Translations under genes and position numbers: made by a program
DNA from: Candidatus Bathyarchaeia archaeon
Lineage (GTDB): Archaea; Thermoproteota; Bathyarchaeia; Bathyarchaeales; Bathycorpusculaceae
DNA length: 64,000 bases
Assembly: GCA_049970895.1 (NCBI GenBank)
Contig: JBMFMB010000005.1
Coordinates: 1-64,000 of the forward strand
Direction of reading: 5' to 3'
Shown here: piece after piece, positions 1 through 64,000 of the stretch
How the letters are laid out: every line of letters begins with the position of its first letter
Position numbering within the stretch: position 1 is the first letter of the stretch
Notes under the pieces: model-generated
What the model was told of the DNA's origin: nothing
What the model saw: only the letters and a program-made list of their open reading frames with translations
Databases searched by the model: none

Positions 1-120
1 GCGGGCTTACTTGTTGACACAGTTCAGTTTACAATGGCTATTTTAATCTTTGCAACAGTGGTGCTGATTGCGATGATAGAGATTGTTAGGAGAAGGCGCC
101 TTAAACTGGGCAAAACTTAG
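1..120 (+). CDS. C-terminal fragment of a membrane protein (truncated by window start)
   Basis: Frame 1 is open to TAG at 118-120: AGLLVDTVQFTMAILIFATVVLIAMIEIVRRRRLKLGKT, a hydrophobic helix followed by a basic tail. Confidence 0.55.
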   Translation, partial: AGLLVDTVQFTMAILIFATVVLIAMIEIVRRRRLKLGKT

Positions 121-232
121 AGTTTGAATATTGAGTTTTGTGGGAAAAACTTTATATCAAAAATTGCGAAGCATATACCAGAGAAAACTGTGGAACAAGG
201 ATTTTAGAGTGATTGGAAAGGTTGTATCTACA

Positions 233-520
233 TTGGCGCAGGTAAAAATGTGTTCTCCCACATGTGAACTCTTCAAGTGTGGCAAAAATGCTGCGGTTTA
301 CCGCCGGAACGTGGTTTGGTGCCGCTGGACTGAGGACGTTTGCAATGTTGCCAATTGCTCGTATGCCCTCTGCACAAAACGGAGACTCCTACCGCGAGGA
401 ATATGCGGAGAAACCGTTAAGAGAAAAACAACCGAAAAACAACCGGAAGAAGTTGTTGGACCAGCAATAAAGCTTCGAGGAAGAGCTCTACGCAAAATAG
501 GTGAAAGAGAACTATTCTAA
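233..520 (+). CDS. Cys-rich hypothetical protein (putative metal-binding)
   Basis: Part of ORF 131..520; in-frame TTG at 233 is the likelier start. 8 Cys in about 55 aa, with a basic C-terminus. Confidence 0.65.
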   Translation: MAQVKMCSPTCELFKCGKNAAVYRRNVVWCRWTEDVCNVANCSYALCTKRRLLPRGICGETVKRKTTEKQPEEVVGPAIKLRGRALRKIGERELF

Positions 521-574
521 ATTAGGCAAGCTAAACTTTCAAACTGCCGTTCTTCACTAATAGGCTATTTGGCG

Positions 575-742
575 CTATCTTGCCTGGACACGCTTAACAA
601 CAGGAGGCCTAATCTTTTTCAAGACTCTGTAGCCGCATACGGTGCATTTTATTTCTCCGCCACGAAGTTCCAGCTCTTCTGTGGAAACCTTTGCTCCGCA
701 TCGCAAACACTCGTAGATTATTCCCGTTGTTATTTTCTCCAT
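575..742 (-). CDS. rpo12: DNA-directed RNA polymerase subunit P (Rpo12)
   Basis: Not in the ORF track. Manual translation MEKITTGIIYECLRCGAKVSTEELELRGGEIKCTVCGYRVLKKIRPPVVKRVQAR shows a CxxC...CxxCGYRVLxKxRP zinc ribbon typical of RpoP. Confidence 0.95.
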   Translation of the reverse strand: MEKITTGIIYECLRCGAKVSTEELELRGGEIKCTVCGYRVLKKIRPPVVKRVQAR

Positions 743-821
743 GGTGGCTATCCTGCTCCATTACAGAGAGGTTTTTGCTTTTAAGCATTTCCAACACAAT
801 TAATCATTTTGAGGGCTTGCA

Positions 822-1709
822 GTGAGGAAGCGTTTGAAAACGCTCTTATCAGAAGTTCTCCCGCCGGAGGAGATATCCAAAATCTACAACTCCTATGATA
901 TTATTGGAGATATAGCCGTAATACGCCTAACTGAAAAATCCAGAAAGTACGGTCATATAATCGCCGAAACCATAATGAAGGTTCATAGGAATGTTAGGAC
1001 TGTTTTGGCGCAGACAAGCCCAGTTCATGGAGATTATAGGCTTCGGGAATTGGAGCATGTAGCCGGGGAGAAAAGGACGAAAACTATTCATAGAGAGTCT
1101 GGATGCCTCTTTTCAGTGGACGTGGAAAAGTGCTATTTTTCCCCAAGACTTTTTTATGAGAGAATGCGGATTGCCAAACTTGTTGGGAACGGAGAAACCA
1201 TCGTGAACATGTTCGCTGGGGTGGGGTGCTTCTCGCTAGTGATTGCCAAACACTCGAACGCCTCAAAAATTTACTCAATAGACATCAACCCAACAGCTGT
1301 TCAATTTATGAGGGAGAATGTTAAGCTAAACAGATTCTTCGGCAGAGTTATCCCAATAGAGGGAGACGCAAAAGAAATAATTCAAAAAATGCTGCGCCAG
1401 GTGGCTGACAGGGTGCTGATGCCACTGCCGGAAAAGGCTTTGGAGTATTTGCCTTACGCCCTCCTAACCCTAAAAGAAGGGGGTGGTTGGATACACTACT
1501 ACGATTTTGAGCATGCTAGTAAGGGGGAAAATGCCGTTGAAAAAGCCAAATTGAAAGTGGCACAAAGGCTTGAGGGTTTAGGGGTGAAATTTGAAATTCC
1601 CTTTGGCAGAGTTGTCCGAACAACTGGTCCAAACTGGTACCAAATCGTCCTAGATATTAAGGCGTTTTCGTGCCTCCGGTGTGGGTCTAGATCACCCCGA
1701 GAGGATTAA
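822..1709 (+). CDS. Trm5/Taw2 (Met10+) family tRNA SAM-dependent transferase
   Basis: YDIIGDIAVI, YFSPRLFYER, NMFAGVGCF SAM motif, IDINP, DRVLMPLP. Confidence 0.9.
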   Translation: MRKRLKTLLSEVLPPEEISKIYNSYDIIGDIAVIRLTEKSRKYGHIIAETIMKVHRNVRTVLAQTSPVHGDYRLRELEHVAGEKRTKTIHRESGCLFSVDVEKCYFSPRLFYERMRIAKLVGNGETIVNMFAGVGCFSLVIAKHSNASKIYSIDINPTAVQFMRENVKLNRFFGRVIPIEGDAKEIIQKMLRQVADRVLMPLPEKALEYLPYALLTLKEGGGWIHYYDFEHASKGENAVEKAKLKVAQRLEGLGVKFEIPFGRVVRTTGPNWYQIVLDIKAFSCLRCGSRSPRED

Positions 1710-1774
1710 ATGTTTTATATGTTTGACAAGTTAAATGTTGCTTAAGGGAGGTATGCAAAATCAAGAGGAAATTA

Positions 1775-2035
1775 ATGGAAATACTTGCATGTCCCATCGA
1801 CAAGCACTATCCGCTTGAGCTTTATGTTTTCGAGGAAAAAGATGAGATTGTTGAAGGCTTAATTGTTTGTCCAAAATGCCTCAGATGGTACCCAATCCGC
1901 GACGAGATTCCAGAAATGCTCCCAGACGAGCTCCGCAAAGAAAGTGAGGACCTGCCATTCCTTAAAAAATGGAAGGAGAAAATTCCCGAGAAAATTCTTC
2001 TCGAAGGAAAACCATTCAACCTAAAAAGGAGATAG
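1775..2035 (+). CDS. trm112: Trm112 family methyltransferase activator
   Basis: LMEILACP...CPKCLRWYPIRDEIPEMLPDELR. The true start may be an ATC at 1760. Confidence 0.9.
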   Translation: MEILACPIDKHYPLELYVFEEKDEIVEGLIVCPKCLRWYPIRDEIPEMLPDELRKESEDLPFLKKWKEKIPEKILLEGKPFNLKRR

Positions 2036-2043
2036 AGGGGGCT

Positions 2044-2991
2044 TTACTTAAGCTTAACAAGTCTACCAGTTTTGGAGGATTTAAGTGCAGCCTCAGCAAT
2101 TTTCAAAGCCTTTAAGCCATCCAACCCCGTTATAAACGGCTTTTCTTTCCCCAATACGCATCTTGCAAAGTGCTGAAGCTCAAGTTTTAAGGGCTCCTGC
2201 CACTGGATTCTTGGTTGAACGGTTTTCTCCGCCGTTTCTATTGTCAATTCTTGCGTGATGTAGTCAAGTTTTGCTATGGCTCTGCTTCCAGTCACCACCA
2301 GCACTCTCGTCTTGTATGGAGTCAACCAGTTCGCCTCAATAAAGGCGTTCTTCCCATACTCGAAAGTCAGCATTATGTGGGCGTAGTCCTCGAACTTTTT
2401 ATGCCTCATATTACCAGTTTTCGCATAAACCGCCACCGGATCGCTACCGAACAGGTAACGCATCACATCTATATCGTGAATCGCCAAGTCTTTTACAACT
2501 CCCACATCTCCTATTCTTTCGGGCCATTCTGAAACCCTCTTGGCTGTGGCGCAGACAAGTTCGCCTATTTCTTGGCTTCCAGCAGCATCTTTAATGTACT
2601 GTAGCCCTGGAATGAAACGCATTAGAAAGCCGACTGAAAGGTGTAGCCCCTCCTTTTCCGCGGTTTTTAGTAAAGTTTCAGCCTGTTTCGAGTTTGCAGC
2701 CATAGGCTTCTCAACCAAGACATGCTTTCCAGCCTTTAATGCCTTTAAGGCCTCTTTTGCAAGGCTTGTTGACCACGTGCAAACACTGACGGCTTCAATG
2801 TCTTTTCTTTTCAGCATCTTCGCCGTGCTAATGTAGGGCTTAACACCATATTTTTTGGCGACAGCCTTCGCCCTTTCAGCATTAATATCACAAACAGCCA
2901 GAAGCTCTGTTTCCTCTAGTTCAGCGAAAACCCTTGCGTGATTTCTTCCCCAGAACCCCGTTCCGATGACAGCAACCCCTAGTTTTTTCAT
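2044..2991 (-). CDS. Gfo/Idh/MocA oxidoreductase (probable UDP-GlcNAc(A) 3-dehydrogenase type)
   Basis: GTGFWG Rossmann motif, HVLVEKP, DLAIHDID; nucleotide-sugar operon context. Confidence 0.85.
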   Translation of the reverse strand: MKKLGVAVIGTGFWGRNHARVFAELEETELLAVCDINAERAKAVAKKYGVKPYISTAKMLKRKDIEAVSVCTWSTSLAKEALKALKAGKHVLVEKPMAANSKQAETLLKTAEKEGLHLSVGFLMRFIPGLQYIKDAAGSQEIGELVCATAKRVSEWPERIGDVGVVKDLAIHDIDVMRYLFGSDPVAVYAKTGNMRHKKFEDYAHIMLTFEYGKNAFIEANWLTPYKTRVLVVTGSRAIAKLDYITQELTIETAEKTVQPRIQWQEPLKLELQHFARCVLGKEKPFITGLDGLKALKIAEAALKSSKTGRLVKLK

Positions 2992-4349
2992 TTTTTCCAG
3001 ACTCCCCTTCCAAAACCACGATATATAAAACCTTCAGCTTCAACTTTCACGGGGTCCAAGACTCCTTCAAGATCGACTATTGCCGCTGGCATTTTTGCCA
3101 GAAGCTTAAGCCTCCTCAAATTTAGCCTTTTAAGCTGGTCATGCCCCGTGAGTATTACTATGCAATCTGCGCCTTCTACTGCTTCTACTAAACTTTTTCT
3201 TATGGGTGTATGCTCAAAGTCCGTTAATGCTTTCCCTGACCAGTAAGGGTCATAAAGCGTCAATTTCGCACCCTTATTCTCTAGTATGCTGACAATTTTC
3301 TTTGCAGTAACTTTGGGGACATCTGCGGCGTTAGGTGTTTGTGAAAGTCCAAGCAATGCAATTTTTGCCCTCCTTAATGGTTTTCCACAGTTTTTAAGCG
3401 CATCCCGAATGAGCTCGACCCCATGTTTTAGAAATTCCTCGCTTAGCTCTATTGCAGTTTCTGAAATGCGAAGTTTAACGTTAAGGTTTTCAGCCTCTTC
3501 CAACAATATTCTGACCGCCTCACTTGTTGATGCTGTTTGCCCATGCATGTGCAAGTTTATATCAGAACTTAGAAGGCAGCGAACTGATGAGTAGTCGATG
3601 CCAAGCTTTTCGCAGAATAAGGCAAACTCGTTATTCAATGCACAATTGACATTTTGGAAAACAGCCTCAAAAAGCACGGCCGCTTCAGCCGTCTTCACAT
3701 CCCTAATTCTAATGATTTCGGCGTTGGTCACCGCTTTTAAGACGTTTAATGCAGCCTCTAAACTAGCTTCATTCGACGCCGCAACAATCCGCCTACAACC
3801 CGCCAAGCCATTAAGCGTCTGCCTCTCCGGAAATAATGTTGGACTATAAGCCAAGTAGAAGTCTGAACCAGCTTTAAACCCGGAGGAACTTTCAAGAACC
3901 TCTTTTATAAATCCCTCCATTATGCCTATTCCAACAATACTCGTGATAATAACTAGGGTTTCTTTGCGGAGGCTTGAGCCTATCATTTTTAGGACCTTTT
4001 CTAGAGGGGAATAGTCTACTCGACCCTTTTCATCCACGATGATGGAGGTTGTGACCACTATGATGTTGCCTTGAGATGTTGCAGCTTTTAAATCGCTAGT
4101 AACTTTTAGCCTTCCACTTGTCAAATTTTTTCGAAGAATCGGCTCTATTTCATGCTTTAGAAATTGAACTTTGCCCTTTATTACACGCTCCACAGCGGCT
4201 TGGTCGCTGTCAACGCATATAACTCTAAAGCCCGCCTCGGCAAAGAGGCAAGCATGAAGGAGACCTAAACGCCCGCATCCAACTATTCCAACCACTAATT
4301 TTTCACGCTGTTCCAAAGTTCCTGTTTCCAGAGACTTTGTCGTTAACAT
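2988..4349 (-). CDS. UDP-glucose/GDP-mannose dehydrogenase family protein (catalytic residues degenerate)
   Basis: GCGRLG, FYLAYSP and a C-terminal UDP-binding domain (IALLG...YDPY...ADCIVILTGH). No GGHC motif. Confidence 0.8.
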   Translation of the reverse strand: MLTTKSLETGTLEQREKLVVGIVGCGRLGLLHACLFAEAGFRVICVDSDQAAVERVIKGKVQFLKHEIEPILRKNLTSGRLKVTSDLKAATSQGNIIVVTTSIIVDEKGRVDYSPLEKVLKMIGSSLRKETLVIITSIVGIGIMEGFIKEVLESSSGFKAGSDFYLAYSPTLFPERQTLNGLAGCRRIVAASNEASLEAALNVLKAVTNAEIIRIRDVKTAEAAVLFEAVFQNVNCALNNEFALFCEKLGIDYSSVRCLLSSDINLHMHGQTASTSEAVRILLEEAENLNVKLRISETAIELSEEFLKHGVELIRDALKNCGKPLRRAKIALLGLSQTPNAADVPKVTAKKIVSILENKGAKLTLYDPYWSGKALTDFEHTPIRKSLVEAVEGADCIVILTGHDQLKRLNLRRLKLLAKMPAAIVDLEGVLDPVKVEAEGFIYRGFGRGVWKK

Positions 4350-4387
4350 TGGGGTTTCTCCAAGTTGCAGAAAACACCTTCTATAGT

Positions 4388-5764
4388 TTAGCCTTTTAAG
4401 CTGTCGATTATCCTTTTAAGTTTTAAACTGTAATCTTGAATAAGCCTTAAGGCTTTATCCCTTGATTTTGCTTCCGCATAAAGCCTATAAAGCGGCTCAG
4501 TTCCACTCGGCCTAACGAGAATGGAGCTTTTGTCCTCAAACCAGATTTTGACTCCGTCAATGGTGCTTGTGTTTAGTCCCTTTGTCTGCTCGATGAGTTT
4601 TTCTAAAACTTTTGCTTTGAGCTGTTCTGGGCATTCAACCTTGCCCTTCTCAATAAAATATTTTGGCAGTTCATCGAGGAGGTTTGACAGCCTTTCACAT
4701 GTTTCAGCCATTATGCCCAAGATCAGGGCTGTTGCCATTGCACCGTCTCTAACTGGTTGGTGTGGTCCGTAAAAGATTCCGCCGTTTTCCTCCCCACCCA
4801 GCTTTGCACCCGTTTTCTTCATTGTATGGGAGACTATGACGCTTCCAACTTTCGTCCAGACTATTTCTCCGCCATAAGCATCTGCAATATCCTTCACTAA
4901 GGTTGAGGAGCTTATGGGCGAAACAATTTTTTCGCCCGGATTCCGCAGCAAGAAGTATTTTTCGACGAGGGCGAAAGTTTTGTCGCCCCAGTGGATTTCT
5001 CCCCCCTCGTCAACGAATATGGAGCGGTCGGCGTCTCCGTCAAAGGCTACTCCCAAATCTGCGCCCACAGCCCTAACGGTTAAGGCTAAATCGCCAAGAT
5101 TTTCTGGTCGCGGTTCAGGAGGCCTTGCTGGAAATGTTCCATCAATGTTCGCGTTTATAGTTGTGACGCGGCATCCAAGCTCTCTGAAAAGTTTTGGAAC
5201 AGTGAGCGCGGCAACACTGTTGGCAGCGTCAACCACAACGTGGTAGTGTTTGCTTGCTATTTTGGCTGTGTCAACATGCCCTTTTATGGCTTCCACATAT
5301 TCCTCGATAATTCCGGTGAGGCTTTGCACTTCTCCTATCTTGTCCCATTCTGCAAAGCGAATTTTGTTGTCGAAGAATATTTTTTCAATTTCTATTTCCT
5401 GTTCTCTTGCAATTTCTATTCCATCATTCCATACAACTTTTATCCCGTTATATTCCGGCGGGTTGTGGGAAGCCGTTATAATGACTCCGCCGCTAATTTT
5501 GTGGCTTTTCACCGCGTATTGTAGTGCCGGTGTGGGCGCCATCCCAGCAAAAAGCACATTGCAGCCAGCAGCATTCAATCCAGCCATCACGGCTTTTGCA
5601 AGCATTGGACTGCTTGTTCTGGCGTCATGTCCAACAAGCAAATCCCCGCCACCAAAATATGTGCCTATGGCGCTTCCAATAGTAATTGCAAGTTCTGGAG
5701 TTAACTCCCTATTAACTAGTCCACGAATTCCATTTGTTCCAAACAATCTTCTTTGGCTGAGCAT
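4388..5764 (-). CDS. glmM: Phosphoglucosamine mutase / phosphohexomutase
   Basis: FGTNGIRG, TASHNP, FDGDADR, GGEENG, RPSGTEP motifs. Confidence 0.9.
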   Translation of the reverse strand: MLSQRRLFGTNGIRGLVNRELTPELAITIGSAIGTYFGGGDLLVGHDARTSSPMLAKAVMAGLNAAGCNVLFAGMAPTPALQYAVKSHKISGGVIITASHNPPEYNGIKVVWNDGIEIAREQEIEIEKIFFDNKIRFAEWDKIGEVQSLTGIIEEYVEAIKGHVDTAKIASKHYHVVVDAANSVAALTVPKLFRELGCRVTTINANIDGTFPARPPEPRPENLGDLALTVRAVGADLGVAFDGDADRSIFVDEGGEIHWGDKTFALVEKYFLLRNPGEKIVSPISSSTLVKDIADAYGGEIVWTKVGSVIVSHTMKKTGAKLGGEENGGIFYGPHQPVRDGAMATALILGIMAETCERLSNLLDELPKYFIEKGKVECPEQLKAKVLEKLIEQTKGLNTSTIDGVKIWFEDKSSILVRPSGTEPLYRLYAEAKSRDKALRLIQDYSLKLKRIIDSLKG

Positions 5765-5776
5765 ACGCTTACCTCA

Positions 5777-6865
5777 TTAAATGATGCATTTCAACTCTGA
5801 AACGTCGTGGAAAACCTCTTTGGCAGGGCATATGGAAACTCCTTCAGCCAGTGAGACGTTGTCTCCTATAACCGCGTAGTCGCCTATTACGCAGTTTCCC
5901 CTAATTTTGACCCCCCGACCGATGGTGACATTTTCACCAATAATGGCTCCATTTATTAAAGAACCATCAGAAACGGAGACGCCCGGAAAGATTATAGAGT
6001 TTTCTACGTGAACATTCTTTCCTACGCTGACATTTTTCCCGAGAACTGCGTATGGTCCAATGGTTGAGCCTTCCTCAATTGTGACACTTTCATCGCAAAC
6101 TACTGGCTCATTTATCTTCCCATAATTCTTTATCACGTTCACTTTTTTCCCACGGAAGCTGTCCAGAAGAATTTTATTTACCTCTAGATAATCTTCAGCC
6201 TTGCCGATGTCCGACCACAAACCTTCGAACACGTAGCCAAAAAGCTTACCTTCATCCACAAGTTTTGGAAAAACTTCACGTTCAAGGGAAACTTTTCCAC
6301 CCTTCGGAATGTATTTGAAAATTTCATGGCTGAGAACGTATATTCCAGCGTTTATGAGATTTGACGGAGACATTCCCGGCGGAGGTTTCTCAATAAACCT
6401 TCTTATTCTGCCGCTATTTTCGATTTCTGCAACTCCATATCGGCTTGGGTCCTTAACAGTACACAGGGCTATTGTTGCAATGGCACCTTTTTCCTTTTCA
6501 TGCTTCTTAATTATTTCAGTGTAGTTTATGTTGGTGAAGATGTCGCCGTTCACCACCAGAAAGTTGTCGTCTTCTAGGAGTTCTTCAGCATGCTTTATCG
6601 CACCGCCGGTTCCAAGAGGCTTTTTAGATGGGTCGTATGAGTAGGCGATTTTCACTTTGCCCTTAGAATATTTGGAATTTTTTATGTGGAAGGCTGTTTG
6701 ATGGTTAACCGCCAATATTGCCTCTTTTATACCACTTTTTGAAAGGCTTTTGAGGGTCCATTCTAAAAGCGGCTTGTTCAGCACTGGAAACAAGATTTTT
6801 GGTCTTGTGCAGCTTAGGGGTCTAAGCCTTGTTGCGAATCCTCCAGCCAGAATCAGCGCTTTCAA
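5777..6865 (-). CDS. NDP-sugar synthase (mannose-1-phosphate guanylyltransferase-like) with hexapeptide repeats
   Basis: ILAGGFATRLRPL, PLGTGG, VNGD, EKP, WSDIG, and a left-handed beta-helix C-terminus. Confidence 0.9.
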   Translation of the reverse strand: MKALILAGGFATRLRPLSCTRPKILFPVLNKPLLEWTLKSLSKSGIKEAILAVNHQTAFHIKNSKYSKGKVKIAYSYDPSKKPLGTGGAIKHAEELLEDDNFLVVNGDIFTNINYTEIIKKHEKEKGAIATIALCTVKDPSRYGVAEIENSGRIRRFIEKPPPGMSPSNLINAGIYVLSHEIFKYIPKGGKVSLEREVFPKLVDEGKLFGYVFEGLWSDIGKAEDYLEVNKILLDSFRGKKVNVIKNYGKINEPVVCDESVTIEEGSTIGPYAVLGKNVSVGKNVHVENSIIFPGVSVSDGSLINGAIIGENVTIGRGVKIRGNCVIGDYAVIGDNVSLAEGVSICPAKEVFHDVSELKCII

Positions 6866-6928
6866 AGAGGTTTCACCATTTGCGCAAGCTTATATTCAAA
6901 TTCTTTCAAAATAAAACAGTTTCGTGGA

Positions 6929-7702
6929 ATGGAGGATAAGCACATGAAAGTCCTACTCCACGAGATGAGCTGGCTGGAGGCAAAGGAATATTTCGGTAAG
7001 AATGATGTAGCCATTGTTCCAGTAGGCTCAAACGAGCAACATGGTCCACAAAACCCTCTTGGAACAGACCATCTTATAGCCAAGGCAATAGCCGAAGAAG
7101 CCGCCAAACGTGCTGGAGTTCTTTGTTTGCAGGTAATCCCCTTCGGTGTGAGCCACCACCACAGACAGTTCTGGGGCACGGTTCACGTTTCGCCCAAAAC
7201 CCTAAAAGCCTATGTGAAGGATGTTTGCCTATCCCTAAACTACTATGGCGTAAAGAAAATAGTCATTGTTAATGGACACGGCGGAAATTTGAATGCCCTA
7301 ACCGAGCTGGCTAGGGAATTGCGAGAAAAGGGAATTTTCGTATCAGTTTTTCAATGGTGGCCCGCTGCTGGCAAACTCCTGCCAGACATATTCAAGCAGG
7401 AGGAGAGGGGGCATGCTGGCGCCGAGGAGACCTCTGTGAATTTGGCTTTGCACCCACATCTGGTTAATATGGACAAGGCTGTGGATGGAGAAGTACGTGG
7501 ACACGTTGCAGAGACTGAGGGCATAGTTCTCCCACTGGACACTGCGGACCGCACAAGTTCAGGGGTTTTCGGCAAGTCAAAAACGGCTTCGGCTGATAAG
7601 GGTAAAAGAGTCTTCGAAGCGGTTGTAAACGAACTCGTTAAGCACATTAATTTGCTGAAGAAGGCTAAAATTGAAGATTTGATGGCTAAGCCAAGAATTT
7701 AA
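6929..7702 (+). CDS. Creatininase/amidohydrolase family protein
   Basis: PVGSNEQHGP-x-PLGTD, NGHGGN, HAGAEETS. Confidence 0.9.
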   Translation: MEDKHMKVLLHEMSWLEAKEYFGKNDVAIVPVGSNEQHGPQNPLGTDHLIAKAIAEEAAKRAGVLCLQVIPFGVSHHHRQFWGTVHVSPKTLKAYVKDVCLSLNYYGVKKIVIVNGHGGNLNALTELARELREKGIFVSVFQWWPAAGKLLPDIFKQEERGHAGAEETSVNLALHPHLVNMDKAVDGEVRGHVAETEGIVLPLDTADRTSSGVFGKSKTASADKGKRVFEAVVNELVKHINLLKKAKIEDLMAKPRI

Positions 7703-7706
7703 GGCG

Positions 7707-9251
7707 TTATTCCCATTCAATGGTTGCTGGTGGCTTATGGGTAATGTCGTATACCACCCTAACAACCTCGGGTATTTCACTGGTTATTCTTGTGGAGATT
7801 CTCTCCAAAACTTTGTAGGGAATTCTTGCAAAACTCGCCGTCATCGCCTCGCGGCTTTCCACAGCCCTAACAGCCACAACATAGCCATAAGCGCGGGCGT
7901 CGCCCTTAACACCAGTGGCTTTAGTGTTTGTCAGAACTGCAAAATACTGCCACAACCTCTCCTTTAAGCCGCTTTTCTCAAACTCTTCCCTCACAATTTT
8001 ATCCGCCTTCCTAACAATTTCAACCTTTTCTCTGGTCACTTCGCCAACAACTCTTACCGCCAGTCCGGGACCGGGAAAAGGCTGCCTAAAAACTATTTCC
8101 TTTGGCAGTCCGATTATTTTGGCAACTCTGCGAACCTCATCCTTGTACAAATCCCTTAAGGGTTCAACAATTTTCTTAAACTTGATTTTTGTGGGAAGCC
8201 CAGCGACATTGTGGTGGGTTTTAATTTTATCTGAAAACCTTCTAAACCCAGACTCAATTCTATCTGGATAAATGGTTCCTTGAATAAGGTATTCTGCACC
8301 AACTTTTTTAGCAATTTCCTCAAAAACTCGGATGAACTCTTCACCTATAATCTTCCTTTTCATTTCCGGGTCTGTTACACCATTAAGCTTTTCAAAAAAT
8401 CTTTCTTGCGCATTTACGATCACCAAGTTTAATTTAAGCTTTTGAAACGTGTTTTTCACGAATTCGGGTTCGTTCTCCCTCATGAATCCGTGGTTGACAA
8501 AAACTGCCGTCAGCCTTTCGCCTATTGCTTTGGCTGCTATAGCTGTGGCGACGCTGGAGTCTATGCCTCCGCTTAGGGCTATTATGGCTTTTCCACTGCC
8601 AACTTCCCTTTTAACTTCCTCAACCATTTTGTCTATGACGTTTTCCATTTTCCAGTTTGCAATACAACCACAAACTTCAAAAATGAAGTTGCGAAGCATT
8701 TTTGTGCCGTTTACTGTGTGCACAACTTCGGGGTGCCACTGCAAACCATAAATCGGCTTAGTTTTGTGTTTGAAGGCAGCAACAGGACAATTTTGTGTAT
8801 AAGCCAGAACATCAAATTCTGGCGGAGCTGAAAAAACAGCGTCGCTATGGCTCATCCAAACACGCTCTTTTCTGCTTAAATCCTTCAAAACGCCAACAGG
8901 TTTGCCTATAATCACATAGGCTGAGCCGAATTCTTTACGTTTGGCTGGCCCAACTTTTCCGCCGAAAATCTGGGCGATAAGCTGATGTCCATAGCATAAT
9001 CCTAGGACCGGTAGCCCCAAATCAAAAATGCGCTCATCTGGTTTTGGCGCATTCTCGTCAAAGACGCTTGCTGGACCACCGGACAGGATTAGTCCTTTAA
9101 CATTAAATTTCTCGCTTAGAAGCCTTATCTCCTCAATTTTTATGTCGTGGGGGACTATTTCTGAGTATACGCCGTTTTCTCTAATTCGTCTTCCAATGAG
9201 GTGGCAGTATTGCCCACCGAAATCCAATACTAGTATGGTGTCGTATTTCAC
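7707..9251 (-). CDS. guaA: GMP synthase (glutamine-hydrolysing), fused GATase and synthetase
   Basis: [50 protein letters not shown]. Confidence 0.97.
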
Positions 9252-9306
9252 GTGTACCCACTCTGAAATGAGCTTTGAACATGGAAAAGCGGCAATTTAA
9301 AGTTTA

Positions 9307-10686
9307 TTAGGCGTAAATGTATTTTTGCAACTCCCAAACTGTAACCGCGTTTTTATCATCTTTAGGTATGTGAGGCTCGTATTCACGCCACTCCTGCATC
9401 TTAAGCTCCAAATATTTTTCGGCGTTCTCCCTGCCCAAGGCTCTTATGCAAACTTCGTCGCTTCTCAACTCTTCCAAGGCTTCTCTAAGCGAACCGGGCA
9501 GAACTTTAATTTCAAGCTCTCTTCGCTTTGCCTCGCTAAGATGATAAACATTCACGTCAACTGGGTCACCGGGCTCTATTTTCCTCTTAATACCGTCTAA
9601 ACCAGCTTCAAAGATTGCGGCATACGCCAAATAAGGGTTGCAAAGCGGGTCTGGACAGCGGAACTCTATTCTGGCTTCTCTCTCCTTTCCTGGGAAATAT
9701 TCTGGCACTCGGATTAGGGCTGAACGGTTTTTCCGGCTCCATGTAATGTAGACTGGGGCTTCGTAGCCGGGCACAAGCCTCTTGTAACTGTTAACTGTTG
9801 GCGCCACAACAGCGCATAAAGCCCTTGCATGCTCAAGGATTCCGCCTATGAAGTAGCGGCATTTCTGAGATATGTGGGCGTAGCCATCCTGGTCATAGAA
9901 AAGGTTCCTTCCATTCTTCGCGTTAAAAAGTCCAAGATGGACATGCATGCCACTTCCGGGTTTTCCAAGCCAAGGTTTAGGCATGAAAGTGGCTATCCAA
10001 CCATATTTCCTATCAGCAACAGCCTTAGCCGCAAACTTATAACGCATAATATTATCCGAAGTCGCCACAGGATCTGAGTATTTGAAGGTTATCTCATTTT
10101 GGGCTGCGCCAACCTCATGATGATGCCTTTCAACCTCTATGCCCATTGTGAAAAGCGCGTTGGTTAGCTCCATCCTAAAGGATTCGGTGACATCCCTGCC
10201 CGGAGCTATGTCAAAATATCGTTGCTTATCTATGAGATGATTTTCAACGGGCTGGAAGCTGCCATCAGCCATTTTCTGCACCAAGTAAAATTCCAGTTCC
10301 GCGGCGGCTGTTGGCTCATATCCCTCAGCCCTCAATTTTTCAAGAGTTTTTTGGCAGACAAATCTCGGGTCGCCCTCAAAGCGTTTGCCTTCAGGCGTGT
10401 ATAGATCGCATATGAAGCTTACAACACTCTTTTCATAGAAGTAGTATGGACAGACCGTGAAGGTGGCTATGTCAGGCTTCATAATCATGTCGCTTTCCTC
10501 TATGCCGACCCCGCCTATCAGCGATGAGCCGTCAAAGCCGACGCCTTCAACAATGGCATTTTCCACCTCCTCAACTGGAATGGTTCTACCCTTGAAAAAG
10601 CCAAGCAGATCTGTGAAGTGCAGCAGAACATGTTCTGCGTTCTTCATAAGCCTGAAACATAACTCAACGTTTTGTTTTTGGAACAT
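9307..10686 (-). CDS. glnA: Glutamine synthetase type I
   Basis: FDGSS, ELEFY, HHEV, TFMPKP, GSGMHVH, GYEAP, NRSALIRVP, RIEFRCPDPLCNPY. Start more likely at 10686 (or 10647) than 10788. Confidence 0.9.
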   Translation of the reverse strand: MFQKQNVELCFRLMKNAEHVLLHFTDLLGFFKGRTIPVEEVENAIVEGVGFDGSSLIGGVGIEESDMIMKPDIATFTVCPYYFYEKSVVSFICDLYTPEGKRFEGDPRFVCQKTLEKLRAEGYEPTAAAELEFYLVQKMADGSFQPVENHLIDKQRYFDIAPGRDVTESFRMELTNALFTMGIEVERHHHEVGAAQNEITFKYSDPVATSDNIMRYKFAAKAVADRKYGWIATFMPKPWLGKPGSGMHVHLGLFNAKNGRNLFYDQDGYAHISQKCRYFIGGILEHARALCAVVAPTVNSYKRLVPGYEAPVYITWSRKNRSALIRVPEYFPGKEREARIEFRCPDPLCNPYLAYAAIFEAGLDGIKRKIEPGDPVDVNVYHLSEAKRRELEIKVLPGSLREALEELRSDEVCIRALGRENAEKYLELKMQEWREYEPHIPKDDKNAVTVWELQKYIYA

Positions 10687-10848
10687 CCGCCTTGATGAAC
10701 TTCGCATTGCACTGCTCCTAGATATTTTTACGGTTAAATAGGTTTTTAATAATACATATAAAAGGTTTTTCAAAGAATAAGATGACAAATGTTAAATAGC
10801 GAACAAAACAATTTTACAAGTGTAGCATAACCTAGGAGTGTATATGTA

Positions 10849-11361
10849 ATGGATGGTGCAAATGTTCGAGCATCACCCTTTAAGGAAAAAATGGAGGAAA
10901 AGCGCGTCAAAAAGGGGGAAGAATTAAACGAGGTGGACATGAAAATTTTGAGGGCTTTAACCTTTGATGCGAGGCTCTCTTCAAGGCAGTTGGCTAAGCA
11001 GTGCGGTATATCCACAAGCACAGCCTTGTCAAGAGTTAAAAGGCTGGAGGAAGAGGGCATAATAAAGGGTTATTCAGCTCTACTGGACCACGAGAGACTT
11101 GGCTACACCCTAACCGTTGTAACCGAAATAACGGTCTCAAAGGGGAGACTGCTAGAAGTTGAAAGCGAAATCGCAAAGCTCCCAAACGTCTGCTGCGTCT
11201 ACGACGTGACCGGGCTAATAGACGCCATAGTAATTGCCAAATTTAAAAACAGGGAGGAGCTCAGCAAATTTGCAAAACGCTTGCTGGCAATGCCCTACGT
11301 GGAAAGAACAAACACCCACGTAGTGCTAACAACAGTCAAAGAGGATTTCAGACTAGTCTAA
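10849..11361 (+). CDS. Lrp/AsnC family transcriptional regulator
   Basis: D-x-KIL...DARLS...LA...RVKRLEEEGIIKGY HTH plus RAM domain (VTG-x-D); divergent from glnA. Confidence 0.92.
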   Translation: MDGANVRASPFKEKMEEKRVKKGEELNEVDMKILRALTFDARLSSRQLAKQCGISTSTALSRVKRLEEEGIIKGYSALLDHERLGYTLTVVTEITVSKGRLLEVESEIAKLPNVCCVYDVTGLIDAIVIAKFKNREELSKFAKRLLAMPYVERTNTHVVLTTVKEDFRLV

Positions 11362-11424
11362 TGAACAAATATTAAAAGGAAGGTTTAATTTCACCTACAA
11401 AATAGGAATAAAGCGTAGCCAGGC

Positions 11425-11537
11425 GCGGGGGTTGCCAAGCCTGGCCAAAGGCGCAGCCCTGAGGAGAAACCCTATCAAAAAGTTTCGCGGAACGGCTGTC
11501 CCGTAGGGGTTCGTGGGTTCAAATCCCACCCCCCGCA
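11425..11537 (+). tRNA. tRNA-Leu(GAG) with 28-nt intron at canonical position 37/38
   Basis: GCGGGGG/CCCCCGC acceptor stem, CAGCC/GGCTG anticodon stem, CT-GAG-G loop, long variable arm, GTGGG-TTCAAAT-CCCAC T arm. Intron 11465-11492 has a GAAAC/GTTTC helix (relaxed BHB). Confidence 0.93.
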
Positions 11538-11583
11538 CTAATTGTGCACAAATTTCAGCTTGTTTTGGCTAAAATTTTGATTT

Positions 11584-11659
11584 TGGTAGCCCGGGGGAGA
11601 TTCGAACTCCCGTCGGCGGGTCCAAAGCCCGCTATGCTTGTCCACTACACCACCGGGCT
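11584..11659 (-). tRNA. tRNA-Gln(TTG), CCA encoded
   Basis: AGCCCGG...GCGGG-CT-TTG-GA-CCCGC...GGGAG-TTCGAAT-CTCCC-CCGGGCT-ACCA. Confidence 0.96.
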
Positions 11660-11681
11660 CCACACAGCATGAGATGTTAAT

Positions 11682-12806
11682 TTAACTCTTTGATATCTGT
11701 GTTTTGATTAAATGTTTTCTTTCCCGCCTTATTTTCAATATGTTTCTCCTAACTTTTTCAATAGTTTCTGCTGCCTCTGCCTTATCCACGCATGCGGTGG
11801 TGGTTGGGCTTAGAAGCTTCAAGATGTTTTGGCAGTTTCTGGGATTGTTCCTTTCGAGTTTTTCTATTGAGCGCATTAGGCATGTGTAGTCTATTTTCTG
11901 CTTTTCTGTTGCGGCTTTCAGCCAAGCATAATTCTCAACAATGTTTAGGGATATGCTGGTCAAGTAGTGCACTGTTTCAGCAAACTTTTTAGAGCTTATC
12001 ATTGAATTTGCCTTCAAAATTGTGCCTTGCATGAATGCCGAATTGAAATAGTAGTTTATGCCAGTCTTAATTTTGAAGTGCAGGCTTTTTAGGACTCGGG
12101 GTTTTCGCTTTATTGCGAAGTTCATTTCATCCCAAACGGCTTTGAAAAGCTTGAGTTTTTCTTCAGCCACAGCCGCATTTACCTCTTTTAGTTTTGATGT
12201 TTCCATATAGCCAGCAAAAATTCCTGGCATGCCAAGCTTTTTCGTTGCGGTTTCCACTTTCTCCAAAAATCGGCTGTTTGAAAATGGTTGGAGGGCTATT
12301 TCTAAAGGCACTCGAAGAATATTTTCCATGGCAACCATGGCGAAAATTTGAGCACTTAAGTAGTCGCCTTTTGCATGGGCTGAGGTTGCACGGCTTAGGT
12401 ATATATCTGACTCTATTATGTGGGTTTCTGTTCTCATTTCAACCCTTTCTGGCAAGCTATAGAACTTCGCCATTGAAAGTTTTGTATTTGTCAAGGTCCA
12501 GTCTCTATCGTAAAGGATTTGGACCTCGTAGAGTTTTTGGTCAAGCTTTGGGTGAATTGGGCCCTGAAGCAGATGTTTTGAAACGAAGTTTAAGTCTATG
12601 AATAGGTCGCCAACGGAAACCCTTTCCACATATTCGTCTTCCAGAGGATTGTTGCTTATGACTAGCAGGTCAATATCGCTTGATGGTTCGGCGTCTCCTC
12701 GGCTCCAGCTTCCAAATAAGCCTATTGCAGAAATGTTTTCGTTGGCAGCCATTTCCTTTACGATTTTCTCCAGTGCTTTTCGCATTTTCTCTGGAAGCTT
12801 CATCAT
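11682..12806 (-). CDS. Nucleotidyltransferase (MNT/Pol-beta fold) with helical C-terminal domain
   Basis: LFGSWSRG...SDIDLL (GS...DxD) motif. Confidence 0.8.
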   Translation of the reverse strand: MMKLPEKMRKALEKIVKEMAANENISAIGLFGSWSRGDAEPSSDIDLLVISNNPLEDEYVERVSVGDLFIDLNFVSKHLLQGPIHPKLDQKLYEVQILYDRDWTLTNTKLSMAKFYSLPERVEMRTETHIIESDIYLSRATSAHAKGDYLSAQIFAMVAMENILRVPLEIALQPFSNSRFLEKVETATKKLGMPGIFAGYMETSKLKEVNAAVAEEKLKLFKAVWDEMNFAIKRKPRVLKSLHFKIKTGINYYFNSAFMQGTILKANSMISSKKFAETVHYLTSISLNIVENYAWLKAATEKQKIDYTCLMRSIEKLERNNPRNCQNILKLLSPTTTACVDKAEAAETIEKVRRNILKIRRERKHLIKTQISKS

Positions 12807-12884
12807 TTTTGCACAGACTCTTCCGTTGAATTAGTAGCGTGCATCTTTATTCAAGATTTGTTAAGGGGATATTTTAGTTTAAAC

Positions 12885-12901
12885 CGTAAAATTTATATAT
12901 T
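12885..12901 (+). promoter_or_regulatory. Putative BRE/TATA box for tfb
   Basis: CGTAAAA-TTTATATAT about 110 nt upstream of the tfb ATG. Confidence 0.45.
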
Positions 12902-13008
12902 AAAACATTTCCTTTGGATAGAACACGCGGGGCCGGATGGCGTCTTCTACTCCTATATTGGGGAAATGAAAAGGGGACGGTTCTACGCAAAAATCGAAGC
13001 GTGAGAAA

Positions 13009-13947
13009 ATGAGTGGGAAAGAAGGTGGAACCCGTCAACGCCTAGTCGACAAGTGTCCAGAATGTGGTAGTGTAAACCTTATCCATGACTATGACACTGG
13101 AGAGACTGTCTGTGGAGAATGCGGACTGGTTCTCCACGAGCAAATGATGGATAAGGGACCGGAATGGCGAGCCTTCACACAGGAGGAGAAAGCCTCAAGA
13201 AGCCGTGTCGGAGTGCCAACATCCTACTCCGTCCACGATAAGGGATTATCAACAGCCATAAGCCAAGTTGACCGCGACGCCTTCGGGAGGAAACTTCCAC
13301 TTTCAACAAGACTGCAAATGTGGCGACTAAGAAAATGGCAGATACGCTCAAGGGTGCACTCCTCGATAGACCGAAACCTGGCACAGGCAATGGCTGAACT
13401 TGACCGCCTCTCAGACAAAGTGTATATTCCACCGCCAATCAAGGAGAAGGCGGCAGTCATATACCGCAAAGCCCTAGACAAAGGCTTAGTGCGGGGAAGA
13501 TCAATAGCAGCCATAGCTGCCGCCGCACTTTACGCAGCTTGCCGTGGAAGCGGAACCCCAAGAACTTTGAGGGAAATAGCAGAAGCCAGCCTAGTGGACA
13601 AGAAGGATGTCGCCAGATGTTATAGGCTATTGCTTCGCGAACTTGACGTGCAAATGCCCATAGCAGACCCACTAACATACATATCAAAAATCGCAGAGAA
13701 AACCGGAATTTCTGGAAAAACACAAGGACTAGCCATCCAAATTCTTCGCGAGGCAAAAATGAAGAGGGCAGCTGCTGGAAAAGACCCGATGGGGTTGGCT
13801 GCCGCAGCCCTATACATCGCATGCTTGCAAAATAACGAGAAGAAAACTCAGAAAGACATTGCTGAGGCAGCTGGAGTAACTGAAGTTACGGTTAGAAACC
13901 GTTACAAGACGCTGAAGAGGCAGCTGAACCTAGAACTGCCAGACTAG
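13009..13947 (+). CDS. tfb: Transcription initiation factor IIB (TFB)
   Basis: CPECG...CGECG zinc ribbon, GPEWRAF B-reader, two cyclin repeats, VTEVTVRNRYK. Confidence 0.98.
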   Translation: MSGKEGGTRQRLVDKCPECGSVNLIHDYDTGETVCGECGLVLHEQMMDKGPEWRAFTQEEKASRSRVGVPTSYSVHDKGLSTAISQVDRDAFGRKLPLSTRLQMWRLRKWQIRSRVHSSIDRNLAQAMAELDRLSDKVYIPPPIKEKAAVIYRKALDKGLVRGRSIAAIAAAALYAACRGSGTPRTLREIAEASLVDKKDVARCYRLLLRELDVQMPIADPLTYISKIAEKTGISGKTQGLAIQILREAKMKRAAAGKDPMGLAAAALYIACLQNNEKKTQKDIAEAAGVTEVTVRNRYKTLKRQLNLELPD

Positions 13948-13955
13948 CCCCAATT

Positions 13956-14165
13956 TTAACTTTCATTTTCTTCCTTTTCAATTTCCATAACTATTGGACC
14001 GACATACCCGCAGTCTTCACAGACATACTTTTTGGGCGTCAACCAGTAGTCAAGGCTGCTTGACAAGTGAATTCTCGGACTCCCGCATTTTGGGCAGTAT
14101 ATTTTTGACGACCCACGATGTTTCAGAGTCTTAAGTACCTCGCGCATGTTTTTTAGGATTCCCAT
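13956..14165 (-). CDS. Small zinc-ribbon protein
   Basis: CPKCGS...YVCEDCGY; directly downstream of aIF1. Confidence 0.75.
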   Translation of the reverse strand: MGILKNMREVLKTLKHRGSSKIYCPKCGSPRIHLSSSLDYWLTPKKYVCEDCGYVGPIVMEIEKEENES

Positions 14166-14189
14166 GGGCTTACACCTTATGATAGGGCA

Positions 14190-14498
14190 CTATTGAACTT
14201 CTATGTTTTCCGCTGGATATCCAAGCTTTATTAGATATTGACGAACTTTTTCACGATGGTCTCCCTGAAGGATTATTTGGCCGTTTTTGGCTGTTCCTCC
14301 ACAGGCGCAGAAGCCTTTCAGTTTTTGGGCTAGGCTCCCTAAGTCTGTGTCCTTGTCATTTATGCCCTCAACTATTGTTGTTGGTCTGCCGAACTTTCTT
14401 GTTTCAAACCTTATGCGAATTCTTTGCTGTTCTTTGCCTATCTCGCCGCAGACGCACAAATCTTTGGGAAGCCCACATATTGGACAGATATCAGCCAT
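14190..14498 (-). CDS. Translation initiation factor aIF1 (SUI1)
   Basis: MADICPICGLPKDLCVC...CACGGT...IILQGDHR. The real start is the ATG at 14498, not 14885. Confidence 0.95.
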   Translation of the reverse strand: MADICPICGLPKDLCVCGEIGKEQQRIRIRFETRKFGRPTTIVEGINDKDTDLGSLAQKLKGFCACGGTAKNGQIILQGDHREKVRQYLIKLGYPAENIEVQ

Positions 14499-14628
14499 GA
14501 CGCTCAACACTACAATGGCAACGGCTGTATATAAAATTTTCAAATTTCCGAATAAATAAAACGTACAAACTAATGAACAGCCTTTAATCTGGAAAAGCTT
14601 TAATGTTTTCACGTAGCCTTTTCGAATT

Positions 14629-15789
14629 ATGCGGGCACTTGTTATAGGCTGCGGAAGAATGGGTTCGGCGGCGACTGAAGACTTAGCAAAAAGAGTGAGC
14701 AACATCGAAGTTTTTGTCGCCGACAAAGATTCTGAAAGGGCTAAGGAAACAGCAAGAAAAATTGGAAAAAACAATATTAAATGGTTTGAGTTGGACGCTT
14801 CAAACAAGAACGAGCTTATTAACGCCTTGAAAGATTTTGATGTGGCTTTGGGCTTTTTACCACCGAAGTTTGGTTTCAGCCTCATCGAAGCATGTATTAA
14901 GGCTGGAAAGAATCTTGTGGATGTCTCTTACATGCCTGAAAACCCCTTGATGCTACACGACAAGGCTGTTGAGGCTGGCGTCACAATTGTTCCAAGCTGT
15001 GGATTGGCACCAGGCATAAGCAACATTCTTGTGGGCCATGCAGTTGCAGAACTCGACAAAACTGTTAAGGTTCACATAATGGTTGGTGGGCTTCCAGAAA
15101 CCCCAATACCGCCTTTAGGCTATGCCATTACATGGTCTCCCGAAAGCCTAATCGACGAATACACATGCAAAGCTCGAATAATTAAGGATGGCAAAATAGT
15201 CGAAGTTGAAGCCCTAGAAGGATTGGAAGAGGTGGAATTCCCAAAAATTGGAAGACTCGAGGCGTTCTATACTGATGGACTTAGAACCTTGCTTTATACC
15301 GTGAAGGGTGTTGATGAGATGTGGGAGAAAACGCTCCGCTATCCTGGGCATGCGGAAAAGGTAAGGCTTCTTAGGGATTTGGGATTTTTCAGCAATGAAG
15401 AGATCTCCATTGAGGGACATCGCGTACAGCCCAGAAAACTCACAGCAAAACTTTTCGAGAAGGTGTTGGTCAAACCAAATGTTAAAGATATTGTGGTTTT
15501 AAAAGTTGACGTCGTCGGTTTGAAGGATAGAAAGGAAACACATTACACGTATAAGCTGGTGGATTTTTACGACGAGAAAAACAGGGTAACTGCCATGGCC
15601 AGGACCACGGCATACACGGCCTCAATTGTGGCATCCTTAATTTTAAAGGGAGAAGTGCGCTTAAAAGGGGTTGTGCCTCCAGAAATGCTCGGCATGGAAG
15701 ATAGAATTTACGGGCGAATTATGGCTGAACTTAGCAGTAGAGGGATAAAAATCACTGAAGAGATACGCTCTGGGAAGTTTGCCTTATGA
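14629..15789 (+). CDS. Saccharopine dehydrogenase / lysine 6-dehydrogenase family
   Basis: GCGRMG, CGLAPG, VGGLP, WSPESLIDEY, TDGLRTL, KTLRYPGH, AMARTT. Confidence 0.88.
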   Translation: MRALVIGCGRMGSAATEDLAKRVSNIEVFVADKDSERAKETARKIGKNNIKWFELDASNKNELINALKDFDVALGFLPPKFGFSLIEACIKAGKNLVDVSYMPENPLMLHDKAVEAGVTIVPSCGLAPGISNILVGHAVAELDKTVKVHIMVGGLPETPIPPLGYAITWSPESLIDEYTCKARIIKDGKIVEVEALEGLEEVEFPKIGRLEAFYTDGLRTLLYTVKGVDEMWEKTLRYPGHAEKVRLLRDLGFFSNEEISIEGHRVQPRKLTAKLFEKVLVKPNVKDIVVLKVDVVGLKDRKETHYTYKLVDFYDEKNRVTAMARTTAYTASIVASLILKGEVRLKGVVPPEMLGMEDRIYGRIMAELSSRGIKITEEIRSGKFAL

Positions 15790-16025
15790 TACGATGCCCA
15801 TTCCGTGAGTTCTTCGCGGAGGCTCTCCCTAACCTGTTTTAGGCTCTGCCTCTTAGTCACGTACTTGTCTCCGCCCATTCTGCCTGCCCTGAAATCTTTG
15901 TCTAACTGGGCTAGTTGTTGGTCTATTTCTGCGATGCGGGCCTTATCTGGTCTATGTAAGATATTGCCCTTTCCTCTGCCATGACTTCTGATGATGTCAG
16001 CGCCATCTTTATTACGCCATCCTCT
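15784..16025 (-). pseudogene. Frameshifted 3' remnant of a coiled-coil protein gene
   Basis: Reads ...EERAISYIDQIR / ARIAEIDQQLAQLDKDFRAGRMGGDKYVTKRQSLKQVRESLREEL / GMGIVS* across two frameshifts. Confidence 0.45.
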
Positions 16026-16156
16026 ATTCGCAATATTCTGTCAGTAGCGTCACGCAGCTTTCGTGCAAAATTATTTCATGTTTAATTTAAGTTATTTTAG
16101 ACTACACAGTAGAACATGCTTTATATTTCTATTCGTTCCATTTCTATTGAAAAGTC

Positions 16157-18250
16157 ATGTCAATAACAAAAATTAGGAAAAGAGACGACCGTATAGTCGA
16201 CTTCAACCCTGAGAGAATCAAAAGTGCCATACATAAGGCTTTTGTAGCCGTCAAACTTGAGGACGGCGAAAAAGCTGAAAAATTGACAAGGGATGTTGTC
16301 AGCCTCTTAGAAGAAAGATTTGTAGAGAAAATTCCATCGGTTGAGGATGTCCAGGACGTTGTAATAGAGGTTTTGAAGAAAAGCGGTTTTGAGGAGGTTG
16401 CCTCAGAATACCAAGCCTATAGGAGGAAGAAGGAGGAGATAAGGCAGCTCAGAGAAAAGCTTGGTATCGAAGAGCCTAAGCTGACAGTTAACGCGCTTGA
16501 GGTTTTGAGGAAGCGTTACCTCCGAAGGGATGAAGCTGGAAACATAATTGAAGACCCAGCTGGAATGTTTAGGAGGGTTGCCACAGCCGTAGCGAGAGTT
16601 GACCGAAAATATGGTGAAGACCCGAAAGAGAGCGTGGAAATCTTCTACAAGATGATGGCAAGGCTTGAGTTTCTCCCGAATTCGCCGACGCTTTTCAATG
16701 CTGGAACGAAACTAGGTCAGCTATCTGCGTGCTTTGTTCTGCCAGTTGAAGATTCCCTTGACAGCATCTTCACAGCTGTTAAGAACATGGCCTTAATCGA
16801 GAAAAGCGGCGGCGGTGTTGGCTTTGACTTCTCGAGGCTTAGGCCTAAGGGCGACATAGTCATGTCCACCAAAGGAGTGGCTTCCGGGCCAGTAAGCTTC
16901 ATGCGGGTTTTTGACATCGCCACAGAGGTCATCAAGGCTGGTGGGAAAAGGCGGGGTGCCATGATGGGGATTCTACGGGTGGATCATCCGGACATCTTGG
17001 AGTTTATAACCGCTAAACAGCAGCCGGGCTTCCTATCAAACTTCAACATATCAGTTGCCATAACCGACGAGTTCATGAAAACCTTAGAGATGGATAGCGA
17101 ATACTGGTTGATAAATCCGAGAAATAAGGAGAGGACTGGCAAGCTTAAGGCTAGGGAAGTATGGGACCTAATTGCAAGGTCTGCATGGGCAAGCGGGGAC
17201 CCTGGCGTCGTGTTTATAGATGAGATTAATAGGCATAATCCCACCCCAGAGGTTGGGAGAATAGAGTCCACAAACCCATGTGGTGAACAGCCCCTATTGC
17301 CCTATGAATCATGCAATTTGGGATCGATAAATCTTTCACGCATGGTTGAGAATGGAAGAATTAACTGGGAGAAGCTTAGGGAAACCGTTAGGAACGCTGT
17401 CCACTTCCTTGACAATGTTATAGATGCCAACAAGTATCCGTTGAGGGAAATAGAGAAGGTCACGAAGGCTAATAGGAAGATAGGTCTAGGCGTTATGGGC
17501 TTTGCAGACATGCTCATCAAGCTTGGCATACCCTACAATTCTGAACAAGCCCTAGAGCTGGCGGAAAAGCTGATGAAATTCATCGATGAGGAAGCCCACA
17601 AGAAGTCTGAGGAGATTGCCGAAAAAAGGGGTTCATTTCCAAATTTTGAAAAGAGCGTTTGGAAGGACAAGTATAGGGCTATGAGAAACGCCACAGTTAC
17701 AACCATAGCCCCAACGGGAAGCATAAGCATAATTGCCGGATGCTCTTCTGGCATAGAGCCGCTTTTCGCCATATCCTTCATAAGAAACGTCCTGGATGGC
17801 ACAAGGCTTTTTGAAACAAACCCGTTGTTTGAGATGGTGGCGAAGGAGAGAGGCTTTTATGATGCTAGCCTCCTCGAGGAGATAGCGAAGACTGGTTCTG
17901 TTCAAAAGATAGATAAGGTTCCAGGAGACGTCAAAAAGGTTTTCGTGACAGCCTTAGACATTGAGCCTGAGTGGCATGTGAGGATGCAGGCGGCTTTCCA
18001 GAAGTACACGGATAATGCTGTTTCAAAAACCGTTAACATGCCCTATGAAGCGACGGTTGATGAAGTTAGGGAAGTGTTTGAGCTTGCATGGAAACTGAAG
18101 TGCAAGGGCGTAACAGTCTTCCGATATGGAAGCAAGCCTGAGCAAGTCCTATACATTGGGGAAGTGAAAACTGCTGAAAAGAGATTTATTTCGGCAGATT
18201 CAGAATATGCTGGAGGTTGCCCAACAAAAACCTGCCCATTCCCGGGTTAA
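16157..18250 (+). CDS. nrdJ: Adenosylcobalamin-dependent (class II) ribonucleotide reductase with N-terminal ATP cone
   Basis: IRKRD ATP cone, PNSPTL, LSACF, TNPCGEQ, SCNLGS, TIAPTG, C-terminal CxxxxC pair. No NrdB subunit in the window. Confidence 0.93.
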   Translation: MSITKIRKRDDRIVDFNPERIKSAIHKAFVAVKLEDGEKAEKLTRDVVSLLEERFVEKIPSVEDVQDVVIEVLKKSGFEEVASEYQAYRRKKEEIRQLREKLGIEEPKLTVNALEVLRKRYLRRDEAGNIIEDPAGMFRRVATAVARVDRKYGEDPKESVEIFYKMMARLEFLPNSPTLFNAGTKLGQLSACFVLPVEDSLDSIFTAVKNMALIEKSGGGVGFDFSRLRPKGDIVMSTKGVASGPVSFMRVFDIATEVIKAGGKRRGAMMGILRVDHPDILEFITAKQQPGFLSNFNISVAITDEFMKTLEMDSEYWLINPRNKERTGKLKAREVWDLIARSAWASGDPGVVFIDEINRHNPTPEVGRIESTNPCGEQPLLPYESCNLGSINLSRMVENGRINWEKLRETVRNAVHFLDNVIDANKYPLREIEKVTKANRKIGLGVMGFADMLIKLGIPYNSEQALELAEKLMKFIDEEAHKKSEEIAEKRGSFPNFEKSVWKDKYRAMRNATVTTIAPTGSISIIAGCSSGIEPLFAISFIRNVLDGTRLFETNPLFEMVAKERGFYDASLLEEIAKTGSVQKIDKVPGDVKKVFVTALDIEPEWHVRMQAAFQKYTDNAVSKTVNMPYEATVDEVREVFELAWKLKCKGVTVFRYGSKPEQVLYIGEVKTAEKRFISADSEYAGGCPTKTCPFPG

Positions 18251-18288
18251 ACAGACAAGGGCGTAGTTTCAGGCATAGGTGATGCCTT

Positions 18289-19680
18289 GTGACAGGCTTG
18301 ATGGGCTTTGTTGACGAGGAGAACATGAGCATGCTTACAGACTTGTATGAGCTTACCATGTGTGCAAGCTACTTTGACAATAAAAGGCTTGAACCAGCCA
18401 CCTTCGACCTTTTCATAAGGCGTTTGCCACCAAACCGTTCCTACTTTCTATTTGCCGGATTAGAGCAAGTCCTCCTGTTTCTGGAAAGGATGCGTTTCAC
18501 AGAAAAGCATATAAAATTCTTGAAAAGCCAAGGGTTCAAGGAGGATTTCCTCGAATACTTAAGGAATTTCAAGTTCAGCGGGGATGTTTGGGCTATTCCA
18601 GAGGGCACTGTGGTTTTTCCCAACGAACCATTGATTAGGGTTACAGCCCCAATAATAGAGGCGCAGCTAATAGAAACCTTCATCCTAAACACAGTTAATC
18701 TTCAAACCACAATAGCCACTAAAGCCTCAAGGGTTGTTTACGCCGCCCAAGGAAGGCCTATAATCGAGTTTGGCTTAAGGAGGGAGCATGGAACAGACGC
18801 TGGAATGAAGGTTGCCCGTGCAAGCTACATTGCGGGCTGCAACGGCACATCAAATGTTCTTGCTGGAATGTTGTACGGCATACCGGTTTTTGGAACTATG
18901 GCACACTCATTTGTCATGTTCTTCAGCAGCGAAATAGACTCTTTTAGAGCTTTCACAAAAACCTTCCCGGACAAGTCAACTCTGCTTATAGACACCTTTG
19001 ACAACATTAAAGGTGCTAAAAACGCCATAACAGTCGCCAAAGAGCTCGAAAAAGCGGGGTTTAGACTCCGCGGAGTGCGCATCGACAGCGGAGACCTTGT
19101 GGAAATAAGCCGAAAAGTTAGGATGATGCTTGACGATAATGGGCTTAGCTATGTGCAGATATTTGCAAGCGGAGACCTCGACGAATACAGAATAGATGAG
19201 TTGCTAAGCAAAGGCGCAAAAATAGACGCCTTCGGCGTTGGAACCCGCATGGGAACGTCAGCGGACAGACCTTATGTTGACATAATCTACAAACTATGCG
19301 AAAAAATGGACGAGAAGGGCGAATTCCAGCCAATAATGAAACTAAGCGAAAGAAAAGCCACCCTTCCCGGGAGAAAGCAGGTTTTCAGATTTAGGGATGA
19401 AAGGGGAAACTTTGTTAAAGATGTGATCGCCTTGGAAGGAGAAGATGTTGGCGGTGAACCACTCCTCGTCAAGGTTATGGAGAAGGGCAAAATAGTTTAT
19501 GATTTGCCATCCCTCGAAGAGATTAGGAAAAAAGCCTTAAACAATCTTTCAATGCTTCCAGAAAAGTATAAGCGGCTTAGAGGGGCAGCCAAATACCCAG
19601 TAATGTTAAGCCCCAAACTTAAGAAGTTGATAAGGGATTTGAGGGCGAAACTGAAAAAGGTTGAAGGCACCTCAAGCTAA
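18289..19680 (+). CDS. pncB: Nicotinate phosphoribosyltransferase
   Basis: LTDLYELTM, EFGLRR, GTMAHS, LIDTFD, RIDSGD, FGVGT. Confidence 0.95.
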   Translation: MTGLMGFVDEENMSMLTDLYELTMCASYFDNKRLEPATFDLFIRRLPPNRSYFLFAGLEQVLLFLERMRFTEKHIKFLKSQGFKEDFLEYLRNFKFSGDVWAIPEGTVVFPNEPLIRVTAPIIEAQLIETFILNTVNLQTTIATKASRVVYAAQGRPIIEFGLRREHGTDAGMKVARASYIAGCNGTSNVLAGMLYGIPVFGTMAHSFVMFFSSEIDSFRAFTKTFPDKSTLLIDTFDNIKGAKNAITVAKELEKAGFRLRGVRIDSGDLVEISRKVRMMLDDNGLSYVQIFASGDLDEYRIDELLSKGAKIDAFGVGTRMGTSADRPYVDIIYKLCEKMDEKGEFQPIMKLSERKATLPGRKQVFRFRDERGNFVKDVIALEGEDVGGEPLLVKVMEKGKIVYDLPSLEEIRKKALNNLSMLPEKYKRLRGAAKYPVMLSPKLKKLIRDLRAKLKKVEGTSS

Positions 19681-19705
19681 GATTGGGCCTATTTTCTTTT
19701 AAAGT

Positions 19706-20246
19706 TTAGCTTATAAACATCATTAGGAGGTTTATGAAGGCAACTTCTAATATGGCTGCTATGAAGAATACGCCATAAATGTAGATCAGGTCTCTTGTTT
19801 TAAGGGTTCTACTCAAAGTTTTCTTCAGCGTCAAGTAGATACCACAACCTTCAACGATTCCTACTGGCATACTCACGACCACTATTGCTGGCAACACGTC
19901 TAAGCTGACCTTCCCATATATTAGGGTGCAGCCTCTTAATATGCCTAAGAAAACAATGATTACTGTGAAGGCTATGGCGAAGGTTTGCGGGTGCTCCAAA
20001 ACTATATGCGAATACTTCTCCCTCTTAAAAAAGCCAGAAATAACGAGGCTTACGTAGAAGGACATGCCTAGTAGAATCATGGAGATGACAAGCACTGTAG
20101 GAAAATCATCCCGACGGCTAAGAGGCTGTTTTGGAGAATGTTTTTTGCAAGAATTGTGAAGAAAACCGTGTTTTCAAAGGATGAGAGGAGGAGAAAGGTT
20201 AGGAAAGCTAAGCCCAAAAAGCCGTCCGCTTTTTAGATTCAGGCAA
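19706..20246 (-). pseudogene. Membrane protein (SpoIIM-like), frameshifted 5' region
   Basis: ORF 19706..20095 is preceded out of frame by FLGLAFLTFLLLSSFENTVFFTILAKNILQNSLLAVGMIFL and a TTG-started LPESKKRTA; two frameshifts. Confidence 0.55.
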
Positions 20247-20270
20247 CCTTTGAAGCCCCAGTGCAGCATT

Positions 20271-20735
20271 CTAAAGCAGTAGCCTAGTAAGCCGGTTGAT
20301 TATTAATCCCAAGATTCCAAAGACAAGGGCTACAAACAGGAGAACCGCCAGATAGATTATTATTGCTAGTATGCCCACAGCGATTGCGCCAAGCCAGCCT
20401 GTTTCAAATAAACGCTTTATCAGTATCAGCCATGTTATGACTGTGAGGAGGATTGTTACCCAAAATGGCAGAAAGATAACAAACAGCGTTGATAACACTG
20501 TCCCAAGCAAGGCTATTATGAAAGCATCTGAAAGCAACGCGCGTCTTCTACCTACAACGATTAATCCGGCAAGGTAGAGCACAACCGCCAATACAAGCAG
20601 TTCTATTATGAATAAGGCGAGGGCGGATAGTAGGGTTAAGCCTTCACGTATCCCCCACTGCCAGTCTGGTCTGGCGTTAATCAGAAGCAACCACATGAGG
20701 ATTCCGATTAGATGTCGCCACGACATTTTAACCAC
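20271..20735 (-). CDS. Multi-pass membrane protein
   Basis: About 4-5 strongly hydrophobic segments; GWLGAIAVGILA. Confidence 0.7.
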   Translation of the reverse strand: MVKMSWRHLIGILMWLLLINARPDWQWGIREGLTLLSALALFIIELLVLAVVLYLAGLIVVGRRRALLSDAFIIALLGTVLSTLFVIFLPFWVTILLTVITWLILIKRLFETGWLGAIAVGILAIIIYLAVLLFVALVFGILGLIINRLTRLLL

Positions 20736-20786
20736 TTAATGTTTAGCATGGCATGTGCCGAAAAATAAAAGGATTGCTGTAGGCGT

Positions 20787-21068
20787 CTATTCTGTTATTT
20801 CTTTAACCTCTTTTTCGCCCTTTTCCAGCTCTTTAACCTGCTCCTTGTCTTCCCTAAGTAGCAGTGTTTGGAACTCGCCTACATGGGTTTTTTCTTCTCT
20901 GGCTATTTCCAATAGCACTTTTCTAATATTTTCATTTGTTATTGCTGCGGCTAGCTGTTCGTAGAGGTTTACGGCGTCTAATTCGGCGATTATGGCGGCT
21001 CTTAATATTTCGCAGTCTAGAAGCTTCTTTTCAACCTTGTCAATTTTAATCGGGATTTGGGATAACAC
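20787..21068 (-). CDS. Encapsulated-ferritin-like (EncFtn/Flp, rubrerythrin-type) protein
   Basis: EILRAAIIAELDAVNLYEQ...AREEKTHVGEF, as in the Pyrococcus Flp domain. GTG start at 21068. Confidence 0.85.
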   Translation of the reverse strand: MLSQIPIKIDKVEKKLLDCEILRAAIIAELDAVNLYEQLAAAITNENIRKVLLEIAREEKTHVGEFQTLLLREDKEQVKELEKGEKEVKEITE

Positions 21069-21279
21069 GCCTTTTTTCACCTCCGTCTTGGTTTTGCGTT
21101 TAGCCACATGATATGATTTGATGTGCATTAAACTTTTGTTAATGAAGCGAAAATGCGCGTTTCTAAACTCCATTTCCCCATCTAGTTTCTGGAATGGTCC
21201 ACTATGAGAAACATACAGAAAATTGGATGAAAATGTAAGTTGGGGGATTATGTGAGAAAAATGCTGGTTGTGTGGCTGT

Positions 21280-21708
21280 TTATAGTCCTTCTGCTAGTGT
21301 TGTGAAGAGGTCGTGGTGTTCCTCCTCGTCTTCTAGAATTTCTTCGAATAGGTGGGCTGTTGTTATGTCATTTTCTTTGTGGGCTTGAGCTATAATCTCT
21401 TTGTAGAGGTTTATGGCGTTCTCCTCGTCTTTTATGTCGCGTTCAATCATTTCCTTAAGCGTTTTGCCTACAAAAATTTCCGTAGGCTTTGTGGTTGGAG
21501 TCCCTCCAAGATAGAACAGCCTTTCAGCGATGGTTTCTGCATGCTTCATTTCTGTGATAGCCACTTTTTTAAGTTCTTCTTGAACAGCGAAGCCTTTTAC
21601 GCCGCTCCATTGGACGTGTTGCCACATGTATTGTATGGAGACTTGCATCTCCCTCGCGATGGCGTCGTTCAGCATTTCCAACAATTTTTTAGAAGCCAAA
21701 CTTTTCAC
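21280..21708 (-). CDS. Bacterioferritin-like ferritin family protein
   Basis: LNDAIAREMQVSIQY...EMKHAETIAER...GGTP...DEENAINLY...EDEEEH ferroxidase ligands. Confidence 0.88.
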   Translation of the reverse strand: MKSLASKKLLEMLNDAIAREMQVSIQYMWQHVQWSGVKGFAVQEELKKVAITEMKHAETIAERLFYLGGTPTTKPTEIFVGKTLKEMIERDIKDEENAINLYKEIIAQAHKENDITTAHLFEEILEDEEEHHDLFTTLAEGL

Positions 21709-21802
21709 CTCCCTTTTCAGTTTATTCCCATCTGTTTAAAAGTCTTGCCGAAAATCACGAAGCGCTAAGAAAAATATGGGAGGATGATGTGCAATTTTAA
21801 TG

Positions 21803-22282
21803 CTATCCGCCCGGCGCCCCGTGGAATGGAACATTTTTCCAGAGGATGTCCCACCAGTCTTCCTCTGTTATTGTTTCGCCCCTCACAATGATTTCCAAAA
21901 CTTCCTTTAGGAGTTCGTGGTGCCTCTTCTCGTCGGCTAGGATGGCTGTTAGGAGAAGCTTAACCTTCTCATCTTCAACCGATGGCAGCATGTCGCTTAT
22001 CTTCTTTATGAGTTCGGCTTCTATGCGTATATGCCTCTCCACGAGGCTTCTTTGCTTGTCAAGGTGTTCCTGCGCGAGTGCTTGCTGGGTTGTGGTTAAA
22101 AGTTTTTGGGCAGCGTTATACATTTCCGCATGCTTTAATGAATCTAGCGAAATTCCCCTTAAAACGCCTTTAACCGACGGGTTTTTAATGCACTTTAAGG
22201 CCTCGTTAAGCGAGTCAACAATCTCATTTTCAACTTCAATTTGCCTCTTTATGAAGTTTAAAAGCTCATTTTTCGTGGACAT
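21803..22282 (-). CDS. Ferritin-like domain protein
   Basis: E...DSLKH and E...DEKRH four-helix diiron pattern; C-terminus WWDILWKNVPFHGAPGG. Confidence 0.8.
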   Translation of the reverse strand: MSTKNELLNFIKRQIEVENEIVDSLNEALKCIKNPSVKGVLRGISLDSLKHAEMYNAAQKLLTTTQQALAQEHLDKQRSLVERHIRIEAELIKKISDMLPSVEDEKVKLLLTAILADEKRHHELLKEVLEIIVRGETITEEDWWDILWKNVPFHGAPGG

Positions 22283-22339
22283 ATTTCAGTTTCCCCTTTC
22301 ATATTGTATTGTGTTGAACGGACTATTTTAACGTCTATG

Positions 22340-22780
22340 CTAAGTCTTGACAAGCCTTTCAGCAATCCTCCGCCCGAATTCTCTGCACTTTTCCAAGCCA
22401 GCCTCGTCCGGCGTGTACCTTATTAGCAGTGGCGGTTCTGTCACTTCCATCTCAAACTTGTTCTTCAAGATTTCAAGGACAAGCCTTGGGGCTTCGCCAC
22501 TCCATCCGTAAGAACCAAAGGCGGCACCAACCTTGCCTTTCAAGTTTATGCCTTTCACGGCGGCTTCTTCAAAGAGCATTTTTATGTCAACTGTTGTGTC
22601 ATGGTGATAGGTGGGTGTGCCAACAATTATGGCGTCAAACTCTTTAAGCTGTTCTGGTGTTGCGTGATAAGTTAACTCCACCTCGGTGCCTTGCACTGTT
22701 TTTGCTCCTTCGGCTACAGCCTTAGCCATCTTCTCAGTATTTCCAGTCCTACTGTAATAGAGGATTAGGATTTTAGGCAT
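22340..22780 (-). CDS. Flavodoxin (FprA C-terminal-like)
   Basis: YSRTGNTEKMA, GTPTY, AFGSYGWSGEA. Confidence 0.92.
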   Translation of the reverse strand: MPKILILYYSRTGNTEKMAKAVAEGAKTVQGTEVELTYHATPEQLKEFDAIIVGTPTYHHDTTVDIKMLFEEAAVKGINLKGKVGAAFGSYGWSGEAPRLVLEILKNKFEMEVTEPPLLIRYTPDEAGLEKCREFGRRIAERLVKT

Positions 22781-22791
22781 ATCAACCAGCC

Positions 22792-23406
22792 CTATTTTAG
22801 CGCCTCTTCCAGTCGTCTGCTGACTTCGTTCCAGTTTACAATTTTCCAGAAAGCCTCAACGAATTTGCCGCGGTCATTTTTGTAGTCAATGTAGTAGGCG
22901 TGTTCGAAAACATCCAAGACCATGAGGATTCGGAACATTGGGCAAATATTTACATTATGCTTTTCCACTTGCATCAGCATTAGGCGTCCAGTCTGCCTAC
23001 AAAGGGTTAGAGCCGCCCAGCCAGAACCCTCAACGCTTACTGCCGCTTGAGAAAACTCCTTCTGGAAACGCTCAAAACTTCCAAAATCTTCAACAATTTT
23101 GTCGGCTAAGATTCCGCCGGGTTTTCCGCCGCCTCTGCTTGGTGGTGCCAAGTTGCCCCAAAACAGCGAATGCAACAAGTGTCCGGCAACATTCCATGAA
23201 AGTTCCTTAAGCGTCGCCTTAACATCTATGTCGATGTTTTCCTTTCGCGCCTTGTCCAACCGTTGGAGTATGGCGTTAGCCCCATTAACATAGGCTTGGT
23301 GATGCTTGCTGTGGTGAATTCTCAATTGTTCTTCAGACATGTAGGGCTGCAAATCCCCATAGCCGTAAGGCAGCTGAGGCAAAACATAAAGCCTAGCTTG
23401 CTCCAT
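22792..23406 (-). CDS. sod: Fe/Mn superoxide dismutase
   Basis: [35 protein letters not shown]. Confidence 0.96.
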
Positions 23407-23425
23407 AGTGCATACACCTCCATTC

Positions 23426-23587
23426 CTAAATTTTCTTCACAAACTGGTCCTTAGGGGCACCACAAACGGGACAAACCCAATTTTCTGGCAAAGCCTCGAA
23501 GGGTGTGCCTGGTTTTATGCCGTGTTCTGGGTCGCCTGCCTCTGGGTAGTAGACGTATCCGCAGATTAGACATTCCCACTTTTCCAA
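23426..23587 (-). CDS. Rubredoxin
   Basis: Not in the ORF track. TTG-started [53 protein letters not shown]. Confidence 0.95.
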
Positions 23588-23606
23588 AACAGCTCAACCT
23601 CTCTCG

Positions 23607-24032
23607 CTATTTTTCTGTTTTAATGTTGTAGCTTACTTTTACGCCGGCTCTTTCGAAGAGCTTCCCAACCGGGCAGTTTTCCACTGTTAACTTGAAAATT
23701 TTCTGGACTGTTTCTTGTGGGGCGTCTGTTTTTACGGAGATGTTGAAGGCTACTTCTGTTACGGTTCCAGCCTCTTCGGATTTTATGGCTTCAAGCTTAA
23801 CCTCCAAGTCTTTGAGCGGAACTCTCATTTTCTTAGCTATCAAAGCGAAAATTGTTGCGAAACATCCAGCATAGCTCATAACGCCCAACTCAAGGGCTGT
23901 CGGCCCCATGTCAGTTCCAAGTTCGGGTGGTAGATCTAGGCAGACGCTGTGGGCTCTTCCGTTGTCAACGGCTATTCGCAAGTCCTTAACAAGTTTGGCT
24001 GTTGAGTGAAGTTTTTGCACCAAACATTTCAC
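23607..24032 (-). CDS. OsmC/Ohr family protein
   Basis: GTDMGPTALEL...AGC...NCPV two-Cys pattern. Confidence 0.88.
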   Translation of the reverse strand: MKCLVQKLHSTAKLVKDLRIAVDNGRAHSVCLDLPPELGTDMGPTALELGVMSYAGCFATIFALIAKKMRVPLKDLEVKLEAIKSEEAGTVTEVAFNISVKTDAPQETVQKIFKLTVENCPVGKLFERAGVKVSYNIKTEK

Positions 24033-24059
24033 CTCTTAAAAACATTGTCAAAAAGGGTT

Positions 24060-24710
24060 TTATGGGAGCTTCTTCTTGCAGAGGAACCAGTCAACACACT
24101 CGTAGCCCTCTTGCAAGCGTTTTTCGGCTTCTTCCTGCGTTGTAGGCGGCGGCACTATTACGGGTTCGCCCGGTCTCCAGTTGGCTGGCAAAGCCACCTT
24201 GTATTTATCGGCTGTTTGTAAGGCGTCAATTAGCCTCAAAATCTCGTCCATGTTTCTTCCAACATTCAGCGGATAATATATCATTGCCCTCAGTTTCATT
24301 TCTGGGTCTATTACGAAGACGCAGCGGACAGCGGATGTTGTGCTTTGTTTGGGGTGTATCATGCCAAATAGGTTGGCGACTTTCAGGTCCAAGTCGGCGA
24401 TAATTGGAAATGGTATGGTTATGCCAAACTTTTCCTTTATGGTTCTGACCCAAGCAATGTGGGAGTAGACGCTGTCAATGCTTAATCCTATAAGCTGGAC
24501 GTTCCGCTTAACGAGTTCCGGGTTTATTTGGGCGAAAGCCACAAACTCTGTTGTGCATACCGGCGTGAAATCAGCTGGATGTGAAAACAGTATAATCCAT
24601 TTTCCTTTAAAGTCTGAAAGCCTAATCTTGCCATGCGTTGTGACAGCCCCAAAGTCTGGGACAACTTCTCCGAGCCGCAGTAATGGTTTTTCCTCAACTT
24701 TTTCTTCCAT
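24060..24710 (-). CDS. Peroxiredoxin (Prx6/archaeal type)
   Basis: [27 protein letters not shown]-terminal CVDWFLC. Confidence 0.95.
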
Positions 24711-24772
24711 TTTATTTCATTCCTCCTCTACTTTAAACACCACAATCCTTTTATCCTTCAATGCTTATATGC

Positions 24773-24817
24773 TTTTCGTACAAAAATCGGCAAAAAACGT
24801 ACATAATGGTGCGAAAA
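24773..24817. promoter_or_regulatory. Imperfect inverted repeat between divergent prx and lrp, possible operator
   Basis: TTTTCGTAC ... GTGCGAAAA; inner CGTACATAATGGTGCG; CGTACAAAAAT/CGTACATAAT direct repeat. Confidence 0.35.
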
Positions 24818-25263
24818 TGGTAAAAAAGATTGCGGAAATAGACGAGCTTGACCTCAAAATCCTAAAACTTCTAGAGGAGGATGGGCGAATCGCTTTCATG
24901 GATATAGCCAAAAAATTGAGGCTAAGTGAATCAACGATAAGAAAACGGGTTCAAGCTCTGAAGGAAAACGGCGTGATAAAGAGGTTCACGGTGGAAATAG
25001 ACCCAGCCAAGATAGGATTAAACACTGTCGCAATAGTTGGCATAGACGTGGACCCGCCAAAACTTTTGGAGGTTGCTCAAAAACTCTGCGAGTTCAAGGA
25101 AATCCGTTGTGTGGCCACATCCACAGGCGACCATATGATAATGACCGAAATATGGACTAAGGATGGACGAGAACTGACAAGGCTTATATCAGAAAAAATT
25201 GGGCCTATCGAAGGCGTAAAGAAGATTTGCCCAGCAATAATTTTGGAGAGGCTGAAGGGCTGA
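24817..25263 (+). CDS. Lrp/AsnC family regulator (LrpA-like)
   Basis: [17 protein letters not shown]...SESTIRKRV...TGDHM; start at ATG 24817. Confidence 0.92.
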
Positions 25264-25285
25264 AATTTTAAGGGGGGAGAAATGC

Positions 25286-27427
25286 TTGAACACGCATAGC
25301 GCCCATAGCCATCATCACGTTCACCACGTGGAGGAGTTTAAGAGGCGATTCTGGATTTCGCTAATACTGACAGTGCCAATTCTGTTCCTTTCAGAAATGA
25401 TTCAGATGTGGCTCGGCTTGGAATGGATAAGGATTCCCTTCCAGAAAGAGGCGCTGGCCCTCCTATCCATAATCGTCTATCTCTACGGCGGGTGGCCCTT
25501 CCTAAAGGGCTTAGCCGAAGAGGTTAAGGGCAGACAGCCTGGGATGATGACGCTTATTGGCATGGCTATGTCTGTGGCTATGTTGTACTCGCTTGGAACA
25601 GTCTTCCAGCTTATAAGTGGCAAGGACTTCTTCTGGGAGCTTGCAACCCTAATTGATGTAATGCTTTTGGGACACTGGATAGAGGCAAAAAGCGTCATGG
25701 GGGCTTCCATGGCCTTAGAAGAGCTTGTCCGCATAATGCCGACAACAGCCCACCTAATAAAAAACAGCGAAATTATAGATACATCAGTCTCACAATTAAA
25801 TAAAGGTGACATTGTCCTCGTAAGACCGGGCGAGAAAATCCCTTCAGACGGCATCGTCATTGAAGGTGAATCATACGTTAATGAGGCTTTACTGACCGGC
25901 GAATCGAGACCTATAGGCAAAAAGGTGGGAGACAATGTTGTTGGAGGCTCAATAAACGGCGATGGCATCCTAAAAGTGCAGATAGAGCGGACAGGCGAAG
26001 AAACCTACTTGGCGCAGGTTATTAAACTGGTTAGGCAGGCCCAAGAAAGTCGCTCGCGAACGCAGGATTTAGCGAACAGAGCTGCTGCACTACTTTTTTA
26101 TGTAGCTTTAACCGTTGGCGTAATAACTTTCACAGCATGGTCTTTTATGGCTAGTTTGGATTTCGCCCTAGAAAGAGCCGTAACAGTCCTCGTAATCGCT
26201 TGTCCCCACGCATTGGGTTTAGCCATACCACTGGTTGTGGCACTTTCCACATCCATAACAGCGAAAAACGGAATCCTTATTAGGGATAGAAGAGCCTTCG
26301 AAATGGTTAAGGATGTCAACGCCGTTGTCTTTGACAAGACTGGCACTTTGACTGTTGGAAAATTCGGCGTCAGCGACATCGTCGCCTTCATACCCGAAAA
26401 GGAGCTTTTGAGGCTAACTGCAAGCGTGGAGCTAAACTCCGAACACGTAATAGCAAAAGCCATAGTGGAGTACGCCGAAAGCAAAGGCATCAAAGCCCCA
26501 CAAGCAAAGGATTTCAAGGCCTTGCCCGGAAAAGGCGCCTATGGAAAAGTTGGAAGAAAAGAAGTTTATGTTGGAAGCATAAACTTGCTAGAAGAGTTAG
26601 GAATAGCTGTTGAAGACTCAAAAATAAGGGAGCTGCAGGAGCAGGGCAAAACTGTCGTCTTCACGGTTGTGGATGGAAAGCTTGCTGGCGCTTTTGCTTT
26701 GGCGGACAGCATCAGAGAAGAAAGCCGCGAGGCGGTTAGAAAATTGAAGGAGAACAGCTTGAAAGTTTACATGCTTACTGGGGATTCTGAGGAAGTTGCC
26801 AGCTGGGTTGCAAAAGAGCTAGCCATAGACAAGTATTTCGCAAGAGTTCTCCCAGACAAAAAGGCTGAAAAAATAAGGCAGCTTAGGGAGGAGGGCTACC
26901 GCGTCGCCATGGTTGGAGACGGCATAAACGATGCACCAGCCCTTGTCACGGCGGATGTTGGCATAGCCATAGGCGCAGGAACAGACGTAGCCATAGAAAG
27001 CGCAGACATAATCCTCGTTAAAAACGACCCAAGAGACGTCGTAAAAGTCATAGACATCTCTCGGAAAACATATGCGAAGATGGCTCAAAACCTATGGTGG
27101 GCTGCAGGCTATAATATAATAACAATTCCAGTAGCGGCTGGAATCCTATCATGGTTCGGTGTTACGCTGCCAGCGGCAGTTGGCGCACTAATAATGTCCC
27201 TAAGCACAGTTATAGTCGCATTAAATAGTCAAACTTTAAGGAAGTATGAGCCAGAGGAGGTGAAAGCCATGGTGAAGAAAATCTTCGTAACCGATCCGGT
27301 TTGTGAAATGAAGATAGACCCTGAAACGGCTTTCAGTAAAATCGAGCATGAAGGTCGCACGGTCTACTTCTGTTCTAAAATTTGCGAGGAAGAGTTTAGG
27401 AAAAATCCAAAGAAGTATGTGAAATAG
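25286..27427 (+). CDS. copB: Copper-translocating P1B-type ATPase (CopB-like) with C-terminal YHS/TRASH domain
   Basis: His-rich N-terminus, TGES, CPH, DKTGT, GDGIND, YN and MSLS; C-terminal DPVC...YFCS..C. Confidence 0.92.
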   Translation: MNTHSAHSHHHVHHVEEFKRRFWISLILTVPILFLSEMIQMWLGLEWIRIPFQKEALALLSIIVYLYGGWPFLKGLAEEVKGRQPGMMTLIGMAMSVAMLYSLGTVFQLISGKDFFWELATLIDVMLLGHWIEAKSVMGASMALEELVRIMPTTAHLIKNSEIIDTSVSQLNKGDIVLVRPGEKIPSDGIVIEGESYVNEALLTGESRPIGKKVGDNVVGGSINGDGILKVQIERTGEETYLAQVIKLVRQAQESRSRTQDLANRAAALLFYVALTVGVITFTAWSFMASLDFALERAVTVLVIACPHALGLAIPLVVALSTSITAKNGILIRDRRAFEMVKDVNAVVFDKTGTLTVGKFGVSDIVAFIPEKELLRLTASVELNSEHVIAKAIVEYAESKGIKAPQAKDFKALPGKGAYGKVGRKEVYVGSINLLEELGIAVEDSKIRELQEQGKTVVFTVVDGKLAGAFALADSIREESREAVRKLKENSLKVYMLTGDSEEVASWVAKELAIDKYFARVLPDKKAEKIRQLREEGYRVAMVGDGINDAPALVTADVGIAIGAGTDVAIESADIILVKNDPRDVVKVIDISRKTYAKMAQNLWWAAGYNIITIPVAAGILSWFGVTLPAAVGALIMSLSTVIVALNSQTLRKYEPEEVKAMVKKIFVTDPVCEMKIDPETAFSKIEHEGRTVYFCSKICEEEFRKNPKKYVK

Positions 27428-27489
27428 GGGATAAAGCTTTAACCAGAGATGCCCCTTACGTTTTCGACTGGAAGAATGCTGGTGAGCCT

Positions 27490-28524
27490 TTGGGAAGGCT
27501 GGCTGAGTTAAAGCTTGCAATGGGCACATCCATATTCCTAGTAGCCTTCATATTCGCACTCTTCTTGTCGGCAATAATGATAATCTTCCAGTTCAGCCTC
27601 ATCTACGCCATAATAGGCACAGCACTGTTCATATTCATCCAATATTTGATAGGCCCAGCAATGGTGGCAAGCTCAACTAGGCTCCGCTATCTGGAGAAGG
27701 GGGAAAACCCATGGCTTGAAGAAACGGTGAAAGAATTAGCCGAAAAGTCTGGGCTCCCAATGCCAAAGCTGGCCATAGTGCCAGATGAAACGCCAAACGC
27801 CTTCGTCTTCGGCAGAACAGCCAAAGATGCCACACTAGCAGTGCATGAAGGCCTCCTCAAGAAACTTAACAAAGACGAGATTAGGGGCGTAATAGGCCAC
27901 GAGCTAGGCCACATAAAACACAAAGACTTCATTGTTATGACAGTGCTCTCAGCCCTGCCACTACTCGCCTACCTGATTGCTCGGGCAACATGGGAAGCTG
28001 GAAGGTGGGCGCCAGCCTCAAGGAAGAAGGAGGAAGGCAGCATAAAGGCAGCCTTCTTCGCGGTGGCAATAATCTCCTACATAGTCTACATTGTTTCGCT
28101 CTTGTGCGTCATGGGTTTGAGCAGACTTCGAGAGCATTACGCTGATGCTTATTCCGCTTATCTGACAGGATCGCCTAGAAGTCTCCAAAGTGCCTTGGCA
28201 AAAATAACCTACGGATTGTCGCTTTCCCCTAAGCCGCCATCCGGTGCCAGAACCTTTTATATCGGTGATCCGGCGATGGCTAAGCTGGAAATTTCCTCCA
28301 TAATGGAGAAGAAGGAGGAATACGACCTCGACAAGGATGGTGTTTTGGACGAGCGGGAACTGGAGCTAGCCATGGAGAAGGAGGCAAAGTCCACATGGGC
28401 GAAAATCAACACTTGGTTTTCAACACACCCGCCCACGTTTAAGAGGATACTGCTTTTGCGCGAAATTGAGATGGAGATGGAAAGCGGAAGGTTCACCAGC
28501 GACCGCATATACGCAAAAATCTAG
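27490..28524 (+). CDS. htpX: HtpX-like M48 zinc metalloprotease
   Basis: PNAFVFG, HELGH, SRLREHYAD, FSTHPP. Confidence 0.92.
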   Translation: MGRLAELKLAMGTSIFLVAFIFALFLSAIMIIFQFSLIYAIIGTALFIFIQYLIGPAMVASSTRLRYLEKGENPWLEETVKELAEKSGLPMPKLAIVPDETPNAFVFGRTAKDATLAVHEGLLKKLNKDEIRGVIGHELGHIKHKDFIVMTVLSALPLLAYLIARATWEAGRWAPASRKKEEGSIKAAFFAVAIISYIVYIVSLLCVMGLSRLREHYADAYSAYLTGSPRSLQSALAKITYGLSLSPKPPSGARTFYIGDPAMAKLEISSIMEKKEEYDLDKDGVLDERELELAMEKEAKSTWAKINTWFSTHPPTFKRILLLREIEMEMESGRFTSDRIYAKI

Positions 28525-28530
28525 CCCTTT

Positions 28531-29181
28531 CTAGCCTAGACATTTGGCAACATAGCTTAGAAAAGCCTCAGCCTCATCCTTTTCTCGACTGAACTGGAAA
28601 AGTCCATCAACCCAGCCCTTAGCCAATTCCAAAAGGCAGTAGTCCAACTCTCTCGTTATGTAAACGAGTATGCATCGGGTTTCAGGCTTCCAACGTTTTA
28701 GAATAGCGAAGGAGGCAACAGCCGTCTTAAGCCTAGCAGAGTCAAGCTCAACCTTAGCGTCAAAAACAGCCAGCGGGTCAATAAACCCGTTTACTTTCAG
28801 CCCTATGGAAATGTCAAATTCCATGGCGTAGCTTTTCTCGCCTTCATGCCAGACAAGACACTTTTCGCCCCAAAACACTTCAAAGGGTTTCTTTAGGGCA
28901 ATTCTATCCTTCAGAAGACGGTAAACATATTCTTCGAAGGCGTAGGCGCGGAACTTCCCGAAAAACTGGGCGACTCCAATTTCAGCCTTGTTCGCCATTA
29001 TTATTTCATTAAATTCTAGGAAGTCTTTTAGGGCTAGGGTTTTGGTCCACTTCTCATATTGAGCTTGCAGAGCTTTTCCAAGCATTTGCTGTTCTGCTTT
29101 TCTGCTTGAGCACAGCTCTTTTATGTAGTCTACTGGCTTTTTAGCCCTAGCCAATAATGGTCTCCAAAAGCGTTTTATCAC
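28531..29181 (-). CDS. Hypothetical protein, possible PD-(D/E)XK nuclease fold
   Basis: AFEEYV...EFDISI...VFDAK resembles the E...D...(D/E)xK pattern. Confidence 0.55.
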   Translation of the reverse strand: MIKRFWRPLLARAKKPVDYIKELCSSRKAEQQMLGKALQAQYEKWTKTLALKDFLEFNEIIMANKAEIGVAQFFGKFRAYAFEEYVYRLLKDRIALKKPFEVFWGEKCLVWHEGEKSYAMEFDISIGLKVNGFIDPLAVFDAKVELDSARLKTAVASFAILKRWKPETRCILVYITRELDYCLLELAKGWVDGLFQFSREKDEAEAFLSYVAKCLG

Positions 29182-29231
29182 AAACCCGGATTTAATACCT
29201 TCGTGGTCTAAACTTGAAAGGTGCGTCCTAA

Positions 29232-29930
29232 ATGAAGGTTAAGCTTCTCCGTTATACGGCGGACCCTGAACTTCTCTGTGGGACTGCAGCCCTCACATCG
29301 ACAAGGAGTGGCAGTCCATCTGAAATTTTTGAAAGTATGGATTTGGAGAGGGCTAGGCAGACGATTAGGCGGGTGACTGGCTATGGGCATATGTCGGTTA
29401 TTGAACATGCATCCTTCACCTTCAGCATAGAAGACGTGTCAAGGGCTTTAACCCACCAGTTGGTGAGGCACCGAATTGCCTCCTACACACAGCAGAGCCA
29501 ACGCCACGTCACATACGACACCTTGAAAAAGTATGTGACGCCGCCAACCATAGCCCAAAACCCAGAGGCCAAAAAATTGTTTGACGAAACTTTAGAAAGT
29601 ATTTCCACGACTTACAAGAAACTTTTGGATTTGGGTGTTCCGAAGGAGGATGCACGCTATATTCTTCCAAACGCTGCAAAAACAAACATTGTGGTCACAA
29701 TGAACGCCCGCGAACTCCGCCACTTCTTTAATCTGCGGTGTTGCGCTCGCTCTCAGTGGGAGCTCCGCGAGGTGGCAACAGAAATGCTCCGACAAGTGAA
29801 GAAGGTGGCGCCAACACTTTTTGAGAACGCTGGACCCACATGCGTGGAATTAGGCTTTTGCCCAGAGGGGAAGATGAAACCTCCGGAATGCAATATTGAG
29901 GAGATTAAGAAGCGTTTCAAAAGCCTCTAA
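29232..29930 (+). CDS. thyX: FAD-dependent thymidylate synthase
   Basis: GHMSVIEH, HQLVRHRIASYTQQSQR, EDARYILP, NAREL, QWELR. Confidence 0.96.
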   Translation: MKVKLLRYTADPELLCGTAALTSTRSGSPSEIFESMDLERARQTIRRVTGYGHMSVIEHASFTFSIEDVSRALTHQLVRHRIASYTQQSQRHVTYDTLKKYVTPPTIAQNPEAKKLFDETLESISTTYKKLLDLGVPKEDARYILPNAAKTNIVVTMNARELRHFFNLRCCARSQWELREVATEMLRQVKKVAPTLFENAGPTCVELGFCPEGKMKPPECNIEEIKKRFKSL

Positions 29931-29940
29931 AGCGGTTAAG

Positions 29941-30804
29941 ATGGCAAGGTATAAGGCGTATGCCATAACAACAAAGTATTGGCGCCCCGGAGAAGACTAC
30001 GTAAGGCAGATAATTAAAAGCATTAAAGGGAAGGTTTCTGACGGAGACTTTGTGGTTATATCTGAAAAGGCTATTGCAACAGCCATGGGCAACATCATCG
30101 ACGAAAGCAAGGTGAAACCTTCTCTAAACGCGAAAATCATCGCCAAACTATGGATGCCCCTTGTATGGGGCTATATGCTAGGTCCAGTCTGCCATTTAAA
30201 GCGAAAACTCATACAGCAGCTTCGCAGTTATCCATGGGACGCAGGAAGCCGCCACAAACAAGTCGCCCTTCAACATGCTGGCTTGTTTCAGGCCCTAATG
30301 TTCGGCTCTGAGGGAGGAATAGACGGAACAAACCTCCCATACGCATATGTTTGCTTGCCCCTAAAAAACGCCCAAAACATAGCTGAAGAAATACACAGAG
30401 AAATCTTTGAAGCGTTTGGAATAAAAGTCTGCGTTATAATTGCCGACACAGATAAGACATACTCATTCAGAAATTTTCACTTCACACCTAGACCAAAACC
30501 AATTAGGGGAATCAAAAGTTTAGGCGGCTTCATAGCCTACGTTGTCGGACGGATGCTGAAACTGAAAAAGAGAGCAACACCAATAGGAGTAGCTGGACAA
30601 CCCATTTCCGCAGAAGAGACATTAACAATTTCGGAGATAGCAAATCGTGCCAGAGGTTATGGAGCCGGCAGAACGGTTTGGGAAATGGCTGAAAAGTTCA
30701 ACGTCGAATTGAATAAAGTAAGCTGGGAAATGCTAGAAACAGTAACACATAAACCAATAGTAATAGTACGCGCGACTTCTTCCGCTGCAAAACATGTTTT
30801 CTAA
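29941..30804 (+). CDS. CofE-like coenzyme F420-0:L-glutamate ligase family protein
   Basis: DGDFVVISEK, GGIDGTN, VIIADTD. Confidence 0.75.
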   Translation: MARYKAYAITTKYWRPGEDYVRQIIKSIKGKVSDGDFVVISEKAIATAMGNIIDESKVKPSLNAKIIAKLWMPLVWGYMLGPVCHLKRKLIQQLRSYPWDAGSRHKQVALQHAGLFQALMFGSEGGIDGTNLPYAYVCLPLKNAQNIAEEIHREIFEAFGIKVCVIIADTDKTYSFRNFHFTPRPKPIRGIKSLGGFIAYVVGRMLKLKKRATPIGVAGQPISAEETLTISEIANRARGYGAGRTVWEMAEKFNVELNKVSWEMLETVTHKPIVIVRATSSAAKHVF

Positions 30805-30946
30805 AAGGCAAAACCTATAAACTATAAAGGCACAGGCAAACATGCATCCGTTGTTATTATCATAATTTTCAATTCCCTTTATTGGGATTTTTGCTTTGCA
30901 TCCAGGCTAGACGACTACCCCATATTCTGGACCAGTACCCTCCGGC

Positions 30947-31051
30947 TTATTTACGTTTCCGAAACAGCTTGACGCCGTCAATATCCGTAACATATTCAAA
31001 GCCGGCCTCTATTAATTCTATTGCCTCTTTTGCATTTTTGGCGTATACGGT
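30947..31051 (-). pseudogene. C-terminal remnant of a tyrosine integrase
   Basis: TVYAKNAKEAIELIEAGFEYVTDIDGVKLFRKRK* resembles, from recall, the C-terminal tail of TACK archaeal phage-type integrases. About 540 nt from the tRNA-Lys 3' end. Confidence 0.6.
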
Positions 31052-31089
31052 TTATGAATGCTTTCTGAAACAATAGAGAGAAAGTGGTG

Positions 31090-31500
31090 TTTAGATGTTA
31101 TGGGTCGTACACTTTCTTAGTCCGAGGATGTTGCGTAATCCAAGGGTTCTTTTGTTGTCCCCCTTGTATGAGAAAACTTGGAAGCCTGTTTCGCGATCCC
31201 AAGTGTCCGCAGCTGCCGTGATATTGTTCACAACATCATCGTCCGAAAAGTCGTAACCATTCGTCGGGTTTATCCAATACTCCGCTTAGTATACCAATGG
31301 AATGAAAGCAGCTTATAATCCGGATTACTCATCGAATTGTCTTCGGGCGGTATTTGGTAGTATGTTGCTTTACCCATGCCATATCATTCAACAACCATTA
31401 AATGAACAGGATTCCGCAGCAAATGTGGACAGAGACGTCAAGCGACAAACGACAATATATTGTAAGAACAGCTAAAGCGAAGCAGCCAGTCTTTCTCATT
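31090..31500 (-). pseudogene. Decayed secreted protein, possibly matrixin (M10)-type protease N-terminal part
   Basis: Signal-like MRKTGCFALAVLT start, broken frames, and the fragment EYWINPTNGYDFSDDDVVNNITAAADTWDRETGFQVFSYKG. Confidence 0.45.
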
Positions 31501-31586
31501 TTCTAACCCCTTTGGTAAATAGAGAGATACGTGGCTTCATAAATAACTTTTGCAAAAGAGAGAATGGAAAAGATTTATTTTGTTGT

Positions 31587-31690
31587 TGGCGGGCCCGCCG
31601 GGAATTGAACCCGGGACCTACGGGTTAAGAGCCTCAACCCATCCCGCGCAGCGGTTGGTCCGCCGCTCTACCTTACTGAGCTACGGGCCC
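31587..31690 (-). tRNA. tRNA-Lys(CTT) with 27-nt non-canonical intron at position 30/31, CCA encoded
   Basis: GGGCCCG/CGGGCCC acceptor. Removing 31633-31659 gives GCGGG-CT-CTT-AA-CCCGT. hBHBh' forms with central helix CGGC/GTTG, bulges GG|A and AG|G, outer helices AGAG/CTCT and CCA/TGG. Confidence 0.93.
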
Positions 31691-31790
31691 TTTCCATGTT
31701 TTGCTTGTGTGATATGGATTTGATAACGCTTTTATAAATTTAGCTTTAGAGGTTTGCTTGTTGCATGTGTTATGCAATGAGGGTTTGAAC

Positions 31791-32588
31791 TTGGGCGAGC
31801 TTGTGTTTGTTGGCGTCGGCCTTCATGATGAGGGAGGCATAAGCCTTAAAGGCTTAGAGGAGGTTAAGGATGCCGAATGCGTTTTCATAGAGCTTTACAC
31901 CAGCTTTTTGCCGGGCTTTTCCCTAGAGCGTTTTGAGGCTTTGGCCGGCAAGGGTTTGCGAGTTGTTTCGCGGAAGGAGTTAGAAGAGGAAAACGGCGAA
32001 GTTGTCTTGAGGGCTGCTGAGCGTGGTAAGGCTGTTCTGCTTGTTCCGGGAGACCCTTTCATTGCAACTACGCATATAGCCTTAAGGATTGCGGCTGAGA
32101 GGCGCGGCATAAGAACCCGTGTTGTGCACGGCGCCTCTATAATTTCCGCAGCCATAGGCCTGTCTGGCTTGCACAATTACAAGTTTGGCAAAAGCGTAAC
32201 CATACCTTTCCCAGAAAATTTTTCAGAAACCCCCTACATGGTGATTGCCCAAAACAAGGGGCTTGGACTTCACACGCTTTGCCTATTGGACATAAATGTT
32301 GAAGAGAACCGTTTCTTAGGCGTTAGGGAAGCCCTTGAAACTCTTTTAAAGGTTGAGGAAAAGCGGAAAATGGGCGTTGTGACTGGCAGGACGCTTGTTG
32401 TTGGAGTAGCCAGAGCTGGAAACCCAAATCCAACTGTAAAGGCTGGCCTTGTCAATGAGCTTTTAAATTATGATTTTGGGGGTCCACCCTACAGCCTCAT
32501 ATTCCCCGGAAAACTTCACTTCATGGAGGCTGAAGCCCTAATGGTGCTTGCCGGCGCCCCACCAACCATTGTGGAGCTGATGGAATGA
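31791..32588 (+). CDS. dph5: Diphthine synthase
   Basis: LVFVGVGL, ELYTS, GDPFIATTH, GLHNYKFGK, GLHTLCLLD, LHFMEAEAL. Confidence 0.95.
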   Translation: MGELVFVGVGLHDEGGISLKGLEEVKDAECVFIELYTSFLPGFSLERFEALAGKGLRVVSRKELEEENGEVVLRAAERGKAVLLVPGDPFIATTHIALRIAAERRGIRTRVVHGASIISAAIGLSGLHNYKFGKSVTIPFPENFSETPYMVIAQNKGLGLHTLCLLDINVEENRFLGVREALETLLKVEEKRKMGVVTGRTLVVGVARAGNPNPTVKAGLVNELLNYDFGGPPYSLIFPGKLHFMEAEALMVLAGAPPTIVELME

Positions 32589-32887
32589 CCATAGACAAGC
32601 TTGTTTCAAAATATATTGCCTCTGCAGACCATGTTTTCAGCGAAATAACCGTTGTGGAGGATTTTGCTGGCTTTTCGTTGGACGATGTTAGGCGGGTTTT
32701 GGAGCTTGCAAAAGCCTATCTGCAAGACGCAAAGTATTATAGGGATCATGGAAAGCTTGAAGTAAGCCTCGCTTCTGTGGCTTACTGCGAAGGCTTATTG
32801 GACGCCTTAAAAATGTTGGGAATGGTGAAGTTTGAATGGCCGAGGAAAAAGGAAGAAGCGAAAAGCGGAGAAAAAAGCGTAAGGTAG
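32585..32887 (+). CDS. DUF357 family protein
   Basis: AKAYLQDAKYY...SLASVAYCEGLLDAL; usual neighbour of dph5. Confidence 0.85.
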   Translation: MTIDKLVSKYIASADHVFSEITVVEDFAGFSLDDVRRVLELAKAYLQDAKYYRDHGKLEVSLASVAYCEGLLDALKMLGMVKFEWPRKKEEAKSGEKSVR

Positions 32888-33327
32888 TTTTGGCCTCCGG
32901 AACCTTTGACCTCCTACATCTTGGACATGTGCGGTTTTTGGAAGAGGCAAAAAAGGCTGGCGGGAAAAACGCCGAGCTAATCGTTATTGTAGCCAGAGAC
33001 AGCACTGTTGAAAAGCGTAAGGGCTCAAAACCTGTCATACCGGAAAACCAGCGGCGGGCACTTGTGGAATCTCTAAAAGTTGTGGATGAAGCTATTTTGG
33101 GCTACGAGGACTTTAGCATAGGAAAGGTTATCGAGAAGATTAAGCCAGACATTATAGCGGTGGGCCACGACCAGGATGGGATGGAGAAAGTCGTCAGAGA
33201 CTATGTCAGGGAGAAGGGGCTTAAAATTAAGGTTGTTAAGATTGGCAAGTTCGGCGAGGATGAGTTGAACAGCTCTTCTAAGATTAAACAGAAAATCATA
33301 GAGCATTATAGAAGGCGGGGAGAATAG
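32836..33327 (+). CDS. ribL: FAD synthase (cytidylyltransferase family)
   Basis: GTFDLLHLGH, VARD, KPDIIAVGHDQ, SSSKI; adjacent to ribK. Confidence 0.88.
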   Translation: MAEEKGRSEKRRKKRKVVLASGTFDLLHLGHVRFLEEAKKAGGKNAELIVIVARDSTVEKRKGSKPVIPENQRRALVESLKVVDEAILGYEDFSIGKVIEKIKPDIIAVGHDQDGMEKVVRDYVREKGLKIKVVKIGKFGEDELNSSSKIKQKIIEHYRRRGE

Positions 33328-33335
33328 GCGGAATT

Positions 33336-34046
33336 TTAGGGAAGGGTTAAAACTTCCACTTTCACCTTATGCCCATCTTTTAGCGAGAGGTGCTTCCTCA
33401 AGCATATTGGAGCTATTAACTCAATAACTGATGTGTCATAGTGGCTTCTGAGGGCTGAGACAAGGGCACCCTTAACTTTATTTTCTATTATCGCCGGATA
33501 ACATTTTACTGGTCCGAAGGTTCTATTCTCATTCTTGAAGCCCTCAATTTCTATTGCCGGGTAAGCTTCAAGCTCCGAACGCGTTTTAACATCATAATCC
33601 GTCACAAGTTTTAGGTTCAGCGTCCCCGGATATGGGTCGAAGCCCAGCTTTTCTATAAACTGCCGTCTGTAGGGGTCTCTTGTCACGTAGTAGGCTCCTT
33701 CGCCCAGTCCAGTGAAGACTACGCCTTCAAGGGTTACTGATGGCGGGTAGGCAGCCTCCATTAAAAAGCGTAGGCTTGAGTATAGCCTCTTAAGCTCTGC
33801 TAAGCCAGAATCCGTCATTTTTATTAGGCATCCTTCTGGCGTTATTGTCCTCTTAATCCATCCCTTATGTTCGAGTTCTATTAGGTGGCGGGATGCCGAC
33901 TGCTGGGATACGCCGAGCTTTCTGGCTAGGAATTCTGTTGAGATTTTGGCTGTTCTACGGTGGACTCCCAACTCCGCCAATTTTAAAAGCGTGAAAATGT
34001 GGCGCCAAGCCTTCGGTTCGCTCATAATGCCTGAGCCTTCTGTCAC
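33336..34046 (-). CDS. ribK: HTH + CTP-dependent riboflavin kinase
   Basis: SQQSASRHL HTH; GLGEGAYY, PYPGTLN, ELIAP...LRK. Confidence 0.93.
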   Translation of the reverse strand: MTEGSGIMSEPKAWRHIFTLLKLAELGVHRRTAKISTEFLARKLGVSQQSASRHLIELEHKGWIKRTITPEGCLIKMTDSGLAELKRLYSSLRFLMEAAYPPSVTLEGVVFTGLGEGAYYVTRDPYRRQFIEKLGFDPYPGTLNLKLVTDYDVKTRSELEAYPAIEIEGFKNENRTFGPVKCYPAIIENKVKGALVSALRSHYDTSVIELIAPICLRKHLSLKDGHKVKVEVLTLP

Positions 34047-34299
34047 ATTTTCAATCTAGAAGTGGCATCATCCATATTTAAGGAGCACGAAAATTTGGCT
34101 GGAAACGGGGCTTTAGGCTTGGTTGTGCGCCGTGCCAGAAATTCAGCCTTGTTTAAATATGATAATTTGTGCGTAGAGCAGATTTGCACATAACCGTTCA
34201 ACAAAAATTCGCCAAAACAAGTTTAAACATGTTTAAAGAATTCATAGGAAACTCTTATTTAGAAAGGCCGTGTTAACCCAAACGGGGAGCGGTGGCGGA

Positions 34300-35055
34300 A
34301 TGAAAACTTTGAATGTTGCTATGGCGGCGATTTGTGCAGCCCTATACGCCTTAATTGGTCGTCTAACGGATTTAGGCATAACCTTTGGTGGGGTTGCCTT
34401 CTGGCCGGCAGCTGTTATACCAGCGGTTTTCTCGGTTCTCTTCGGTCCTTGGGTTGGCGGAACAGGCGCAGCCATAGGGATATTCATTCGGGACATGCTC
34501 TTTCATGGAGACGCCTTGCTAAGCCTATCAGCGGGTGTAACAGCCAACTTTGCTGGAGGCTTTCTGATCGGCTATTTTGCCCGCACAAGCCTTGACCGAA
34601 GGAAAATAAGCACGAGTATGTGTATTGGCGGCGTAACAATAGTTGCTGGCTTACTGTTGCCGACAGTGTTGTTGCCAACGGAATCTGAACTTTACACTGG
34701 CTGGTCCCCCTACATCAGCATAATTGTCTTCGCGGTGACGGTTATTGCAAGCATAGCCATTATGACAGCTGTCATTAAGTTTTGGCCCGAATGGAGAAGT
34801 TATGCTGTCGGCTCCATTATAGGGTTAGGCGTTGCCAGCGTCATAATTGCCCTTGTAGTTTGGGCTTACAGCCAAGTCTTCTTCTCCCCGCAAGGTTACT
34901 TTAAAGCACCAATTCCTCTAGAGTTTATGCCCCTAATATTCGTTTGGACCTTTGCCACAGAAATCCCTTTCGTCCTCCTCCTCGGTCCGCCTATTATTAA
35001 AGCTTGCCGCAACGCCTTCCCCTCATTATTATCCCAGACAGAAAAGAGCGATTAA
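34300..35055 (+). CDS. ECF transporter S-component-like membrane protein
   Basis: AAICAALY, FWPAAVIP, LFGPWVGG..AAIG; upstream of CoA biosynthesis genes. Confidence 0.75.
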   Translation: MKTLNVAMAAICAALYALIGRLTDLGITFGGVAFWPAAVIPAVFSVLFGPWVGGTGAAIGIFIRDMLFHGDALLSLSAGVTANFAGGFLIGYFARTSLDRRKISTSMCIGGVTIVAGLLLPTVLLPTESELYTGWSPYISIIVFAVTVIASIAIMTAVIKFWPEWRSYAVGSIIGLGVASVIIALVVWAYSQVFFSPQGYFKAPIPLEFMPLIFVWTFATEIPFVLLLGPPIIKACRNAFPSLLSQTEKSD

Positions 35056-35056
35056 A

Positions 35057-35989
35057 TTGAAAAGTGCAAGAGCCTTCAGTCCAGCGGGGATTTCAAGCTT
35101 CTTTGAGATATGCGACACGTTGCCGAATGGAAAACCAATAACAAACCTTGAAAAGGTTGGCGCAAGAGGAGGCGGCTTCGGAATCCAGAAGGGCGTAACG
35201 ACAGAAGTCACGGTTTCAGAAACCGAGAAAAACAGCATACGCATATACATTAATGGGCGAATAGCTCCAGAAGCCGAAACCACATGGACTGTTGTGGAGA
35301 TGCTCCTTGAAAGGACTGATGGAAACTTCCACGTTGAGGTTAGGCATTGGGTTGATGTTCCCATAGGGGCTGGCTTTGGCACAAGTGCTGCTGGAGCCTT
35401 AACAGCGGCTCTTGCATTGTCGAAGGCTTTGGGCTTAAAGCTAACTGTCAATCAGCTTGGCAGAATAGCCCATATAGCAGAAATAAAATGCAAGACTGGT
35501 CTGGGCACTGTGGCTCCGCTAACGGTTGGTGGAGGCTGCGTGGTTACGGTTGAGCCTGGCGCCCCTGGAAACGCCATAATAGACAGCATCCCAATATCTG
35601 AAGACTATGCGATTGTAGCCGGCGTTTTTGGTCCAACACTGACAAGGGAGGTTTTATCCTCACATGAAAAGCGTTTAGCCATCAACAAGTGGGGTAAGCA
35701 AACTCTCGAAAAGATTTTGGCTGAACCTTCGCTGGAGAATTTTTTGGCTTGCTGCCGCGATTTCGCCGAAAAAACGGGTTTTGCCACCGAAAGGGTTAGA
35801 AGGCTTTTTAGGGCTGCTGATGAGGCTGGGGCAATTGGCGCAGCTCAGAACATGGTTGGCGAAGCAGTCCACGCTCTAACAACATCCGAAAACGCCGAAA
35901 GGGTGGCTCAAGCTTTTAAGCGGATCCTCCCAGAAGAAAAGGTTCTCGTTTCGCGTGTTGAGCTTGGGGGAGCGAGGCTGCTGGAATAA
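35057..35989 (+). CDS. Pantoate kinase (GHMP family)
   Basis: AFSPAGISSFF, GARGGG, PIGAGFGTSAA, AHIAE...TGLG, AQNMVGEAV. Confidence 0.88.
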   Translation: MKSARAFSPAGISSFFEICDTLPNGKPITNLEKVGARGGGFGIQKGVTTEVTVSETEKNSIRIYINGRIAPEAETTWTVVEMLLERTDGNFHVEVRHWVDVPIGAGFGTSAAGALTAALALSKALGLKLTVNQLGRIAHIAEIKCKTGLGTVAPLTVGGGCVVTVEPGAPGNAIIDSIPISEDYAIVAGVFGPTLTREVLSSHEKRLAINKWGKQTLEKILAEPSLENFLACCRDFAEKTGFATERVRRLFRAADEAGAIGAAQNMVGEAVHALTTSENAERVAQAFKRILPEEKVLVSRVELGGARLLE

Positions 35990-35992
35990 GCC

Positions 35993-36484
35993 TTGACAAC
36001 CAAAAAGTTTAAGGTTGTAGCCGTTGGCGGAACCTTTGATGAACTCCACAAAGGACACAGAGCACTGCTTCTGAAAGCTTTTGAGGTTGGCGAACAAGTC
36101 TTGATAGGCTTATGCACAGACGAGTTTGTGGCGAAAATGAAAAAACCCCACATAGTGGCATCCTACGAAGAACGCCTAAAAGAGCTGAAAGCCTTCCTGC
36201 AAGAATATGGATTAACAGAGAGGGCAAAAATAATTCCGTTAAACGACGCTTACGGAGTAACACTGCAGAGAGGATGCCTTGAAGCGTTAATTGTCAGCAA
36301 AGAAACGGAACCAACAGCGAGAAAAATAAATGAGGAGAGAGCCAAACGCGGACTAGAACCCTTAAACGTAATAGTAATAGATATGGTTCCATCAGAGAAT
36401 CATGCACCCATATCCACAACAAGGATTCGAAGGGGCGAAATAGACAGAGAAGGACGCCTAATAAAAAGATTAAGCGTAAATTAG
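35993..36484 (+). CDS. coaD: Phosphopantetheine adenylyltransferase (archaeal)
   Basis: VGGTFDELHKGH, VSKET, ISTTRIRRGEID. Confidence 0.93.
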   Translation: MTTKKFKVVAVGGTFDELHKGHRALLLKAFEVGEQVLIGLCTDEFVAKMKKPHIVASYEERLKELKAFLQEYGLTERAKIIPLNDAYGVTLQRGCLEALIVSKETEPTARKINEERAKRGLEPLNVIVIDMVPSENHAPISTTRIRRGEIDREGRLIKRLSVN

Positions 36485-36488
36485 CAGG

Positions 36489-36697
36489 GGCTAGTCAATT
36501 TAAAGTTATCCAGCTTTTAAATTTGACCAGCTTGCGGTGATAATTTAGAGGGGGAGGGGTAGAAAATAAGCTTTGCCAAAGGCCATTTTCTATAGGGGAT
36601 AGGCTATTATTGGCTTTTCCTGTATCCAAAAATTGTTGGAAATTCTAAAACTGAGGGGCTACCAATTTTGCAGTTTTCGGCTATCAGCAAAATTGAC
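36489..36697 (+). repeat. Dispersed hairpin-rich non-coding element, long copy
   Basis: Both ends match the reverse complement of 61839-61945. GTCAATTT...AAATTGAC terminal inverted repeat, plus about 100 nt of extra middle sequence. Confidence 0.8.
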
Positions 36698-36762
36698 ATT
36701 TATAAGCTAAGCTAAATTATATTTCACAGAAGCACGATTCTAATTCGCGGACTAATGGTGGA

Positions 36763-38487
36763 ATGTTGACTCGGAAAAGCAAACAGCCAACTGGAAACAT
36801 GGAAAAATATGTTTTAAACCTATGTAGGCATATTGCTAACTCCCGTCCCATCACGGGCGTATGCCTATGCGGCGGCAGCTCAGCACTTGGAAATCTTGAA
36901 GGAAAAGCGCCATTGGAAGTCTTGCTTATAATTGATGGCTTCAAGCCTAAAATAATGAGCTACATTAAATTCTTCCACGACACAGCGGTCATAGTTTTCG
37001 CCGTTGACAGGTGGATTTTTGAAAAGGACGTGGAGCGAGGTTTTCTTGGCGAAGCCTTCGCTGTTCAACTTCTTTTCCCATACAAGCCGCTGGCAAACGC
37101 CGAATATTTAAAAGCCAAAGAGATTGAGCTGAAAAGGCGCCTAATACGTGAAATTTTGAAAAATCTTGTTATAGAATTCCCAGAACTCTGCTATGCAATC
37201 CACATAAAACCAGAATATTTCTTGTATGAAGCGGTACAAAGCAGGGTAAGGCTTTTTCCACTAATTCGCTATATGCTGGCAAACTTTCCACATGAAGACA
37301 TTGAGACAGAAAATTCGCGCATTATGATGGAAGGCTTTTTCCAGGCGTTGGAAACTTTGGAAAAGGAAAAGGTGATTACACGCGTAAATGGGTACATAAA
37401 AATCTCAAAGGATTTTGCCGACTCCTTAAGGAGTCGAAAAGTCAGCTTCACAAACATTCTCAAAACTGCACAGAAAACCTTATTCATGTCCCTTTTTGGG
37501 GCCTTCCCCAAAATTTTCACAGCTCTGTCGCAGAATAAGGATTTACTTCAAAGGCTAAGGAGCATTAACCGAGAAACATTAAAGGGCTCATATTATTTGG
37601 AAAGTTCTAAAAGGTTCCTTTTTGTTCCAACAGCCAAAGGCTTGGCACCTCTAGCCACGAAAACCAGTGTTAAAGAGCTTACAAGGAAAATTCTATCGGC
37701 AGATCAAAACGCAGACATTATCATCGAAGATTTGGGCGGCGTTTTTAATGATGTTTACCTAGTTAAGGCATACGCAAACGGAAAGGAGCTTAAAGCCGTT
37801 GTAAAAACCTTTAAAGACTGGTCAAATCTGAAATGGCTTCCAATAAATATATGGACCCTTGGAACGAAAACCTTTGCTCTCCTCGGGCAGACGAGACTTG
37901 AAAGGGAATGTGCTGCAAACCAATTTTTGTATAGGAGAGGCTTCCCAGTTCCAAAACTTTTGGCTATAAACCATGATGAAAGACTTGTTTTCATGGAATA
38001 CATTGAAGGTGAGAGCCTTGAAAAAATAATTAAGAAAATTGCAAACATGAAAAATGGGGAAGCGGTTAGCGATAAATATGTGAAAATTTTGCATAAGGTT
38101 GGGGAGACATTTGCCAGAGTCCACGCCCTAAACATGGCATTAGGGGACACAAAACCAGAAAACATCTTAGTTGGGAAAAACGGCGAAATCTACCTTCTAG
38201 ACCTTGAACAGTCTTCAAGAGGAGGCGATAAAGCATGGGACATAGCCGAATTCCTCTACTATGCTGGGCATTACATTCCACCGCTTGTAGGTACAAGTCC
38301 CGCCGAAATCATAACCAAAGCTTTCATTAGAGGCTATTTGAATGCTGGAGGAGACATAAAAAGCGTGAAGGAAGCTGGAAAAACAAAATACACAAAGGTT
38401 TTCAGCGTTTTTGCCTTCCCCCACATAATTTTTGCAATATCAAACATTTGTAGAAAAGCAGACGAGCTGGGATTGATGGATGGTTAA
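36763..38487 (+). CDS. Degenerate nucleotidyltransferase-like N-domain fused to Kdo/Bud32/RIO-like kinase
   Basis: C-terminal GGVFNDVY, VVK, E, MEYIEG, GDTKPEN, LDLEQ, WDIAEFLYY. N-terminal DVERGFLGE NTase-like region. Confidence 0.75.
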   Translation: MLTRKSKQPTGNMEKYVLNLCRHIANSRPITGVCLCGGSSALGNLEGKAPLEVLLIIDGFKPKIMSYIKFFHDTAVIVFAVDRWIFEKDVERGFLGEAFAVQLLFPYKPLANAEYLKAKEIELKRRLIREILKNLVIEFPELCYAIHIKPEYFLYEAVQSRVRLFPLIRYMLANFPHEDIETENSRIMMEGFFQALETLEKEKVITRVNGYIKISKDFADSLRSRKVSFTNILKTAQKTLFMSLFGAFPKIFTALSQNKDLLQRLRSINRETLKGSYYLESSKRFLFVPTAKGLAPLATKTSVKELTRKILSADQNADIIIEDLGGVFNDVYLVKAYANGKELKAVVKTFKDWSNLKWLPINIWTLGTKTFALLGQTRLERECAANQFLYRRGFPVPKLLAINHDERLVFMEYIEGESLEKIIKKIANMKNGEAVSDKYVKILHKVGETFARVHALNMALGDTKPENILVGKNGEIYLLDLEQSSRGGDKAWDIAEFLYYAGHYIPPLVGTSPAEIITKAFIRGYLNAGGDIKSVKEAGKTKYTKVFSVFAFPHIIFAISNICRKADELGLMDG

Positions 38488-39838
38488 AGAAAAAACCACC
38501 CTAACTTTTTATGGCGGGGTAAATGAGGTAGGTGGAAACAAGATTCTGCTGAAAGATGGCGACGTAAAGGTTTTCTTTGATTTCGGCATGTCCTTTGCCC
38601 TAAAAAGGCAGTATTATTCTCCGCCACTGCTTTCGCCTAAAAGCGAAAAAAGCCTGCAAGAGCTCGGCGTACTACCAAAAATCGACGGTATCTACAAGTT
38701 TGATGATAAGCCACCAGATGTTGACGCGGTCTTCATTTCCCACGGGCACATGGACCACTCGGCCTACTTATCCTTCATCAAGAGGGAAATCCCAGTTTAC
38801 TGCGGCGAAACAACAAGGATTATCCTACAAGCCTTTGGGGAAATCCGCAAAACAGACTTAGAATTTAACGTGGATGGCATACTCTTTAAGGATTTCAGAA
38901 CAGGCAAAACCGTCAACGTGGACAGCGGCTTAAAAGTTGAACCAATACACGTGGACCATTCTGTTCCAGGAGCATATGGATTCATAATCCACACCTCCAG
39001 CGGCGCTATTGTCTATACGGGGGATTTCCGTGTCCATGGGGCAAAGCCAGAAATGACCCGAGAATTTGTGGAAAAAGCCGAAGAAGCAGAACCAGTTGCT
39101 GTCATCACAGAAGCCACCAACATGACTGGAGCCACCGTTTCCTCGGAAGTTGAAGTTGAAAGGAAGCTAAACCAAATTGTCGAGCAGACGGACGGCATTG
39201 TGTTTGCAGAGTTCGCATCCACAGATGTTGATAGGCTTAACTCCTTCTATCGAGTTGCCAAGAAGAATGGACGTTGCCTTGCCGTTTCACTTAGACAAGC
39301 CTATTTGATGGACACCCTCCGCAGCGACAAAAGACTGAATATTCCACGCTTGGAGGATGAGAATATGTTGATTTTTCGAAAATCGAAAAAGCCTACAGAA
39401 GGCAAGGAGCGACTGCGCAATTGGGAAAGGCAACTTCTTGAACGCTACTCTAGCAAGGTTGTGGACAGCGAACAAGTTTCGAAGCAACAATGCAGAATAA
39501 TCTTGACTATGTCCTTTTATGATTTAGAGCAGTTGGTGGAAATAAAACCGCAGTCCGGAAGCTGCTACATATCCTCATCATCAGAACCCTTCAACGAGGA
39601 AATGGAAATAGACTATGAAAAGCTTGTGAACTGGCTTAGGCACTATGGACTACCCCAATACCACGTCCACGTTTCGGGACACATAATGCCCCTACAGTTA
39701 AAGGCCGTTCTAAAGGAAATTGGCGCAAAGACAATTTTTCCAGTGCATACTGAAAATGCAGAACTCTTCGCCAAATTCATGCAAAACTCAAAAAGCCAAA
39801 TTGTGCTTGCTGAAAAGGGCAAGGAATATCCGCTTTAA
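38480..39838 (+). CDS. MBL-fold/beta-CASP hydrolase (RNase J-like)
   Basis: GGVNEVGGN, DFG, SHGHMDH, VDHS, YTGDFR, HVSGH, PVHTE. Confidence 0.88.
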   Translation: MVKEKTTLTFYGGVNEVGGNKILLKDGDVKVFFDFGMSFALKRQYYSPPLLSPKSEKSLQELGVLPKIDGIYKFDDKPPDVDAVFISHGHMDHSAYLSFIKREIPVYCGETTRIILQAFGEIRKTDLEFNVDGILFKDFRTGKTVNVDSGLKVEPIHVDHSVPGAYGFIIHTSSGAIVYTGDFRVHGAKPEMTREFVEKAEEAEPVAVITEATNMTGATVSSEVEVERKLNQIVEQTDGIVFAEFASTDVDRLNSFYRVAKKNGRCLAVSLRQAYLMDTLRSDKRLNIPRLEDENMLIFRKSKKPTEGKERLRNWERQLLERYSSKVVDSEQVSKQQCRIILTMSFYDLEQLVEIKPQSGSCYISSSSEPFNEEMEIDYEKLVNWLRHYGLPQYHVHVSGHIMPLQLKAVLKEIGAKTIFPVHTENAELFAKFMQNSKSQIVLAEKGKEYPL

Positions 39839-39993
39839 CCAAGTATATTTTTCGGTTGCACTTCACTAACAAGTAGCGTTACCCCTCTATGCTCTATATT
39901 CTGGGTTTAAAGGTTTAATCATTAGGTTTTGTAGTGTTTTAGGGTGCATAACCTATAAGTTTAGCCTGGAATCTTAATACTTGCGATAAAAAC

Positions 39994-40233
39994 ATGAGGG
40001 CCGCACCAAAAATCCAACGACGAATACTGATATTAATCCACAGCTTAGGATTAAGCTGCTTAGGAGGAGCCATATTCCTCCAAATCCTAGTCTTCATGGA
40101 CATACTACAACACGGCTACTTCATGGCTGTGGAAAACAATCCAGCAATACTAACATTCGAAATAATCTTAACATTCTTCGCCCTTATCTACTTCATATAC
40201 ATGTACCAACGCTTCATCCGTTCAATAAAATAG
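39994..40233 (+). CDS. Small two-TM membrane protein
   Basis: Two hydrophobic helices around GYFMAVENNP. Confidence 0.65.
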   Translation: MRAAPKIQRRILILIHSLGLSCLGGAIFLQILVFMDILQHGYFMAVENNPAILTFEIILTFFALIYFIYMYQRFIRSIK

Positions 40234-40355
40234 TTACAAATAAACACGATTTTTTAAAAAAATTCTGATAAAAAACTGCAAATAGCAAAATACCGATTTA
40301 AAATTGTTAAATAAACCTATCGAGGATTAAGGCGAATTAATACGGTGAGAGCGAT

Positions 40356-41123
40356 ATGAATCGAAAGGCGGTGAAAGTGTTATTATCGTGCTTAATCCTT
40401 CTATTGGTCCACATACATAATGTTAAAGCACAAAACAAAACAGGCATAGAGACATTCCTTGATATTAAAATTCCCGGCATAAAAGTGCAGGTTAACGCAA
40501 CTTCAGAAGCGCAACCCACCGGCCTTATCAACATTAGCTTAGGTTTAACATCTGAAGCTACAACGATTTACATTAAAACCATGAATCTAACCATATATGG
40601 TTTTATAAATGGAACTGAAAAAATTAAAATACACAGCAAAGTAACTGGCAACTTCACACTTGATAAAGCTAAACAATATGTCTACCAAAATGAAACAGTT
40701 ATACCAGAAAATGTTTACGGCATAACGTACGGAGAGATTGACATAGCCTATAATGCCACAGTCAAAGATGAACTCGGATTTAAACATTCGTACCCGTTTC
40801 ATGATAAATTTGGCTTCACCATGACACGCGTACAAAACATTCGAATGAAAGTGATTGAAGAGCAGCTTACAAATCTAATCAGCTTCATCAATCAGCTTAA
40901 CCAGACCTTTCAAGCATGCTTTGGAAAAAGCCTTACAGCAGATGATTTGCTGAGTCTTAATCAAACCTATTGGCAGCTTAAGCATCAATGTGAGAGTCTT
41001 AGCAAAGTGCAAAGTGAACTTGATAACACAAGGGCAACAGTTGCTATTCTCGGTGTAACAACAGTCATTTTTCTCGCCACGACCGCTTACCTTCTATTTC
41101 GAAAACCCAAAAGTTATTGGTAA
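40356..41123 (+). CDS. Secreted, C-terminally anchored surface protein
   Basis: Signal peptide, multiple N-x-T/S sequons, coiled coil, C-terminal TM followed by RKPK. AT-rich. Confidence 0.7.
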   Translation: MNRKAVKVLLSCLILLLVHIHNVKAQNKTGIETFLDIKIPGIKVQVNATSEAQPTGLINISLGLTSEATTIYIKTMNLTIYGFINGTEKIKIHSKVTGNFTLDKAKQYVYQNETVIPENVYGITYGEIDIAYNATVKDELGFKHSYPFHDKFGFTMTRVQNIRMKVIEEQLTNLISFINQLNQTFQACFGKSLTADDLLSLNQTYWQLKHQCESLSKVQSELDNTRATVAILGVTTVIFLATTAYLLFRKPKSYW

Positions 41124-41139
41124 CTCTTCAATATCCTCT

Positions 41140-42423
41140 TCATTTTTTGTGTAAGTTTTGGGCTGCTATAAATGTTAAGCCTTTTTCTGTTAAGGCTTTG
41201 GCTGTTCTGTTTACTGCATCATGCTTGTCCAGGTAGTTGGCTAAAAGTTTTGGCATGAGCCCCTTTTCCATTATTTCCTTCTTTGGCATGAAGTAGTCAA
41301 GTATGTCTGATGGGTGCTCGCGGGTTTTCTCAACTTCTGGTGGTGCACCCTCGTGTTTGGCGCTTATGTTTTTCACATGGTCTGCTACTTCCAAAAGTTC
41401 GTTTAGGCGGTCGTATGGTTGCCTCACAATGCTTTTGTAGGCTTCTGTTATGTGGTGCTCTATACGTACAACATCTTCGAAGTCAAAAGTCTTGCGGATG
41501 TAGGCTGAAAGCTCAATGGTGCTGTTGTCCACAGAATTGGAAAGGTTAAATCCAATTAGGGGTGTTGTGCCGTCATCTCTGCTGAAAAGTTTCGCCATCG
41601 TAAGAATCCACAGAATTGAGTAGGGGTTGTCTATTCCGAGGAAAACCGAGATTTTAAATTCCATGTCTATTCCAAGCTTATGCAGTAAAAACCCCAGCAG
41701 AACGGTTCCAATGTTTGTGTTTAAAACTTGCCTTACGCCATATTCTGTGTAATAGTGCAAGTACTCTTCAACCCATTTTAGGGCATACTCGTTTGGAACA
41801 CCAACACCACCGAAATACCCCGTTATAGTTTCTGGACCACCAAGATGAACGTTTATTGGCTTGCCATCCGATCCCAGCATGGTGCCTTTTGTGTCCAGTG
41901 TCTGCACATAAGAAGCCCCAATAATTTGCATTGCGGCGGCAAAAGCCAAAATGTCGCCGTCTTCAACTTGCTCCTTCATTGAGCGGACGCGGATGTAGCG
42001 GGCTGGCATTAAGTCTTGCTGCCTAATAGCCTTCTTAGCCTCTTCAATAAGCCATGGGAAAAAGTTGCAAGCACTAATTTCAAGGGTTACAGCAAAGGAC
42101 TCGTCAAAACGCATGGAATCCGCCTTTTTCCCAAGGATTTTTCTGCGGTATTCTGGTATGCTTATGAAGGCCCCTTTATCCCGCTGCTTTATCAGCCACT
42201 CTAGGTCTTTCAAGAAGGGAGACTTTTTCTCTTCAAGGCGTTTCATTAAGTTTTCAAGCTTGCCATTTTCTCTGGCTTTACGGTTTATTTCCTCAACTCC
42301 ACCATTCTCGTCAATAATTTTAAGGATTCCATTAATGAGGGGGTTATCCTCCCTCAAAAGGAAAGCATTAACCTCTTTCAGGTTTTCCTCATTTATCAGC
42401 ATTTTCTCTCTTATCGCCTTCAA
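41140..42423 (-). CDS. Hypothetical soluble protein of unknown function
   Basis: 427-aa intact ORF with motif-like blocks (LEISAC, RYIRVR, TLDTKG, HLGGPETITGYFGG, EHHITE, SAKHEG). No family recognised. Confidence 0.75.
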   Translation of the reverse strand: MKAIREKMLINEENLKEVNAFLLREDNPLINGILKIIDENGGVEEINRKARENGKLENLMKRLEEKKSPFLKDLEWLIKQRDKGAFISIPEYRRKILGKKADSMRFDESFAVTLEISACNFFPWLIEEAKKAIRQQDLMPARYIRVRSMKEQVEDGDILAFAAAMQIIGASYVQTLDTKGTMLGSDGKPINVHLGGPETITGYFGGVGVPNEYALKWVEEYLHYYTEYGVRQVLNTNIGTVLLGFLLHKLGIDMEFKISVFLGIDNPYSILWILTMAKLFSRDDGTTPLIGFNLSNSVDNSTIELSAYIRKTFDFEDVVRIEHHITEAYKSIVRQPYDRLNELLEVADHVKNISAKHEGAPPEVEKTREHPSDILDYFMPKKEIMEKGLMPKLLANYLDKHDAVNRTAKALTEKGLTFIAAQNLHKK

Positions 42424-42507
42424 ACGGTTTCCTCCAGCAAATTCGCATAACTACATATTCAAAGCTTAAATTGTTTAACATTTATGGTAATTCAAGGAAG
42501 GAAAAAC

Positions 42508-43986
42508 ATGTTCAAACCAGAAGGAATTTTACCAGCACTTGTCACGCCCTTTACAGACGACGGAAAAGCCGTCGACATTGAAAAGCTGCGTTTCCTGGTA
42601 AATCGCTGCATAGAATTGGGCGTCCACGGCGTTGTCCCATGCGGCACAACAGGCGAGTTTGTAAACATGACCGTTGAGGAGCGAAAACAGGTCATTAAGG
42701 CCGTTGTGGACGAGGTTAATGGGAGAGTCCCAGTGATTGCCGGAACAGGAGCGAGTGGAACAGATCAAGCCCTGGAAATGACAAAGTATGCGAAGGATGT
42801 TGGCGCGGATGCTGCCCTCGTTGTTACGCCATTTTATTTGAAGCCTGCAGACCGTGGGATATATGAGCACTTTGACACTATAGCAAGCAAAGCCGACATG
42901 CCAATAATACTCTACAATATTCCACAGTGCACGGGTGTGCAGCTCACATGGCAGATGGTTGAGGACTTGGCTCAAATCCCAAACATTGTAGGCCTAAAAG
43001 ATAGCAGCGGACAACTCAGCTACATACTTGCAGTGCTGGAAAAGGTTAGGGACAAGATTAACGTTTTGTGTGGCCATGATGAAGTGGTTGTGGCGGCATT
43101 GGCTGCGGGTTGTTCAGGCGCCATCCTTGCAAGCGCCAACGTCATACCAGACATTTGGGTTCAAATATACAATCATGTGAAAAATGGCGAGTTGCAAAAA
43201 GCCAGAGAACTCCAATATAAGGTTCAGAAAATAGCCCGGATAATAGCCGGAAGTGGACCGGTTGGAGCTAAAGCCGCCCTAAACATGATGAGGATAAAAG
43301 TTGGCCCAGTAAGGCAGCCCCTAAGCGTTGGCGGCGAACTAACCTACGAGGCTAGGGAGGAACTCCGCTTAGACCTTGAAAAAATTGGAAAAATAGAGCC
43401 AAAACCAGTAACCTTCGAAATTGGAGAGAAACCCCTTGAGCAACGTTTCATGGCTATCGACATAACTCCAGAAATCATAAAGGACTTTAATCTTAGAGTG
43501 GGCGAAGCATTAGCCGGAACAGGAGCAGAAGTAGCCCACATAGACCTAATCATAGGCAGAAAAGATGGTCCTGTAGGTGTAGCCTTTGCCAAGGCTAAGG
43601 CGGCTCCAACTCCTGGACATGAGCCTTTATTGGCCATATTAGAACCAAACTTAACCGTTAAGCCCATAACGCTAATTGTTCCAACGGTTACGATAACAAG
43701 TATGCGGCAGGCAAGCCTCGTCTATGGGCCGGCTCAAACGGCTGTTGCTAAGGCTGTTTTGGACAGCGTTGCTGATGGCACAATACCGAAGGAAGCTGTG
43801 GAGGATCTAATCATTATTGCAAATGTTTTTGTGCATCCATCCGCCGTTGATAGGCAACGGGTTTACATAAACAATTATAAGGCTATGCGCCACGCCATCC
43901 GCAAAGCCGTAGAGGGAAGACCAACAATAGAAGAGCTTATGGAGAACAAAGAACGCGCGAAGCATCCCTTCAAATACACGCCCTAG
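42508..43986 (+). CDS. DapA/NAL-family aldolase fused to formaldehyde-activating enzyme (Fae)
   Basis: N-terminal ALVTPF, GTTGE, VTPFY, LYNIP, LKDSSG. C-terminal VGEAL...EVAHIDLIIG...PLLA..PNL.VKP...GPAQ.AVA.AV.D.V...HPF. Confidence 0.9.
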   Translation: MFKPEGILPALVTPFTDDGKAVDIEKLRFLVNRCIELGVHGVVPCGTTGEFVNMTVEERKQVIKAVVDEVNGRVPVIAGTGASGTDQALEMTKYAKDVGADAALVVTPFYLKPADRGIYEHFDTIASKADMPIILYNIPQCTGVQLTWQMVEDLAQIPNIVGLKDSSGQLSYILAVLEKVRDKINVLCGHDEVVVAALAAGCSGAILASANVIPDIWVQIYNHVKNGELQKARELQYKVQKIARIIAGSGPVGAKAALNMMRIKVGPVRQPLSVGGELTYEAREELRLDLEKIGKIEPKPVTFEIGEKPLEQRFMAIDITPEIIKDFNLRVGEALAGTGAEVAHIDLIIGRKDGPVGVAFAKAKAAPTPGHEPLLAILEPNLTVKPITLIVPTVTITSMRQASLVYGPAQTAVAKAVLDSVADGTIPKEAVEDLIIIANVFVHPSAVDRQRVYINNYKAMRHAIRKAVEGRPTIEELMENKERAKHPFKYTP

Positions 43987-43988
43987 GC

Positions 43989-44813
43989 GTGAAAACCTTG
44001 TCAAGCCAAAAAATAATGGATGGAGACCACGTACTGCTATATTTAAGGCAGAGGAAAACCTACCTCGTCAAAGTTGAAGCTGGAAAAACCTTCCACACCC
44101 ATAAAGGCTTCATAAAATTCGACGACCTCATCGGAAAAGAGTATGGTTCGGCTGTTTTAAGCAGTTTAGGCGTCCAATTTATAGCCCTAAAACCGTTGCT
44201 CCGCGACTACGTAATGAAGGCTGTTAGGCGAACCCAAATCACTTACCCAAAAGACATAGCCCTAACCATAATGTTCAGCGGAATAGGCCCCGGAAGCCGC
44301 GTTGTAGAAGCAGGAACAGGGACAGGTGCACTAACAACAGCCATAGCCCACTATGTTAAGCCAAACGGCCGCGTCTATAGCTATGAAGTTCGAAGAGAAT
44401 TTCTTGAAACGGCTGAGAAAAACATTAAACGTGCGGGTTTGATGGATTACGTGACGCTTAAAAACAAAGATATTACGGCTGGAATAGACGAAACTGACAT
44501 AGACGCCGTCATATTAGATATGGCAACACCATGGCTTGTTGCACCACATGCATATAAGGCATTAAAGCCCTGTGGAACCATAGTCTCCTTCAGCCCAACA
44601 ATAGACCAAGTTGTAAAAACTGTTGAAGCCCTAAAAGAAAATGGCTTTATTGACGTAGAAACCGTTGAATGCTTGTTAAGGGGGATGCAGATAGAAAGGG
44701 GTAAAACAAGACCCCAAACTTTAATGACGGCTCATACAGGCTACATAACCTTCGCAAGAAAAGCCTTAGCACCGCCAACTGAGATGGGAGAAAAGAAGCC
44801 CGATGACATCTGA
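43989..44813 (+). CDS. trmI: tRNA (adenine-57/58-N1)-methyltransferase
   Basis: FHTHKG, TQITYPKD, EAGTGTG, YEVR, LDMATPW, RP...HTGY. Confidence 0.93.
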   Translation: MKTLSSQKIMDGDHVLLYLRQRKTYLVKVEAGKTFHTHKGFIKFDDLIGKEYGSAVLSSLGVQFIALKPLLRDYVMKAVRRTQITYPKDIALTIMFSGIGPGSRVVEAGTGTGALTTAIAHYVKPNGRVYSYEVRREFLETAEKNIKRAGLMDYVTLKNKDITAGIDETDIDAVILDMATPWLVAPHAYKALKPCGTIVSFSPTIDQVVKTVEALKENGFIDVETVECLLRGMQIERGKTRPQTLMTAHTGYITFARKALAPPTEMGEKKPDDI

Positions 44814-45112
44814 AAGAGAAGCCATTTCAAATTGTTAAAAACACCAGCCGACTCAGCAGCTATCCTACTAGAGAAGATAAGAGGGATTGGAAAAGAGCTT
44901 AACGTTAAAACATTTCGAGCAGAAATCATGAGGACGGCTACAGCTACACCGTGGCATAAGAACAACATAATGAAATGCGTTGAAATTGGGCTAAGCCCAG
45001 ACAAGTTTCTTCAACTATGTTTTTGCTATGGAAAAGTCGCTAAGCCTTAGCTGATGAACAGCTGTTTTCGGAAACATTTTAATCACATAAGCAAAAATAA
45101 TAGTCTTTCAAA

Positions 45113-46321
45113 ATGGGGAGAACATCCATGAGATTTTCCATAAGTGAAGCTGAGTACAAAACCCGTATAGAAAGGGTTAGAAAAGTTTTGCAGAGAAGAA
45201 ATCTTGACGCCTTATACTTGACCAACACCACAAGCATATTCTACCTAACTGGATATTCCTTCATATCAACGGAAAGACCCGCGGCATTGGTCATTCCATT
45301 GGACGGAAAAATAACTTTCATGGGTCCAAAGCTGGAGGAAAACCATGTTCCATTAAAAACGCGGCTAATAGATACTGTCAGGACCTACTTTGACTATCCT
45401 GGCGAAAAGCATCCAATAGAACATTTCGCAGAATTTCTAAAAGAAATGGGACTGGCGAAGAAGCGCATCGGCATAGACAATAAAGCCGGAGCCACAAGCA
45501 TGTACGGATACAAAGGTCCGCCAATAACAAGGAAACTGCCAGAAGCAAAATTTGTGAACATGGCTGATCTTGTGCCGAAAATGCGGCTCATCAAGTCGTC
45601 AGCTGAAATCTCTATGATAAGGGAAAGTGCAAAATGGGCGAATTTGGCGGTTTCTCTGTTGCAAGAATACACCACTGAGGGCTCTTGGGACGTGGAGGTA
45701 GCCCTAGCCGCCTCGTGGGATGCATCCAGCATAATGAAAAGGGCTCTGGGTGAAGAATTTGAACCTTTAAGGGGCATTTTCCCAATATTTGCGGGTTTTA
45801 GAGGACAGATTGGTGAGATGAGCGCCATCCCCCATGCCATTGGAACGAGACGGAGAATTAAAAGTGGAGATGTTATAATAGCCGAGGCGGGCGTTGAGAT
45901 AGGCGGCTATAGCTGCGAACTTGAGCGCACAATGATTGTTGGCAAACCCTCGGCTAAGCAGAGGCGCTGCTTTGAGGTTATGTTAAAAGCCCAAGAGGCA
46001 GCCATCCAAAAAATAAGGGAAGGTGTTGAATGTAGCGAAGTAGACAAGGCCTCAATGGGCGTGTTTAAAAAAGCTAATTTAATGCATCTTATGAGGCACC
46101 ATACAGGACATGGCTTGGGATTGGAGGGCCATGAGCCCCCATGGCTGGATGTTGGCAACAGGGAAAAATTAAGAGCTGGGATGGTTGTAAGCTGTGAGCC
46201 CGGAATATATGAAACGGGATTTGCAGGGTTCCGCCATTCAGACACAGTATTAGTGACGAAAGATGGCTGCGAACTCCTCACCTATTATCCAAGGGACATT
46301 GAAACATTAACAATAATCTAG
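45113..46321 (+). CDS. Xaa-Pro peptidase (M24) family protein
   Basis: RLIKS..EI, PH, HHTGHGLGLEGHE, CEPGIY, FRHSDTV. Confidence 0.9.
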   Translation: MGRTSMRFSISEAEYKTRIERVRKVLQRRNLDALYLTNTTSIFYLTGYSFISTERPAALVIPLDGKITFMGPKLEENHVPLKTRLIDTVRTYFDYPGEKHPIEHFAEFLKEMGLAKKRIGIDNKAGATSMYGYKGPPITRKLPEAKFVNMADLVPKMRLIKSSAEISMIRESAKWANLAVSLLQEYTTEGSWDVEVALAASWDASSIMKRALGEEFEPLRGIFPIFAGFRGQIGEMSAIPHAIGTRRRIKSGDVIIAEAGVEIGGYSCELERTMIVGKPSAKQRRCFEVMLKAQEAAIQKIREGVECSEVDKASMGVFKKANLMHLMRHHTGHGLGLEGHEPPWLDVGNREKLRAGMVVSCEPGIYETGFAGFRHSDTVLVTKDGCELLTYYPRDIETLTII

Positions 46322-46421
46322 CTATTATCTGTACTGTTTTGGCGAAATCTAAATTTCAGGGAGACATTCACCGCAAGGGAAAATAACGTCAAAGTTTTAG
46401 GATAGCATTAGAGTTGAGGTT

Positions 46422-47128
46422 ATGTCTGGGGCTGAAACGCTCCTTCCATATTTGAAGGAGAAGAAGGGCGAAGAGCAGAAGCCAACAATTATAGTGGATA
46501 GTCGCGAGGCAAGCAGCGCCAAAAAAGTCGTTAAGGGGCTTAGGGAAAGAGGCGTAAACGTAAGAATTAAGCCTTTGGAAAGAGGCGACTACATCCTGTC
46601 TGACGTTTGTGCTGTTGAGCGTAAAAGGGTTCAAGACTTTGTCTACACGCTTACGCATCGATACTTATTTGAGCAGCTCTTCAAGCTTAAGGAGGCTTAT
46701 CCCAAGGCGTTAATCCTTCTTGAAGGTTACATGCCAATAATCTACAAGTTCAGTAGGATAAAACCAGAAGCCGTTTGGGGCGCTTTGTTCAACTTGGCGA
46801 AAAATGGCATAGCCGTTGTTAACACCACATCCCACAAGGAAACCGTTGACTTCCTATACATTGCCGCCCGCCAAGAGCAAATAGTGGAGAAAAGGGTGCC
46901 AATGGTGCTCCAGTTAAGAAATGTGAAACCCTGGAGGATGCCCAAATCTTTTTTGTGGCGAGTTTGCCCAATATTGGGAGGGAGAAAGCCATAGCAATCC
47001 TTAAATCCTATCAGACACCGTTAAATGCCTTCTTAAATGTTGACGAATGGTCAAAAACAGTTTACGGTCTTGGACCAAAAATAAGCAGCAGAGTAAAAGA
47101 AGTATTAAACACTCCGTTCAGGGGGTGA
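46422..47128 (+). pseudogene. XPF/ERCC4-type structure-specific nuclease with one frameshift
   Basis: VDSRE, GDY and VERK nuclease domain in frame to about 46909. The HhH2 domain (PVKKCETLEDAQIFFVASLPNIGREKA...GLGPK) continues in the -1 frame to TGA at 47126-47128. Confidence 0.8.
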
Positions 47129-47135
47129 AAAGCTC

Positions 47136-47489
47136 TTGAACGTTGAAATTGCCCCAACAAAAAAGGTAACAGTATTGGGTTTAGACAAGCGCAGCGTGGG
47201 CGACATTGCATGGTGCGCCACCACCTACGGTGCGAATAGGCTTTACTGGATAGATGGCTATCTGCTATGCCTAGAAGTTTACGAGAAGTCCTTCGAGCAC
47301 GAGTTGAAAAATCGCGAGTTCCCAATAAGCCAAATCTGCTACGCGGAATTCCCAAAATATGAGAGAATTTACGAAGTGGACAAGAGCCTCCAAATCCCTG
47401 TGGTGAACGTCTCAGACATGAAAATTTTCAAGAATATACTGAAAGCCATAAAAGAAAATGTGAAAACCGGAAGTGAAGAACAAGGCTAG
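47136..47489 (+). CDS. Hypothetical protein
   Basis: 117-aa ORF with LYWIDGY; in tandem after the xpf-like gene. Confidence 0.65.
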   Translation: MNVEIAPTKKVTVLGLDKRSVGDIAWCATTYGANRLYWIDGYLLCLEVYEKSFEHELKNREFPISQICYAEFPKYERIYEVDKSLQIPVVNVSDMKIFKNILKAIKENVKTGSEEQG

Positions 47490-48112
47490 TATGGCTTAAC
47501 GCAAGTTTTAGACTTTTCCAAGCTTTTAACATAATTATAGCCAAGCTCAAAAGCCTTAACATTCATTTCCACGTATTTTGCGGGAACAAGCTCCTTCAAA
47601 GCTTCTATTAGGCTTTCCTTTTTTATTGGCAGCTTCCCAGCGGTTAAAGCTCCAAGAAGAACGGCGTTCTGCATTACTGTGCTTCCAGCCTCTTTAGCAA
47701 GTCTTGACGCGTCGATGGTTATGATGTTTTTGGAAAAGAGCTTCAACCTTTCGAGTATTTCCTCGATTCTTGGATAACTTTCACCCTTCAATGTGAGTCC
47801 TGGTGGTGGGATTCTTTCATCTCCCATAATTATGAGGGTTTTTTCAGAGGCATACTTCACATTTCTCAAAGTTTCTAGAGGCTCAAATCCTAAGAGGATG
47901 TCCGCCTGTCCCTCTAAAATCATGGGGGAGAAAACGTTTTCACCAATTCTAACGGTGCATAAAACTGCGCCGCCCCGCTGAGCCATTCCATGGATTTCGC
48001 CCACACGGACGTTTAAGCCGTCTTTCACTGCAGCGGTTCCGAGAACTTCAGCTGCTAGAAGTATGCCTTGACCGCCAACGCCAGCCAAAACAATGTTAAA
48101 ATCCTTTTTCAT
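47486..48112 (-). CDS. iorB: Indolepyruvate:ferredoxin oxidoreductase beta subunit
   Basis: AGVGGQG, EIHGMAQRGG, FEPLE, NAVLLG, NVKAFELG. Confidence 0.93.
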   Translation of the reverse strand: MKKDFNIVLAGVGGQGILLAAEVLGTAAVKDGLNVRVGEIHGMAQRGGAVLCTVRIGENVFSPMILEGQADILLGFEPLETLRNVKYASEKTLIIMGDERIPPPGLTLKGESYPRIEEILERLKLFSKNIITIDASRLAKEAGSTVMQNAVLLGALTAGKLPIKKESLIEALKELVPAKYVEMNVKAFELGYNYVKSLEKSKTCVKPY

Positions 48113-48126
48113 ACCGCCCGCCACCT

Positions 48127-50019
48127 TTATGCTCGTTTTAATGGTTCTATGGCTTTGTATGGGCAAACATAAGCGCATAAGCCACAGCCAACACAGAGGT
48201 TCTCGTTTATAGCTACAGTCTTATCCTCCTTGAGGATTATTGCTGGACAGCCCAACAATTTGATGCACGCCATGCAGTTTGTACACTTCTCATTCACTTG
48301 GAATGGCACAATTTCTAAGCCTTTCCGCCTCTTCTCCCTCACAAGCAATAAGGCACATGGCGCCCTAAAAACAATAAGTGAAGTCTCTGGAAACCTTAAC
48401 GCCTCTTTTAAAGCTTTTTCGGCTTCTCCAACATTGAAGGGGTCAACAACCCTAACGAATTTTACTCCGCAACCCTCTGCAACCTTTTCAATAGCTATGG
48501 GCTCTGTTGGCGTCTGCATACCAGTCATGCCTGTTCCCGGATGCGGCTGATGACCAGTCATCGCCGTTGTGAGGTTGTCTAAAACAGCGACAACAATCTT
48601 GTGCTTATTGTAAACCGCGTTTAAAAGTCTCGGCACTCCAGCGTGGAAGAAGGTTGAGTCTCCAATTATTGCAATTGTGTCTGTCCCGGTTGCTTTGGTT
48701 ATGCCTTGAGCTGTTCCTATTCCAGCACCCATGCATACGAGGATGTCGCCAACTTTTAGGGGTGGGGCTATTCCTAGAGCGTAGCAGCCAATGTCAGTTG
48801 GGTAAATCGCCCTTTCGCCAGCAACCTTCTTAATGACGTAGAAAGAAGCCCTATGGGGGCATCCTGCACACAAAATTGGCGGTCTAGGCGGAATCCCTTC
48901 GGAGGCTTCACCGTATCGCCTATTCAAACCTTCAAAGTCTATGGACATTTCTCTGCCAGTTATTGCGGCTAACCCCTTCAAGACTAGGCTTGTGGAAAGT
49001 TCGCCAGACCTTGGAAAATAACGTTTGCCATAAACCTCTGTTAATGGGGCATAATCCTTTGCAATTGCCCTAACATGAAGCTCAAGGTAGGGTTCAAGCT
49101 CCTCAACAACAATGGCTTTGCTGTGCTCTTTCAAAAATTTTCCAATCAATTTTTCGGGCAACGGGTGGGTCATTCCAAGCTTTAAGACGTCAATGTTTAA
49201 GCCCAAAAGTTCGGCGGCTTCAACAGCGTAGTTATACGCCGCACTTGAAGAGATTATGCCATACTCTTTGTCTTCGCCTTTGGGCTTGATCGTGTTGTAT
49301 GGAGAGTTTTCCGTTATTTCCTTAGTCTTTTCCATTTGCTCTAAGAGGACATCGTGTCTAGGTCTTGCGTTGGCTGGAACCATAACAAAACGCTTAACAT
49401 CTCGAATAAATTCGCCCTTCAAGCGGGGCTTTGAGAGCTTTCCAAAAGTGACTGGTGCTCTGGTGTGGCTCACCCTTGTGGTTGTCCGAAGTATAACCGG
49501 GAGCTCAAGCTTCTCTGAAATTTCAACAGCATAAGCCACCATTTCCTTTGCCTCCTGCGGGTTTGAGGGTTCAAGGCATGGCAAGTTTGAAAGCAAAGCA
49601 TAAAGTCGGCTGTCCTGCTCGTTCTGCGAACTGTAACACTCCGGGTCGTCAGCAGCAACAACAACAAGTCCGCCTCTGACACCGGTATAAGCCAAAGTCA
49701 TCAACGCGTCTGCAGCCACATTCAAGCCTACATGCTTCATGGCTGAAAGAGCCCTAACCCCACAAGCTGCAGCCCCCCCAGCCACCTCAACGGCAACGAT
49801 CTCGTTGACGGAATATTCCATGTAAACGCCAGCTTCTTGGGCTATGTCGGAAATTGTGTCGCCAATTTCGGAGGCTGGTGTGCCCGGATAGGTGGTAACA
49901 ACCCCTATGCCAGATTCTAATATTCCGCGGGCGATAGCCTCGTTACCAAGCAAGAGCACACGCTTTCCAGGCTCATCCTTCAACAATATGTAGGGGTCTG
50001 GCATTAACGCCTTCTCCAA
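48127..50019 (-). CDS. iorA: Indolepyruvate:ferredoxin oxidoreductase alpha subunit
   Basis: LLGNEAIARG, YPGTP, MKHVGLNVA, SSQNEQD, CAGCPH, DIGCY, GDSTFFH, C-terminal ferredoxin motifs. Confidence 0.95.
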   Translation of the reverse strand: MEKALMPDPYILLKDEPGKRVLLLGNEAIARGILESGIGVVTTYPGTPASEIGDTISDIAQEAGVYMEYSVNEIVAVEVAGGAAACGVRALSAMKHVGLNVAADALMTLAYTGVRGGLVVVAADDPECYSSQNEQDSRLYALLSNLPCLEPSNPQEAKEMVAYAVEISEKLELPVILRTTTRVSHTRAPVTFGKLSKPRLKGEFIRDVKRFVMVPANARPRHDVLLEQMEKTKEITENSPYNTIKPKGEDKEYGIISSSAAYNYAVEAAELLGLNIDVLKLGMTHPLPEKLIGKFLKEHSKAIVVEELEPYLELHVRAIAKDYAPLTEVYGKRYFPRSGELSTSLVLKGLAAITGREMSIDFEGLNRRYGEASEGIPPRPPILCAGCPHRASFYVIKKVAGERAIYPTDIGCYALGIAPPLKVGDILVCMGAGIGTAQGITKATGTDTIAIIGDSTFFHAGVPRLLNAVYNKHKIVVAVLDNLTTAMTGHQPHPGTGMTGMQTPTEPIAIEKVAEGCGVKFVRVVDPFNVGEAEKALKEALRFPETSLIVFRAPCALLLVREKRRKGLEIVPFQVNEKCTNCMACIKLLGCPAIILKEDKTVAINENLCVGCGLCAYVCPYKAIEPLKRA

Positions 50020-50135
50020 CAGTTAGAGAAACCCTTTACCCATTTGCTTTCAGATATAACTTTTTGTGAACAAAAACCATTACAATCATGAAAAATTAGA
50101 GAGGATAAAAAGGGAGGATGACGTAATAAAGCGCG

Positions 50136-50918
50136 TTACTTGCCTTTAAACAATGGTTTTCTCTTTTCAATGAACGCCGAGACGCCTTCCTGAAGGTCTT
50201 CTGTTGAGGCTACAACGCCGAAGCCTTCCCGTTCTAGGGCTATTGCGGCGTCAAGACTTATCTCTGCACCCTTATTTATCAGTGCTTTGGCCACTTTAAG
50301 GGCTACAGGCGCTTTCTGGGCGAGTTCTAAGGCGAATTGGCGAACAGTCTCCCTAAACTTGTCTTGTGGAACAACCATGTTCACAAGCCCAAACTGCTCA
50401 GCCGTTTTTGCATCGATCATTTTCCCAGTGAAGATAAGCTCCTTAGCCTTTGTCGCACCAATTAGGCGTGTCAACCTTTGGGTTCCACCCCAACCAGGAA
50501 TTAAGCCAATGTTTATTTCCGTTTGCCCCATCCGTGCGTTTTCCGAGGCGATGCGAATGTCGCATGCCATTGCAACTTCTAAGCCTCCGCCAAGGGCGTA
50601 GCCATTTATAGCCGCTATAACTGGCTTCTCAAGATTTTCAAACGCTGAGCAAAGCCTCCCACCCATCTGAGAGAGCTCCCGCGCTTTTAGGGCGTTCATC
50701 CCCCTCATAGCTTTGATGTCCGCCCCAGCGGAAAAAGCCTTCTCGCCAGCACCAGTCAAAACGACAACACGCACATTTTCATCAGTCTTCACATCCTCGA
50801 GGGCTTGAAGGATTTCGTTGACAACTTCGGCGTTGAAGGCGTTTAGGGCTTCCGGCCTGTTTATGGTTATTGTGGCTATGCCCTCGCTTTTCTCGTATAT
50901 GATGTACTTAAACTCCAA
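50136..50918 (-). CDS. Enoyl-CoA hydratase (crotonase)
   Basis: NRPEALNA, FSAGADI, GGGLE, EINIGLIPGWGGTQRL. Confidence 0.93.
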   Translation of the reverse strand: MEFKYIIYEKSEGIATITINRPEALNAFNAEVVNEILQALEDVKTDENVRVVVLTGAGEKAFSAGADIKAMRGMNALKARELSQMGGRLCSAFENLEKPVIAAINGYALGGGLEVAMACDIRIASENARMGQTEINIGLIPGWGGTQRLTRLIGATKAKELIFTGKMIDAKTAEQFGLVNMVVPQDKFRETVRQFALELAQKAPVALKVAKALINKGAEISLDAAIALEREGFGVVASTEDLQEGVSAFIEKRKPLFKGK

Positions 50919-50937
50919 CTGCGCAGTTCCTCCTAGA

Positions 50938-51801
50938 CTATTTTTGTGTCCAGTCGTAGAAGCCCTTCCCGGTTTTTCTCCCCAACAAGTTGGCTCTAAC
51001 CATCTGCTTTAATCCATGATGTGGATGGAACTTTGGGTCAAGCTCCCTCTCCAGTACTTCCGCTATGGCCAGGGTTGTATCTGCCCCAATATAGTCTAGA
51101 AGCATGAGGGGCCCCATAGGCCAATTTAAGCCAAGCCTTATGGCTTTGTCTATGTCGTCTCTGTCTGCTACGCCTTCCCAGTAGAGGGCTACCGCTTCAT
51201 TTAGGGCTGGTATCAGTATGCGGTTGACAATGAAGCCTGGACAATCCTTCTTGACTAGGACTGTTTCTTTCTGCATTTTGTGGGCTACATCCAAAACCGT
51301 CTGCACAGTCTCATCCGAAGTTTTGGCACCCCTTATAACTTCCACAAGCTTCATCAGCTGCGGAGGGTTGAAAAAATGCATCCCGCAAACCTTTTCTGGA
51401 CGTTTTGTGGCTGAGCCAAGCTCTGTTATGCTTATAGACGACGTGTTAGAAGCGATTATGGCGTGGGTTGGTGCAAGGGCATCCACCTCACGGAAGGCTG
51501 CCTTCTTAAGTTCAATGTTTTCTGGGATAGCCTCAATAATTAAGTCAGCCTTTGAAACCGCCTCCCGCAAATCCGTCGTAGGATGTATCCGCGCCAAGGT
51601 TTCATTCAACTCCGCCTCGGTTATCTGTCCCTTGCTGAGGAACTTTTGGAGGCTGCTGCGGATCATGTTCATGCCGTTATCCACAAACCTTTGCTCAATA
51701 TCCCTTAGGTAAACCTCGTATCTGCCAACTTGGGCAGCCACTTGCGCAATGCCGTGACCCATTAAACCAGCGCCTAAAACCGCTATGGTCTTTACTTCCA
51801 A
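50938..51801 (-). CDS. 3-hydroxyacyl-CoA dehydrogenase
   Basis: GAGLMG, EAIPE, SNTSS, GMHFFNP, GFIVNR, PMGP, LGRKTGKGFY. Confidence 0.94.
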   Translation of the reverse strand: MEVKTIAVLGAGLMGHGIAQVAAQVGRYEVYLRDIEQRFVDNGMNMIRSSLQKFLSKGQITEAELNETLARIHPTTDLREAVSKADLIIEAIPENIELKKAAFREVDALAPTHAIIASNTSSISITELGSATKRPEKVCGMHFFNPPQLMKLVEVIRGAKTSDETVQTVLDVAHKMQKETVLVKKDCPGFIVNRILIPALNEAVALYWEGVADRDDIDKAIRLGLNWPMGPLMLLDYIGADTTLAIAEVLERELDPKFHPHHGLKQMVRANLLGRKTGKGFYDWTQK

Positions 51802-51887
51802 GGCTTTTCTCCCCCAACCTTAACAGAACCTAAGATTTGTTGAGAAGCTTTTATAGTGTTTTTGGCTAAAGAACCATATTTGCCAAG

Positions 51888-52787
51888 TCAGTTGTTTTTG
51901 GTTTTAAGTATTGTGGCTGCGCTTAAGAGTATTAATCCAACGCCAAGATAGCGAATTAAGGATATGTACTGCTGGAAGATGAGCACTGCCCAGAGATTAT
52001 GCAGTAATGGGTCTAGGAGCAAAATTGTTCCCTCGGTTGTTGACGGCACTTCGCTTGACTTTACATAGTTTAGCAGTCCGTAGGGGACCGCCGTGCTGAA
52101 TGAGGCAAATAAGAATAATAGGGCTAATTGATAAGAGTTTGGTAATGTGAACCCAATTAAGCCTACGTTTCTCGTGAAAAGGCTTAGGATAATCCCTAAA
52201 AGCAGTGCAGATGGCGCCGCAAACAAAAATGTGTTAAACAGTCCTTGAAGGGGTGTGTAATCTGCTTTCCTCATCCTTTTTATGTAAAGGTAAAGGGAGT
52301 AAAGGAAGCCGCCGAGTAGGGCAAAGCCTAAGCCGCCAATGTTGAGGTTTGGAAGTGGCTCGGTGACCACCCCACTTACAAGAAAGACCCCGATGACTCC
52401 CATCGCCATGGCCGTAATCTTTCTTGGAGTCATCCTCTCTTTTCCAGAAACAGCGGCTAAAGCTGCTGTAAAGAAGGGTTGCGTGTAGATTAAAGCTACT
52501 GTGACTGCTATTGGACAGCCAAACACAATTGATGATAAGGCTGAAAACAAGAAGCATGAAAAAACCAAGCCGGCTAAGGCAAAGTATTGCAAATCGTCCC
52601 TCTTTAGTTTAAACCTACCCCTAATCAGCACAAAAATTAGTGGGAGCGCCAGCGTTATGCGGGAGAAAACTTGCTGTAGGCTTGAAACTCCAGAATTCCT
52701 AAGAAGTGTTGAGAAAACTAGGATGAAACTAAAACAGAAACATGCCAGAATTAATAGGGCATGACTTTTTGTTAAGCCCACTTGCAT
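51888..52787 (-). CDS. EamA/DMT family transporter
   Basis: About 10 TM helices with a duplicated EamA pattern (YTQPFF, LLDP). Confidence 0.85.
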   Translation of the reverse strand: MQVGLTKSHALLILACFCFSFILVFSTLLRNSGVSSLQQVFSRITLALPLIFVLIRGRFKLKRDDLQYFALAGLVFSCFLFSALSSIVFGCPIAVTVALIYTQPFFTAALAAVSGKERMTPRKITAMAMGVIGVFLVSGVVTEPLPNLNIGGLGFALLGGFLYSLYLYIKRMRKADYTPLQGLFNTFLFAAPSALLLGIILSLFTRNVGLIGFTLPNSYQLALLFLFASFSTAVPYGLLNYVKSSEVPSTTEGTILLLDPLLHNLWAVLIFQQYISLIRYLGVGLILLSAATILKTKNN

Positions 52788-52811
52788 CTTTCACCGCGTT
52801 AGAAGCCTTCC

Positions 52812-53978
52812 CTAATAGGATTTGGGCAGTCCTAAGACATGTTGTCCTATGAAGGCTAAGGCCATTTGATGCGTGACCGGAGCCAGTCTTATGAGGTTTA
52901 TCTCCCTCCACCACCTTTCAACATCATATTCCACAGCATAGCCATATCCGCCGAAAGTCTGCATCGCATGGTAAACAGCCTCTATTCCAGCCTCAACAGC
53001 CGCCACTTTAGCCATGTTGGCCTCTGCTCCGCATTCTTCTCCGCGGTCGTAAAGCCATGCAGCCTTATAGTTTAAAAGTCTCGCAGCCTCGATTTTTGCT
53101 TTGGCTCCAGCGAGTGGAAACTGTATGGCTTGATGCGACCCAATCGGAGCTTCGAAAACCCTCCTTTCCTTTGCGTATTCAACAGCCTTTTTGATGGCCA
53201 ATAATCCTAAGCCACATGCCGCTGCCGAAAAAGACATGCGCTCTGGGTTAAGTGTATCCAAGAGCAGGTACCAGCCTTTCTCTGGCTCGCCTAAAACATT
53301 TTCTTGGGGAACCCTTAAGTCGCTTATGTAAACTTCAAAGGTTTTTGAGTAGTTTATGCCATGCTTCTCGATCGGGATTATTTCTATTGCTGGATTCGGC
53401 AAATCCACAAGGAACAAGGTCAAGCCAAAGGTTCTCTTTGGGGCTTTATCAGCGGGCGTTGTTCTGGTGACGAGAAGCATTCCCTTGGCTCTGTCCGCCC
53501 CCGAAATGAAGATTTTCTGACCATTGATTACGTATTCGCCTTCTTGCTTAACAGCCATTGTTTTGATGTTTAGTGTGTTTGTTCCAGCGTCTGGCTCTGT
53601 TAGGGCTAGGCAGAACTCCATCCCCTTCGCGATTTTTGGCAGATACTTCTCTTTTTGGGCTTCATTGCCATGTTTCACTATGGACAAGCCACCAAAAACG
53701 GCTGAAAGGCATAGGAACCATTCTCCAGCAAGTCCGCAGCCTTCTGAAACTAGTGTCTCCATGGCTAGGAGCATTTCGAACATGCCCATTCCGCTTCCGC
53801 CATACTTTTCTGGAATAACTATTCCGGGAAAACCGGCGTCCACGAGGCTTTTCCAAAAGTCTTCTGGAAACTCATGTTCACGGTCTTTTTCCCGCCAATA
53901 TTCTGGACCGTAATCTCGGGCAATTTCAGTGGCTGTTTCAACTATCATTTTCTGTTCTGGTGTTAATTCAAAATCCAT
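52812..53978 (-). CDS. Acyl-CoA dehydrogenase
   Basis: PEKYGG, ALTEPDAG, INGQKIFIS, R.VF..PI...Q, QTFGGYGY. Confidence 0.94.
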   Translation of the reverse strand: MDFELTPEQKMIVETATEIARDYGPEYWREKDREHEFPEDFWKSLVDAGFPGIVIPEKYGGSGMGMFEMLLAMETLVSEGCGLAGEWFLCLSAVFGGLSIVKHGNEAQKEKYLPKIAKGMEFCLALTEPDAGTNTLNIKTMAVKQEGEYVINGQKIFISGADRAKGMLLVTRTTPADKAPKRTFGLTLFLVDLPNPAIEIIPIEKHGINYSKTFEVYISDLRVPQENVLGEPEKGWYLLLDTLNPERMSFSAAACGLGLLAIKKAVEYAKERRVFEAPIGSHQAIQFPLAGAKAKIEAARLLNYKAAWLYDRGEECGAEANMAKVAAVEAGIEAVYHAMQTFGGYGYAVEYDVERWWREINLIRLAPVTHQMALAFIGQHVLGLPKSY

Positions 53979-54070
53979 GACACCACAACCAGTCTCACAT
54001 TTCCTAGAAGTTGCTATAAAATGCTTTCCTAAAGAAAATGCGAAATAAATTGGAAAGGAAGAGCTTATGC

Positions 54071-54886
54071 CTATCTAGTTTGGGCTGATCTTGGTATGTA
54101 AATTCCGTGGGGGTCTATGGCCCTTAAAATGGCCAATTCTTCATAGGTTGGCGGCTCAGTCGTTGGCACATGCTCCGGTATAATCAAGTCGAAGCCTGTA
54201 TTTTCCCTAATATCTTGCAAACTCACGCCCGGATGAATAGTCGCAAGCCTAATCCGCTTTGTTTCCGGATCAAAGTCCATCTGGCAAAGGTTTGTAACCA
54301 CAAGGGAAGGCCCACCACCAAGCAAACCAGCCTTTTCCCTTGCTCCCGGGCCATCTAAGTGGCCTGGGCTTGTTAAGTAGTCGAGTTTCTTCACCATCTT
54401 CCGTTTTTCATGGGTCATTATTATGACTATGCGTTTTGCCGATGAGACTATGTCGTTTCCGCCTCCGCTTCCAGGAAGCCGCACTGTCGGGTGTTCAAAG
54501 TCGCCTATATATGTGGTGTTTATGTTTCCATACTCGTCTATTTGGGCTGCGCCGACAAAGCCGACGTCCACATGCCCGCCTTGCAGAAGCAGTCCGAGGG
54601 TTTCGATTAGGCCTATGGCTGCTGAGGCCCTATAACCAAGTCTGGAGTCGGCTATTGATAGGGCTATGTCTATGGCGTTTGAGTCTATGAAGCCAGCCTC
54701 GTAAACTATTTTTGCTTTCGGCGCATGTGTTCTTTTTGCAAGCATTGCAGCAATCATCGGCAAGCCTGTTCCAACGAAGACCACTTCGCCGTTTTTTATG
54801 GCTCTTGCACCGCAGACGGCCATAAGCTCAAGGGTTGTAAACTCTCCGAGTTTTGCATAATTTTTCTTTTCCATAAGGCTTCTCAC
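54071..54886 (-). CDS. CoA-transferase beta subunit (glutaconate CoA-transferase-like)
   Basis: VFVGTGLP, VYEAG (catalytic Glu), GAAQID.YGNIN, RLPGSGG. Confidence 0.9.
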   Translation of the reverse strand: MRSLMEKKNYAKLGEFTTLELMAVCGARAIKNGEVVFVGTGLPMIAAMLAKRTHAPKAKIVYEAGFIDSNAIDIALSIADSRLGYRASAAIGLIETLGLLLQGGHVDVGFVGAAQIDEYGNINTTYIGDFEHPTVRLPGSGGGNDIVSSAKRIVIIMTHEKRKMVKKLDYLTSPGHLDGPGAREKAGLLGGGPSLVVTNLCQMDFDPETKRIRLATIHPGVSLQDIRENTGFDLIIPEHVPTTEPPTYEELAILRAIDPHGIYIPRSAQTR

Positions 54887-54893
54887 CCCCGTC

Positions 54894-55814
54894 TTAGTAT
54901 GGGAAAGGCTTTTTAGCCCTAAGCTTTAGGAGGCGCTCCATGCCAATTTTCTTGAGGAAATCCATGTGGTCCTCAACGCTCATAATGTATTCTTCGCAGT
55001 ATTTTTGCCATCCCTCCTCTGTTTTGCATTGCTGGTAGTACATGCGTATATGCTCCATGTCATAGTCGTAGTAGTTGTAAACCATCATTGGATAGGCTCC
55101 CCAAGGGCATTCCACAACATAATCCACGTAAATGTTTGGAATCGCTGTCTGATCTGGTTGGGAGCGAATAAACTCTGTGTCCACAATTTCTTCAGCTAGG
55201 ACTATTACTTTTTTGCCAGCCCTAGCGCCCTCCACATCTTCGCCTTTAATGCCGTCTATTTGGGCGTTGCCTTCTCGGTCCACCCTTGAAACATGCACTA
55301 TGCTGAAGTCTGGGCGGACAGAAGGCACAAGCACAACCTTCTCGCCAGTAAATGGGCATGTTATAACCTCGGCTTTTTTAGGCTTGAACTTTGTTTTCGT
55401 CAGCAAGTCTGTTCCAAGCATACTTTTTAAGGGCATGAATGGAACGCCTAAGGCACCGCCGAGAAAGCGCAGTGCCATAGCCAAATTTGTATAGTCCTCA
55501 ATTTGGACAGCGCCTTCGCGGATTCTCCGCTGGATGTTCGGAGCCAATCCTATGCCTTCTATAGCGAAGAAAGCCAGTTCGAAGCGGGAAGTCACATATG
55601 CTCCTGCTAGTATGTCAATGTCCATTTCCGAGCCGCAAGTGTAAATTGTTAGATTTCGCTTTTTCTGCCTCACAAGTTCGTGGGCGAAAGCCATTGGGGG
55701 TCTTTGAAAGCCGAAGCCTCCCCAGAAGAGGTGAGCCCCATCCGGGATGAGCTTTGCAGCCTCTTTCAGAGTTATCCGTTTATCCTCCACTGGAGTCTCG
55801 ACCAATAAGGACAC
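54894..55814 (-). CDS. CoA-transferase alpha subunit (glutaconate CoA-transferase-like)
   Basis: R.PMAF.HEL, ALGVPFMP, LGTD, CPFTG, D..GN, P.GAYP. Confidence 0.9.
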   Translation of the reverse strand: MSLLVETPVEDKRITLKEAAKLIPDGAHLFWGGFGFQRPPMAFAHELVRQKKRNLTIYTCGSEMDIDILAGAYVTSRFELAFFAIEGIGLAPNIQRRIREGAVQIEDYTNLAMALRFLGGALGVPFMPLKSMLGTDLLTKTKFKPKKAEVITCPFTGEKVVLVPSVRPDFSIVHVSRVDREGNAQIDGIKGEDVEGARAGKKVIVLAEEIVDTEFIRSQPDQTAIPNIYVDYVVECPWGAYPMMVYNYYDYDMEHIRMYYQQCKTEEGWQKYCEEYIMSVEDHMDFLKKIGMERLLKLRAKKPFPY

Positions 55815-55960
55815 CTCAAATACTATTGCTAAAGTTTTCCATTTAAATTTTCAAACTTCAGCCTTAAAAACGCCCTAAATGCTGAATTCTTATATAAGTG
55901 CTTGCGAAATAACATGATGCGTTTAGGGCTGTTCCGTTTGCTTGTTGGAATGTGGTGTTT

Positions 55961-57292
55961 ATGCGGAAAACAATCTTTAAGAAGCTTGAGGCTCAAGGGT
56001 TAATAGCAAATTACAACCGTTTGAGGAAAAATCTTCCGCCTAGGCTTCCAGACAGAGTTTATATTTGGGATGAAACCCTAAGGGAGGGGGTTGAAACCCC
56101 AACAGTCTTCTTAACTTATGTGGAGAAGGTTAAGCTGGCAAAACTTCTGGATGAGGCTGGAGTTTCCATAATAACTGTTGGTTTTCCAGCACTTTCAGAG
56201 GAGGAGAAAAGCACTGTTAGAAGGATAGCCAACGAAGGCTTTCAGCAAGCCAGCATAGCTGCCTCCGCACGCGTAAATAAGAGCGACGTAGACGCATGCC
56301 TGGACTGTGGCGTCAGGGAAGTCGTCATTTTTACGCCTTTTAACGGGCTCAACCTCCAGTACAGACTCAAAATGTCAAAGGAACAAGTTCTAAAGAATAC
56401 TGTGGAGTGCATAGAATACGCTAAAAGGCATGGTGTAACCGTTGACTTTGTTTTGGAGGACGCTTCAAGGACGCCTCTGCAGGATATTCTCCAAATTTTT
56501 GAGGCCGCGGTGAAGGCTGGTGCTGATAGGCTTGTAATCGCTGACACCGTTGGCTTTTTGAGGCCGTTATCTACACGTTATCTTGTCTCCCATGTTAGGG
56601 ATGGCCTCCAACAAGCTTTGGGGAAGGATGTTACGCTTTCCATTCATTGCCATAACGATTTTGGCTTAGCCACGGCAAACACTTTGGCAGCCGTTGAGGA
56701 GGGCGTAGCCTACGTGCACACATGCCTTGTAGGTTTTGGCGAAAGGGCTGGAGTAGCCCCCCTAGAGGAGGTTGTCGCCGCCCTAGAACTCTTGTACGAC
56801 ATTGATACAGGCGTTGACATGAAGAAGCTTTATAGACTTGCTCAACAAGCCGAAAAAAGCTTCGCCCTGCCAATTCAGTTCCATAAGCCAATAGTTGGTG
56901 AAAACGCCTTTTCCTACGAGGTTGATGAGCACGTGGAGGGGATGCTTGCCCACCCCCTGCTTTTTGAGCCTTTCCCGCCTGAAATGATTGAAAGGGAAAC
57001 ACAGTTCTATATTGGAAGAAGTGGTGGAAGACGCCTTGTGGAAAAGCGGTTGGAAATGGCTGGGATAAAGGCTATGCCATGGCAGATTGACGAGATAGTT
57101 AGGCGGATAAGGAGTTTGCAGGAAAGCCTAGACAAGGGTGGAACCCAGATGACCTTCTATCAGATTAAGAAGCTGATGAAGGAGCTTCGAAGAGGTTTAA
57201 CTGAGGAGGATTTCTGGCGGATAGTTGAGCAGGTTACGAGGCAAAAACCGAAAATCCCACAGCAGCCTTTGCTTGAGGCAAAAGAGCCCTAA
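55961..57292 (+). CDS. LeuA/homocitrate synthase (DRE-TIM) family protein, divergent
   Basis: DETLREG, ADTVG, HCHNDFGLATAN, GFGERAG, KPIVGENAF. Confidence 0.85.
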   Translation: MRKTIFKKLEAQGLIANYNRLRKNLPPRLPDRVYIWDETLREGVETPTVFLTYVEKVKLAKLLDEAGVSIITVGFPALSEEEKSTVRRIANEGFQQASIAASARVNKSDVDACLDCGVREVVIFTPFNGLNLQYRLKMSKEQVLKNTVECIEYAKRHGVTVDFVLEDASRTPLQDILQIFEAAVKAGADRLVIADTVGFLRPLSTRYLVSHVRDGLQQALGKDVTLSIHCHNDFGLATANTLAAVEEGVAYVHTCLVGFGERAGVAPLEEVVAALELLYDIDTGVDMKKLYRLAQQAEKSFALPIQFHKPIVGENAFSYEVDEHVEGMLAHPLLFEPFPPEMIERETQFYIGRSGGRRLVEKRLEMAGIKAMPWQIDEIVRRIRSLQESLDKGGTQMTFYQIKKLMKELRRGLTEEDFWRIVEQVTRQKPKIPQQPLLEAKEP

Positions 57293-58302
57293 TTTAGGGC
57301 TAACTCCTCAAAAATCTTCGCTATTTCCTCTTTGCTTAGGGGTCTTGGATAGTTGTAGATTGGACCGCTAGGCTTTTCGTTATAGTATGGGCGGTTGCAG
57401 CCTGGGCATCCAGAAGTCCTAAAAGGCTCGCCAGAACCAACAACTTGCTTCAGTGTTTGCCTATCCACGCCGAAATCGGTTATGCATTCATTTTCGTCGA
57501 AACTCATGGCTTGAGCCCTTACAATTCCATGAAAAATAAGGTGTCTAGCCACTTGTATTCGCCTATACTTTTGTATTGGTGGCTGCCTTAGGTTTTCTAG
57601 GGCTGTTCCATCGACTGGTGTGAAGGCGAAAAGTGCCGGCAAAACGCCCATATCAACGCACTTTTGAATCATTTCCACCATTTCCCTTTCAGATTCGCCT
57701 AAACCAACAATTAGGTGAGTTGTGACCATTCCCCTTCCAAAAACCTTTACGGCCTCTTCAAGGAGAGCGATCTGCCTTTCCATGTTGTATGGGCCTCTAG
57801 CCGAACCCCCCTTAACCTTGTCGAAGATTTCCGGGGTTGCCGCGTCTAATGGTATGCCTATCCTTTCGACTCCAGCCTCGGCTAAAAGCATTATGTTTTC
57901 TGGATTTATGGGCTGACATGAAACTGATATTGGGATGCTCACGCGTTTGGAAATTTCCTTTGCAAGTGCTTGGATGTGAGCGTGAACTCCTGGATAGTTT
58001 AGGGCTTGTATGCAGACACGCCTTATCCCACCCTCTCTCGCTGTCGCCTTTATGCTATCGAGCACTTGTTTTGTGGTGAAGGGTGGCCATGAAACCCTAG
58101 AGAGCATATCGGTTCTGCCGCGGCTTTCCCTTGCTTGGGGGCAGAATCCGCAGTTTGCGAAGCATTTTCCGCGCCTATAAGTCATGAGGTAGGCTGTTGT
58201 TGGTTTGGCATCCAGCCTTCCATTAATCAATTCTAAAACTATGGCTGAGCCTATGGAGACGCGGACCTTCTTCGGAATTTTTACATCTGCCAAGATTTCC
58301 AC
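57289..58302 (-). CDS. lipS2: Radical SAM protein, archaeal lipoyl synthase component LipS2
   Basis: CFANCGFC (CxxxCxxC), LSRVSWP, TSGCPGCNRP signature described for Thermococcus LipS2. Confidence 0.85.
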   Translation of the reverse strand: MEILADVKIPKKVRVSIGSAIVLELINGRLDAKPTTAYLMTYRRGKCFANCGFCPQARESRGRTDMLSRVSWPPFTTKQVLDSIKATAREGGIRRVCIQALNYPGVHAHIQALAKEISKRVSIPISVSCQPINPENIMLLAEAGVERIGIPLDAATPEIFDKVKGGSARGPYNMERQIALLEEAVKVFGRGMVTTHLIVGLGESEREMVEMIQKCVDMGVLPALFAFTPVDGTALENLRQPPIQKYRRIQVARHLIFHGIVRAQAMSFDENECITDFGVDRQTLKQVVGSGEPFRTSGCPGCNRPYYNEKPSGPIYNYPRPLSKEEIAKIFEELALN

Positions 58303-58369
58303 GCTTGCGCAAGGCTTGTGGTGCTTTCTGCTATTGATTCTGAATTCATAAGCATTATTATCTTTATCG

Positions 58370-58738
58370 TTGTCAAACCATGATTTGAGCGTGAAGAGTT
58401 TGCGAAGGTCTAAGCTTGAGAATTATGAGGCTATATTGGCAGCCTTGGCGAAAAGACCATTAACAGTTGATAGCATAGCCTACAAAACAAACATGGACTG
58501 CACTGTTTTGGGGCAGTATTTGGAATCCTTAATGAGGAACGGGCTTGTTGCTGAGAAAATAACCGCCAAAAAGAAGCTTTACGCCATAACTGAGAGGGGC
58601 TTATCTGTTTTTAGAACCCTAAGCTTCCAGAGGTATCTGGAGAAAATTGCAAAGGCAATTAAGACGGTTAACACAATGGAAACAGCGCCGACAACGACCA
58701 TCCAAAACAATGAAGGCGAAAAAGAAGCAAAGGGTTAA
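58370..58738 (+). CDS. Winged helix-turn-helix protein
   Basis: RRSKLE..EAIL...IAYKTN...YAITERG. Confidence 0.8.
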   Translation: MSNHDLSVKSLRRSKLENYEAILAALAKRPLTVDSIAYKTNMDCTVLGQYLESLMRNGLVAEKITAKKKLYAITERGLSVFRTLSFQRYLEKIAKAIKTVNTMETAPTTTIQNNEGEKEAKG

Positions 58739-58799
58739 GCTGATAGCCGCCTAGCGAAAGTTATTAAACCCTTAGGTTAGGCTTTATTAGTAGAGGAAA

Positions 58800-59801
58800 A
58801 TGGCACAATACACTCCGGAAACTATTTGGCAAATGAGCCGCGAAGAGCTTTCAAAACTTTTGGAAAGCAAAACTTTTCAACCACTGTCTGGAAGGTGCAT
58901 TCATTTTTACGCTCCGAGCTTCGCATATTATAAGACGGCTTATTTCTGCTCATCAGCCAAAGATTTTTCAACAATCTCCGTAACCGGAAAGAGTTGCACA
59001 TTAAACTGTAAACACTGTGGCGGGAAAGTTCTCGAAACCATGCGTCCAGTTAGAACGCCAGAGGAGCTTTACAAATTGTGTGCAAAGCTTAAGAGGGAGG
59101 GGGCTGTTGGCTGCCTAATTAGTGGTGGCTGCCTCCCAGATGGTTCGGTTCCACTGGAAAGGTTTACGGAAGCCATTAGGCGGGTTAAGGCTGATTTTGA
59201 TTTGACAGTTTTTGCGCATGTTGGAATTGTAAACCTCGAGAAGGCTTTAGGGCTTAGGGAGGCTGGCGTTGACGCTGCATTAATCGACATTATCGGAGAC
59301 AACGAGACAATTCGGGAAATTTACAATCTCAACGTGACAGTTAGGGACTATGAAAAGGCATTAGAGGCATTAAGCCAGTCTGATTTGCGTTTTGTCCCCC
59401 ATGTTATTGTCGGTCTTTATTATGGACGATTGAAAGGGGAGTTTCACGCCTTGCAAATGATTTCAAAGTACAAGCCATCAGCTCTAGTCATAATCGCCTT
59501 TATGCCCATATACGGCACAACAATGGAGCATGTAAAACCATCAGAGCCAATGGAAATAGCCAGAGTGCTAGCCACCGCAAGGGTTATGTTCCCCAAAACT
59601 CCAGTTGCGCTAGGCTGCATGAGACCAAAGGGCAAGCACAGAGCAGAAACAGACATTTTAGCCATAAAAGCTGGTGTTGACGCCATTGCTTTTCCATCCG
59701 AAGAAGCCATAAGATATGCCGAAAAAAACGGTTACAAGATAGGTTTTTCATCCTACTGTTGTTCACAGATATATGCTGACTTTTCTAGTTTAGCGCCATG
59801 A
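58800..59801 (+). CDS. lipS1: Radical SAM protein, archaeal lipoyl synthase component LipS1
   Basis: CTLNCKHC, LISGG, GCMR and C-terminal CC signatures described for LipS1. Confidence 0.85.
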   Translation: MAQYTPETIWQMSREELSKLLESKTFQPLSGRCIHFYAPSFAYYKTAYFCSSAKDFSTISVTGKSCTLNCKHCGGKVLETMRPVRTPEELYKLCAKLKREGAVGCLISGGCLPDGSVPLERFTEAIRRVKADFDLTVFAHVGIVNLEKALGLREAGVDAALIDIIGDNETIREIYNLNVTVRDYEKALEALSQSDLRFVPHVIVGLYYGRLKGEFHALQMISKYKPSALVIIAFMPIYGTTMEHVKPSEPMEIARVLATARVMFPKTPVALGCMRPKGKHRAETDILAIKAGVDAIAFPSEEAIRYAEKNGYKIGFSSYCCSQIYADFSSLAP

Positions 59802-59916
59802 GAAGCTGAGGACTTACATCCTTTGGCTTTTGTTGAAGGCGGCGGCAGCCTTTTCACTTCTGTGGAAAGAATTAAATGCGAGAAGGCTTCAAAATTTGTG
59901 GTTAAGGTTGATGTGT

Positions 59917-60120
59917 ATGCCAAAAGTTAAGGTTGACTGGAGCAAATGTAATGGCGACGGCGTCTGTGTTGAAATCTGCCCAGTAAACGTTTTTGAGCTA
60001 AAGAAGTTGCCAGAATACCATGACGCCCAGAAGTCTGTTCCCGTAAGGGAAAGCGACTGCATAGCCTGCATGGCATGTGTAACATCATGCCCAACACAAG
60101 CAATAACAGTTGAAGAGTAG
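59917..60120 (+). CDS. Ferredoxin (dicluster; first site CxxDxxC)
   Basis: CNGDGVCVEICP and CIACMACVTSCP. Confidence 0.92.
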   Translation: MPKVKVDWSKCNGDGVCVEICPVNVFELKKLPEYHDAQKSVPVRESDCIACMACVTSCPTQAITVEE

Positions 60121-60182
60121 AATAAACCAAAAGTTTGCAGAATATTTCTTCTTTAATGGTTAGGCTACGTGGTTGAATGTTT

Positions 60183-60620
60183 CTAGGATGAAGGCTCTGA
60201 GGCTATAACTAGCATGAGGATGCTCCAAGCCCTTGTTATTTTATGGCTTCGCCTATTCATGACAGACAAAACAAGTGTTACGAGGATCATGAATGGAACG
60301 GTTGTTAAAATCTCTTGTAATGTTACTGTGAAAGTCCTTATTAGTGCGACTATTCCGAGGACTATGGTTATGGTTATTATGTTGCCGCCTATAACTTTGC
60401 CTATGGATATTTCCTGCGAAGAGCTGAAAATTGCGCTACAAGTGAGCTGAAAAGCTCTGGGGCTGATGTCACTGAGGCGACAAAAACCGTTCCAACAACA
60501 ACTTTATGGAGATTTAGACTGGAGGCTAGGCTTGCGGCTGCAGCCACTATCTTTTCGAACCAATCTATAGCAGCAGACTATGAAGGGTTGCGAGCCCTAT
60601 GCCAAACATGAATTAGGCTT
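60183..60620 (-). pseudogene. Decayed Ca2+/Na+ antiporter (CaCA/YrbG family)
   Basis: VVGTVFVASVTSAPELFSS and IGKVIGGNI alpha-repeat motifs in different frames; much shorter than an intact protein. Confidence 0.65.
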
Positions 60621-60649
60621 GATTTACATCATGCATCAGCGTGAAAAAG

Positions 60650-61783
60650 CTAACTGCGTGTTGGCGGGACGAAAACCCTAAGCCTATTCAACGCGTTCAA
60701 CTTCTCTCTATCGCCGAGTTTTGCATCCTCAACAGCCCTTCTGAGGATTTGTATGGACTTGTCCATGGCTTTTCTGTCCACAGGATAGGGGACACCATCT
60801 TTTCCACCATAAGCGAAAGAATATTTCACTGGGTCTTTCCAGCTTGGCTTTTCTCCGTAAATTAGTTCGGCTATTAGGGCTAGTCCGCGAACTGTGGCTG
60901 CACCTACGCCCCTAAAGCCTAGAAGTTCCTCGTAGTTTCTTGGTTTGAACTCGTAGACTTGTTGTAGGGCTTTCCAGTTTATGTTGGCTGGCATGGATAG
61001 GACATCTATCGGGTAGTCTGCCCAGCCTGTTTGGGCTGTTTTCGGAAGCCACTCTTCCAGCGACTTCTGATAGGCTGGACGGATGGACATTATTAGTCGC
61101 ATAAGCTTTTTTGGCGGTTCGCACGCTAAGTCCACTGAGGCTTTTCTGCAGCCCTCGCTTTCTTTCGCCGTCATGTCTAGGGCTATTTCATGTTTTGCAT
61201 CACCCACAATAGCGTTGTGGGGTTCAACAACAAAGTTCTTGACGTTTTCAGAAAGCCAATGGTAGCGCCTTGCCGTTCGGTCTTGGGGGCACATCCCCTG
61301 CTGTATAACCGCCCACTTACCATTCTCATCGATGAAGAAGGCGTGATGGTAAAGCTGATAACCAGCCTGAATAGCCGTATTATCCACCTTAGCACTCATT
61401 TTGCTGGCGTACTGCAAGCTCTCTATTTTGCTGTCTGAGAAGCCGAACTTTTCGCCTACCACCCCAATCTCAAGAGGTGTCTGCCTCGAAATTTTCCCCT
61501 TTCCACCGCAGACTGCAATGCCATGCTCTTCTGGGATTACAGCATGCTTCAAAACTCCAGTAACCACTGTTGTAACGCCTGAAGAATGCCAATCATAGCC
61601 CAAAACACATCCCAAAGCTTGAAACCAGAAAGGGTCTGATAGGCGTTTAAGAAACTCACCAGCCCCATACTCATCAACAATAATGGATACTATTTCTCTG
61701 GCTAGTTTCCGCATTCTAACAACTAACCATTTCGGAGCCTTACCATAATGGAGCGGGAGCCTTGCAACACCGGTTCTCTGCAT
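60650..61783 (-). CDS. DUF763 domain-containing protein
   Basis: LPLHYGKAPKWL, LSDPFWFQ, DWHSSG, QQGM, ARRYHW, FAYGGKDGVPYPV. Confidence 0.88.
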   Translation of the reverse strand: MQRTGVARLPLHYGKAPKWLVVRMRKLAREIVSIIVDEYGAGEFLKRLSDPFWFQALGCVLGYDWHSSGVTTVVTGVLKHAVIPEEHGIAVCGGKGKISRQTPLEIGVVGEKFGFSDSKIESLQYASKMSAKVDNTAIQAGYQLYHHAFFIDENGKWAVIQQGMCPQDRTARRYHWLSENVKNFVVEPHNAIVGDAKHEIALDMTAKESEGCRKASVDLACEPPKKLMRLIMSIRPAYQKSLEEWLPKTAQTGWADYPIDVLSMPANINWKALQQVYEFKPRNYEELLGFRGVGAATVRGLALIAELIYGEKPSWKDPVKYSFAYGGKDGVPYPVDRKAMDKSIQILRRAVEDAKLGDREKLNALNRLRVFVPPTRS

Positions 61784-61838
61784 ACAGCCTCTAAACCAAT
61801 AAAATGCTATTATTCAGACCTATTTTTACCTTGCCAAC

Positions 61839-61945
61839 GTCAATTTTGTTTATAGCCGAAAACTGCAAAATTGTAGCCCCCTCTAGATTTTTAGCTGCGA
61901 GCTAAGTCAAATTTAAAAGCTGGAAAACTGTTAAATTGACTAGCC
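61839..61945 (-). repeat. Dispersed hairpin-rich non-coding element, short copy
   Basis: Reverse complement GGCTAGTCAATTTAACAGTTTTCCAGCTTTTAAATTTGAC...TAGAGGGGGCTACAATTTTGCAGTTTTCGGCTATAAACAAAATTGAC aligns with both ends of 36489-36697. Confidence 0.8.
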
Positions 61946-61948
61946 TCT

Positions 61949-63325
61949 CTAGTTTTTCCGTGGTTTGCCAAGTTTTTCAAGAATTTTTCCATAAGCTCTT
62001 AGGATTTTTAGGGCTTTAACACCTTTTTCTGGAAGATTATATACTGGTATGTTGCTTTCGCCAATAGCCTCATAAATAAGTTCGAAGTCTTCTCCTCCGG
62101 CTGTGACGTCCACAACTGGCTTGTTGGGGTATTTGGCGGCGACTTTTGGGATGATTTTGGCATCTTCTGGTTCAAAGAAGCATGACTTAAGCATGTTTAT
62201 GACTAAAACTCCTTCAACATTCTCGTCTGCCAAGACTAGATTTAGCACTTTCTCATATCTGTCTGCTCTTGCGTCGGCTATCATGTCGATGGGGTTTGTT
62301 GCATCCATCCCTGGATAAAGGCTTTCAATTTTCCTCTTTGTCTCATCTGATAACCTTGCGAGTTTTAGGTTGTTTCTTGCAACGGCGTCGGCTGCCAGTA
62401 TGGCTGGTCCGCCGACATTGCTTACTATGGCTATGTTGTCGCCGAACATGGGGGGCTGCTTTGAAAGGGCTATGGCTGCGTTCATAAGCTCTTCTGGGTC
62501 TTTAACCCTTATTATTCCGGCTTTTTTGAAGGCGGCATTGAAAATTTCGTCTGAGCCAGCCATTGATGCCGTGTGGGACTTGGCTCTTTGGGCTGATTCT
62601 TGGGTTATTCCGCCTTTTAAGGCTAGGATTGGCTTTTCGGCAATTATTTTTCTTGCTTCTTCTATGAATTTTCTGCCGTTTTTGATGCCTTCCATGTATA
62701 GGCATATGACCCTTGTCTCTTCGTCTTTGGCGAGATAATGCAGCAAGTCGATGTCGTCCACGTCTATTTTGTCTCCCATGAAGGCGAACTTGCTTATGCC
62801 AATTTTGTAGCGGCAAGCCCAGTCGAGGAGGCATGCGCCAACCCCGCCGCTTTGGGATATTATGGCTATGTTTCCCTTTCTTGGCATGAGATCCCTTTCA
62901 AAAGTTGTGTTGAGTCCATTAGCCGTGTTTATAACGCCCATAACAGTGTTTGGTCCAAGAATCCTTACGCCATGTTGGTCTTTCACCTTCAATAGTTGCT
63001 GGCGCTGTTCGTCCTTATACCCGCCCGTTATAATTATGAAGACCTTTACCCCTAAAGAGGCACACTTCTCAACATAGGTTATTGACTGTTTTGGTGGCAA
63101 CATTACAACAGCTAGTTCTGGAACTTCTAATAATTTTTCAAGGTTGTCTGAGCCGGCTTTCCCGTCAACGTCGTAGATGATGGTTTTTCCATTGAAGAAC
63201 TTCTGCACGTTGTAAATGACGTTTTCGAAAAGCCATGGTGATGTCAACCCCACTTTTTCCTTGATTCTGCTGGAGCCTAACAGTAAAACTGTTTTTGGCT
63301 CGAAGAGAGTCTTCACACTAGACAT
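61949..63325 (-). CDS. ADP-forming acyl-CoA synthetase alpha subunit (AcdA-like)
   Basis: LGPN, ISQSGG, LYMEG, SHT (phospho-His), NPID; CoA-binding N-terminus. Confidence 0.88.
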   Translation of the reverse strand: MSSVKTLFEPKTVLLLGSSRIKEKVGLTSPWLFENVIYNVQKFFNGKTIIYDVDGKAGSDNLEKLLEVPELAVVMLPPKQSITYVEKCASLGVKVFIIITGGYKDEQRQQLLKVKDQHGVRILGPNTVMGVINTANGLNTTFERDLMPRKGNIAIISQSGGVGACLLDWACRYKIGISKFAFMGDKIDVDDIDLLHYLAKDEETRVICLYMEGIKNGRKFIEEARKIIAEKPILALKGGITQESAQRAKSHTASMAGSDEIFNAAFKKAGIIRVKDPEELMNAAIALSKQPPMFGDNIAIVSNVGGPAILAADAVARNNLKLARLSDETKRKIESLYPGMDATNPIDMIADARADRYEKVLNLVLADENVEGVLVINMLKSCFFEPEDAKIIPKVAAKYPNKPVVDVTAGGEDFELIYEAIGESNIPVYNLPEKGVKALKILRAYGKILEKLGKPRKN

Positions 63326-63401
63326 CCATTTAACCTTCAGATTTAAAGGCTTGATGGAAAGATACAAATTGGGCGATCATGCACATAAGTTTAACTTTAG
63401 G

Positions 63402-64000
63402 CTAGGCGCGTTCTATCAGCTTGATGTAGGCAAATGCTGCGAAAAACGTGAAAACCGCTGAGAAAACCAAGACGCTGATAACCATTTCAAGTGTGAAGGG
63501 CGGTGTTCCCAAGAGGAAGGAGCGGATAAGGTCTGAGGCGTTGCTTAACGGGTTGACTCTTGCAAAATTTACAAGAAGCATTGGAAACTTGCCCTCTCTT
63601 CCAAGCTGCTCAATTAGGGAGAAAGGGTAAAAGACGCTGCTGCAGAAGAACAGCAAATAGTAGATTAGGCCTCTCGCTGTTACAAACTTGTCAATGCTTG
63701 TTGTGGAAACCGCTATGGCTATGCTTAAACCGGAAATTCCCATGGCAAGGAAAAACAGCACAATTAAAATTATGAGGAACTGCGTTGGTGTTGGGGGACC
63801 CACAAAGGCGAAGCATGTTGCCAACAAGGGGGACATGTAAACCATGCCCCGCAAGCCCCCAGAAAGAACCCGTCCAAAGGCAAGCTCAAACCTCGTCATT
63901 GGCAAGCTAAGCATGTACTGGTGGACCTCCCTCCGCCTTTCCATGTTCACCTCCCGCCCAATCATGAAGGCTGAGGCAAACAAGCCTGTGACTGTCAGCC
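63402..64000 (-). CDS. ABC-2 type transporter permease (5' end outside the window)
   Basis: LSLP..R.EL..G, SSVFYP, NPLS...DLIR hydrophobic pattern. Confidence 0.85.
   Translation of the reverse strand, partial: LTVTGLFASAFMIGREVNMERRREVHQYMLSLPMTRFELAFGRVLSGGLRGMVYMSPLLATCFAFVGPPTPTQFLIILIVLFFLAMGISGLSIAIAVSTTSIDKFVTARGLIYYLLFFCSSVFYPFSLIEQLGREGKFPMLLVNFARVNPLSNASDLIRSFLLGTPPFTLEMVISVLVFSAVFTFFAAFAYIKLIERA

Follow-up and report, generated by a model that had tools for sequence, protein, structure and literature searches.

Background

Domain fusions usually unite steps that have a common metabolite, and the Fae-Hps protein is reportedly a precedent of this kind of fusion. In the DHDPS family, we take the roles of the active-site Lys, Tyr and Thr pair from the literature on the E. 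coli enzyme, in which an Arg (R138) presumably binds the carboxylate of aspartate semialdehyde. The His of the Fae motif AHIDL is likewise assumed here to be catalytic, following the work on the M. extorquens structure 1y5y. Fae forms a pentamer and DHDPS a dimer or a tetramer, so that a D5 decamer may be guessed for a fusion of the two. RhmA of E. coli is a class II metal aldolase. A review describes how RhmA displays 4-hydroxy-2-oxobutanoate (HOB) aldolase activity (pyruvate + formaldehyde <-> HOB) in a synthetic homoserine cycle, in which it works promiscuously on a non-native metabolite (PMC8879981). A survey of Bathyarchaeia reports that fae is widespread in this lineage (PMC10321748).

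Among the archaea of sediments, Bathyarchaeia and Asgard archaea rank with the most abundant, and their carbon metabolism has been deduced nearly entirely from annotation. In this study we analyzed a window of 64,000 nucleotides from a Candidatus Bathyarchaeia archaeon (contig JBMFMB010000005.1, positions 1 to 64,000), in which a single gene joins an aldolase of the dihydrodipicolinate synthase (DHDPS; DapA, EC 4.3.3.7) family to the formaldehyde-activating enzyme (Fae). No publication describing this fusion was found among the open-access and bioRxiv papers searched.

Organization of the Fused Gene

The fused gene is located at 42508..43986 on the + strand, as delimited by the ORF, its translation and both Pfam domains. 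Its ORF is uninterrupted and encodes 492 aa; there is an alternative ATG upstream, at 42484, and the ATG at 42508 is favored as the start because homologues are mostly 492 aa long. The initial annotation had described one uninterrupted ORF with a DapA/NAL barrel and a complete Fae, and this description is borne out both by the reading frame (42484/42508-43986, +) and by the HMM domain scan against Pfam and NCBIfam. All of the motifs that it listed were found, namely GTTGE (residue 46), the Tyr of LYNIP within LYNIPQCTG (135), the Lys of LKDSSG (163), the His (His344) of EVAHIDL (341) and the HPF of the terminal KHPF (485).

The class I (Schiff-base) aldolase domain of the DHDPS family spans 42517..43380 (+) and was defined by PF00701, by alignment to 2yxg and by residue counts. 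The PF00701 match (E 8.2e-83; residues 4-291 against profile positions 2-287 of 289) covers the entire TIM barrel, and the closest solved sequence is that of M. jannaschii DapA (2yxg, E 3.8e-61). In the alignment of the two, Cys141 of the fused protein faces the Arg of LYNVPSRTA in 2yxg, which agrees with the Arg-to-Cys replacement noticed in the initial annotation. The domain is followed by a linker of about 39 residues (43381..43497, +), recognized as the gap between the Pfam envelopes, which is weakly conserved and variable in two homologue alignments.

The Fae domain occupies 43498..43971 (+) and was defined by PF08714, TIGR03126 and 1y5y; it contains the AHIDL His as well as an HPF tail at its C-terminus. 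PF08714 matches residues 331-488 (E 1.9e-63, 213.7 bits against a cut-off of 27), the NCBIfam equivalog-domain model one_C_fae (TIGR03126) gives 222.4 bits (cut-off 118), and the Fae of M. extorquens (1y5y) aligns over the full length (E 2.5e-37). Judged from its sequence, this domain looks catalytically intact; the earlier reading of a complete Fae with its catalytic His is matched by intact motifs and profile scores.

Distribution and Conservation of the Fusion

The DHDPS + Fae architecture is present in more than 120 protein clusters, and both Pfam domains were found in 120 of the 120 best clusters listed, some of them on contigs longer than 1 Mb. Carriers belong to the Bathyarchaeia (46 of 151 sampled genomes), Asgard archaea, Thermoplasmata and Anaerolineae. 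Such recurrence means that the architecture is no one-off assembly artefact, a concern attached to the initial annotation; the fusion is a genuine, broadly conserved gene and an artefact of assembly is excluded. Source databases name the fusion 4-hydroxy-tetrahydrodipicolinate synthase / DapA.

Residue counts were made on 85 fused ORFs from 80 loci in GTDB species genomes. The aldolase residues K164, Y136 and T47-T48 are retained in all 85 ORFs and the Fae His in 83 of them, while the HP tail is present in 76, with three of the nine misses due to truncation at a contig end. The position of the DHDPS Arg is occupied by C (70 ORFs), A (6), V (5) or T (4). A subgroup, referred to as type B, has kept the aldolase residues and carries a degenerate Fae domain in which the HPF tail is missing and the His often is too; type B genes stand in tandem with a full copy at loci L078, L079, L082, L083 and L084. 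The existence of these paralogues indicates that Fae catalysis is not needed in every case. The gene in the window belongs to type A.

Relationship to the Lysine Pathway

In the phylogenetic tree, the 43 fused domains and three short sequences constitute one clade with a support of 0.995, apart from the Arg-bearing sequences, all 57 of which (57/57) lie on the opposite side of the midpoint root. The closest sisters of the fusion clade have L, V or F where DHDPS has the Arg, and the closest stand-alone relatives are uncharacterized aldolases. These stand-alone relatives could use larger aldehydes.

A working DapA that merely happens to carry Fae is a highly improbable reading of the gene. Its database names, the position of M. 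jannaschii DapA as best solved relative and the score against the NCBIfam equivalog dapA (TIGR00674; 259.6 bits, cut-off 206.15) would suit it; this model is, however, non-discriminating here because the non-Arg sisters P0188, P0190 and P0133 also exceed its cut-off. Opposed to this reading are the distinct clade of the fusion and the missing Arg, which is found in none of the 85 fused ORFs. The genomes argue in the same direction: dapB, lysA, asd and hom all gave no match above cut-off in the genome of the window (97% complete), and across 151 Bathyarchaeia genomes dapB occurs in one of the 46 that bear the fusion compared with 41 of the 105 others. Five of the seven Asgard carriers possess dapB with a separate, adjoining DHDPS gene, and in the sole one that was read (G154) this dapB-adjacent gene has the canonical Arg-bearing motif LYNVPSRTG, so that a true dapA-dapB pair exists there beside the fusion, which is a paralogue of this dapA. 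Together, these results uphold the initial proposal that the protein is not a lysine-pathway DHDPS, and sequence comparison supports the view that the fused aldolase is a descendant of the DHDPS family that no longer serves as the DHDPS of that pathway.

Proposed Function and One-Carbon Context

We tentatively propose, with a confidence somewhat short of even, that the fusion is a bifunctional enzyme, with a class I aldolase of the pyruvate type that either liberates or consumes formaldehyde and that the fused Fae couples to H4MPT. Formaldehyde chemistry is suggested by the fusion itself and by its likeness to Fae-Hps, and we infer the formaldehyde partner, which oxo acid is used, in which direction the reaction runs, any channeling and the role of the neighboring protein X described below. 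The N-terminal half, from the DHDPS/NAL family, would act through a Lys Schiff base as a 2-oxoacid aldolase on a 4-hydroxy-2-oxo acid whose aldehyde moiety would be formaldehyde, and the simplest such reaction would be 4-hydroxy-2-oxobutanoate <-> pyruvate + HCHO. The Fae half would then convert HCHO and H4MPT to methylene-H4MPT or, in reverse, supply HCHO. We favor release of HCHO, which would be catabolic and detoxifying, as the direction. A gene producing 4-hydroxy-2-oxobutanoate was not identified. The fusion probably marks an undescribed link between the metabolism of small organic acids and that of one-carbon units.

The genome of the window encodes Mch (G000:C22, 424 bits), an enzyme of the H4MPT-dependent C1 pathway, and also a classical Fae-Hps (G000:C9). 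Among the fusion carriers, Mch was identified in 42 of 46 Bathyarchaeia and in seven of seven Asgard archaea, and in none of the three carriers from Thermoplasmata (two genomes, one of which is a complete chromosome) and Anaerolineae (one genome). RFAP synthase (TIGR00144) was not found in these two Thermoplasmata and one Anaerolineae carriers either; this model is an unreliable marker of H4MPT biosynthesis because it missed a Bathyarchaeia chromosome that bears Mch. The three carriers without an Mch match and the tail-less subgroup speak against a universal link of the fusion to H4MPT.

The same observations bear on another reading, in which the aldolase uses a larger 2-keto-3-deoxy or 4-hydroxy-2-oxo acid (KDG, NAL or HOGA-like), the Fae-like domain is mainly an oligomerization scaffold or a pterin-binding module, and HCHO is not a product. 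This reading is rather unlikely in our judgment, although it draws on several results: type B proteins keep the aldolase residues without the tail and often without the His, some carriers have no Mch match, the sister clades show L, V or F in place of the Arg, and NAL, KDG aldolase and HpaI-like models are among the sub-threshold NCBIfam matches. To our knowledge, NAL and KDG-type aldolases also have L, V or F at the position of the DHDPS Arg. On the other side, type A retains its Fae motifs from Bathyarchaeia and Asgard archaea to Thermoplasmata and Anaerolineae, and the Fae domain scores above the NCBIfam equivalog-domain cut-off. A scaffold-only role is disfavored because a scaffold would require neither the kept motifs nor such a score.

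Partner Protein X and the Locus

The gene upstream of the fusion, located at 41140..42423 on the - strand, encodes a protein of 427 aa (X) with an N-terminal helical domain and a TIM barrel, as delineated by conserved adjacency and an AF2 model. In the window, X and the fusion are transcribed divergently from an intergenic region of 84 bp defined by coordinates (42424..42507, no strand), in which a shared promoter is presumed. No RNA sequencing run was listed for 41140-43986. Of the 80 loci, 63 have X beside the fusion and 55 have it at a distance of 300 bp or less, and the two genes occur in three orders (X divergent from, upstream of or downstream of the fusion). The X proteins of a Bathyarchaeia and a Loki genome are 64% identical. 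A long form of X is encoded in 21 Bathyarchaeia genomes, 20 of which also encode the fusion, and among the 46 fusion-bearing Bathyarchaeia genomes only 20 contain it. At loci L032, L040, L047, L082 and L084 the fusion is adjoined by a short form, which is linked weakly to the long one (BLASTP E 2e-5; hhalign probability 26.6%, E 6.9e-4).

X matched no family in Pfam or NCBIfam, the ESM Atlas yielded nothing usable, and a profile search of PDB sequences returned nothing significant. At least 8000 matches belong to its family, and the best 120 listed are all named "hypothetical protein." The AF2 model (pLDDT 85.9) contains about 100 residues of helical domain beyond the TIM barrel. Foldseek retrieved only weak matches to aldolase-type TIM barrels (best E 2.7e-4, a transaldolase), and a wide structural search with the model produced a flat list in which numerous unrelated TIM barrels scored Z 11-13. 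A predicted complex of the fusion and X scored 0.00 against a mark of 0.32, a result obtained without controls and uninformative on binding. X is a conserved uncharacterized neighbor, newly recognized here and absent from the initial annotation; under the proposed formaldehyde-linked function, it would most likely produce or consume the 2-oxoacid substrate of the aldolase. The other neighboring genes (TrmI, M24 peptidase, ERCC4 and oxidoreductase subunits) show no conserved functional link.

Roles Considered in Homoserine and Pantothenate Biosynthesis

The distribution of homoserine dehydrogenase (Hom) raises the possibility of an anabolic role, in which Fae would open the methylene-H4MPT of the Wood-Ljungdahl methyl branch and HCHO would combine with pyruvate to form 4-hydroxy-2-oxobutanoate. 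Amination of this product would yield homoserine, replacing the route from aspartate by way of aspartate semialdehyde. Among the 151 Bathyarchaeia genomes, Hom is encoded in 11 of the 46 with the fusion compared with 85 of the 105 others. The same pattern appears at the family level: all members of families f2 and f11 have Hom and lack the fusion, all members of f4 and f15 have the fusion and lack Hom, and within f5 one genus-level group (g19) contains the fusion without Hom and another (g20) Hom without the fusion. The genome of the window lacks asd, hom and thrB and has kept a ThrC-like gene.

Nevertheless, we consider this anabolic role quite unlikely. In Hom-less fusion genomes from the order of the window genome, the sole ThrC-type gene kept is a low-scoring paralogue (about 480 aa) that is also found alongside canonical ThrC in other genomes, and family f4, with the fusion in four of four genomes, gave no ThrC match. 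Homoserine kinase was not found in the genome of the window, the Asgard carriers have kept dapA-dapB, and the anticorrelation between the fusion and Hom may reflect auxotrophy for amino acids and common ancestry alone. Replacement of the homoserine route was demoted to a minor alternative by this ThrC survey. The narrower proposal that the fusion and X together make up a natural route from pyruvate and a C1 unit to C4 homoserine, in Bathyarchaeia without aspartate-semialdehyde and homoserine dehydrogenases, is a shade more doubtful still.

A replacement of ketopantoate hydroxymethyltransferase (PanB) was also considered, in which formaldehyde derived from methylene-H4MPT would be joined to 2-oxoisovalerate in archaea that use H4MPT. 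The chemistry of a 2-oxoacid enamine with a C1 unit is compatible with such a role, the genome of the window has phosphopantothenate synthetase and lacks PanB, and PanB is also missing from two methanogen control genomes. PanB is nonetheless present in 23 of the 46 fusion-bearing Bathyarchaeia compared with 29 of the 105 others; the distributions of the two genes are therefore not complementary. This co-occurrence led us to reject PanB replacement, for which we see next to no chance.

Implications

The DapA label on the fusion misleads reconstructions of lysine prototrophy, and the gene may be tallied as plain "fae" in surveys, misleading reconstructions of formaldehyde detoxification. If the aldolase makes or uses formaldehyde, as we tentatively propose, the fusion would be a second natural coupling of an aldolase to Fae besides Fae-Hps. 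It would then connect metabolism at the level of pyruvate directly with the H4MPT C1 pool, and would offer synthetic methylotrophy a natural enzyme for a reaction that is at present borrowed from promiscuous ones. Under the anabolic reading, the route formed with X would be nature's equivalent of the man-made homoserine cycle. X, from a large family of hypothetical proteins, gains a testable context.

Comparison With Known Systems

In the structural search with the model of X, BKACE/Kce proteins (3-keto-5-aminohexanoate cleavage enzyme; DUF849) came first, with 3c6c (Z 13.0, rmsd 3.9 over 233 residues) and 2y7d (Z 12.8) heading a list that is flat. Different from BKACE, X has an extra helical domain, and its sequence matched none of the solved chains.

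The aldolase half shares its fold and family with M. jannaschii DapA (2yxg), including the catalytic Lys, Tyr and Thr-Thr residues. It differs from DapA in its Cys in place of Arg, its additional Fae domain and its own clade, and also in its genomic setting, which in the window genome is without a DAP pathway and in Asgard carriers includes a true dapA-dapB besides. The reaction proposed for the fusion is the same as that of RhmA, whose fold is unrelated to the class I family and which has no coupling to a C1 carrier.

The Fae half resembles the stand-alone Fae that methylotrophs possess (M. extorquens, 1y5y) and aligns with it both at the His of AHIDL and at the terminal HPF; in contrast to that enzyme, it is one domain of a 492-aa protein for which tail-less paralogues are known. 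With respect to Fae-Hps (5,6,7,8-tetrahydromethanopterin hydro-lyase / 3-hexulose-6-phosphate synthase), the NF009833 model matches only the Fae part of the fusion (profile 2-161 of 392; 183.6 bits, cut-off 274). The domain order of the two proteins is opposite, Fae being C-terminal in the fusion of the window, and the partner here is a DHDPS-family Schiff-base 2-oxoacid aldolase, whereas Hps has an OMP-decarboxylase fold. In both, Fae is joined to an aldolase in an archaeon that uses H4MPT, the aldolase being formaldehyde-handling in Fae-Hps and putatively so in the fusion, and by analogy formaldehyde may be presumed to stay within the enzyme.

Domain Architecture and Distribution of the Aldolase–Fae Fusion

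The fusion gene (42484/42508–43986, forward strand) is a single open frame, and the ATG at 42508 fits as its start because most homologues are 492 aa long. Residues 4–291 were assigned to DHDPS (PF00701, E = 8.2e-83) and residues 331–488 to Fae (PF08714, E = 1.9e-63) by Pfam; the NCBIfam dapA model TIGR00674 (259.6 bits; cut-off 206) and Fae equivalog-domain model TIGR03126 (222.4 bits; cut-off 118) also matched. These scans confirm the two-domain single ORF proposed in the initial annotation, and all motifs quoted there were found in place. The nearest solved structure to the N-terminal half is Methanocaldococcus DapA (M. jannaschii 2yxg, E = 3.8e-61), in which the Arg of LYNVPSRTA faces a Cys of the fusion, bearing out the reported loss of the DHDPS Arg. 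For the C-terminal half, an end-to-end alignment with Fae of M. extorquens was obtained (1y5y, E = 2.5e-37).

Both Pfam domains are present in all of the best 120 protein clusters listed, among which the name, where given, is "4-hydroxy-tetrahydrodipicolinate synthase"; some of these clusters come from contigs exceeding 1 Mb. A 50%-identity library holds about 16 fused representatives, with identity down to 36–40%. The scan of GTDB species genomes yielded 80 fusion loci in Bathyarchaeia, Asgard archaea (Promethearchaeota, Thor- and Hodarchaeota), two Thermoplasmata and two Anaerolineae. Among 151 evenly drawn Bathyarchaeia genomes (≥80% complete, source genome included), 46 carry the fusion, patchily by family. 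The architecture survey suggested earlier thus found a fusion that is real and widespread.

A TrmI/GCD14-type tRNA methyltransferase gene (43989–44813, forward strand) starts 2 bp past the fusion stop codon and neighbors the fusion in 35 of 80 loci, exclusively in Bathyarchaeia; the two are probably co-transcribed and functionally unrelated. On the reverse strand, 3.5 kb downstream, lies a two-gene indolepyruvate-type 2-oxoacid:ferredoxin oxidoreductase (47486–50019; POR gamma-like subunit of 230 aa, TPP/4Fe-4S subunit of 630 aa), which is not conserved beside the fusion in other loci.

The Aldolase Domain Differs From Lysine-Pathway DHDPS

All 85 fused ORFs of the 80 loci retain the Lys that forms the Schiff base, the catalytic Tyr and both residues of the Thr-Thr pair. 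The position of the Arg that binds aspartate semialdehyde in DHDPS (R138 in E. coli) is Cys in 70, Ala in six, Val in five, Thr in four and Arg in none. In a FastTree phylogeny of 164 DHDPS-domain sequences (four of 168, fragments without the key columns, were removed beforehand), 43 fused domains group with three short sequences in a single clade (support 0.995), whose successive sister groups bear Leu, Val or Phe at the Arg position; all 57 Arg-bearing sequences lie across the midpoint root. The dapA equivalog model TIGR00674 also passes non-Arg sister sequences, which accounts for the systematic misnaming of the fusion.

In the source genome (97% complete, 79 contigs), no dapB was found above cut-off (39 bits versus 122), nor were lysA, archaeal-type asd or homoserine dehydrogenase. 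Its sole other DHDPS-family sequence is a decayed remnant on contig C12 (44521–45170, outside the window, locus L004), which is broken by frameshifts into three pieces, contains two in-frame TAG stops and lacks profile positions 41–100; YSVP.FTG at the Arg position marks it as a relic of another non-DapA aldolase paralogue. Although 42 of the 151 Bathyarchaeia genomes encode dapB, only one of the 46 carriers does. Five of seven Asgard carriers possess dapB, and in all five it is directly adjoined by another DHDPS gene, about 300 aa long and distinct from the fusion, which it outscores against PF00701; in the sequence inspected, from genome G154, the Arg is in place (LYNVPSRTG). The fusion is therefore a paralogue with a different job, and together these lines of evidence uphold the claim that it is not the lysine-pathway DHDPS.

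An anabolic reading, in which formaldehyde from H4MPT would be added to pyruvate towards homoserine, has some support from a marked complementarity: homoserine dehydrogenase was found in 11 of 46 carriers versus 85 of 105 non-carriers, a pattern repeated in several families, although, as in all our carrier and non-carrier counts, the genomes are related rather than independent and no statistics were drawn. This reading is weakened by the coexistence of the fusion with dapA–dapB in Asgard genomes and by a ThrC survey. The scarcity of dapB and homoserine dehydrogenase in carriers may reflect auxotrophy, shared ancestry or functional replacement. The source genome, without asd, hom and thrB, contains a 479-aa ThrC-like gene (contig C2, 69765–70730; locus L089, 1318–2757) scoring 221 bits with TIGR00260 and 401 bits, slightly below cut-off, with NF004170; other Bathyarchaeia also have this low-scoring paralogue, whether or not they encode canonical ThrC. 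Replacement of PanB by the fusion was rejected after a PanB survey, PanB co-occurring with the fusion in 23 of 46 carriers.

The Fae Domain and Its H4MPT Context

Judged from its sequence, the Fae half appears to be functional, subject to some caveats. Of 85 fused ORFs, 83 retain the His of AHIDL and 76 the C-terminal HP(F), three of the nine exceptions being contig-end truncations. The source genome encodes Mch (424 bits) and a classical Fae-Hps on contig C9, which indicates that H4MPT C1 metabolism is present and that the fusion is a second Fae. The C9 gene (locus L001, 1195–2682) is a 495-aa open frame with about 100 helix-turn-helix-like residues before the Fae domain, which could be a true extension or an over-called TTG start. 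Mch was identified in 42 of 46 Bathyarchaeia carriers versus 80 of 105 non-carriers, and in all seven Asgard carriers.

A subgroup of paralogues (type B) lacks the C-terminal tail and often the His too. Tandems in which a type B gene (about 475–485 aa, altered Fae motif) precedes a full type A gene occur in L078, L079, L082, L083 and L084. Neither the two Thermoplasmata carriers, of which one is a complete chromosome, nor the Anaerolineae carrier gave an Mch match, and the Thermoplasmata and Anaerolineae genomes with these tandems likewise gave none; in such lineages the Fae-like domain may work with another cofactor or act as a scaffold. The main rival explanation for the fusion as a whole is that the aldolase acts on a larger acid and Fae serves as a scaffold; it seems to us rather unlikely.

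A Conserved Partner Protein

The only strongly conserved neighbor is the partner gene X (41140–42423, reverse strand, 427 aa), divergent from the fusion with 84 bp between them. Of the 80 loci, 63 contain it, and in 55 it is no more than 300 bp from the fusion. Bathyarchaeia show the divergent orientation, Asgard genomes have X on the fusion's strand directly upstream (with a gap of 19 bp in L062), and in L074 X follows the fusion with a 4-bp overlap. Bathyarchaeia and Loki copies share 64% identity. A short form (312–347 aa) adjoins the fusion in five further loci and a distant homologue does so in the Anaerolineae locus, both weakly related to X (BLASTP E = 2e-5 and 1e-9; hhalign probability 27%, E = 7e-4). 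The long form was found in 21 of the 151 Bathyarchaeia genomes, 20 of which carry the fusion.

X matched no family in Pfam or NCBIfam. It has at least 8000 homologues; the best 120 listed are all named "hypothetical protein", none with a precomputed Pfam domain. Its AlphaFold model (pLDDT 85.9) combines a TIM barrel with a helical domain some 100 residues long. Fold searches by Foldseek (E = 2.7e-4 or weaker) and VIA (flat list, Z 11–13, Kce/BKACE on top) returned only generic TIM barrels. Invariant S117, D177, K257, S259, N296, K356 and E358 suggest that X is an enzyme.

Proposed Role and Comparison With Known Systems

Because a Schiff-base 2-oxoacid aldolase is fused to an intact Fae in a host with H4MPT C1 chemistry, formaldehyde as the aldehyde partner would be the simplest explanation. 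We tentatively propose a formaldehyde-linked aldolase–Fae, with 4-hydroxy-2-oxobutanoate as minimal substrate, in which the fused Fae would pass formaldehyde to H4MPT or draw it from there; release of formaldehyde would be the favored direction, and X might act upstream or downstream of the aldolase step. The only known form of the 4-hydroxy-2-oxobutanoate reaction is a promiscuous enzyme activity on which the synthetic homoserine cycle relies (review PMC8879981).

No description of this aldolase–Fae fusion was found in the open-access and bioRxiv full texts searched, and a Bathyarchaeia survey, where it deals with fae, treats it as a plain detoxification marker (PMC10321748). What is new here is an aldolase–Fae coupling built on a new class of aldolase and accompanied by a new partner family. 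Neither domain is unusual in itself; what matters is that they are combined, that this arrangement is spread among Bathyarchaeia and Asgard archaea, and that it is misannotated. Fae-Hps is reported to hand formaldehyde to or from H4MPT (Goenrich et al. 2005), and the fusion would follow the same presumed logic, moving formaldehyde between an aldolase and H4MPT.
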